A DNA stretch of 64,000 nucleotides from the NCBI RefSeq assembly GCF_022045235.1, contig NW_027266297.1:50902001-50966000 (forward strand). Direction: 5' to 3'. A program made the translations under genes and the position numbers. A model generated the notes under the pieces. That model did not search any database and was not told the DNA's origin. It saw nothing but the letters and a program-made list of their open reading frames with translations. Shown here in pieces: positions 1 to 64,000 of this stretch. This stretch comes from Haliotis cracherodii. Its lineage: Eukaryota. How positions within the stretch are numbered: the first letter of the stretch is position 1; each line of letters begins with the position of its first letter.

Positions 1-219
1 CCATATGGCAAAGTTTAACTGATTCTGCCAAAATTGCATCGGATTGTGAAACCAATCGTGCACCATTTTATCGCTAGTTGCAGTGACCCTGTATTTTTCA
101 AAGATATCAGGGAATTCAACAAAAAAATCAGCACCTGAGGCACGTACTAAAATCGACTGATTAGTAATGTATCTTGATTTCATATTTATGTTATGATATA
201 GTATCATTGTATATTTAAT

Positions 220-897
220 ATGTATGTCACACTCCGGGGAATAACAAATGGTCAGTCTATTGAACTGCTTCATACTATCGATAACTCGGATGGACAACTT
301 GAAGTCGCTATCTGTGATGTTACGTATTACCCGAGGTGGACCAATATAAATGATGCAAGACGTAATAATATATTTTCACTATTAGGTAGTATTGAAAAAT
401 ACATTATTATACCTGATGGGTATTACAGCGTATGCTCTCTCAATGATGAAATTTTTAAGCCTTTCGGAGCTAGTCTCACACAAAATGAGTCGAATGGGAT
501 GTTGAAATTAGACACTGGAGAAAGTCAAGTAAGGCTTTACACGAACTTAGCAGTTACACTTGGATTTGCACTCGGAGATATAACAGTAATCAAAACATCA
601 GCACAGGGAGTTAAATTACCCGATTTCGTTCCCCATAAAGAGTTGTGCATCCCTCTTGATCAAATCAGTACGACGGATAATATTCAACTAGAAAGTCCTT
701 CAATTCTACTCAGATCTATTACAGTAAAAGATGAAAAATACAATAGCGATAGAACGGACTCTTTCCCAACATTACAATACAAAAAATTAAAGCGTGGTAT
801 TATTTCAGACCTCAAAATTTCTGTATTAGATGTAAAACACCAACCTGTACATATAGGATACTTGAGTGTAACACTCCATATTATAAATAATGGTTGA
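220..897 (+). CDS. Polinton/adintovirus-like minor capsid (penton-like) protein, 225 aa
   Basis: Intronless open ORF with a beta-rich pattern. 'IPDGYYSVCSLNDEI' and the C-terminal 'LQYKKLKRGIISDLKISVLDVKHQPV...VTLHI' resemble the Polinton/PLV minor capsid pattern as I recall it. The stop overlaps the next ATG at 890. Confidence 0.6.
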   Translation: MYVTLRGITNGQSIELLHTIDNSDGQLEVAICDVTYYPRWTNINDARRNNIFSLLGSIEKYIIIPDGYYSVCSLNDEIFKPFGASLTQNESNGMLKLDTGESQVRLYTNLAVTLGFALGDITVIKTSAQGVKLPDFVPHKELCIPLDQISTTDNIQLESPSILLRSITVKDEKYNSDRTDSFPTLQYKKLKRGIISDLKISVLDVKHQPVHIGYLSVTLHIINNG

Positions 898-1661
898 TTC
901 ATCAGGCCCTGGAACACTCAGACAATGTAATACAATTGCAATTCCGATCTCGGAGACACAGAAGGATTCGGTAGACCCGGTACCAATGGTAAGTTATACG
1001 CTTTACACTTACAAGATAATGTATACAAGCGGAAAGAAGTTACATTCACAGGTAATCTAGGCGATTTAAGCGATGTCGACGTTGTTAGTAGACTCCTTAA
1101 AAAAATCACTTCGTACAATCTTACAACGATGATAATAAATGGACTATGGTCGAAGCAAATATCGAGTGGCTACTGAATATCGTCATTACCCCACCGTATG
1201 TGATGATGGGTAAGGCACATAATTTAACTAAGATAATAAATAGTGGCATCGTACTCGCGGCTTATATCCCATCAAAACGAAAAAGTGTGTTAGTCTCTCC
1301 CCTGCCAGAAAACCCAGGTCATATGTTATATAGTCGTCCAGCAGTAAAATATGTTAGTTTAAATTTGGTTACTGAATTCAATGAAATTAAACAGAACTCG
1401 AGTGCAATACCTAATCTTTCTATGCTTATTATTGAAATATTACCAGGCCAATCGATTAAATGGCAAAAGAAACACGAGCGTCAACGTTGTAGTATTATTC
1501 ATATTGGAGCTTCACCCGTTGCAACCCTTGAGGGGGTACAAATTATTAAAAGTGACAGCATTTCTCTTACTAAGATATTCTTGCCATATAATACTCATTT
1601 AATAAGGTTCATGTATACTCTCAAAACATTTAAGCAAGATCAATTAAAGACTATTATATGA
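890..1661 (+). pseudogene. Frameshifted virus-like ORF, possibly fibre/spike-like
   Basis: ATG at 890 overlaps the ORF1 stop. Reading across the A-run near 1099-1105 gives 'LGDLSDVDVV...SYNDDNKWTMVEANIEW', which joins ORF 1146-1661. Its TGA overlaps the next ATG (ATGA, 1658-1661). Confidence 0.35.
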
Positions 1662-2297
1662 CCGTAATATTAAAACTGAGTTTATATCCGGCGCTCGATG
1701 AGGCATTTGAAAAGATGGATACTGTTGATGGATTTCGATTACATCAAATAAGCGACATAAAACATCGAATAGAGAAGGAAAGGGAGTTGAGACTTGGATT
1801 GTATAAAAAGTATCACAGAGCCGTGAATGCTCCGGACGGAGTTGACACCGCGCTTCTAACAGCTGGCATGGGACTCGGTGTAGCCGGTGTTGGTTTATTA
1901 TCAACTATAATTGCCGCACCTATCGTACTTGGCATGGAAATAGCAGCTGGAGTCTCAGGACTGGCAGGAATAATGATAAAATTCATTTCCTCGTAGGTTG
2001 CAAAAGAAAGCATTAAAACACGATAATATTTGGATACTCGCCGAAGCAAAGTTGAACAGCATTGAGGATCATATTTCAACAGCAATGGCTGATTGTAAGA
2101 TATCCAAGGAGGAGTTTCATTTAGTGCTGTCAGAACTCACCAAATACAACGCAATGAAGCAGGAGATTCGATCAACATCTCGTAAGACCAGTGGTATTAG
2201 CTAAGACGAGAAAAAAAAGTTCATAGAACAGGGGAGGCAACAAGCGCGTCAATTATTCCGTGCCAAAACCAAAGAACTGGTTGGAGATTTAAAATAG
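1658..2297 (+). pseudogene. Polinton/adintovirus-type hydrophobic-hairpin membrane protein, disrupted
   Basis: Contains 'FRLHQISDIKHRIEKE..R..LYKKY' and a Gly/Ala-rich hydrophobic hairpin. Removing one base near 1991 restores 'FISRRLQKKALKHDNI..LAEAKLNSIEDHISTA..D.KIS.EEF'. The frame continues past an in-frame TAA (2202-2204) to TAG at 2295-2297. Confidence 0.6.
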
Positions 2298-2352
2298 ATT
2301 GCTTACTATTGTTAGATCACATTTAGACAAATGCTTACATAAATATATAATA

Positions 2353-2694
2353 ATGGAGAATTACAAACCAACAAAGGAAGAACTCGAAAAAGCTATCGAA
2401 ACATTTATGCTCAGGGACAAAATTATCAAATGGAGAGAATTACCACAAGGTATATATTATATTTGTGATGTCAAACCAACTAAATACGGTTATCAATTGT
2501 TTCTTACCAATTTCCAAAAAAAGTATATAGTCTGGTCTCCTAGTAAAATGAATGAAGAACTTAATAAAAATGTTGAATATAGCTTTGTTCAAAATAATGG
2601 TATACGTATTAATAAAAATAATAAAGAATATTTTCATTACAATTTAGTCTCATCTGTACTAATGACATCATTGATTGACTCCAGGTGGTTGTGA
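2353..2694 (+). CDS. Small virus-like hypothetical protein (113 aa from ATG 2353)
   Basis: AT-rich intronless ORF on the same strand and directly downstream of the cassette ('IIKWRELPQGIYYI...TKYG...YIVWSPSKM'). Confidence 0.4.
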   Translation: MENYKPTKEELEKAIETFMLRDKIIKWRELPQGIYYICDVKPTKYGYQLFLTNFQKKYIVWSPSKMNEELNKNVEYSFVQNNGIRINKNNKEYFHYNLVSSVLMTSLIDSRWL

Positions 2695-3846
2695 GCTAGA
2701 GTCAATTTAACTTAATCTCATGAGTATTGTTGAACATCATAGTCATATACACATAAAAAATGCCACCTGTACTGGTGATATAGGTATATAAAATATGGTT
2801 CCAGTGGAAGTGAGCCAGAATCACCATTACCTATACTACTTGATGTTATTTTAATCGCAGATTAATTTCCACTGTGCGGCAATTGGTTTCATCTACACAA
2901 GGGTGTTGACTCTTTTGCCACCTAGTGGCAACCTATCGGTAACTGATCAGTGATGAGGTGATGATCGACCGGCACTTCATCGGCGACTGGTTGTCGATCG
3001 GTTGCAAAGTGGTTTCCAAGAGTGTATCGATCATTCACCGTTGGGTTTGCAACATGTCACCGTCTATAAAAAGACCTGTCTGTTCGTTAAATTTCCAAAA
3101 ATTAAATATAAGCAACCCCTAAAAGCCCCCTCTTGAGTTGCACACACCACTTTCAGCCTTTTCGCAATATACTAAATGGCCCGGCCAGGCCTGTGTGCGA
3201 AATACGCTACAGTCGGAAAGCGCATGTTAAATCTCCAATATCAGTCAGTCAGTCGTTACAGCATCATTTGGTCATAAGTATTCAGAGAGTTCACATCAGT
3301 TATTTCCATTCATCACTATGGTCAGTAAAGGTAGGAAAATTAAAGAACCAGAAATTGTAGAAGATACAATAGAGAAAACTGCTGTGGTGCACAGGTCTGC
3401 TACAATTGAGCCAGAACCAACAACATCTCAACAAAGGAAGAGTAGAGGGAGCCAGGTTTACTGGGTACTCTAATTGTGACTTGCCTTCCATCTATGGCTC
3501 GAATTTGTCACTCAATTGGCGCCACTCTTCAGGTGTTGAGGGTGTCTTCATTACTTCATCACCATACTCTTAGATGATGGTTACTCAAACTTCACGAACA
3601 AATACTGATATTGTGTTGTGTGCCACTCTGAATGAGACAAGGCCGATATCAGGGGACGTCCCAAGGTCAGGTTCAACGGAAAAGAAATTTGCAACAATTT
3701 CAATGACCAGGGTTGTGCCAGAAAAAACTGTCTGTTTGAGCATGTCTACTTAACATGCAAGGGGCCAAGCCACGGGAAAAAACAATTGTAGTGACAAGAG
3801 AAAGAAGGTTTGACTGGATACCACCCCTAATGAATCCGCCATACCC

Positions 3847-5280
3847 ATGGAAACAGTGAGCACATCATCTTTACTCACTCCTATTAACCACGCCCGGTTA
3901 CAACTCGAACTGGCTCTTCATCCGGATATCCAGTTCACCAACTATTTGATCAATAGTCTAAGATACGGTTTCAACCCTTTAATTCATCCACTACCCACAA
4001 CTTCCATAGAGTGCAACAACAATTACAGTGTTAGAAAAGCCCAGGATACAGTGTCACTTCTTGTCAAATCAGAAGTTACAAAGGATTATGTTGCAGGTCC
4101 ATTTTCGACAGTGCCATATGCTGTATACAGGGTGAGCCCCCTCGGGTTGGCCATTGGTAAATACAGCCAGAAGAAGAGACTGATTCCAGACCTATCAGCC
4201 CCCTACGACAAACCAGAAATACTAAGCATCAACGAACTCATCGACAAAGATCAGTGTTCTCGTTCTTATGTGACAATTGACCATGCTATCGCTATCATCT
4301 CTAATCAAGGGCGTGGCGCCAAACTGTGTAAACTTGACATTTCGGACACTTTCAAACAGGTCCCAATAACAAATGCATTTATACCTTTCTTTGGATTCAA
4401 GTGGCAACAGCAGTACTACTTTTACAAACGGCTGGCCTTCGGATGTCGGTCAAGCCCAAAATTGTTTGTCACTCTGTCAGAAGCTTTATGCTGGATACTG
4501 CATCATAACTATGGCATTCAACACATTCTCCATCTCCTGGATGATTTCCTTACTATAGACTGCCCTGAAGCCGATGCCCAACAAACCATGACCAACCTGC
4601 GTAAACTGTTCCAAGAGATGTGCATCCCAATAGCCGAGCACAAGACAATGGGACCTGCCACAACCTTGGAATACCTGGGCATTAATCTGGATACCAACAG
4701 CTAGCCTACCACAAGATAAGCTGGACAGGATATCAGCCTTACTTCACGAGTTCTCCCAGGCAAGAAATTATACAAAGAGAGAACTCTTATCTTTATTGGG
4801 ACACTTAAGCTATGCTTGTAAGGTCATCATTCCCGGCAGATCTTTCATTTCTCACCTGTTGGATATAGCCAAATCAGTGAAGAAACTGCATCACCAGATA
4901 CATTTGTCTACAGCGTACCTACTCACATTGAAGATTCTCTCGCCTTCCTCGAACTGTATCCCATCGTAATAGCATCCGTACTTTGGGGACATAGTTGGAC
5001 TCGGTTAAGAGTATTATTCCATTGTGACAACCAAGCCACTGTACACATCATTCGCAAAGGGAGATCTAAATGCCAAAAAGTCATGTCTCTTATGCATACC
5101 CTAACACGGACGGCAGCAAAAGGCAATTTCATAGTATTAGCTAAGCACATCCCTGGGGTGCACAATGCTTTAGCTGATGCTCTTTCTCGTTCACAGCTGG
5201 ACCTGTTCCGCTCCCTACCCCCCGCAGCCCAGATCAAACCCATACAGTGCCCTCCAGCCTCTCAAATCATGTGGAATTGA
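3847..5280 (+). pseudogene. Ngaro reverse transcriptase and RNase H (frameshift/stop at about 4704; part of RNase H apparently deleted near 4920)
   Basis: RT motifs 'RVSPLGLA', 'KLDISDTF', 'LAFGCRSSP', 'HLLDDFL', 'EYLGINLD'. RNase H motifs 'LELYPIV..W....VLFHCDNQA' and 'HIPGVHNALADALSR'. Confidence 0.9.
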
Positions 5281-6266
5281 CAAGGCACCTGGACACATTA
5301 TGGTCAGCAGCCCTTGCCTCGCGGACAAAGGATACCTATGCTACTGGTGTTCAGTGCTACATCAACTTCATGATTAGTGTGAATTTGCTCACCAGGACAT
5401 GTCCAGGACTCCCACCGCTACACGAAAGCTACGTTCAGTTTTTCCTCGCCCACTGCTTCGGCAAGCTCAAGCTATCCTATACTACCGTTAAAACTTACCT
5501 GGCGGGCATCAGATATACTTACCTAGAAGCAGGAATACCAACACTCTTCGACTCTACCAACTCGGGCGCCAACGCACGTATTCAAACTTTTCTGCGTGGA
5601 TACAAGAAACTACAAGCCCCACCAAAAAGCAAGAGACTACCCATCACTTACAATATTCTGTGTCAAATTATCACTCTGCTGAAGAACGGCGTTCTGGGTC
5701 CTTTTAATGACTTTATCATGATTACTATGTGTACCGTTGCCTTCTTCGGCTTCCTCAGGTGTGGCAAGTTCACCTGTTCAGACAGTTTTGATGCAGATGT
5801 CAATTTATGTGTCCAAGATGTCATCTGCGATTATAACAGAAACAGATGTATCCTCACATTGAAAACTTGAAAAACTGACCCTTTCCGACTAGGAGTGGCC
5901 ATTTCCCCGTTTGCCACAAACAAGCCAGCTTGTCCGGTTTGAAGCCTCTCACAACTGATCCTCATAAGACGCAAGTGCGGGGCTCAGGCCCACGATCCCC
6001 TCTTCGTGGACAGCCGTTTCCATGCTATTACAAGGACTACATTTCTAAGATGGCTCAACATTATCATGTGTCGGATAGGCTTGAGCTCCAAATCTTATTC
6101 AGGACATTCATTCAGGATTGGCGCAGCTACCACGGCTGCACAAGTGAGAATGGAGGACCATCTCATCAAAACCCTGGGAAGATGGAGTTCAGACTGCTTC
6201 AACAGGTACATTCGAACCCCGGAAGATACCTTGAGACAAGCACAGATCTCCTTGTGTAACGTATAA
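5247..6266 (+). pseudogene. Ngaro tyrosine recombinase (internal stop 5868-5870 and frameshift)
   Basis: 'AFFGFLRCGKF', 'LK.*KTDPFR.G' and 'YSGHSFRIGAATTAA...IKTLGRWSSDCFNRYIR' (R..HxxR..W..Y). The HSFRIG form is typical of Ngaro. Confidence 0.9.
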
Positions 6267-7099
6267 TGTTTAACCATCAGAGTGCAATCTGCATATTAAC
6301 TTACCCCATCTTATGTGACGTTCAGGCTCGTGACTCCTGTGCAGTGTGACTTGTGCTATTTATGATGCAATCTGTGACTCCGTGGTGCGCAACTCAATCA
6401 TATTGTATCTTGTACAATGTGACATAAACTGTACTCTTGTGTAATAGTGGTGCTGGAGGAACTACAGACTCAGATAGTAGCCATGCCGTGCACATGACTA
6501 CTGCCACATACTGTGCCGTGTCCAAATGTGCTTTCTGACTTTGACACTTGGTTTTAACTGTGATTCAACAGTGTTTACTTCAAGCATACTTAGGTGTAAC
6601 ATGCATCACTGCCACTAGAATGTCGGTAACTTTCACATTTTTACATTTTTCTCCTTACATCTTACATATATATCCCTACTATTCATTGGGGGCTCTCGGT
6701 TGCCAACCTCCTTTGGGCCTTCAGCTCATTCAGTGCTTTTAATCGCCAGTACGGAAGCACAAAATGAGCTGACTAGCCCCCAATTCATACGGCGGCAGGA
6801 CACTACCTACATGGGCTTCCCGATCTTACACCAGGAACCGTCCAAAGGGATGTCCGGGGTCCACGACCCCAGGGCACCTAATCCCACCATTAGGTCCTCG
6901 CCTTCCTAACCACGGGTCCACGACCTACAGGTTACTTCCCTTGCCTTCTAACCGCGGGTCCACGACCTAAAGGTGATCCTTCACATCTAACATACCCAGG
7001 GTTGGCGACCCTCCGGCAACCAAGTAGCCCCCTCAATTCTCCAAAGATGTTGTAAATAAACATATTTTGACCTACATCATGTTTTGTTGTTTCTGCACC

Positions 7100-7690
7100 A
7101 AGTACGAGTTATTGAAACGTGACAGGCTCCATTCTGAGGTAGCCCACGAAATCACCACTCTGCCATCAGATTCTCATAGACTCCTAGCTGTGGCATTCTC
7201 GCCATCCAAGGTCTCGGAAAATACCGCCTTCGCCTTGTCCTTCTCATTCTTCTGTACATCATCATGGCAGCAACTGCAGCATTTTGTTTTATTCTTTGCA
7301 CGCAGAGCAACTGCAACTGTTCTTCTGTTAACATCTTAACAACTTTCAAAGAAATTATTTGATTCAGAAATGCACCCTTTTTAAATGCATTTTGTTTAGA
7401 TTGGTGATCGATCGACAACTAGTCACCAACCAGTCCCCGTTCAGTTGCAACAAGTCACCGAAGATTCGCTGACTTGTCACTGATCAGTCTCAACCAGTTG
7501 CAAACATTTCGGCGTATCTGCGGTGAACATGTACAGTTGCTGATCAATCACTGATTGATCAACGATCATACCCTAACTCCAAATATGGACAGAAGTAGTT
7601 GCACCGGTCTCAGCGATTGCCAGTCGGTCGCAAAAGAAATCGGTCGCCAAGAGGTTGCATCGCGGTGGCATTGTCTGTGTGACTGTAGCT
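7100..7690 (-). mobile_element. PIF/Harbinger-like DNA transposon end with the N-terminal part of its transposase
   Basis: Minus strand reads 'RRRRYFPRPWMARMPQLGVYENLMAE' then 'DFVGYLRMEPVTFQ', a Harbinger transposase N-terminus. The terminus reads TAA|AGCTACAGTCACACAG on the minus strand (TTA at 7691-7693, a Harbinger-type target). Subterminal GTTGCA/GATCGA motifs recur at 2930-3060. Confidence 0.7.
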
Positions 7691-9250
7691 TTACAGATGG
7701 ATCTGCCATGACAAGCAGTTACAGTAGATTTTAACTTCCATCACCTGAGTGCCACACATTTAGTAGGCATATTGAACATTTATTGTTTATATTTCATGTT
7801 TGTTTATGCCACCAATGTGTGTGGATACTATTGGCATATTTCATATCATGATTAGTACTGTGATATTCTATTTATAATGTATTCATGTCCTAGTATAAGC
7901 TATATATTTGTGAACTGTATGTATGTATACTTTACATCTGGTACATATAAGTGCATTCATGCAGTTTAAGTGATATGTATCACAGAGATAATGATTTATG
8001 TGTATTCATCAAAACTAAGTTCTGAATATTATATATGGAGAACACCTTGATTAATGTGGTGAATGCATTTTAATCATTAAATCAATAACGGTGATATGTG
8101 CATGAGATTTACACCACCCTAACCTGCTACAGACCTGAGGCCCTAGGATACACGGCATGGGTTTCCATTACAGGGAACACTAACCAGGCAAACCCTCAAC
8201 AGCAGATGGGCCATTGCATATCAAACTGTACGTGTTGCACCAACGTTGATTTGGATTATTTGCACATGCCTATATGCAAGGAATCAGTGTATGGTTCTTG
8301 GTAGTCGATCACTTAGTATAAATGTTATATCATGATAACTATATATTACCTAAGTTTTCCTATAATAATTAGATCCACATCAAGTGCTTTTATGAGTTAT
8401 CATGGTGTAATATTTATACATCATTTCATAAAATTATACTTTAGCAAGTAATACTTATCATCAGGTAAAATGCATATATAAAATATCAGTAGTTTCAGTT
8501 GTAACTTTTTAGATAGAAGCTAGCCTAAGGTAATGGGAGTGCATCTCCTAGACATACTATTCAATAAGACAAGAGTTATGTCTACATAGTTTAATAGATT
8601 TGAAGCTTTTAGATAAATCCTAACCTAAGGTATCAAGACCCCATCTCCCAGACAAAAGATATGTCTACATAGTCTTATAGATTACCTTGAACTATTTTAT
8701 TTAAGTAAATCTGTCATCACCTATATTAGAATAACATTCAGCAATTACTTCAATCTAGACTCATTAAGGATTAGCCCCAATACAAGCTCGTCTGTAGTGA
8801 CACCATACCCGGTAATCTCTTTCAAAGCACCCAGTAAATATGTCAACAAGATTAGTGCCAGTCCAACAGGATTAACAGGATTAACAGGATTAAGTATTCC
8901 CCACTGTCTAGCCATTCATTAACCATAAGGCACAGCCCATCGTGTATCAACCAATCATATTCCTTTTTATTGTTCTAATTTTTGTTAAAGACATACAAAA
9001 GCCAAATGTTAAGCAGAAGGGGTTTGACGCTCATACCAGGCAGATCTCTCTCACAGTACCGACTCTCTGTGGCACCCTCAGCTATTTTCTAAGATATTGT
9101 AAATTGCTCATTGTTAATTGTTCTTGTAGGTCTAGGTTGAGGCTGTACATCAGCTGGCAGGGTGACTGAGTCGCTCCAGTAATTTTGGCAAAATTACTGG
9201 CAATAGGGTATTTTCGTGTCCCAAAATGTTTGCCATCATCTTTTTGAAGT

Positions 9251-10394
9251 ATGCCAGACGTTAGAATGAGCGACGAATTAAAAAGTAAACCAAAGAAAAA
9301 GAAGGCCTCCTCGGATAGCGATTGTCAACTACTGCACAAAATGGCGATGAACAGCCCGACACCCACAAGCGGAGACTCACCAACTGTTTTTTCTCAACAA
9401 CACTTGTCACAAGCTATCCCTCAAGGATACCTATCTACACGTACAAACCCGCAACTAGTTGGTATGTACCAGCCCTACACCCATCCTAATTTAATGACAA
9501 ATGTGCCTTATTCCTCGCTATACAGTGAATCTGACAAAATGGGAGGCCCTTTGTGGGTGAAAGAACTTTTCAAAGAAATAGCTGATGTGAAAACACAAGT
9601 CTCCAAAATTGATGAAGTAAACAGTGAACTCTCTAAGATTAAAGTGCATTTGTGTACTCTTGACCACAAAGTGCAATTAATTGAGACCATGAAAACTTCA
9701 GTGTCAGACTTGGAGAAAAGTGTCAACTTTATGAATTTGCAGTTTGAAGATTGGCGGAAAGAGAAAGCGGAACTAGAAGTAAAAATAAAAGATGTACAGG
9801 ACAACTTACAGTCTAAGAATTTCGAATTATTGCAGTTTCATCAGTTGCAATTGAAAGAAGAAGTGATTAATCTACAGGTGCGTTCAATGGCCACAAATTT
9901 ACTGTTCATGAACATCCCTGAAACAAGCTCCCCTACAGAAGATACAACTACTGTCTTGACTGACTTCATTAAACAAAAAATTGATATATCTGATGCTCAT
10001 ATAGAGAAAGTTCACCGTCTGGGGGGATTCAAAGGAGGTAATCCCAAGCCAAAGACCAATCATTGCCCGATTTCGGTCAGTCAAAGATAGTGACAAGGTG
10101 AGATACGCTGCATATGGAAAGTTGAAAGGTTCTCCATACACAGTTGCAGAGCAGTTCCCTGATGCCGTGAGAGAGTACCGGAAGTTGGTTCTGTACCCTT
10201 TGATGAGACAAGCCAGAACAGATAACAAGAAATGCCGTATTGTTGTGGACAGAATCTACATTGATGGCAAACAGTTCTTCCCGGATACCTCTCCCCCATA
10301 TCGACCACCCCTACCCAGGAAAGAGTTCACCATGGCCACCCGTTCTCCACTCAGTGTACACCCTTCAATGGATACCTCGAACCCGAGAACATAG
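9251..10394 (+). pseudogene. LINE ORF1 (coiled coil plus RRM-like domain), frameshifted near 10050
   Basis: Long coiled coil, then 'RSMATNLLFMNIPE', 'IEKVHRLG', (frameshift) 'PRPIIARF', 'VAEQFPDAVREYRK', 'RIVVDRIYIDG'. Confidence 0.82.
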
Positions 10395-10589
10395 GACACT
10401 CACAGCGGACACTACCCACAGCCTACTGTCAATGCTGAACAATCAGAAAACCAATCTAATAGAAATAATAACTTGCCCCTAGTTTACCATAATACAAGTG
10501 TTGATACAATCTCTGATACCAGTAGCTTGTATGGAAATGGATGAATATACAGTGAAGTAAGTGTACAAAGTAACCCCAATAACAAACAA

Positions 10590-13500
10590 TTGAAAGTTTT
10601 ATCTCTAAATGTTTGTGGATTTCGTAGTAAGTTAAAATATCCAGAGTTTCATAAACTTCTCAATTCCTGTGATATTATTGGTCTACAAGAAACCAAAACA
10701 GATGAGTTGGATGTTAGTATAGACATCAAAGATTATACTGTTATTCTCAAAAATAGAAACACGACAGGTCGAAGGTCAGGAGGTCTAAGAATTCTCATTA
10801 AAAATGAAATAGCACCTTACTGTTGTCCCATCTGACAGTGATATATCCTTGTGGATACGTATCAATAAGGTAATGCTAAGTACAGATGTGATCTTTGTAT
10901 TGGATTTGTTTATATCCCACCTGTTAACTCTAGGTATGCAAGCGCCGTCATTTTCAGGATTTGTCAAGTGATATTCTTAATATACAAGATATTACAAGAT
11001 ATTTCTATCTTTTAGGAGATTTTAATGCCCATACAAGTATTCTTGAAGATACATGTGTCATCAACACCACTGTTAGCCATTCCATTGGTGTAGAGGACTC
11101 TGAGATGGAGAACTTTAAAAATGATGATATTTTTTAATTAAATTACGTGTCGCCACTAAGAGTCTCTCAAGACAGGTCTGAACCAAACAGACATGGTCGT
11201 CAACTCATTGAAATGAGTAAAACTTTACCTCTTCTTATATTAAACGGAAGATTGGGAAAAGATAAAAACATCGGTGCTGTCACCTGTAAAGACTGTAGTG
11301 TTATTGATTATGTTGTGTCATCGTATGAAGCTGTCCCTTTAACCAAAGACTTTCAGATCTTGGACTTTGATTGTTTATATAGTGATGCTCATTGTCCCCT
11401 CCAACTGACTTTACTACCTGAGGTACAGGCAGCTGACACTTGGCAAGAGCTACCTGACACCTTCTAACGAGGGGAAGCCACGACGATTCGATATGGACAA
11501 ACGACAACAGTTCGTGACAGGTGTTGACCTCGCACGCATCAACTGCATGACAGAAAAAGCAAGTGCTGCACGTGAGGGTCGAGGTGACCCAGTTGCTGTT
11601 ATCGATAATGTTGTATCAGAGTTAAACACATTGTTTGTGAATACAACTGGTGATGTGTTCGGTACTATGAAAAAACAGCCCATAAGTTCAAGCTTGAAAA
11701 TAACTTTCATAAATGGTATGACCAAGATTGTCGTAATATGAAAAGAATATACAGGAAAAAAAGAAGAAAATTAAAAGTTTCAAAAAACCCTCTAGATACA
11801 ACAAGTTAATAAAGACTACAAAAGAATCTTAAAGAAAAAGTATTTAAACCATGTGCATTTTATGAAAGGCAAGTTTTCTTATATGGCCCGTCACTATGTG
11901 AAAGGTTTTTGGAAATATTTTAAAGATAAACCTGGCCCTAGCTCCAAGAATGTCTCATTTGATGAACTTTATAACTACTTTAAAGACATTAATAGTGCTA
12001 CAGATGAAAGTGACTGTTTTGTAACACAGCCAAACGACATTGATAATGATCTCAACAAAAGCTTTGACACTAAAGAAATATAAGAAGCAATTAATAAACT
12101 TAAAAATTAAGAAAGCATCAGGTATAGACATGATTGAAAATGAATATATTATTTCAGCCAAATCTATTCTTTTAAAATTGTATTGCAAACTGTTAAATCT
12201 AATTTTACAGACAGGACATTTGCCTGAACCGTGGTTAATGGGAATGATCAAACCAATTTATAAGAAAATGGGGGATGTTTCCAAACCAGAAAACTATAGA
12301 CCAATAACCATTTTATCCTGCCTAGGGAAATTGTTTACAAGTGTTATCAATCTGCATTTAACACGTTATGTTGAAAGTAATGAAATACTATCTAAAGCTC
12401 GAGCGGATTCCGTAAAGGATACTCTACTGTTGATAATGTCTACATTTTGAATAGTATCATTGAACTATTGAAATATTCAGGTAAAAAATTATTTTGTGTT
12501 TTTGTCGATTTTCAAAAAGCCTTTGATAATGTGTGGAGGAATGGACTGTGGCTTAAACTTGTAAGCTATGGTATTTCAGGAAAATTATTTACTCTTATAA
12601 GGAATATGTACAATGATATTAAGTCATGTATTTGTCTAAACGGTCAAATATCAGGTTTTTTCAACTGTGGTGTCCGTCAAGGAGAAAATCTGTCGCCTTT
12701 GTTATTGGCTATTTTTTTGAACGACATAGAAACCTATTTGCAATCTAATAATTGTGATGGTATCAACATTGGTACACTTAAACTTTTCCTTCTTTTATAT
12801 GCTGATGATACGGTGCTCTTTGCTGAATCCCCTGAAGGTCTACAGCACTGTTTCGATAATTTCGAGAAATACTGCACTGAATGGAGTATGCGAAAAACAA
12901 AGGTTATTATCTTTGGCACTTCTGCAATTATTCTGCGTGAGAAAAGGTATGTTTTTAAAATTCATAATGTTGAACTAGATAATTGTGATTGTTACACTTA
13001 TCTAGGTATAAAGTTTTACGTATACATGAACCAAAAATTTAACCAAGCCATAATATCTCTTAAGGAACAAGGACTTAAAGCTATGTATTATTTGTTATCC
13101 AAAGCTAGAAACTTAAATCTACCATTAGATTGTTTATTCATTGCGTTCGACCACGTGGTTGTTCCAATTCTTCTATACTGTTGTGAAGTCTGGGGCTTTA
13201 CAGGCTCTTCTATAATTGAAAATGTCCACAAGTTGTTTTTAAAATTATGTTTAAGATTACGTCAGAGCACACCCACTTATATGCTATATGGCGAGACAGG
13301 TCGCCTACCACTCGATATTATTGTTAAAAAACGAGTATTGGCCTTTTGGTGCAACCTGATATTGTCACAAAATTTAAGTAAGCTCTCTGTTGTCATGTAT
13401 AAGACTTTATATCAAAAACACTGTAATGACATTTTTCATTTACCTTGGTTGTTATACGTCAAAAACATTCTGGATAGCTGTGGTTTAAGTTATGTTTGGC

Positions 13501-13927
13501 ACATTCAGACAGTAAATAGTAAAGAGTTATTATTAAATCTAGTGGAACACAGATTAAAGGACCATTTTCTTCAAAATTGGCACAGTGCCCAAACAGCATC
13601 ATCAAAAGGTTTATTTTATAGTTGTATAAATCCCAACTTTAGTCTAGAACAATATTTATCTTATAGCGTAAATATCTCCATTCCCTTGCTAAAATTTCGA
13701 ACAACTAATCATTTTCTACCTGTAGAAACAGGGAGGTGAAAAAAATATACCATTTGGAAGACGACTATGTCATTTATGCATTTCCTCTGTGGGAGATGAA
13801 TACCACTACCTGCTCAAATGTTAATAATGAACGAGAACAATATCTCCAAGAATATTACTGTACTTATCCAAACTATCATAAGCTTCAACAGTTAATGACC
13901 TGCCCAAAGATTAAGAAAATTGAGTAA
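10590..13927 (+). pseudogene. LINE ORF2 (APE endonuclease-RT-zinc knuckle), multiple frameshifts
   Basis: EN motifs 'SLNVCG', 'GLQETK', 'GDFNA', 'SVIDYV', 'SDAH'. RT motifs 'NYRPITILSCLGKLF', 'FVDFQKAFD', 'GVRQGENLSPLL', 'LLYADD', 'YTYLG'. C-terminal 'FRTTNHFLPVETGR...RLCHLC...GDEYHYLLKC'. Confidence 0.9.
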
Positions 13928-15020
13928 ATTTATCCTTTGTACATTTAATGCTGTAAACATATCAACAGCCTCTGTACTATATTTGCTACATATTGTAACT
14001 GTACACCATGTACCGCTGTGAGCGGTCTTAGTGGAATAAAAGATGATGATGAATGATGATGTAAATAAAATTGTATTAGTCTCCTGTGACTCCGGCTATT
14101 TGCTGACTAATTCCCCCAAGAAAACAAGCACGCCATTTGGAAGGTTTTGTTCATCCGAACAGAACCATAATAATTCCATAATATATGTTTGCTTTATACA
14201 AGCTGCACTTTACAAATAGCACTATGTGCCAGGTCATAACATTAGGGCAATATCACTATCAGCACTGAACAGAATGCTCTTCTAGACCTCCAACACCACA
14301 GATGTTTTCAGTTTTCACAACATAGATATTCTCCTAAAGAAAGGGAATCAAAATACTGGCCAGTGTAGACTGTGTACATATTCATTGTGCTGATTCTCTG
14401 TAGCCCAAAATAAATATTTCATATATATTGCAATAATATTTCTATGAATTTTAACGAACTTTGCACATGTTTATCTTCTCTCCAAATAATTCTTATTCCA
14501 CCAATTATTCAGCTTGCATGCCCTTCTGCCATTGGTCCAGGATGTGATTCATCAATTAAGGGATACCTGAGGCATGACCTCTGTCTGGGAAGGTAGATTA
14601 TGGTACCAAATGTTATTGTCAATGGAGAATTCATCAATGCATTCTTTATGAAGGCTATGTGAATGACATTAAAATACTGCTTACAACTTGTCAAAACACA
14701 TGAAAATTGTGTCTCCATAAAATGCAATTGTACTTTGATAACTGTCGCTACAAAAAGTATGAAAGAAGTATAAGCTATATCATAGAACACTTTGGTTTTG
14801 GATGGATTTTTAAAACAGTTGGAGATATTAATTCATTTAAGACAGATGCTGCCTTACATACCTCACATAATAGTACATCATATAGACTTCTCCCAGAATA
14901 TAAAGCCTGTGAAACGGGAAATCTTGTAACATTTTCATTAGGTGAAGCTTTGTTTTGTTATAAATGAAGTTCGATGGTTGAGTACAGGTGTATCACAATG
15001 TTTATGCACAGAGTAAATTA

Positions 15021-15383
15021 AAACAAGACTTTGACACTAACGTGGCCATATCCCCCGCCCCTTTTGCAGAATTAATGACATGATTAAATCTAAACAAACC
15101 CTAACCTTTTTTAACCGAGGTGGAACTTGTCATGGAAATTGTAAAAAAAAAAGAAGAGTTTGGAACCTAAGTCCATCTTGTTGCCATGGAAACGTAAAAA
15201 CAAAAATTTCTAAAATTTCTGAATAGCAAAAGGCACCAGTTCAGCATGTACCTGACAGACCTGCAAAGTTTCATGAAAAAATATTGAACGGTTTATGAGT
15301 TATGCTCAGGAAACGAGACGTGATGGACGGATGGACGGAGCCCGTTTCTATATCCCCCGCCAACTTTGTTGGGCGGGGGATAA
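15021..15383 (+). mobile_element. Non-autonomous Helentron-type (HINE/pearl-like) element
   Basis: Starts AAACAAG. Repeated ATATCCCCCGCC (15048 and 15350), a short GACG/GATG microsatellite, and a 3' palindrome TCCCCCGCC-aactttgttg-GGCGGGGGA. Confidence 0.65.
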
Positions 15384-15459
15384 TAATAAGAAGACCATTA
15401 CAGCACCTGATCCACATACTTTACACATCTCTTGGTTAAGTTAATATTTGTTTCCATTA

Positions 15460-16258
15460 CCGTATTTTCTTGAGTATAGTGCGCACCCATGTATAATGCG
15501 CACCCCCCTCTAGCGCGTTCAATATTTTGGAAAAAAAGAAATTTGAATATTATGCGCAGAAAAAATTTACACCGTACCCTTTCAGCGAAGTCCGGCAAAC
15601 GAACGGGTGCTGAGAAACTTCGTCAGTACAAATTCGAAATTTGAGATAAAAAATCACCAGACATGTTTATTTACCGTTTAAAAAGTATTTATTGTTCTGC
15701 TAGGCATTGTTTTATATCTAGGGATTAAGATTACCTTGTGTATTTTCTCGTAAACTAAGCCGGAAACAGCAATCAGCTGTACACACGTTTTCTTGGAATC
15801 GACCGGTGATTCGGTCAAGACACACCCAATGATATAACTTCATAGGATTTTTAATGCAAAGATCGGCAACAATTGTATCTGAAACTATTTTATTTATCAG
15901 GAATAATATATTCCATTATTTTCTTATTTATATGCAGCCTTTACTAAACATATTTAAAATAATAATAACCCTAAGCGAAGCAGCTGATCGCTATTCCCGG
16001 GTATTATTTTTACATGGAACATGTCTGACCAGTCACCGTCAAGGCTCACGCGCACGTGAGCACGTGAGCGGTCAAAGTATGTCATTTATGATATATGTAT
16101 CCATTCTCTGTCAACTAAAGTTCGTTTCAAGGCGTCAATAGCGGTATTCTGACCGTGGTTGCTGTAAATAACGGTGAGTTGTGCGATCTTCCGATCGCTT
16201 CACACACGATTTCGCCGAAATTAATAAAAACAATATTATAAGGAATTTTGAATAAAAT
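15460..16258. mobile_element. Truncated copy of the Tc1/mariner-class MITE at 21473
   Basis: Left TIR TA|CCGTATTTTCTTGAGTATA. About 800 bp appear identical to 21473-22271. The right end is missing. Confidence 0.85.
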
Positions 16259-16266
16259 ATATTAAT

Positions 16267-16470
16267 TGGTTGGTTGGCACTCAGCAATATTCCAGCTATA
16301 TGTCGGCAGTCTGTAAATAAGAGTCTGGACCAGACAATCCAGTGATTGATATCATGAGCATCAATCTGTGCAATTGGGATCGATGACATGCATCAACCAA
16401 GTCAGCAAGTTAACCCGATCCCGTTAATAGCCTCTTACGACAAGCATAGTCGTCTTTTACTGCAAGCCAT
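16267..16470 (-). mobile_element. SINE-like retroposon, family A
   Basis: Shared body 'CTCAGCAATATTCCAGCTATATG...GAGTCTGGACCAGACAATCCAGTGAT'. 9-bp TSD TATATTAAT at 16258-16266 and 16471-16479. Confidence 0.8.
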
Positions 16471-17684
16471 TATATTAATATTTACCTTAATGCATCTACA
16501 TGAATCAATAGAAACAAAACACTTCAACGGCATTCTTAAACTTCTGATTTACCCTGATTGGCTATACTACATTAGTTAGAGAAGTATCCTCCCATCAGTC
16601 ATACAGGCCATTTGTCATACAGCTTATAACAACATAGGATATGCATGACTGGACCACTAATCACCTGCCTTCTACCTATCAATATGGACTGTTCCACACA
16701 GATCATTAACTGTGTTTATGTTTTAGCTTGAATTATAAGGAACACCAAGATTATAATTATGAATGATCTTGTGCTAATTCATTTGCAGATTGTAAGAAAA
16801 CAAATTGTAAAGCAGAAAATTAATAAATTAGTATGGTTTATTCAACATAATATTATAAATATGAACCCTGTTTAACAAGAAACATCTCTAGTCTTCTTTC
16901 ATAGGGTTACATGAATTACATTTATTAACTTCAAAGGGCAAAGTATTTATTAAAACAACATATTAATCATTTGTTAGTAAAAGAACTTACAGTGACTTTG
17001 ATCATTTTAATACGCTCTTCTCACAAGATAACCAGCTCACAACAACTCACCCTTTATGAATTTAACATTGTTGTAACAAAGACCTTAACTCAGAGTGTTG
17101 GGTCATACCATTACAGCTTAAGGGGAGTGCTTTATTTACCCCCCTACTCAACTGTATGACAATTGGCAATAACAAGGTGTATAACAAATGGCCTGTCTGA
17201 CTGATGGAAGGGAACCGTTAGAGACCCAGTTGTCAGACAGTGAGGAAGGGGACAAATTAGGACAATAACTACAGCTGTAATGGACCAGTCCCACAAAGGT
17301 AGAAGGGTAAAGTACCCGGAACCTAAGGTTACATAATTCTGATCACAGTTTATGTGGAGATATGTGAACTTGTAACTGAAAGTCTGCTAACTGTGCATGC
17401 AGAACCTATGTACAGAATCGTTCATGTCCATAACATAAAAATAAATAATTTTAATCTTGAACTTATCTCTGTTGGATTATAATCCTGAGGTCAGAGTTCA
17501 GTTACTGTTCATTCAACCATACACTGTGTTGTTTTAACTAAAGGGGTCTATCTATTGGGAGGTTACCTTCTCATTCAGTTAGTGATGAATAAGTTATCCA
17601 TTTAAGGCATTTCCATATTTGTAATAGTATTGTTTTTACATATTTCAGTTTCTAAAAATTCTAATTGATAATGAACTACTGAGT

Positions 17685-17950
17685 GAGTCAGTTGGGTTTA
17701 ACACCGCTTTTAACAGTATTCCAGTTATATCATGGCGTGTCAGCTTAATGTGGGAGGAAAGTGATGCAGGTCTCATATGTTTACCACTTCGGTGAAACCT
17801 ACGAGCACGGGTATGGTGCTGACAAACCTAGAAACATAATCGGGCGAACCAGGATTCGAACCCACAATCATAGATTTCTGGTGTGTCCAAGGGATACAAC
17901 TCTGCACAGCGAATAGCAGCGTCTTAGACGACTGGGCCATCCATGCCCCC
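17685..17950 (-). mobile_element. tRNA-derived SINE, full length
   Basis: Minus-strand head with A box (TGGCCCAGTCGTC) and B box (GGTTCGAATCC), and an ACTC-type tail. 16-bp TSD TAATGAACTACTGAGT at 17669-17684 and 17951-17966. Confidence 0.85.
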
Positions 17951-17990
17951 TAATGAACTACTGAGTCAGTCAAGCACCTGTATTATGAGA

Positions 17991-18085
17991 GTGAGCGAGT
18001 GAGTATGGTTTTGTGCCTCTTTAAGCATTATTACAGCAATATCAGGGCGGGGGACACCAGAAATAGGCTTCACACATTGTACCCA
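17991..18085 (-). mobile_element. 5'-truncated SINE, same family as 57579-57740
   Basis: Shares 'CAGCAATATC...GCTTCACACATTGTACCCATG'. Flanked by the direct repeat TGTATTATGAGA. Confidence 0.7.
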
Positions 18086-19189
18086 TGTATTATGAGAAAA
18101 CAGTCAAGTCAAGCAGCCTTGTAACATGAATTTCTTTGTCGCACTAACACTTGTACTAACACGTGTCACAGTCAATAACACAATGGCTACTTTTCGGTTT
18201 TCAGTATGGGCAATGTGCAAAAGCCAAGTTAAGTCAAAATTTAAAATAAATACACCTGTAAAAATCTCACAGCATTTTGAATAATATTGACCGAAAAACA
18301 GTTATAAATAGGTGTGTCAATGTGTTGAAAATTGGATATGTTTATCTTGAACAAATTTTGGTGTCATCATTGGTAGCAACAAAAATATAAGTTTTGAGCA
18401 ATGAAATCCACTGGTTGCTGTGGAGGCAGTGTTTACACCCGCATATGACAAGCAGGCCATGACATAAGATCATTTGACTTTCAGTTAGGTGAGTTAAAAA
18501 TGTCAGAGTAATGGCTATATATGAGTTTTTCATAATAGAAGGCTGGATGTGAACCTTGTGTAACAAATACAAGTCTTGTGGTAGGAATAAGCTTGCCAGG
18601 TTTCAGCTTCATTGTTCCCGTGGTTTCTTGAGATAAGATATTCACAGATGACAATGTGTGTGACACTTTCAAGAGAAGTAAACAATAACATAAATACATT
18701 TGACTTTCAGATGAACTAAACAGTAGAGTTGTAAAAGCATTAGAAACAATTCAAACAAAACAATGATCTAAAAGTCAGTCATTCTCATAAATATTCAATC
18801 AACTTGATAGATAATAAAAGCATCGTCCATTTCTCCAAGCTGAATGCCAAAATTTAATTTTGCAATTGAAAAGGCATAAAGTCTAGATTTGTGGTTTTCA
18901 AATCCCATTTTGCAGTGTTTCCAACCACTGCAGTCAGATTACAGCAGACACTTCCATTCATTTTGTAACGGATAATATTTTTATTGATTGTGCTAAGGAC
19001 AGATTTTTACCACCATTTTGAAGATCATTTTGAAGATCATTTTAAGTCTCTATCTGAAACTTATAATGCTATGTGGAGAATTTGCGTAAAAGGAACAAGC
19101 ACTAAATGTCTGATTGAGCTCACTTCAGACAGATTTGGCTGTTTGAAAGCTTGCATTCTATTGGAGAATGCTCTGTAGCCACTTCCTAC

Positions 19190-19234
19190 CTGCATTAAGC
19201 CGTACTTTATTTCAGCCTCAATGAAGTCATGATC
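19190..19234 (-). CDS. SCYL2: SCY1-like protein 2-like pseudokinase, coding exon 4 (45 nt)
   Basis: ttttatttcatttcag|DHDFIEAEIKYGLMQ|gtagga, phase 0/0. Matches the SCYL2 'DVETKYGLLQ' segment. Confidence 0.85.
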
Positions 19235-21289
19235 CTGAAATGAAATAAAACCATTTTGAAAATTCCTGTTTGAATCTAGTATATCTGAGCCAACAAAGTG
19301 ATCTTAATGCCATGACTCCCAACAGTAATAGTGCGCTTCATGACTGCACTGTGGAACTAAATCTTGGTCTTCATGAAGACTAGTCACACACTCCTCTAAT
19401 AAACATGGAACAGGCCTAAAATCTACATCCAAACAAACAACACTTCTGATTATTTAAAACATGGAGCATGTTGCAAACACACGATAGTACATATCATGGT
19501 CTTCAAATTACTCATATTGTTCAGCTTTCAACAGGGAAGTAATTAAGCAGCCTTAAAAGCCAAAGCCTGAAAATGTTGGATTTATGTTCAGATTGTTACC
19601 CTTCCATCACATACCAAACAGCTTAAAATACCAGCTAAAGTAATCAGCCACAAGTGGCCACAGTAATCATCAGTATCAATACAGTAAACTACAGTTATAT
19701 CAAACTCAAAGGGACCACTAATTTTAGTTCATTCTAACCGTTGTTTATAAAATGCATATACAGAGCAGAACTACAGCAAATAGTCACGACTAAAAAAAGT
19801 GAGTTTGTTATATCCGTCAGTTTGTTATATAACCAAATGTGTGTACTGTTTTTTCAGTTTTGGGGGGATAACTTTCCTGTAAGCTAACATCACAAATAAC
19901 TGAAAGTCTGTTTTTATACAGCAGGAATACCATATGGTTAAAATCTTTGTTTATGGCATATAATATGGTGTAAAAAAGTGTCTCACTTACAAGATATGAC
20001 ACTTCTATAAAGAAGCGATAACTGACTTAATTAGGCTAAGGCCATTTTTCATATTTGTTGGAGCACTGATCAGCCAACCCTCCAAAACTGAAATAAACAC
20101 ACGAAAACGTTAACACTTTCTTTTAGACTGAAACATCACACACAACGGTTGGGATTAATTTGTGTAAAAAAAATCAATAGAAACAAAATAGGCAATTACA
20201 GATGAATATTTCGCCAAATTGATCAGCCCAAGCTGCCTGAAAACATCCTAAATCTGTCCTTTGTCAACCTGTCTGGGTTAAACAGGCATTACAGGCATCA
20301 GGAGCAGAGTTGGAGGGTAAACTACAGACCATTTGTGATGTTTATAGAGAATAGCTATGTTTAAACACACCCTGATGAGAATATCATCTGGCAAGGTTAA
20401 TTATGCAATAGCAGCATCATACTACCACAACCTATGGAGCAATTGAGATGTTTACATATTCATAGTTTTGATGATTTTCATCCCCTACATGGTTCACAAA
20501 TGCCTGGGGCTTGTGAGTACATTGAGGACAATTGACAACATTACCATGGTGTCCCAGTTTGACCACTGTACCAACAACCAAGAACATACCAAGTATGTGT
20601 GACACTAAATGATTATTATAGATTGTATTTTCTAATGAGACCACATAAATCACACAGATCTTACAGATCCTAATTAATCACTTTCAATGATTTCAACATG
20701 TATCCTCCTTTTCGTCCATAGGGACTCAAAGAAGATATCATATCATATCTGTTCAGTTTACAATCTACACTATTATTTCTTTCTGAAAGTTAGGCTTATG
20801 TTACATAACACATGAGTGAATTATCTTTAATCTTCATTCCAAATCAAATATTCATTTCACTATATTTTTGTTGTTAAAAATAGTATGCCACCCAATTATG
20901 TTTTAGAAGGCGCTGCAATTTGTAAAACATTCTGAGTTTAATCAGCTTGTTCTGCCATGTATATGAAAATGCATGCCGAAGTGCTCAAAGTATTACGTCA
21001 TTCCTCATGCACTCAATGTGTGACGTCAAACAGCAAATTTCGACACACCGACGATAATGGTATCCTCCAATTAGTTACACGTCCCATTTGTCATACACCT
21101 TAAAACAACATAGGTCATGGCTGAATGCACTGACTGGTCTACCCTATGTTACCTAACTATTAAAATGGACTGATCCAAAACAAGTGGAAAAGTAATCTTG
21201 TACTTCATAAACTTTAAGTACTCATATAAGATAATGTAGAAAAGTAAACTTGTACTTTACAAACTCTAAGTACTTTATGTAAGATAAGA

Positions 21290-23370
21290 GAATCAATCTG
21301 GGACATCTTTGTGCGGTCCGCCCTCTCAATTCTCTGGATAACTTCAACGAAGTGGTATATGTTTGGATGGTCGTGGGGTAGTTCTCGATTGAGTCGGTTG
21401 TGAAATCCCTCAAGATTGTTGTTGGTGCGCGGTCCGGTTGTCTGGCTTTGAATCCAACCCAGTTTATCACTACCGTATTTTCTTGAGTATAGTGCGCACC
21501 CATGTATAATGCGCACCCCCCTCTAGCGCGTTCAATATTTTGGAAAAAAAGAAATTTGAATATTATGCGCAGAAAAAATTTACACCGTACCCTTTCAGCG
21601 AAGTCCGGCAAACGAACGGGTGCTGAGAAACTTCGTCAGTACAAATTCGAAATTTGAGATAAAAAATCACCAGACATGTTTATTTACCGTTTAAAAAGTA
21701 TTTATTGTTCTGCTAGGCATTGTTTTATATCTAGGGATTAAGATTACCTTGTGTATTTTCTCGTAAACTAAGCCGGAAACAGCAATCAGCTGTACACACG
21801 TTTTCTTGGAATCGACCGGTGATTCGGTCAAGACACACCCAATGATATAACTTCATAGGATTTTTAATGCAAAGATCGGCAACAATTGTATCTGAAACTA
21901 TTTTATTTATCAGGAATAATATATTCCATTATTTTCTTATTTATATGCAGCCTTTACTAAACATATTTAAAATAATAATAACCCTAAGCGAAGCAGCTGA
22001 TCGCTATTCCCGGGTATTATTTTTACATGGAACATGTCTGACCAGTCACCGTCAAGGCTCACGCGCACGTGAGCACGTGAGCGGTCAAAGTATGTCATTT
22101 ATGATATATGTATCCATTCTCTGTCAACTAAAGTTCGTTTCAAGGCGTCAATAGCGGTATTCTGACCGTGGTTGCTGTAAATAACGGTGAGTTGTGCGAT
22201 CTTCCGATCGCTTCACACACGATTTCGCCGAAATTAATAAAAACAATATTATAAGGAATTTTGAATAAAATTAATGAAGTAAGTTACAAACATAAGTCCA
22301 GAAATACAAAGAACACTTTTTATAGACAGACAGTGTAATTACATAATTATTTTGCGTACTTCAGTATGGATTTGTTGACATGGTATTTCCGGTGTTTCGT
22401 GCTCACGGTAATGTCTTTCCATGGGAGGAAAAAACATCCAAACTCATAATTCGTGTATAATGCGCACCCCCTTCTACACAGCTGTGTTTTTTGGAAAAAA
22501 AAGTGCGCATTATACTCAAGAAAATACGGTATATAGTCATTGAAGCCCTCATCTATGGCATTGTCTTGCTCTTACCCAAGAGGGAGGTGTGGTAGTGCCG
22601 CAGCTCACCATATCCATTGCTTCACATGGGAATCTTCTTTGTAGGGGACAGCTAAGCCAAGATCCTGTTTCTTCCTCCACACTGCTTGGCTGAAGTGGAA
22701 GTCTGAACTCGGGCTGGAGAAGGTTCTCGCTGGAGACTCTCCTGGACAAGTGTCTTTAGCTGACTGAAGAGTCACTAGTATTTTATCATCTGTCAATCTG
22801 GTAACAGGGTAAATACAAGAGGGTAGTTGACAGTTCCACGTCTGGCATGCACGATATAGACTTGATCCCAGAGTGCAGGACAGGAAGTGAATGTCCTATC
22901 CATGTAGATGGTCTCGCTGACTGAAGTGCCTTAAGTTGACATTGTGTTGAGAACGCCAGGATTTTATTGTCTTCCTTGCAATCCTCGGTCAGATCCACCT
23001 CAGCTCTGGTCTGTAGCAGCACTGGAATGGCCTTCTGATGATGCCTGTAGAGTGACCTGCTCATACTGGTGAAGCAGGGCAGTAGAGATGCCTGATCTTG
23101 TTGAGAAATACCCTGGTTGTACAACTCATTCATGTGGGTTGTCTGCCCTCTGGTCCTCTTCCTCCAGTCGGTCGGCATCCTCACAGGGATGGGTGTGGTC
23201 TGTGGTTCTGTTCAAAGTCTCCGACTGTTGTACAACTTCCTTTGTAGGCTTTATTAATGCATCTCCAGTGTTGACAAGTCCGTTGAATGGTGCTCTTGTT
23301 GTACAGGTAACCTTCAAAAAGAACCTGTTGTGTGCCTCGCTGCAGTGTTACATACTCTACTAACCGTAAA
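21290..23370 (-). pseudogene. FLYWCH-containing MULE (Mutator) transposase pseudogene interrupted by a MITE
   Basis: Minus strand: 'RGTQQVLFEGYLYNK...QHWRC' (FLYWCH-like), 'LPCFTSMSRSLYRH', 'YMDRTFTSCP..WDQVYIVHA', 'FHFSQAVWRK.QDLGL', 'FNDYI|VINWV' (split by the MITE), 'RTNNNLEGFHNRLN...HPNIYHF'. Confidence 0.85.
21473..22529. mobile_element. Complete non-autonomous Tc1/mariner-class element (MITE)
   Basis: TIRs CCGTATTTTCTTGAGTATA / TATACTCAAGAAAATACGG with a TA TSD on both sides. No transposase. Confidence 0.9.
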
Positions 23371-24369
23371 CCTCCTGGAGTCTCTCCTGGACAATAAAAG
23401 TAGTGTGCGATAATTTGTCTCTTTGTTGTTTCAAATATCTTGTTTGTTTGTTTGTTGTTTTATGCCACACTCAGCAATATTCTAGTCACATGATGGCATT
23501 CTGTAAATAATTGACTCTGGTCCAGAAAATCCATGGTTGTCAATGGTCATCTCAAACAAAACTGTGGTAAATCATAGCCATTTCAGACAAAGAGTGAATA
23601 GTAATACTAGTGTATCAATAGCGTTGGTAAGAAGCATTAAAACATGTAAGTTGCAGATGAAAAATATATTATAACTTTTACGTCATATTCGTAATCCTTA
23701 ATAGAGAAATACTTATAATAAAACATACAAAGGCACAAGTTCATAACTTGATTCATGTGCCTTCAGAGATTCATAAAGAAATATTGAACAATTAATAAGT
23801 TATTCCCCAGAAAAGATCCTACACACATCTGAAACTGACGTTGCTGCTCAACCCCTGGTGTTGCTGGCTGAGTAAAGTTGGTCATTCACCAGTTTTAATG
23901 CCATCGCTCATGGTCTTATTACATGTAGTTTGTTTTTCACGCATATTGTTTGTTATTTATGAAAACACAGATGAGCGATAATTTAGTGTGCTGTCCAACA
24001 CGAGATATGTATGTCTCAATAACCGAGACAATTCACAGAGTAAGACTTACCTTCAGTTACGCTAGTTTGCACATTCTTGAATATTCATAATTATTTGAAA
24101 ATAAAGTAAAACTATCGGCAATTGTGGAGGTATTTTGTCAAAATATGATAGCGTTATTGAATTTACTCCGCGTTTGATCGCGATCGGCCAACGTACATGA
24201 TAAAAAACACACACATAGATAAACACTTTAAGTGACATGGTACGGATGGAAAGATTGATCTAACATTGAGCAAATTATTCTGATGTCAATAAATTTGTGA
24301 GACAGACTTTCAAACCCATATAAATCTACGCCTTAAGGCATAGCATCCGGTAGTAAAAAAAACATTGCA

Positions 24370-24435
24370 CTGTCACTTCCCTTCCATCACGTGCGGTATG
24401 ACCCGGAAGAGGTCACGTCGATTTAGACCAATGAA
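24370..24435. promoter_or_regulatory. Possible intronic promoter/enhancer motif cluster
   Basis: CACTTCC, CACGTG, CCGGAAG, GTCACGT and CCAAT within 65 bp. A minus-strand donor (AAG|GTAAGT) lies at about 24050. Confidence 0.25.
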
Positions 24436-24506
24436 AGTAATGCCCTAGGAATAATTTGCATGAAGCTAATTCCAAGAAGTCGATAGAGGACATGTTCGTA
24501 GAGTAT

Positions 24507-24570
24507 TAACCGCCGTTGTATAGCTGGAATATTGCTGAGTGCGGCGTTAAACAACAAACAAACAAACACA
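24507..24570 (+). mobile_element. Extremely 5'-truncated SINE family A insertion
   Basis: Only the tail 'ATAGCTGGAATATTGCTGAGTGCGGCGTTAAACAACAAAC' is present. 11-bp TSD TCGTAGAGTAT at 24496 and 24571. Confidence 0.8.
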
Positions 24571-24779
24571 TCGTAGAGTATCTCTTTTCTCGACTCCAAA
24601 CGTTTATAAAAATGGTGTAATTCTTGCGTTTACGTGTGCATTTAATAAAAAAAAATACCCATGGCTATTGTGTTATGAAATAACTCCAGCGATTGAACTT
24701 GTCCTTGAAAACACAGTTCCGCCCTAACTACGTGTTGCTTGTGACTTGGGCAACATGCACAGCATTCATAACTGCATTC

Positions 24780-25040
24780 AACCTGTGAAGATCCGGGGTA
24801 GAATAGGTCTTCAGAAACCCATGCTTGCCGTAAATAGCGACTATGCTTGTCCTAAGAGGCGGGTAACGGCATCGGTTGGTCAGGCTCGCTGACTTGGTTG
24901 ATGCATGTCATAGTATCCAATTGCGTGGATCGATGGTCATGTCAGTCACTGGATTTTCTGGTCCAGATTCGATTATCTAAAGACCGTCTTCATATAGCTG
25001 GAATATTGCTGAGTACGGCGTTAAACAACAAACAAACAAA
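24780..25040 (+). mobile_element. SINE-like retroposon family A, apparently full length
   Basis: (CAAA)n tail. 14-bp TSD TCATAACTGCATTC at 24766-24779 and 25041-25054. Confidence 0.85.
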
Positions 25041-25598
25041 TCATAACTGCATTCTCACAAATTATACAGAATATATAAAATACATCTCTAGTCGGACGAT
25101 GTGTTGATGTTATAGTGTTCAGGAGTCTCGAAGATTCGTAATTCGACCGACTTCCAATATTTGTATTTTAATCTCCCCAAGATGTGCGTGTCACTCTACA
25201 TAAACATATATATATATGCATATTAATTTAAAATGTTTTTTTGAAACTCTATTACCTTTTCCCTATTTTGTATCAAACTCGTACCATTCCCGGACTAACG
25301 GAATGGACGTTGTACGTAACGGAAAGATGCAAGCAACTTCCTGATACGGCCTATGCCATTGCTGCGATTCGTCACGTAGACCTACGTGAACGCAAGACAC
25401 AACTTTTCGTGCTTCATCGTTACTCATTGCCAGCTGATTACGACGATCCAGGCGAAGAATATCCCAACCCCCTATTATGAATCATTTAGGGGGAGGGAGT
25501 TAGGGATTCGATCATCACCAATAATCATATTTAACTCATTGTCTGATGTGACAAATTAAAGTTGATGTGTTTATAACCTTCGAGATAACATATGTTTT

Positions 25599-25609
25599 AC
25601 ACACACGCA

Positions 25610-25665
<56 letters not shown>
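25599..25665. repeat. Compound microsatellite (AC)n(ACGC)n(AC)n(AT)n
   Basis: Directly visible. Confidence 0.95.
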
Positions 25666-27692
25666 CGGAATATTAGCCAAATAAACTGTTATATAACTTC
25701 CTATGATTATTGTAATTAGACATTTGGCATTATACCAGGAAATGTGCACCTTCTGACACATGTGTATGTGGGTTGTTTAGTCTACAATGTCACCAAAGGA
25801 CGGGGCAGCGAAACGTGTTCAGTATCAGTTATGAAATATGTAAGTACCCTAATTTCAGAGTCATGCGCATAGACAAAGACTTGCCAATTACTGACAGGTT
25901 GCATGGAAAAGAATTCTTTGAGTGAAACCTTAAAGTTAAACTATATTGTATTTTTAAAACTTTATGTGAAGCACATACCTTGTTTTGTAGGTGAACACAC
26001 ACATACACCCCCATGAAGACGGTATCCAATATTTCACAAACCAACGCTGTGGCTTAAATGTGTGATAACGCCAGTGAATGTAATGCTTATATGTCATGAG
26101 AATTAACAATTTAAGTATAAGTAAGGGTGTAAGGAAATATAAGTAGAAGTACTATTTGTAGTACACATGGAGTAACAAGCGGTATTGCCGCCTGTGTTTG
26201 AGAATTGTCATCCTTCTTCTGCACCATACAAAGAAAATTGGTAGTATCAAGAAATGTATGATGATCATTCAGATAAACTGTCTAGGCATGTGTATTTTTG
26301 TCTTGAGATTCTTTACGCGATTGGATTCATTTAATGGCAGTTGAGGGGGAACTGGTCTAACTTGTTTATCCAGAATTTGTTGTGCTATATGATATTACCT
26401 GGGATTAATTAAAAAGGCTCTTACACGTGGACTTAAAACAACACGTAGGCATGCTATTGAGAAAGGTAGGGTACAATGTGGTGGAAGTTAGCTATAGTTT
26501 CGTAACCGTTCATGTTTAGAAATTATATTTGACGATATGTAAATCGGTCTAAAAATCGGCGCTAACAAATTGTGTTAGAATTAGTCAAAGATATCCGTAA
26601 CTGTCGTGTTTTTAACAGCATACCGAGTAATGGTTTCAGCTGAAACGGGCGTTACTTCAGACTAAGGTAACCTTAATCATAACCTTAGTGGCTGAGGTTA
26701 ACCTTGGCTGGGGTTGTTTTGTGTTTTGAGGCCTTGACCGTCGCTCATGTGCAATCATTCCAAGAATAGCTTATAGGATATACTAACAAAAGCCCCTACG
26801 GGCCTGTTGTGGTGATTTGTACTATGGTGGTATGCTGAATATCTTTTCTTTTTAACAATGTAGAATTTCTGGCAGTAACGATATGAGGTTAGACCCAGTA
26901 CGCAGGTACTAAGTGCCCCTTGCAGTAAATTAGGAAAACACGTTACTATATTCAAAATAAGGTTCCTGTTTTCTTAAATGCAAAGGTATTTTAAGGCTGT
27001 ATTTTGTGATTTGTAATCGGGCGTGGTTATGGAATGTCCAATCACTGGGCTGCAAGTGAAAACATGAGGTAGTCGAGATGATGATGGCGAAAAATATTCT
27101 CTGTCAGATGATGGAAGGCAGGCTAGAAACAAGAGACCTCCCTCCATTAGATTTCAAGCAGAATCATTAATACTTAATACAATTAAGCTTAAGCCAAAAA
27201 GAAATCTTTACAATGTATAAGGAGTAGCACATGGTTGAGAGACCGTGTGCTCAATAAATATAACAAAAATGTGTGAACATAATAATGTAATTAAATATAG
27301 TTTACTTTAATGTAAAACTGTGATACTAATTCTACAAGTATATTTGTTTCTATTGCAGGATGGAAATAGAAAAGTATTGAAGTGTATCTCACCTCAAAAC
27401 AAGAGACCTCCCTTCATAAGAGTTCACGCAGAATGCATGAGGATGGGCAGTTGAGAAAGAAAGTCTAAAGAAGTGGACTAAAGGGCCAACCAGGGGACAG
27501 ATAGCATCTGACAGGTGTCAAAGAAAGTCAAGATGCTAAACAATAATGTTGTGGTGAATAATAAAGTGGTGAATATATCTAAAATTAGATAGTGGAAGTC
27601 CAGGTGAAGCTGGAGAAATCACAGAGGCTGCAAATGGTACCAAAGTTATCGTTGTTAGTTATCTGATATTCAATTGCAGACATATGTATATA

Positions 27693-29169
27693 TACTCACA
27701 CGCAAAGTGGTTTTAAGCAAATAGGTAACAAACACGGAACCATAAATTGATACGAGTTTTAGCATGTAGCGAAGCCTGATGGTGTTATCAATATTTTGGC
27801 TGCATTTTGGAGGCCCCGAGTAAAAACGCAACATAAACAACGAATCACCAAAACGCACTATTTCAATGAATATGTGGATATCATGCACCCATATATCGCG
27901 AAATCGAAAATACACGAACTGTCACGAACTGTAGCCGATTCTTGGACCTACCACTCCTTGGTCAACAATGCCACCACGCCTTACTCAAATTCAGAGAAAC
28001 CAGGCTATCGGACGTTTGGAAGCTGGAGAGTCTGTCCAAGATGTTGCCCGTCATTTCAACGTTAACATAACCACAATTTACCGTCTCCTGCATCGATACA
28101 ATGCTACACAGACCACAGATGATCTTCCTCGGAGCGGTCGTCTTAGGGTCACCACACCTCGACAAGATCGGCAGATTACCCGTCAACACCAGCGACATCC
28201 GTTCCTAACTGCAAGTGAAAGTGCTCGACAGACCATAGGAACACATAATCGACACATTAGCCGGGACACTGTGATCCGACGTCTCCGTTCCAACAACCTC
28301 AGATGTCGCCGACCAGCACGTCGTCCTGTTCTCCAACCATTTCATCGACAAGCACGACTTCAGTGGGCACAGGGTCATCACAATTGGCGTCATCGTGAGT
28401 TGAGGCGTGTCATCTTCTCTGATGAAAGTCGCTTTTGTGTCTCCCATGCAGACGGAAGAGTCAGAATTTGGCGGCGTCGAGGTGATCGTTTCACTGACAG
28501 AAACGTTGTGGAAAGGGATCCATGGGGTGGACCTAGCGTCATGATATGGACAGGGATTCGACTTAATGCGAGACATGGACCCATGTGCTTTCTGAATGGT
28601 GGTCAAGGTCGGGGACACGGCGTCATTGTTCAGCGGTATATCGACCAAGTGATCAAACCCGACGTTGTTCCATTTTTTGCACAACATCAACAACACATTT
28701 TCAGCAGGACAACGCTCGTCCCCATGTTGCCAGAGCTACCATGGCCTTTCTGCAACAACACAACATCCGTGTTCTACCGTGGCCAGCCCTCAACCCTGAT
28801 CTGAACCCCATCGAACACTTGTGGGGTGAGGTTCAACGGCGTCTGCACAATGTGGGCCCAGTCCCTACAACTGCTGATGAACTACGCACAGCTGCTCTGG
28901 ATGTGTGCAGGAGGATCCCTAGGGCCTTCATAAATCGTCTGATCCACTCAATGTACAGGAGATGTGTGGCGATCAATGCTAATGGTGGTCACACCAGGTA
29001 TTGACTGACATTTTGCGTATTGACCCGAAACTGTGTAAGGCCTTAACATTTGAAAAAAAACAATTATGTCATCTGCCTTTTAATCCATTAAACTGTCTTC
29101 AGTCAAATTTTTGTCAATATATATAAAATAAATAAATAACATGCATACTGCATACTCGACTTGTGAGTA
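27693..29169 (+). mobile_element. Tc1-like DNA transposon, copy A (DD34E; transposase 27968-29004 with one frameshift near 28700)
   Basis: HTH region, 'PRSGR', 'FSDESRF', 'QQDNARPH', 'NPDLNPIEHLW', 'NGGHTRY'. TA-flanked termini TACTCAC...GTGAGTA. Both TIRs are internally shortened. Confidence 0.92.
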
Positions 29170-29670
29170 TATGATTATAATGACGACTAGGGGGTTATGA
29201 GAGGGGGCACTTGTATAACTAAGCATTATCAGTCAAAAATACAGGTTACCTCTGTAAACACATCAACTTAGTTATTAGTTGTTACATGAATTGATAAATA
29301 TATACTTCCAATTTGGGAACTTGTAACGATATTTGACTTCGTGCCGAATATTGGCCTCTGAGCAGATCTAGATAAACCCCTGATTATACCCACAAGATTG
29401 ACGTGAAGGGAGGTAGCTTTGTTTAATGCATGGGAATTAAATTAATAGTTATGGTACCATATTTACAGCGATTGATACTTTCGTTGTTATCGATAGTACT
29501 AATCAATATTAAAAATACTTCAACATTCTACATCTATGAATTGTCATCAGCTCATGGACAATGTGTGGATACTTTGATCAATTGTTACACCACTAGTCAT
29601 GACAGACAAAATACATATGCAATCACTTTGGTTTGGCATCCTAAATATTTGGTTTATCAGTTTTACTCAC

Positions 29671-29770
29671 CTTAAGCTCTTGAGGAACAGGTGCTGCGAT
29701 GCGTTCATAGTTTCCGAGAACATTGGATAAACTTCCTATGACTGGTTCAGTTGCAAATGCCAAACTGTCA
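29671..29770 (-). CDS. SCYL2: SCY1-like protein 2-like, coding exon 3
   Basis: ttccag|T-DSLAFATEPVIGSLSNVLGNYERIAAPVPQELK|gtgagt, phase 2/0. Matches SCYL2 'DCLAFCTEPVFASLANVLGN'. Confidence 0.9.
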
Positions 29771-30831
29771 CTGGAACATAAAAATAGTAGGACCAAACAA
29801 TGTGTCATGTCCTTGGTACATTACGTGCTATAATATGGATAGAATAATGTTAAAAGTGAAATAAAGCTTCGATTTGTTCATTGAAAACAGTGATCTTCTA
29901 TGCTTATCATGAAATGCAAATGTAAAAACATTGCCATGATGAGTTTATGACAAGGTTACAAGGTCAGAGCCAGAGTTGTTACATCATAAACAAACAGTAT
30001 TAGTTACAAGGATCAAGTATGATAGAGGTACTTTTCTTGTTCACAAAATACCTTAAGTTTTAAAGACGAGAAACCATTTTCATATCAAGCATGCACGTTT
30101 TGGACTTATGATATTTAAGTATGGCCTATATGCGGGGTAAAGACAAACACTGACTTGAAGGTAAATCAGAAACATAATGAAATCAGAATGAGTCAACGAC
30201 CTATTGATGTACAGAAATAAAATCAGCCTTTTTGAAACATTTTAGCCTTTCCTCTTTAACCATTGACGTCTTAGCTAAGAACATGCCAGTAAAGCGTCCA
30301 ATTGCTATTCATATTTCCCATCTGATGGTTTCATTATCATTTGTAAATATTTTGCGTTTTTCTTCAATTATGAAGATCCTGTGGGCCAATACGGGCCCTC
30401 ACACTGAAACCAATTAGTTTTAATTGAATACGAGATGTTGCAGGTAGTATATGTTAAGCATTTAGATATTTTGCATTGAAAGTTGTTACACGAACATATG
30501 TACACTGGCGCAAGGGGTGCACACCCAACCTTTTTTCAGACGCTAATGTCGGCCTGACAGTCCCTCGGTTATTCTTGCTCAAGTTGTGACTTGGGTAATA
30601 TACACCCCCAGTGCTTCAATATCCTAGATCTACTTCTAAAAATGCTTGTCAAGGCAAATCACCTGGATGTAAATACAGGTAAATGTATTGTACCAAAAGG
30701 GTTATTAAACACAAATTCATGTAAAGATAATACACAGGAACTGATGTATGTGAATTGACGCTGGTGCCTTTAATGTGAAAATTGCTTTTTAACTAAGTGC
30801 AGAGTGACACAAAATAAGGAAATGTACCTAC

Positions 30832-30992
30832 TGGCACTCCTCGACTCCATGCATTACTGACAGTACATTGGGATGGCGAACATGTTCCAGTTGATTAACT
30901 TCTTTCCGGAGAAGTTCAGATACTGTCTCACGTCGCCGAGGTTTGTGAAGTTTGTCTGCAATCTTTTTCTCAAAAAGAAAGACAGATGCTTC
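30832..30992 (-). CDS. SCYL2: SCY1-like protein 2-like, coding exon 2
   Basis: attaag|EASVFLFEKKIADKLHKPRRRETVSELLRKEVNQLEHVRHPNVLSVMHGVEEC-CA|gtaggt. 161 nt, phase 0/2. Confidence 0.9.
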
Positions 30993-33099
30993 CTTAATAA
31001 AACAAAAGAAATAGAGATAATTAACACCAATTTGTAACAAAATTCCTTAGATAACGTAATTTACTGTATCGTGTTCTCAAAGTTAAAAAGAATTACTTAT
31101 AGTGATGTCAGAAGTATATCCTACATTGCAACTAAAAAGGTGTTTGCATTACATACGAAAACAGAAGCAGTCCCACCTTTCCTGAATGTCCCAAAACTTT
31201 CTTCTCATGAACCGTGTACCATTTAGACTTTATCAACAACGGACCTCACCAATATCTCACTCTAATTCTCTATTGTTGTTTAATGCAGTACATCACAGTT
31301 CAATACTTCTACCCAAATAACAGAAGTTTGAGTAACTCCTTCTTAATAATATCACTTATGGATTAAGGAAAATACATGCAAAACAGTCTGCATCCAAACA
31401 TTCTGTTCAGTCTAGTTCTCAAAACTGCTGCTAACAGTCAATATAATAATATCTAATGAAAATGATATTGTAGCCACATTCGGACAGGTAGGCACACATG
31501 TTTTTGGCACAGACGAGCACACGCTGAAACAAAAAGAATTTTGAATACACAATGTCTTTTAGAAAGTGGTCAAATGTGCTGAAGAAAAGGTGCCTTACTC
31601 TGAGAAGTGTGGCTTCGAATCCGGGATGGAACTCAACTTAAAAAAGCAGTAGAGTATGTTCTTTATTGAGAAAGTGTAATGCCAAATATAACATATGTTA
31701 ATAAGTCACATGCCTCAAACTACTTCTACAAATTTGTCTGGACCAGAAAATGGTTGGTATTATGAAACACATCCTGCATCTTTGGATTACATGAACACAC
31801 AATTAACCAATTCACCTAGCTTGACCACCCAGTTCATTTAGTCGCATCTTATATCAAGCATAGGTTGCGACCAATTCTGACTCAGAATGGCCATGACGCC
31901 CTTTCTGCACTGCGCATTTGAGATTTATCTTTCAGCTTTTACAGTGTATTATTAAACAATATGACTCGTCCAAATGCTCAACATACCTTTCTAGAATATC
32001 GAAATATGTCCTTAAAAACAAACATTAAATTTACAGAGAATTGTCTATAATTGAAATGATATCTTATATTAAACTCAAAAGCACAATGGAAAAGAAAAGA
32101 AATCACACAGCAGAACCTACTTTCAAAGGTATTATTGATAAGTGGTGAGAAATTGCATCACTGGCTTACTAACTGCCAGCAAGCACTGTTCCAATATTTC
32201 AAAAGCCAGTAGGTGGCCAATTTATAATGTGCAACTACCCTTGAGATGCATAGCTCAATTTGGGGACAATTTCTACTCAGATTGTAACAGACAGGCAATC
32301 TCTTATTGTTGGACTGCCTGAAGCATAATTGTGTTTTACAAGACTTTTCGTTGACAAGTTTTTGGGGGGGAATAAAACCCCAGCCACACACCTCCACCCC
32401 AAAGAAATGCAGTTTGTGTGAATTTAGGTGATGGTATAAGTAAAAAGGTCAAATCAGGGTCAAGTGATAAAGTATCACAAACTGATGTATATAGCATTAC
32501 CAACTAAACATACAATATTACTTTCTTGATAGATTATTATTTTGCGGGGCAAAATGATTCAGTAATTGCCCTAAATAGTCATTTTTGAATATGGTTGCTG
32601 TGGCCATGTTCTAGTGGTTTTTGATGAGACGTTTACAACGGAGGAGGCTCGAGGTTCGATGAATAAACAGGTCACAACATGAGTTCACTTGACTTTCAGT
32701 TAGGTGTACATGAGATCAGTATCTCCTTGTGTGAGTAACCAACTGGTCAAACTTAATCAGTGTCAGTCGCCATCAGCGATGAATGAAAATACATAAATGT
32801 AATCCCATTGTCACAACAGTACACACACAGATTAAGTGAACCTGAACTAGCATCAAGTAGAATCAGCAAAATAAAAAGTCACCCGAATCAGCAATGCATC
32901 AACATTGCCACAGCTCATTATTGCGATCCTCACATAACCATTGACTGGTATTAAGAAATCAAACAAAATTTGTGTATAATTCTAAGAACACTACCCGTAT
33001 TGCATCATCAGCCATAAACTACTGTTTCGGCTGTCATCACACTATAAATCAGACGCCCTCTTGACTGCCATACATACCTAATAGTCATGAGGGGAACTG

Positions 33100-35000
33100 A
33101 AATGCAGCTGTGCAAGCGCGAGGCAATAAAACGTCACTTCTTTCAACCACTAACCCTCATTGTCTAGATGCAGAAACGTTTGGAAGGTGGGAGGTACTAA
33201 TTCCTGATGTAAAAGAGTATGTATAATACTTACTGATGTAATCTTAGAATTATACTCTATGATAACTTTTGTTTGGTAATTCTTTTGAATATATTACCTC
33301 TATTACATCATTAGCCAGCATACACCAGAGGGACCGGTGGGATCTGACATCCAGCATCCCCAGATAGTTGGCAGAAATGAAGTGGGAGTATATACATAGA
33401 TTAAGTGTACCAAGACATCCACCAACGGTACGATCTGATAGGCTGGTCGTGTGATCTAAGATCATATTTCTTGCTCTTGAGTCTTTACCTGCTGGAGAAG
33501 CCAAGATTCCCCCTTATAAGTTGAAACCTTACCCCTATATAGACGATGTTTTGAGTTGGTCAGGGTTAACCAGAACGCCCAGATATGTTTATTCTGCAGC
33601 TGATAGGAAGTTGTTGATGTATCAGTCTCACTAGCCTTTGATGAGCAAACCTGATGACTGGGTTGATGATCTTGGTAAATAGCCATAGAGCGATTGGTAT
33701 GCCAAGCGGTAGAACGCTTTGAACTCAACCCTCTGCCTGCTGACTGCAAATTGTCGACAACTTGCATGTACACACTTCAAGAGCAGCTTCTTGTAAATCT
33801 AGACTTATCTTCCAGTTTCCTTGCCTGAGAAAGCTCAAGGTCGTACAAGACAATCCTTGTTGTGCACTTTCAAGTTGTTAATCATGCGCATGTCTTTGAA
33901 ACCAGGAAGACTGGAGTGTAGAATCCATTGGTGGTGTCTGACTGTTTTAATGCACTTACTGCCCCCTTGAGTACAAGTTTCTGTATGGCCATGTTCGCGG
34001 CAGCTAGCTTGGATCCAGACAGATGAAATAGGCACCCTATGGGATCGACCACAAGTTTGGGACGTTGTAGGAAATGTGTCGTCCATGACTTACTTTGCAG
34101 CATATTGCATCAGACAACCCTTGACTGATGCCGGGGTCGGTTTTGTGTTGAATGCAACACAGCAATCAATGTCCATCAGACAGGCTTTGGAGAGATATGC
34201 TGAACTTGAAATGACTCATACATGACTGTGACATCAACTCGGAATGCCTCTGCCTTTGTCTCTGCTACATTTCACATCTGCTCACTTTTGGCATAGTTGC
34301 CCAAGGGAAATGTTGATCTGTCTTGTCAGACTGGAGCATGAAAAGAATCCCGCGCCAATGTCACATGTCTTCCGATTGGGAGGATCTCGCTGAACTTGAT
34401 ACTCTGCTGGACGTTTCTGCATTCTGGAATGCAGGCTGAGTGTAAAATTCTGGAACCTCTGATGGATCAACTGGACAATCCCTTACTTGACGACGTGAAG
34501 ACTCTTGTTGAAGAACAAGGGTGCTGTGATAGCATGCAACAACATACTTCCCTACAGAAGATGTTCTGACGTATGTAGTACAATGTACGAGATGTTCTGG
34601 CGTATCTGCTGTATGAGTTGGTTGCGCTGTTAACTAGAAACCTGGCTGACATTTATAGTTCAGCTGACTGGAGATCCTCCTGTTGAGGATATCGTCTGAG
34701 GAGCTGTGGACAAGATCCAACTGTTCCAGGCTGAGGTCGTCTCTTTTTGTCCAAGGATTAACCAGCAATTGATTAATCAGGGGGATGACATGTCTGATAC
34801 CAGCTGCAAACCAGCTGATGTAGGTTCTGGTGTTTAACATCTGCTTGTTGAAAAGTATCGAGATCTTTGAACCTGGCCATCTCAACAAGCACCTTTGTAG
34901 ACAAATATTTTACTTCCTCGTGATAATCTTCGATGATGGTAGGATGTTTGGGCAAGTGCAATCGTGTGTCATATAGGCGGTCCTACTGATTGAAGAAAGG
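33100..35000 (-). mobile_element. Heavily decayed DIRS1-like retrotransposon remnant; ends approximate
   Basis: Minus-strand 'AIQKLVLKGAVSAL...GFYTPVFLVSK..RMINNLK' matches the DIRS1-type RT N-terminus (LL.KGAI...GFYS..FLVPK...RPI.NLK). Fragmented ORFs lie on both sides. Confidence 0.6.
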
Positions 35001-36635
35001 CTAAGGCTAACATTTTTGGCTCTAGATGTGTTCAGTCACAAATCTATCTTCTTAATCAAGTTGTCAGGAAACGACAGAAAGGTGAGTGTGTGACTTGAGT
35101 CACGAAGCATGAAGCACGAAGCACGAAGCACATGCCAAGTAACGGTGACAGGAAGCTGACCTCAACTTATCTGATCTTCCACCTTGGCTGTCACGCATAA
35201 CGATATGTTAAGTGAAACGTCTGTTAAGCTTTACAGCACTTGCATGAGTTTTCTACTCATCTGAAGTCGTGGTGTCTACAACTCATAGGAGATTGATATC
35301 TGTCCTTATACCCGCTGTGACGAGATGCACATGGCCTACAGATTTTACTCATGATAATACAGGGATTTGTGAGACACGTAATGATTGCTAATGACACTCT
35401 GTTTGTCATGAGTGTGTATGGTACCCCTGGTTGGCGATGCCTTGTTGTAATCTGATTTATCCTTCGATTTCGATCTACCAGTATCTATTTGTGAACTGCA
35501 ATGTCCTCTGAGATACAGATGCAAGACGTTGTCACGTAGTGCTGACCTTGGTGAAGTAATGGTTTTAGAAAATTGAGTTAGGTGAAAGGGATTGTGTGGG
35601 CTAGGATGGGTTTCAACCCTGGAATGGCCACCCAGCGGGGTACGCCTGCTCCTTTTTATCCAGTGGCGGGTGGGACAAGCAACAAGATCTACCCTCTCTA
35701 GGGGAAACAGCGCCCCAATGCATCACCGACTTATTACTTCACCCAAGTCGTCTTGAATCAAGACGTTGATGTTAATTTTAGCAACGAATATGTCTTTGAT
35801 TTTTAACATGTTATGATTTTTGTATGATAAACCAAGAGTTATCTATATAAAATTAAATTTCCGTTGTGTTCATTGGAATTCCTGCATTCTGATTAGCTGA
35901 ATTGGTCACGTGTTATTGAATTCATTTCCCAATGAATGTAAAAAATTAAGCCACGCCCACCGAGGCGCACTACTTTTATTACTGCTGAATGCCAGGGAAT
36001 CCCAATATTACAGTCGAGGGAATTCCCTTTCTGCTTATGTGTATCGTCATGCACAGGACATTTAACAACATTCATGCATATTCATTGACCAAACTACCCT
36101 TTGAAACCGAAGGCCAAGAAGGAATGAAACAGCAAACGTTCAGGCTCGCTTGCCTGTTTTTCCCCCGCTCGCCTCAGTTCCACAACTTTCATGTATTCAT
36201 ATTTCATTTCTAACTAGCATTTTTCCAACTGTGTTTTCCCTTTTTCAGGGAACTAATGTTTGAATCTGGCTGTAACTGACCATGTCATTTGAAACAGCCG
36301 CCTTCTCCCGGACATATTTCTTCCGGTTCGTTAAAGTCTGACTGTTGCAGTTCTTCTCGCCTCTTGCCTTAATTGACAGGTCCTATGAACATTGTTTTGA
36401 TCCTACTCCTCATGGATTTACTACTGACTATGTAGGCGTGTCAAGTTATGTGCATAAATTAAATGATCACCTGATTCATGTCGCGCCACAGTATGTATTC
36501 CTACACCTGGAATGTTTATGAATCTCGTCATTTTTGTCTGTTTTGTCTGTAGTAGTTTTGGGTTAAACTACTGTAGATAAAACATTTATTTACGTTGTCG
36601 AATTTAATTATAAGCATTGACTGTGAATTTTTATT

Positions 36636-36729
36636 GGTTCATTGAGGTATGAATCGAAAAACCGATGTGCAAACTTTATGTAAGAATCCACTACACACAT
36701 CAGTTTTTCGATTCATACCTCAATGAACC
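36636..36729. repeat. Inverted repeat, 34-bp arms (1 mismatch), 26-nt loop
   Basis: GGTTCATTGAGGTATGAATCGAAAAACCGATGTG ... CACATCAGTTTTTCGATTCATACCTCAATGAACC. Confidence 0.9.
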
Positions 36730-36978
36730 GAATACACAATACTGAAATAAAATTTCTTATATGTGTGTGTAGAGGGGGGGGGGGGGGAGAGACAAAGTTT
36801 GTTGTCTTTTAGATATATGCAACATTATCTAAAAATCATACTGGACCCAAAAGATCAAATTATCTCCCCCTTCAAAAGCAAAAAAAAGAAGAAAAAAGCA
36901 CAAAACAAAAAACAAAACAAAAACACTCAAAAAACATGTTTTTAAACAATATCCATATTTTCACATACCGGCATTTAG

Positions 36979-37148
36979 GAGATAAACCTACAGTGTTTTG
37001 AAATTTGATGTAGTCCCACTGTAGAATAGATACCTCTTTATTTTAATTTTGTACCGAGCGCTTTAGCGCGATGTTCCAAATTATAATAAAGAGGTACCCA
37101 TTCTACAGTGGGACTGCATCAAATTTCAAAACACAGTAGGTATATCTC
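36979..37148. repeat. Long imperfect inverted repeat (about 70-bp arms), probably a DNA-element terminus
   Basis: GAGATAAACCTACAGTGTTTTGAAATTTGATG...TACCTCTTTATT pairs with AATAAAGAGGTA...CATCAAATTTCAAAACACAGTAGGTATATCTC. Confidence 0.85.
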
Positions 37149-38468
37149 AATTCTACCATGACGGCAACAACGCTTTGAAAACGGCGCTCTCTTGCAACGC
37201 GTAATAACACAGGTGCACAGGTCCGCAATCTTAGAACATTCCGAAAAGTGGTCACAGGTAGTTACATATGTAACAATTATTACTAAAGTTCAAGAGTAGT
37301 TCATAATAAGTGTTCAAAACTTAGTTTTTCAAAAGAAGTTGACAAATAACAGTCCAAACTTAGTCCAAAGAGAGATGTTTTAATTTCTACCAAACTGTTG
37401 TACACTGTTGTACACTGGCTGTCATTTCTCGGAATTTTGGAGTGAGGACATTTCTTGGAAATCGAACATGCCATTATTTCTATTGTAGGGCTGACGGGTA
37501 ATAGAAAAATGTTTTAAAATGCTAAACGAATATATTTCTACAGCAAACTTTATGAATTAACATTATGTTATACATTTAACGTGTGTAAGTGTTATTAGTT
37601 AGTTAGCTATTACCCCGAGTAAAGAATAATAACATCAAAGTAAATGCCTCTCCACCCGGAACTTGTATGTGGCAGAACTTGACCTACATCACGGTTACTC
37701 ACATACTCACAGCTGTCAATGGCTGACAATCTTGTGTTTACATTCCCGGTAACGAGTTATAGAATGAAGCAGGATGACAACCCCGATCTATGATGTGGTT
37801 CAGCATTAACAGGTAGATTATCTGGGATTGATCCAGCCTGCTGGTACATCCATATGATTACCAATGCGACTGGGTATGACTGAACAGTCGCTTTTTAGGC
37901 TGCAGACTAGCCGGATATTTTGAAACTAGGAATTCGCATGGTGTGACCTATTAATTTCAAGATTTCACGGATCCAAAGCCAAATAGTGACAGAACTTAGA
38001 AATTTGTGTCCCAGAAATAGTGGATCGTGTATGATTTTCTTAATTGTGCGTGTTCTGAAATGAATTTCATGAAGTTTTATAAGCTGTCACTTCAGTTGGG
38101 ATACTGTTTTCGTGGACTTTCGAAGGGGAGTGTATTCTGATGGACTTTCAAATCCCCTCCTACCAAATTCTAACGGTGGTGGTTGACGGAGATGGCAACG
38201 AATATCGATCAGAAAAGGTTGGTAAACAACATGTTGTCATGAATAAAAAACAATTTTTATAATGTTATATTTTACGCTCATTGTCGGTTGTTTCAATGAG
38301 GAAATAGATTAAATTGTTCCGATTCTGGTCACCATAGAACATTTCTGTAACAGTTTCATAAACATTTCATTTGTATGCAAAGGATATGCCTTCGTTAAAT
38401 CTTTTAATGTCATTATCGAAGCAGTCAGGGTTGCGGCCTAGAACTCCCCAAACATCCGATATCAAACT

Positions 38469-38583
38469 ACCGTATTTCCTCTATTTGCCAATACGCCGTC
38501 TATTAACTTCGCGATTGCCCTTGACTCGGCGTGTATTAGAGACCTGGCTGGTATTAGAGACCCAGCGTGTATTCGAGGAAATA
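38469..38583. mobile_element. Small degenerate CCGTA-type MITE
   Basis: TA|CCGTATTTCCTC ... GAGGAAATA, with internal repeats of GTATTAGAGACC. Confidence 0.45.

Positions 38584-64000: not shown

Follow-up and report, generated by a model that had tools for sequence, protein, structure and literature searches.

The 64,000-nucleotide stretch of Haliotis cracherodii DNA analysed here (the window) begins in the right arm of one 19.6-kb Polinton/Maverick copy that extends leftwards past the window. The features of this arm and its surroundings are listed below, positions on L011 lying to the left.

L011 ~1510-1653, minus strand: host exon left of the element, the next exon of the same kinase-like gene as 19190..19234
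L011:3285-3458 (G000:C34:50885285), unstranded: left terminal inverted repeat, partner of 2667-2840 (93% identity)
1..183, minus strand: 5' part of a divergent element gene (~430 aa in unbroken copies, with a C-terminal hydrophobic segment), running left past the window
174..219, plus strand: short AT-rich spacer before the penton gene
220..897, plus strand: ORF1, intact, 225 aa, predicted penton (minor capsid protein) from its AlphaFold2 model and fold searches
890..1661, plus strand: ORF2, broken, ~270 aa in unbroken copies
1658..2297, plus strand: ORF3, broken, 201-204 aa in most unbroken copies
2353..2694, plus strand: ORF4, an open frame of 113 aa that enters the terminal inverted repeat
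2667..2840, unstranded: right terminal inverted repeat (TIR), 174 bp, ending in ACTACT, 93% identical to the left TIR
2841..2845, unstranded: 5-bp target-site duplication, identical to the five bases before the left terminus
19190..19234, minus strand: host exon right of the element, in a kinase-like gene

As the earlier note had described, four co-oriented, intronless frames are present, with overlaps at ATG 890 / TGA 895-897 and at ATGA 1658-1661; since ORF1 and the ORF3 fragment each match the genome at least 150 times, the frames are not chance. The Polinton context proposed for them is borne out immediately left of the window, where an integrase, a pPolB polymerase, an A32 ATPase, a capsid gene and TIRs are found. 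Two details needed correction: the module had been drawn from 160 to 2930, of which the right end fails because the element stops at 2840 and 2667-2840, overlooked in that first reading, is the TIR; and AT-richness is no distinguishing mark, the frames (35-38% GC) being similar to the remaining window. Decay had also been called recent, which is only loosely right: the TIRs, whose termini read AGTAGT..ACTACT, differ at 12 of 174 positions, more than most of 20 other TIR pairs (median ~96% identity), and the left part contains frameshifted genes and a nested retrotransposon. The integrase, polymerase, ATPase, major capsid, ORF2 and ORF3 genes are all interrupted and, judged by its sequence, this Polinton copy is dead. 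The divergent gene at 1..183 gave no family match. The penton is single-copy here; in the tandem arrays of other elements a close copy of the 174..219 spacer precedes every additional penton, so the repeated unit is the spacer plus the penton gene (~715-730 bp).

Placement inside a host intron is confirmed at the sequence level: AG/GT-bounded, phase-0 exons of one minus-strand gene flank the element. The surrounding intron would span 37.5 kb of a kinase-like gene, which we take to be SCY1-like, and ORF1-4 run antisense to it. Read sets presumed to be RNA cover repeats and not the host exons; they therefore behave like low-coverage DNA and are uninformative on transcription or splicing.

Predicted products of the structural genes

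The proposal that ORF1 encodes a penton or minor capsid protein holds up at the level of structure, with AlphaFold2 returning a single jelly-roll (pLDDT 96.3) and pentons leading the fold matches in both the PDB and BFVD. The mavirus penton ranks first (E 7.8e-9), followed by adenovirus penton bases and the Sputnik penton, and the model aligns with PBCV-1, mavirus and Sputnik chains at Z 11.3-11.6; the top BFVD match is a protein of Tetraselmis viridis virus S1. The model places within the jelly-roll an inserted crown domain (residues ~38-133, window ~334-621), which contains two hypervariable stretches and, over residues 38-133, aligns with an adenovirus-derived ADDobody chain (Z 6.2, rmsd 3.0, 95 residues). 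Because profile searches with the penton alignment found neither a Pfam family (0/107) nor a PDB sequence, the assignment rests on fold. Searches of IMG/VR returned no free viral relative of the penton or the major capsid protein, and the JGI metagenomes returned one distant penton relative (L119).

Set against two natural unbroken copies, ORF2 is frameshifted twice (near 940 and near 1120) and contains three indels that keep the frame; ORF3 has a frameshift near 1990 and an early stop near 2202. The N-terminal LxDLxD-type repeats of ORF2 are kept in two distant homologues. On the earlier reading ORF2 may be a fibre; searches of Pfam, PHROGs, the PDB, phages and the fibre-like frames of the Maverick-type contig L182 gave it no sequence match, and its best Atlas score (0.84) is at chance level.

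ORF3 is modelled as an all-helical long hairpin (pLDDT 76). Residues 49-103, which include the bend joining its two long helices, have a hydropathy above 1.2, and ORF3 thereby shows the pair of hydrophobic hairpin helices expected of a SLATT 2TM domain. In BFVD it folds most like proteins of invertebrate iridoviruses (E 1e-7 to 1e-6); the leading structural matches, BAR domains and further helical bundles (Z ≤12), are uninformative for such folds, and one relative outside this genome lies in the canonical Maverick L182. The GasderminX class suggested for it gains nothing from two fold searches, neither of which has a gasdermin or GasderminX row among its best 50 matches, an absence that leaves a gasdermin identity possible. 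Sequence profiles point weakly to a SLATT-like lead, with membership below every threshold: NF033634 matches 6 of 118 members (best E 0.009) and NF033632 2 of 118, unrelated families score alike, five SLATT-named BFVD rows stand at E 0.25-0.54, and SLATT is absent from Pfam's best 25 matches. For ORF4 the sole family match is phrog_24842 (unknown function, E 0.004). Fig. S2 of Starrett et al. 2021 (PMC8502044) prints SLATT next to SSDBP, a hint that ORF4 might be a single-stranded DNA-binding protein.

A high-copy family and its core genes

The family comprises at least ~760 elements in the H. cracherodii genome, where exact terminal 14-mers occur 1550 times (797+753), against 23 (15+8) for the control. 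An exact 5-bp target duplication flanks 14 of 20 terminus pairs, two of the 14 being a single duplicated insertion; 17 of the 20 are within one mismatch of a 5-bp duplication and one has a 6-bp duplication. Five base pairs falls within the 5-8 bp reported for Polintons (10.1101/2023.08.22.554363). Copies are concentrated in blocks rich in repeats (on C1, 38.7-44.0 Mb contains 85 of the first 100 termini listed), many are broken, and antisense small RNAs match the structural module.

Among the core genes, the rve integrase scores above the cut-off in a natural copy (PF00665, E 4.5e-9) and at E 3e-7 in the local fragment, and the A32-like packaging ATPase is also above the cut-off (Pox_A32, E 1.5e-10 and 5.5e-10). 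Adjoining the ATPase is a conserved 443-aa frame, the candidate major capsid gene, with a Capsid_N match slightly below the cut-off (E 5.4e-5) and none in a PDB sequence search. The polymerase frame has 1246 aa, of which 1099 align at 41% identity with a long polymerase-like frame in L182; PF03175 and PDB sequence searches gave no match, and family-B polymerase motifs were read in it by eye. Among its Pfam matches are a pair of Rho_N repeats and, weakly, endonuclease VII, but not the OTU-like domain that structure prediction placed at the pPolB N-terminus (Starrett et al. 2021, PMC8502044).

The adenain protease was sought in several ways. PF00770 matches the genome four times, and the two matches examined sit in another Polinton type; searches with these two proteases at E 1 brought up none of the present family's loci, and none of the family's conserved frames matched a peptidase family, though a very divergent protease could escape such searches. 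Because adenain was not found, the earlier label of Polinton/adintovirus-like is sound as to Polinton and doubtful as to adintovirus in the strict sense, and capsid maturation would differ from that of canonical Mavericks.

Penton arrays, probable crown exchange and possible selection

Penton arrays were examined in 79 elements, 57 of them bounded and hence countable, the family copies having been sampled as top matches or from one contig and not at random. A single penton is present in 27 of the 57 and tandem pentons in 30 (29 double, one triple). In each of the 26 two-penton elements that could be measured, the crowns are of two distinct types, and 39 types were distinguished among 94 copies. 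Across 31 adjacent pairs the crowns differ by a median of 21% and the jelly-rolls by 7%, equal to the difference between pentons of different elements. That the arrays arose by simple duplication in the recent past was ruled out, crowns lying within 5% of each other in only one of these 31 pairs. Where two-penton elements have ORF2 within 3% of one another (28 pairs of elements), 18 pairs have one crown type in common, eight have none and two have both, one of the latter in reversed order; near-identical ORF2 beside different crown sets indicates recombination. An adenine-directed (DGR-like) mutator was also rejected, since columns of all four bases are similarly variable (0.31-0.41) and the element itself encodes no reverse transcriptase. 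The literature searched, which was mainly open-access and did not include Repbase, describes no shuffling of crowns within a Polinton family.

The explanation that we consider probable is that the locus holds a decayed copy of a high-copy Polinton family, in which elements carry one to three tandem predicted pentons, crowns are recombined and a varying surface is favoured. Elements would likely swap predicted crowns by recombining within the conserved sequence on either side, and mixed arrays could arise through unequal crossover between different elements.

Neutral shuffling would yield some of the same patterns, with unconstrained, old crown loops drifting and arrays formed by crossovers among many copies without advantage; we regard this as unlikely but worth weighing closely. 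Over all crown columns dN/dS is 1.43, against 0.35 in the jelly-roll and 0.32 in the candidate major capsid. It falls to 1.03 on the 59 columns that four alignments agree on, so a value above 1 is alignment-dependent; there, freeing dN/dS adds nothing (p 0.6), and a fast neutral class (~3.8-fold rate, dN/dS 1) fits better than a positive-selection class, as drift would have it. The same fast-neutral control weakens the M1a/M2a result for the crown (2dL 67), a kind of site test that recombination can inflate. Synonymous divergence is likewise raised in the variable stretches (0.31-0.34 versus 0.16-0.19), and about half of the elements manage with one penton. Drift accounts less well for the codon positions, since positions 1, 2 and 3 vary at 0.37, 0.38 and 0.27 in the variable stretches and the jelly-roll shows the reverse, or for the full crown of 83 columns, in which freeing dN/dS gives a significant gain (dN/dS 1.69, p 1e-4); the gain is marginal in the crown's second half (p 0.017), values of 1.7-2.4 being favoured in the full crown and this half. 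Changes in crown length also preserve the frame (82 of 94 lengths are multiples of three, with 16 distinct lengths), and no two-penton element holds a same-type pair, although that alone is expected under free shuffling (5% random chance). Estimates of 2.1-2.9 for the variable stretches were set aside, the stretches having been picked for variability. The crown data are no more than suggestive of positive selection.

Possible particle spread and known systems

On the explanation favoured here, of a recombining family with a varying surface, an element would insert by its rve integrase, with 5-bp target duplications, and replicate by its own protein-primed polymerase, as is established for Polintons in both cases. 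Element genomes would presumably be packaged into particles, the family being known here from genes alone, and host receptors or defence would likely select on the crown and so favour a varying particle surface. Crown diversity is then a hint, short of proof, of spread as a particle with an ever-changing surface. A more elaborate version, which we put forward tentatively, is a protease-less lineage with a surface-variation system: the hundreds of integrated copies would form a library of at least 39 (estimated ~70) crown alleles, recombination would bring these together in arrays of one to three genes, and particles would show mixed vertex domains that turn over rapidly under selection by host receptors or defence.

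Instead of host cells, the crown might track a giant virus that acts as helper or target, as in a protist PLV- or virophage-like element, with a SLATT-like ORF3 serving abortive defence or lysis. Adenain was not found, the capsid/ATPase module resembles three canonical-type elements in Walker-A at most, and the best BFVD matches of the penton and ORF3 are the Tetraselmis virus and iridovirus proteins; in the available portions of two preprints, some bivalve, octocoral and hydrozoan ATPases group with Aquintoviruses (10.64898/2026.06.19.733378) and SLATT proteins are listed as possible abortive-infection or egress factors (10.64898/2026.10.13.758929). This reading is nevertheless improbable, as a helper virus is not in evidence, the polymerase has its 41% match in a canonical, adenain-bearing Maverick that also bears an ORF3 relative, and ORF3 stays under all SLATT thresholds. 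A host-domesticated or intragenomic relic, its structural genes past particle-making and its diversity owed to many separate past invasions, is very hard to credit despite the broken copies, their repeat-rich clusters and the antisense small RNAs, because backbones 1-8% apart carry crowns ~22% apart that are reassorted among the closest backbones, so that exchange during family spread is needed, and because the capsid genes are under purifying selection that strengthens once single-copy changes are masked (jelly-roll dN/dS 0.21).

By itself the locus is ordinary, another decayed Polinton in an intron; the family pattern is weightier. The debate over infectious particles in animal Polintons is an old one and has so far drawn on the conservation of capsid genes. 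A conserved capsid core with a hypervariable, swapped vertex domain in mixed tandem arrays resembles surface-exposed viral proteins, and it supplies a named domain, natural alleles and a host for seeking particles and binding partners. The surface-variation reading, if true, would be genomic evidence for a continuing extracellular infectious stage of an animal Polinton, virions of which are hitherto unobserved.

Among known systems, the family resembles group 1 / Beta adintovirus Polintons (PMC8502044, PMC8097293) in its AGTAGT..ACTACT TIRs, rve integrase, A32 ATPase, candidate major capsid, penton with an inserted domain, divergent pPolB and ORF3 relative in L182, and differs in that adenain was not found and that its capsid and ATPase are not recognisably near those of L182, L180 or L119. 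As in the available text on adintoviruses and Trimcap-B PLVs (10.1101/2024.03.25.586562; 10.64898/2026.06.19.733378), two pentons and a DE-loop insertion domain occur; duplicate pentons figure in that text as notes on a few single genomes, whereas here penton number varies from one to three within one host genome, neighbouring crowns differ and types are reassorted among relatives. The penton base of human adenovirus species D, in the part of PMC6141750 available, similarly combines two hypervariable outer stretches with a conserved frame and homologous recombination. Adenoviruses carry one penton gene only, are non-integrating and undergo recombination within co-infected cells, and the present family is not in Adenoviridae; here, hundreds of integrated copies could serve as a donor pool, and one genome may hold several variants.

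Aquintovirus-like (PLV) elements known from bivalves, octocorals and hydrozoans resemble the family in their animal host, a capsid module not of canonical Maverick type and the lack of a recognised protease, so far as the accessible text of 10.64898/2026.06.19.733378 describes them, PLVs other than Gosseviruses being said there to lack a protease as a core gene. Cnidarian major capsid outliers are known among animal PLV-like elements (PMC10120064), and the present family may offer a convenient case for studying animal elements whose capsid module is non-canonical, a group poorly described to date. The penton crown, with dN/dS at or above 1, differs from cyprinid Polinton core genes, reported as strongly purifying under whole-gene branch models. 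Vertebrate Polintons differ further in a reported 6-bp rather than 5-bp duplication and a median of 8 copies against at least ~760 here; large Polinton/PLV loads have previously been reported in invertebrates, in the available part of 10.1101/2025.04.19.649669.

The element and its intron

The four plus-strand reading frames described in the earlier note, including their overlapping start and stop codons, are borne out in the first 3 kb of the window; AT-richness, which had been offered as a distinguishing mark, does not set them apart, as their GC content of 35-38% is the same as that of the surrounding host DNA.

Features of the element and its host gene (window coordinates unless a stretch to the left of the window, L011 or L069, is named)
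220-897, plus strand: ORF1, predicted penton gene, intact
890-1661, plus strand: ORF2, broken
from 1658, plus strand: ORF3, broken
2353-2694, plus strand: ORF4
2667-2840: right terminal inverted repeat (TIR), inverted repeat of L011:3285-3458, 12 differences in 174
45141-45290, 30831-30992, about 29671-29770 and 19190-19234, minus strand: putative host exons, AG/GT ends
L011 about 1510-1653 and L069 1443-1658, minus strand: putative host exons left of the element, AG/GT ends

Relative to two natural unbroken copies, ORF2 carries frameshifts near 940 and 1120 plus three in-frame indels. ORF3 is frameshifted near 1990 by the same comparison and also has an early stop near 2202. For ORF1, a profile search returned 427 relatives, and a model built from a 107-row alignment (pLDDT 96.3) predicts the single jelly-roll/penton fold on which the earlier note had staked its penton assignment. 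Foldseek placed the mavirus penton first (E 7.8e-9), followed by adenovirus penton bases and the Sputnik penton, and an independent structural aligner gave Z 11.3-11.6 to PBCV-1, mavirus and Sputnik chains. The top BFVD rows were a Tetraselmis viridis virus S1 protein, adomavirus LO5 and named minor capsid proteins. Residues 38-133 alone, the domain inserted in the jelly-roll, align to an adenovirus-derived ADDobody chain (Z 6.2, rmsd 3.0, 95 residues), which we take to be a penton crown.

The proposed Polinton context is supported by the 20 kb left of the window, into which the same element extends with integrase, polymerase, ATPase, a capsid-like frame and a TIR. The rve integrase scores Pfam E 3e-7 in this copy and 4.5e-9 in an unbroken one, and the A32 ATPase of other copies reaches E 1.5e-10 to 5.5e-10; the capsid-like frame matches Capsid_N at E 5e-5, under the cut-off. 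The left part also holds two further, unassigned frames of about 400-430 aa and small membrane-protein-like frames. The polymerase gene is in fragments here, with a ~540-bp insertion at L011:7377-7914. The ends read AGTAGT..ACTACT, flanked by a 5-bp duplication; a passage of PMC8097293 gives a matching end motif for vertebrate Mavericks. This copy measures 19,556 bp, nested retrotransposon included, and other terminus pairs of the family are spaced 12-17 kb. The nested element, of ~5.3 kb (L011:9880 to L012:5175, the adjoining left-hand stretch), has reverse transcriptase and tyrosine-recombinase-like frames.

The minus-strand, AG/GT-bounded exons predicted on both sides support the suggested position in a host intron; the two next to the element fit together in phase 0 across a predicted 37.5-kb intron. 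The last host exon has weak kinase matches (E about 1, kinases in 22/22 rows), and the gene is presumably SCY1-like. Just right of the element end, in the same intron, lies a decayed DIRS/Ngaro-type retrotransposon (3814-6266, plus strand) with reverse transcriptase, RNase H-like and tyrosine-recombinase frames. From motifs in translations, we take 9248-13739 to be a decayed LINE-like element and 27935-29004, 40921-42016 and 54577-55603 to be three decayed Tc1/mariner-like transposase regions.

Copy number and class of the family

The terminal 14-mer has 797 exact forward and 753 exact reverse occurrences in the genome (control 15 and 8), and the family comprises at least about 760 two-ended elements, by arithmetic estimate some 10-11 Mb, or about 0.9% of the assembly. 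In each of 20 terminus pairs sampled from contig C1, the integrase lies near one terminus and the ORF1-4 module, whole or partial, near the opposite one. Their target duplications are exact 5 bp in 14/20 (two of these being one insertion, duplicated), 5 bp with at most one mismatch in 17/20 and 6 bp in 1/20; the available text of 10.1101/2023.08.22.554363 gives 5-8 bp for Polintons.

Among the termini at loci L079-L118, TIRs measure about 120, 150-175, 210-220 and 290 bp, lengths that differ because the right repeat reaches to different depths into ORF4. On C1, 85 of the first 100 listed termini fall within 38.7-44.0 Mb, and top matches on other large contigs look clustered too; centromere-near targeting or retention is possible. 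At L025:7454 two termini stand back to back, two bases apart, and ~7 kb right of the window lies the ORF2-4 arm of another copy, in opposite orientation (L078:7145-8588, minus strand).

Over 1099 aa the family polymerase shares 41% identity with the polymerase of L182, a Maverick-type IMG/VR contig. Among 40 frames compared, the family's capsid frame matched no capsid frame of L182, of L180 (another Polinton type in this genome) or of the metagenome contig L119, and its ATPase shared the Walker-A region alone. Searched at E 0.001, the genome yields 4 matches to the adenain family, and the two examined belong to a different element type. Searching the family's loci with proteases of the other Polinton type found no adenain. 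Polinton genes and TIRs are present, and thus of the earlier label "Polinton/adintovirus-like" the first half stands, without the adenain that marks adintoviruses. PMC4028283 reports a recognisable protease in 74% of Repbase Polintons. The family may belong with animal elements outside the main Maverick groups, as far as these are set out in parts of PMC10120064 and 10.64898/2026.06.19.733378. The other Polinton type, at L180 and L181, bears adenain, and its capsid protein is unrelated by sequence to that of this family.

Tandem penton genes and their predicted crowns

The core reading of the earlier note was right, and this locus taken alone is ordinary; the unexpected part lies at the level of the family, a high-copy Polinton, apparently without a protease, whose tandem pentons are mixed and whose crowns are exchangeable. 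Literature searches found no report of this combination. The array survey took 79 elements (60 anchored on ORF3, 19 on termini), of which 22 were unbounded and dropped; the 57 bounded on both sides have one penton in 27 cases, two in 29 and three in 1, and two further triples were chosen deliberately outside this count. The repeat unit is the penton gene plus a short upstream spacer.

Across 48 unbroken copies, the amino-acid sequence varies only at residues about 43-62 and 93-131, within the crown. The median difference between adjacent pentons is 21% for the crown and 7% for the jelly-roll, on a par with pentons taken from different elements, and only 1/31 adjacent pairs is near-identical. 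Grouped at a 12% cut, 94 copies yield 39 crown types; other cuts give 30-52, and Chao1 is about 68. All 26 two-penton elements typed carry two different ones. In 28 non-independent element pairs the ORF2 sequences agree within 3%; 18 of these pairs have one crown type in common, 8 none and 2 both, one of the latter in reversed order. Crown distance barely follows that of ORF2 (rho 0.14 vs 0.42 for the jelly-roll), and 82/94 crown lengths are multiples of 3. The simplest mechanism for mixed arrays would be unequal crossover between different elements, inside the conserved spacer and jelly-roll. A few adintoviruses (in a passage of 10.1101/2024.03.25.586562) and Trimcap-B viruses have been described with duplicate pentons, and in adenovirus D, according to the available text of PMC6141750, it is established that two hypervariable loops of the penton are exchanged.

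Under maximum likelihood the jelly-roll has a dN/dS of 0.35, which falls to 0.21 once single-copy codons are masked. The putative major capsid (22 copies) has 0.32, and the crown 1.43 (2dL 14.7 relative to a value of 1). Pairwise counts give 1.26 for the crown (interval 0.98-1.63), 0.57 for ORF2 and 0.29 for ORF3. A crown site test favoured a class at dN/dS 3.3 (2dL 67). On 59 alignment-stable columns crown dN/dS is 1.03-1.11, and a fast neutral class fits better, with no gain from freeing its dN/dS (p 0.6); freed over all 83 crown columns, the fast class reaches 1.69 (gain p 1e-4), and in the second half of the crown 2.44, a marginal gain (p 0.017). The crown escapes the constraint that acts elsewhere in the capsid, its variable sites diverge three to four times faster, synonymous ones included, its length changes in frame, and crowns are reassorted; selection for crown novelty is likely. 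For cyprinid Mavericks, the available part of PMC8097293 reports strong purifying selection on all core genes under whole-gene models.

ORF2, ORF3 and small RNAs

ORF3, modelled from a natural unbroken copy (118 rows, pLDDT 76), is predicted to form two long helices with a hydrophobic turn between them. Among viral folds it best matches uncharacterised proteins of invertebrate iridoviruses (E 1e-7 to 1e-6), SLATT-named rows follow at E 0.25-0.54, PDB rows are generic helical bundles, and 6/118 members match SLATT_1 weakly. In the available text of PMC8502044 (Starrett et al.), GasderminX is defined by its resemblance to the C-terminal domain of gasdermin, and SLATT is a separate label, used in coral and Hydra elements. 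Given these rows and that separate label, SLATT-like is therefore a better lead than the GasderminX class suggested earlier, though neither is established. L182, which bears adenain, holds an ORF3 relative 44% identical.

Sequence searches gave no family assignment for ORF2 or for ORF4; three relatives of ORF2, 35-83% identical, have N-terminal LxDLxD repeats in common. One of them, database protein P0125, carries the label of a Candidatus Thiodiazotropha metagenome bin and is likely host animal DNA inside that bin. At L035:1204-2637 (minus strand), ORF2 and ORF3 are fused in one 478-aa frame, probably by a chance frameshift.

In two small-RNA libraries of one study, under the same species label, 14 and 110 reads map to the module, almost all of them antisense. 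These sparse reads are consistent with piRNA-like silencing of the family; most are about 31-38 nt long and lie at 942-979 (minus strand), mismatching this copy and matching the ORF2 start of some other copy.

Follow-up and report, generated by a model that had tools for sequence, protein, structure and literature searches.

A decayed Polinton, a 166-bp repeat and a truncated Ngaro retrotransposon nested in a non-autonomous Harbinger element of Haliotis cracherodii

According to our analysis, the virus-like genes at the left edge of the window, a 64,000-nucleotide stretch of Haliotis cracherodii DNA (NW_027266297.1, positions 50,902,001 to 50,966,000), are explained as part of a Polinton, and the locus is very probably a chance nest in which a 19.6-kb Polinton, a 166-bp repeat and a truncated Ngaro element each entered a settled 1.44-kb Harbinger separately. 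The initial annotation had proposed that a Harbinger-like element mobilised a capsid-bearing cassette as cargo, with a single chance nested insertion as the simpler alternative; it is the latter that is supported, by junctions confined to one locus and by the Polinton's own terminal inverted repeats (TIRs) and target site duplication (TSD).

The host element is delimited by a right terminus, GTGACTGTAGCT, whose last base is 7690 and which is followed by the TSD TTA at 7691-7693 (plus strand), and by a left terminus at L014:3054, preceded by the same TTA (L014:3051-3053) and located 16,947 bases before the window begins, where a TTA-preceded left TIR had been predicted. Intact TIRs (approximately 50-57 bp, 84-86% identity between the two) and TTA duplications border a span of 24,637 bp, and since both termini were located, the viral genes and the Ngaro element sit between them. 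A 231-bp left arm (L014:3054-3284) carries on beyond the Polinton as Harbinger interior at 2846-3088, which is assigned to the element because 15 other family copies align to it at 84-91%; further interior sequence (3255-3634, minus strand) and the right arm (7102-7690, minus strand) follow. The inverted recurrence of subterminal motifs noted earlier is confirmed as a 19-nt pair at 2982-3000 and 7409-7427 (89%).

Minus its inserts, the Harbinger is a 1.44-kb non-autonomous element that retains a transposase remnant, a length that leaves little space for a MADF/Myb DNA-binding gene; none of the MADF type was noticed. The N-terminal part of the transposase, recognised in the initial annotation together with the TTA-flanked end, lies at 7214-7103 (minus strand) and corresponds to residues 46-88 of a 426-aa PF13359 protein, while a second decayed remnant at about 3635-3433 covers residues 131-208; most of the catalytic core is missing. 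These two parts are all that is left here; they carry stops and frame changes, and no intact DDE transposase is present. Direct Pfam scans of the remnants returned nothing relevant, and a sibling fragment matches HARBI1/PF13359 proteins with a best E value of 9e-44. A full transposase was found in none of the 47 stretches of the family, the longest remnant spanning residues 64-297 of 426. The sibling L139, with a 3.6-kb Harbinger span, was considered as an autonomous copy and rejected, as its transposase is a remnant and it holds another insert. TTA or TAA stands at 18 of the 20 readable ends of 13 siblings, 6 of the 26 ends being unread by the pattern. With its TIRs, its TTA/TAA TSD and its DDE_Tnp_4-derived sequence, the host is a non-autonomous PIF/Harbinger derivative.

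Window bases 1-2840 (plus strand) form the final, right-hand 2.84 kb of an adintovirus-like Polinton/Maverick element, 19,556 bp long, that starts upstream at L014:3285 (G000:C34:50885285) and is equipped with TIRs, a TSD and an integrase of its own; there is no separate cassette. The right TIR (2667-2840, plus strand, ending in ACTACT) differs from the left one at 12 of 174 bp (93% identity). Both are AGTAGT-ended, a start that we take to be a mark of the Polinton/Maverick family, and they are accompanied by a 5-bp duplication of Harbinger sequence, TGATG, found at 2841-2845 (plus strand) and again directly before the left end, and present once in sibling Harbingers, which show the Polinton's target as an empty site. 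The part upstream of the window holds an integrase (PF00665, E = 3.1e-7, 31 bits, slightly below the cut-off of 32.6), a protein-primed polymerase in several frames and a major capsid gene in two (Capsid_N, E = 5.5e-5, 23.3 bits versus a cut-off of 24), and is interrupted by a tyrosine-recombinase retroelement of about 5.3 kb. The polymerase gene is split; its fragment at L014:4382-5692 has pPolB homologs about 58-77% identical, mostly annotated PF03175, and itself gave no match in Pfam, PDB sequence or plasmid searches. The ORF adjoining the capsid gene (L013:5889-6314) has a weak match to PF05707 (Zot, E = 0.036), a family presumably kin to P-loop ATPases, and may encode a packaging ATPase. 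No adenain-like protease was matched among the longer, unbroken Polinton ORFs scanned.

Within the window, an open ORF of 224 aa (223-897, plus strand) is predicted to encode the penton, a minor capsid protein with a single jelly roll. Its AlphaFold model has a low mean pLDDT of 57; a Foldseek search with it placed the mavirus penton on top in the PDB (E = 1.7e-6), and matches in BFVD include a MELD-virus penton (E = 1.3e-6). Pfam was blank for this and four other viral ORFs. An Atlas search of the viral ORFs gave unnamed clusters, with DUF5901 in 14% of members as a lead only. Of the Polinton/Maverick features, the element has TIRs, a TSD in the 5-6-bp range, a protein-primed PolB, a retroviral-type integrase, and a major and a (predicted) minor capsid protein.

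The assignment of the left edge to the Polinton changes how its sequence is read. The motifs at 1-90 had been taken as weak Harbinger motifs, whereas bases 1-200 reach a best E value of only 1.6 against 13 sibling Harbingers and are colinear with the upstream DNA in eight of nine Polinton loci, and partly (54-200) in the ninth. The motifs likewise occur in six Polinton copies, and the 64-kb window as a whole contains 67 GATTG and 64 CAATC. The junction suspected near 160 does not exist, bases 1-160 being Polinton interior, and the one suspected near 2930 is real and lies at 2840/2841. The capsid-like module does lie between the Harbinger ends, as had been suggested for the left arm, not as a cassette but as the right end of a Polinton.

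The Ngaro element is, as first proposed, inside the Harbinger. It occupies 3635-7101 (plus strand) and comprises the end of ORF1, RT/RNase H, a tyrosine recombinase (YR) and one B repeat (6714-7101), with domain matches to RVT_1 (E = 1.7e-12), RVT_3 (E = 0.018), an integrase SAM-like domain (E = 0.001) and Phage_integrase (E = 0.0025). The full-length sibling L131 (6,375 bp) has the split direct repeats A1-[ORFs]-B1A2B2, with A of 588 bp and B of 387 bp, each 100% identical; the window copy is 93-97% identical to it and is missing 1.8 kb from its 5' side as well as A2-B2, with a single B left. RT/RNase H with a tyrosine recombinase, and split repeats at the level of the family, place it in Ngaro (DIRS order). 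Approximately 42 transposase codons are gone at its left junction. The third insert (3089-3254) is an unclassified high-copy repeat of 166 bp with a (CAGT)n end, which is absent from the siblings at this place, has further copies in L015, L116 and L139, and shows very high contig depth; an Rfam search of 2800-3700 gave no match. The Harbinger pieces flanking each insert are colinear with uninterrupted siblings.

If the Harbinger family amplified a viral structural module as cargo, it would be a second Teratorn-like route by which viral capsid genes spread. The viral genes do stand between two Harbinger termini, and virus-transposon fusions exist, Teratorn being the case described in PMC6431247; we nevertheless regard this as extremely unlikely, and within the limits of the searches it is refuted. 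The same junctions were expected at several loci with different flanks, and in genome-wide pattern searches each of the four nest junctions has an exact match at this locus only. With one mismatch allowed, totals against the control patterns were 18 versus 12, 12 versus 15, 1 versus 0 and 2 versus 4, that is, at control level; these patterns cover exact and one-mismatch copies, those with two or more changes escaping. Of the 28 non-self one-mismatch matches to the Polinton junctions, 20 were inspected and none joins Harbinger to Polinton: 2 are Polinton ends that lie in DNA other than Harbinger, and the remaining 18 match neither element. Outside this set are 8 further matches, 7 of which carry the mismatch within the Polinton end, and one extra match at another junction. 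In the genome DNA searches, which score 40 candidates, the left junction is spanned at this locus alone (1 of 40), and none of the 47 sibling Harbinger stretches contains Polinton or Ngaro DNA. Contigs of four runs over 2700-8500 include no junction-bridging piece among the matches listed, to which we give no weight as evidence. The three observations named at the outset as contrary to cargo mobilisation were therefore all made: single-copy junctions, Harbinger copies free of viral DNA, and bases 1-160 unlike Harbinger; moreover, the supposed cargo has integration marks of its own.

Nor do the other Polinton copies point to the Harbinger as a favoured target of the Polinton integrase, a reading that is just as improbable. 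It would account for the low expectation under uniform insertion, 0.02-0.15 events of a Polinton in this Harbinger per genome, but none of the 38 other Polinton ends lies in this Harbinger family, and the genome-wide patterns show no second insertion at the same site. Three of the 38 have flanks matching sibling Harbingers, either in a stretch that only L025 has, taken to be a separate insert, or outside the elements; lying outside the Harbinger proper, they were not counted. Three Polinton copies that match past 2840 (to 2847-2854) have no Harbinger, and in L134, where a Polinton end lies about 775 bp ahead of the same Ngaro position, the intervening DNA is Ngaro ORF1 and the junction is different. 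Given that expectation, the nest would be a rare coincidence in the absence of local clustering of insertions, but Polinton ends do cluster. The scale of this Polinton family is the by-product of more interest: its exact terminus occurs 1,516 times genome-wide versus 5 for the reversed-pattern control, the termini cluster strongly along the genome, and a 5-bp TSD is common to all eight other plus/minus end pairs less than 25 kb apart (seven independent).

A single move is a further alternative to a pile-up. The Polinton might have entered the Harbinger elsewhere, a Harbinger transposase acting in trans then moving the composite of about 21-25 kb here once and leaving one copy, so that a cut-and-paste MITE would have relocated an entire endogenous DNA virus. 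Such a move is compatible with single-copy junctions, as cut-and-paste leaves one copy, and with the TIRs and TTA preserved around the full span; the survival of both Harbinger ends and TSDs is also an observation that runs against the preferred explanation, and no empty allele came to light at the locus. The age intervals of the two elements overlap and are not cleanly separated by their divergence: the Polinton TIRs differ by 6.9% (95% interval 3.6-11.7%), and Harbinger copies diverge from one another by about 11%. Against a single move, no full transposase was found in the family stretches, the Polinton appears younger than the Harbinger in each of the three segments, and transposition efficiency is reported in PMC6431247 to be lower above 6 kb of cargo. 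In addition, a contig of a run labelled as another species reads through this end of the Harbinger and on into the flank found here (7609-7917, 9 differences), which means that the Harbinger has occupied the site for a long time. We therefore consider the single move very unlikely.

The preferred explanation remains the chance nest: the Polinton brings ends and an integrase gene of its own and the nest is single-copy, so an ordinary pile-up is likelier than cargo transport. Terminal branches are longest for the Harbinger (0.062-0.067), shorter for the Polinton (0.045) and shortest for the Ngaro (0.019), which suggests that the order was probably Harbinger, Polinton, Ngaro. After the Harbinger had settled, the Polinton, the 166-bp repeat and the Ngaro element would have arrived one after another by their own routes, the Polinton presumably through its retroviral-type integrase. 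A later deletion probably removed the Ngaro 5' 1.8 kb together with about 120 bp of Harbinger, and recombination between B repeats probably cost the Ngaro its A2. The whole composite is probably immobile debris.

Nests of known mobile elements are common, and PMC8547959 already describes YR retroelements and Polinton-like elements inserted into one another, so the locus has little significance as it stands. Among the paper titles searched, none concerned this locus or family, and we make no claim of unpublished status. The Polinton shares with the Polintons/Mavericks (adintoviruses) described in PMC8502044 the protein-primed PolB, rve integrase, major capsid, penton, TIRs and short TSD, the TSD being 5-6 bp for Mavericks/Polintons in PMC8547959; it differs from them in its split PolB and major capsid genes, the retroelement that interrupts it, its weakly supported ATPase and the great abundance of its family. 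The Harbinger resembles the non-autonomous PIF/Harbinger elements of PMC13668399 in its TIRs, 3-bp TTA TSD, DDE_Tnp_4 (PF13359) remnant and many deleted copies of 0.4-2.0 kb, but no intact transposase was found in its 47 stretches, and three inserts break up the present copy. As in Cafeteria, where PMC8547959 describes Ngaro elements nested with endogenous virophages, the Ngaro family here has A1-[ORFs]-B1A2B2 repeats (L131), RT/RNase H and YR; unlike there, the host is an animal, the Ngaro lies beside the Polinton within a Harbinger, and the Polinton itself holds another YR element. Teratorn, the piggyBac-herpesvirus fusion, likewise has viral genes between cut-and-paste TIRs, but PMC6431247 describes both the element and its transposase as active, whereas here there is one locus, a dead transposase and a virus-like part with integration marks of its own.

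According to our analysis, the locus arose by ordinary nesting, a single case among element types already known, in which a small, broken PIF/Harbinger transposon holds a Polinton (Maverick), a 166-bp repeat and a truncated Ngaro retrotransposon. The initial observation holds in part: the nest is real and deeper than was thought, whereas the idea that the Harbinger mobilises viral structural genes is not supported.

The assembly searched comprises 1.18 Gb in 80 contigs, where the Harbinger right arm (7102-7690) yielded 49 matches in the best 40 scored candidates, the longer ones at 73-88% identity. The left end, which the initial annotation proposed to look for upstream of the window, was located by comparing the window plus the DNA upstream of it against itself. 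It lies 16,947 bases upstream of window base 1; the element reads AGCCTCAGTCACACAG...GTGTGACTGTAGCT, is flanked by TTA on both sides and spans 24,637 bp with its inserts. In 13 sibling copies, the equivalents of the left arm (231 bp), 2846-3088, 3255-3634 and 7102-7690 are consecutive within 1.2-2.0 kb; without inserts, these four pieces total 1,443 bp at the locus. The open frame of one sibling resembles HARBI1/PF13359 transposases (72 proteins; best E 9e-44, 66% identity), and TTA duplications together with DDE and MADF genes mark the Harbinger family in excerpts of PMC13668399. Compared with a 426-aa homolog, the transposase remnant in the window retains residues ~46-88 to the right of the Ngaro and 131-208 to its left, with ~42 codons gone at the Ngaro junction. 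A full transposase was found in 0/47 Harbinger family stretches, and the copy at the locus is a non-autonomous deletion derivative. Judged by eye from the flanks of L025, L026 and L032, three of the 13 siblings appear to lie at one identical TAA within another common repeat, which could mean that they prefer this target or that the repeat carried them. At L022, a Harbinger copy has a duplicate 5.5 kb from it, which is a segmental duplication or an assembly duplicate.

Window 1-2840, including bases 1-200, which were considered and rejected as a Harbinger arm, belongs to the Polinton; it recurs genome-wide at about 84-91% identity, and many matches end at about 2840, where the right end reads ...TACCTATACTACT. 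Eight other right ends have eight different flanks. The terminal 174 bp recur inverted, at 93% identity with 12 mismatches, at position 3285 of L014, one of two 10-kb stretches (L014, L013) directly upstream of the window. Just outside each end lies one copy of a TGATG duplication; sibling Harbingers have this site a single time. This 19,556-bp element is a Polinton/Maverick (adintovirus), a family with self-sufficient integration according to excerpts of PMC8502044. Its terminal 15-mer has 1,516 exact genome occurrences against 5 for the control, implying several hundred elements. Among 30 ends fetched, a 5-bp duplication was common to 8/8 +/- pairs within 25 kb and absent in three pairs 77-287 kb apart. 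At L055-L058, a Polinton is duplicated 50 kb away with 300-bp flanks 100% identical, again a segmental or assembly duplicate.

Besides an integrase gene (rve, E 3e-7), the Polinton retains the remnant of a major capsid gene (Capsid_N, E 5.5e-5) and a split polymerase, the largest piece of which resembles PF03175-annotated proteins. The predicted fold of ORF 223-897, a model of modest confidence (pLDDT 57), resembles that of the mavirus penton (E 1.7e-6) as well as those of minor capsid proteins from viruses. ORFs at 1634-2290 and L013:8336-8935 have glycine-rich hydrophobic stretches, lack a useful Pfam match and possibly encode membrane-active virion proteins. A ~5.3-kb stretch (L014:9881 to L013:5174), missing from the sibling L156, encodes an RT/RNase H retroelement with gag-like and recombinase-like frames, and has zero nucleotide match to the window Ngaro.

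Matches to other Ngaro copies start at 3635 and stop at 7101. The sibling at L131:2182-8556 is complete (6,375 bp), with the layout A1-ORFs-B1A2B2 described in excerpts of PMC8547959, and is probably a very recent insertion, since its A and B repeats are 100% identical. The window copy begins within ORF1, without the first 1.8 kb, and stops exactly at the B end; this form probably arose by recombination between B1 and B2 and by loss of DNA spanning the left junction, including ~120 bp of the Harbinger. The 166-bp repeat (3089-3254), a further insert in the Harbinger, ends in (CAGT)n and has no Rfam match; its contig depth sums to 5e4-2e5 in four runs. Elsewhere, at L134:2934-2936, another Polinton right end adjoins ORF1 of a same-family Ngaro through a different junction. 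Downstream of the nest, 9248-12083 holds a decayed LINE-like element with an ORF1-like frame that contains a coiled coil and another frame for an endonuclease (Exo_endo_phos E 1.2e-4).

The four junction patterns each match exactly at this locus alone, and with one mismatch allowed the counts are comparable to those of the controls (18 vs 12, 12 vs 15, 1 vs 0 and 2 vs 4). The Harbinger-Polinton join was absent from the 20 of 28 Polinton-junction near-matches that were fetched, and in a DNA search the left junction was spanned at this locus only (best 40 of 1,909 candidates). Polinton or Ngaro DNA occurred in 0/31 and 0/16 Harbinger stretches, and Harbinger in 0/38 Polinton flanks, once three matches, which fell in an insert peculiar to a single sibling or in flanks, are set aside. 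Under uniform insertion and assumed copy numbers, only 0.02-0.15 nests of this kind are expected, which counts against nested insertion; this objection is weakened because Polinton insertions are non-uniform, with 86 ends out of the first 100 on the list lying within 5.3 Mb of one contig (C1:38.7-44.0 Mb, the densest among the matches listed). That the whole composite moved once as a unit is compatible with its intact Harbinger ends and with the single assembly examined, but we deem it highly improbable. Transposition efficiency is reported to drop above 6 kb of cargo in the excerpted text of PMC6431247.

Among the pieces of this locus, three Harbinger segments have terminal branch lengths of 0.065, 0.067 and 0.062; the Polinton end has 0.045 and the Ngaro 0.019. 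The Polinton TIR pair diverges by about 0.035 per side, though the interval is wide. In a run labelled as a different species, one contig continues across the right end of the Harbinger and on into the flank found here (7609-7917, 9 differences), and contigs of two same-label runs cross that end too. These data fit the order Harbinger, Polinton, Ngaro, with Harbinger and Polinton ages not sharply separated. Teratorn, the known virus-transposon fusion, has an active transposase according to the same excerpts (PMC6431247), whereas this locus is without one; the ~5.3-kb retroelement inside the Polinton recalls Ngaro-in-virophage nesting.
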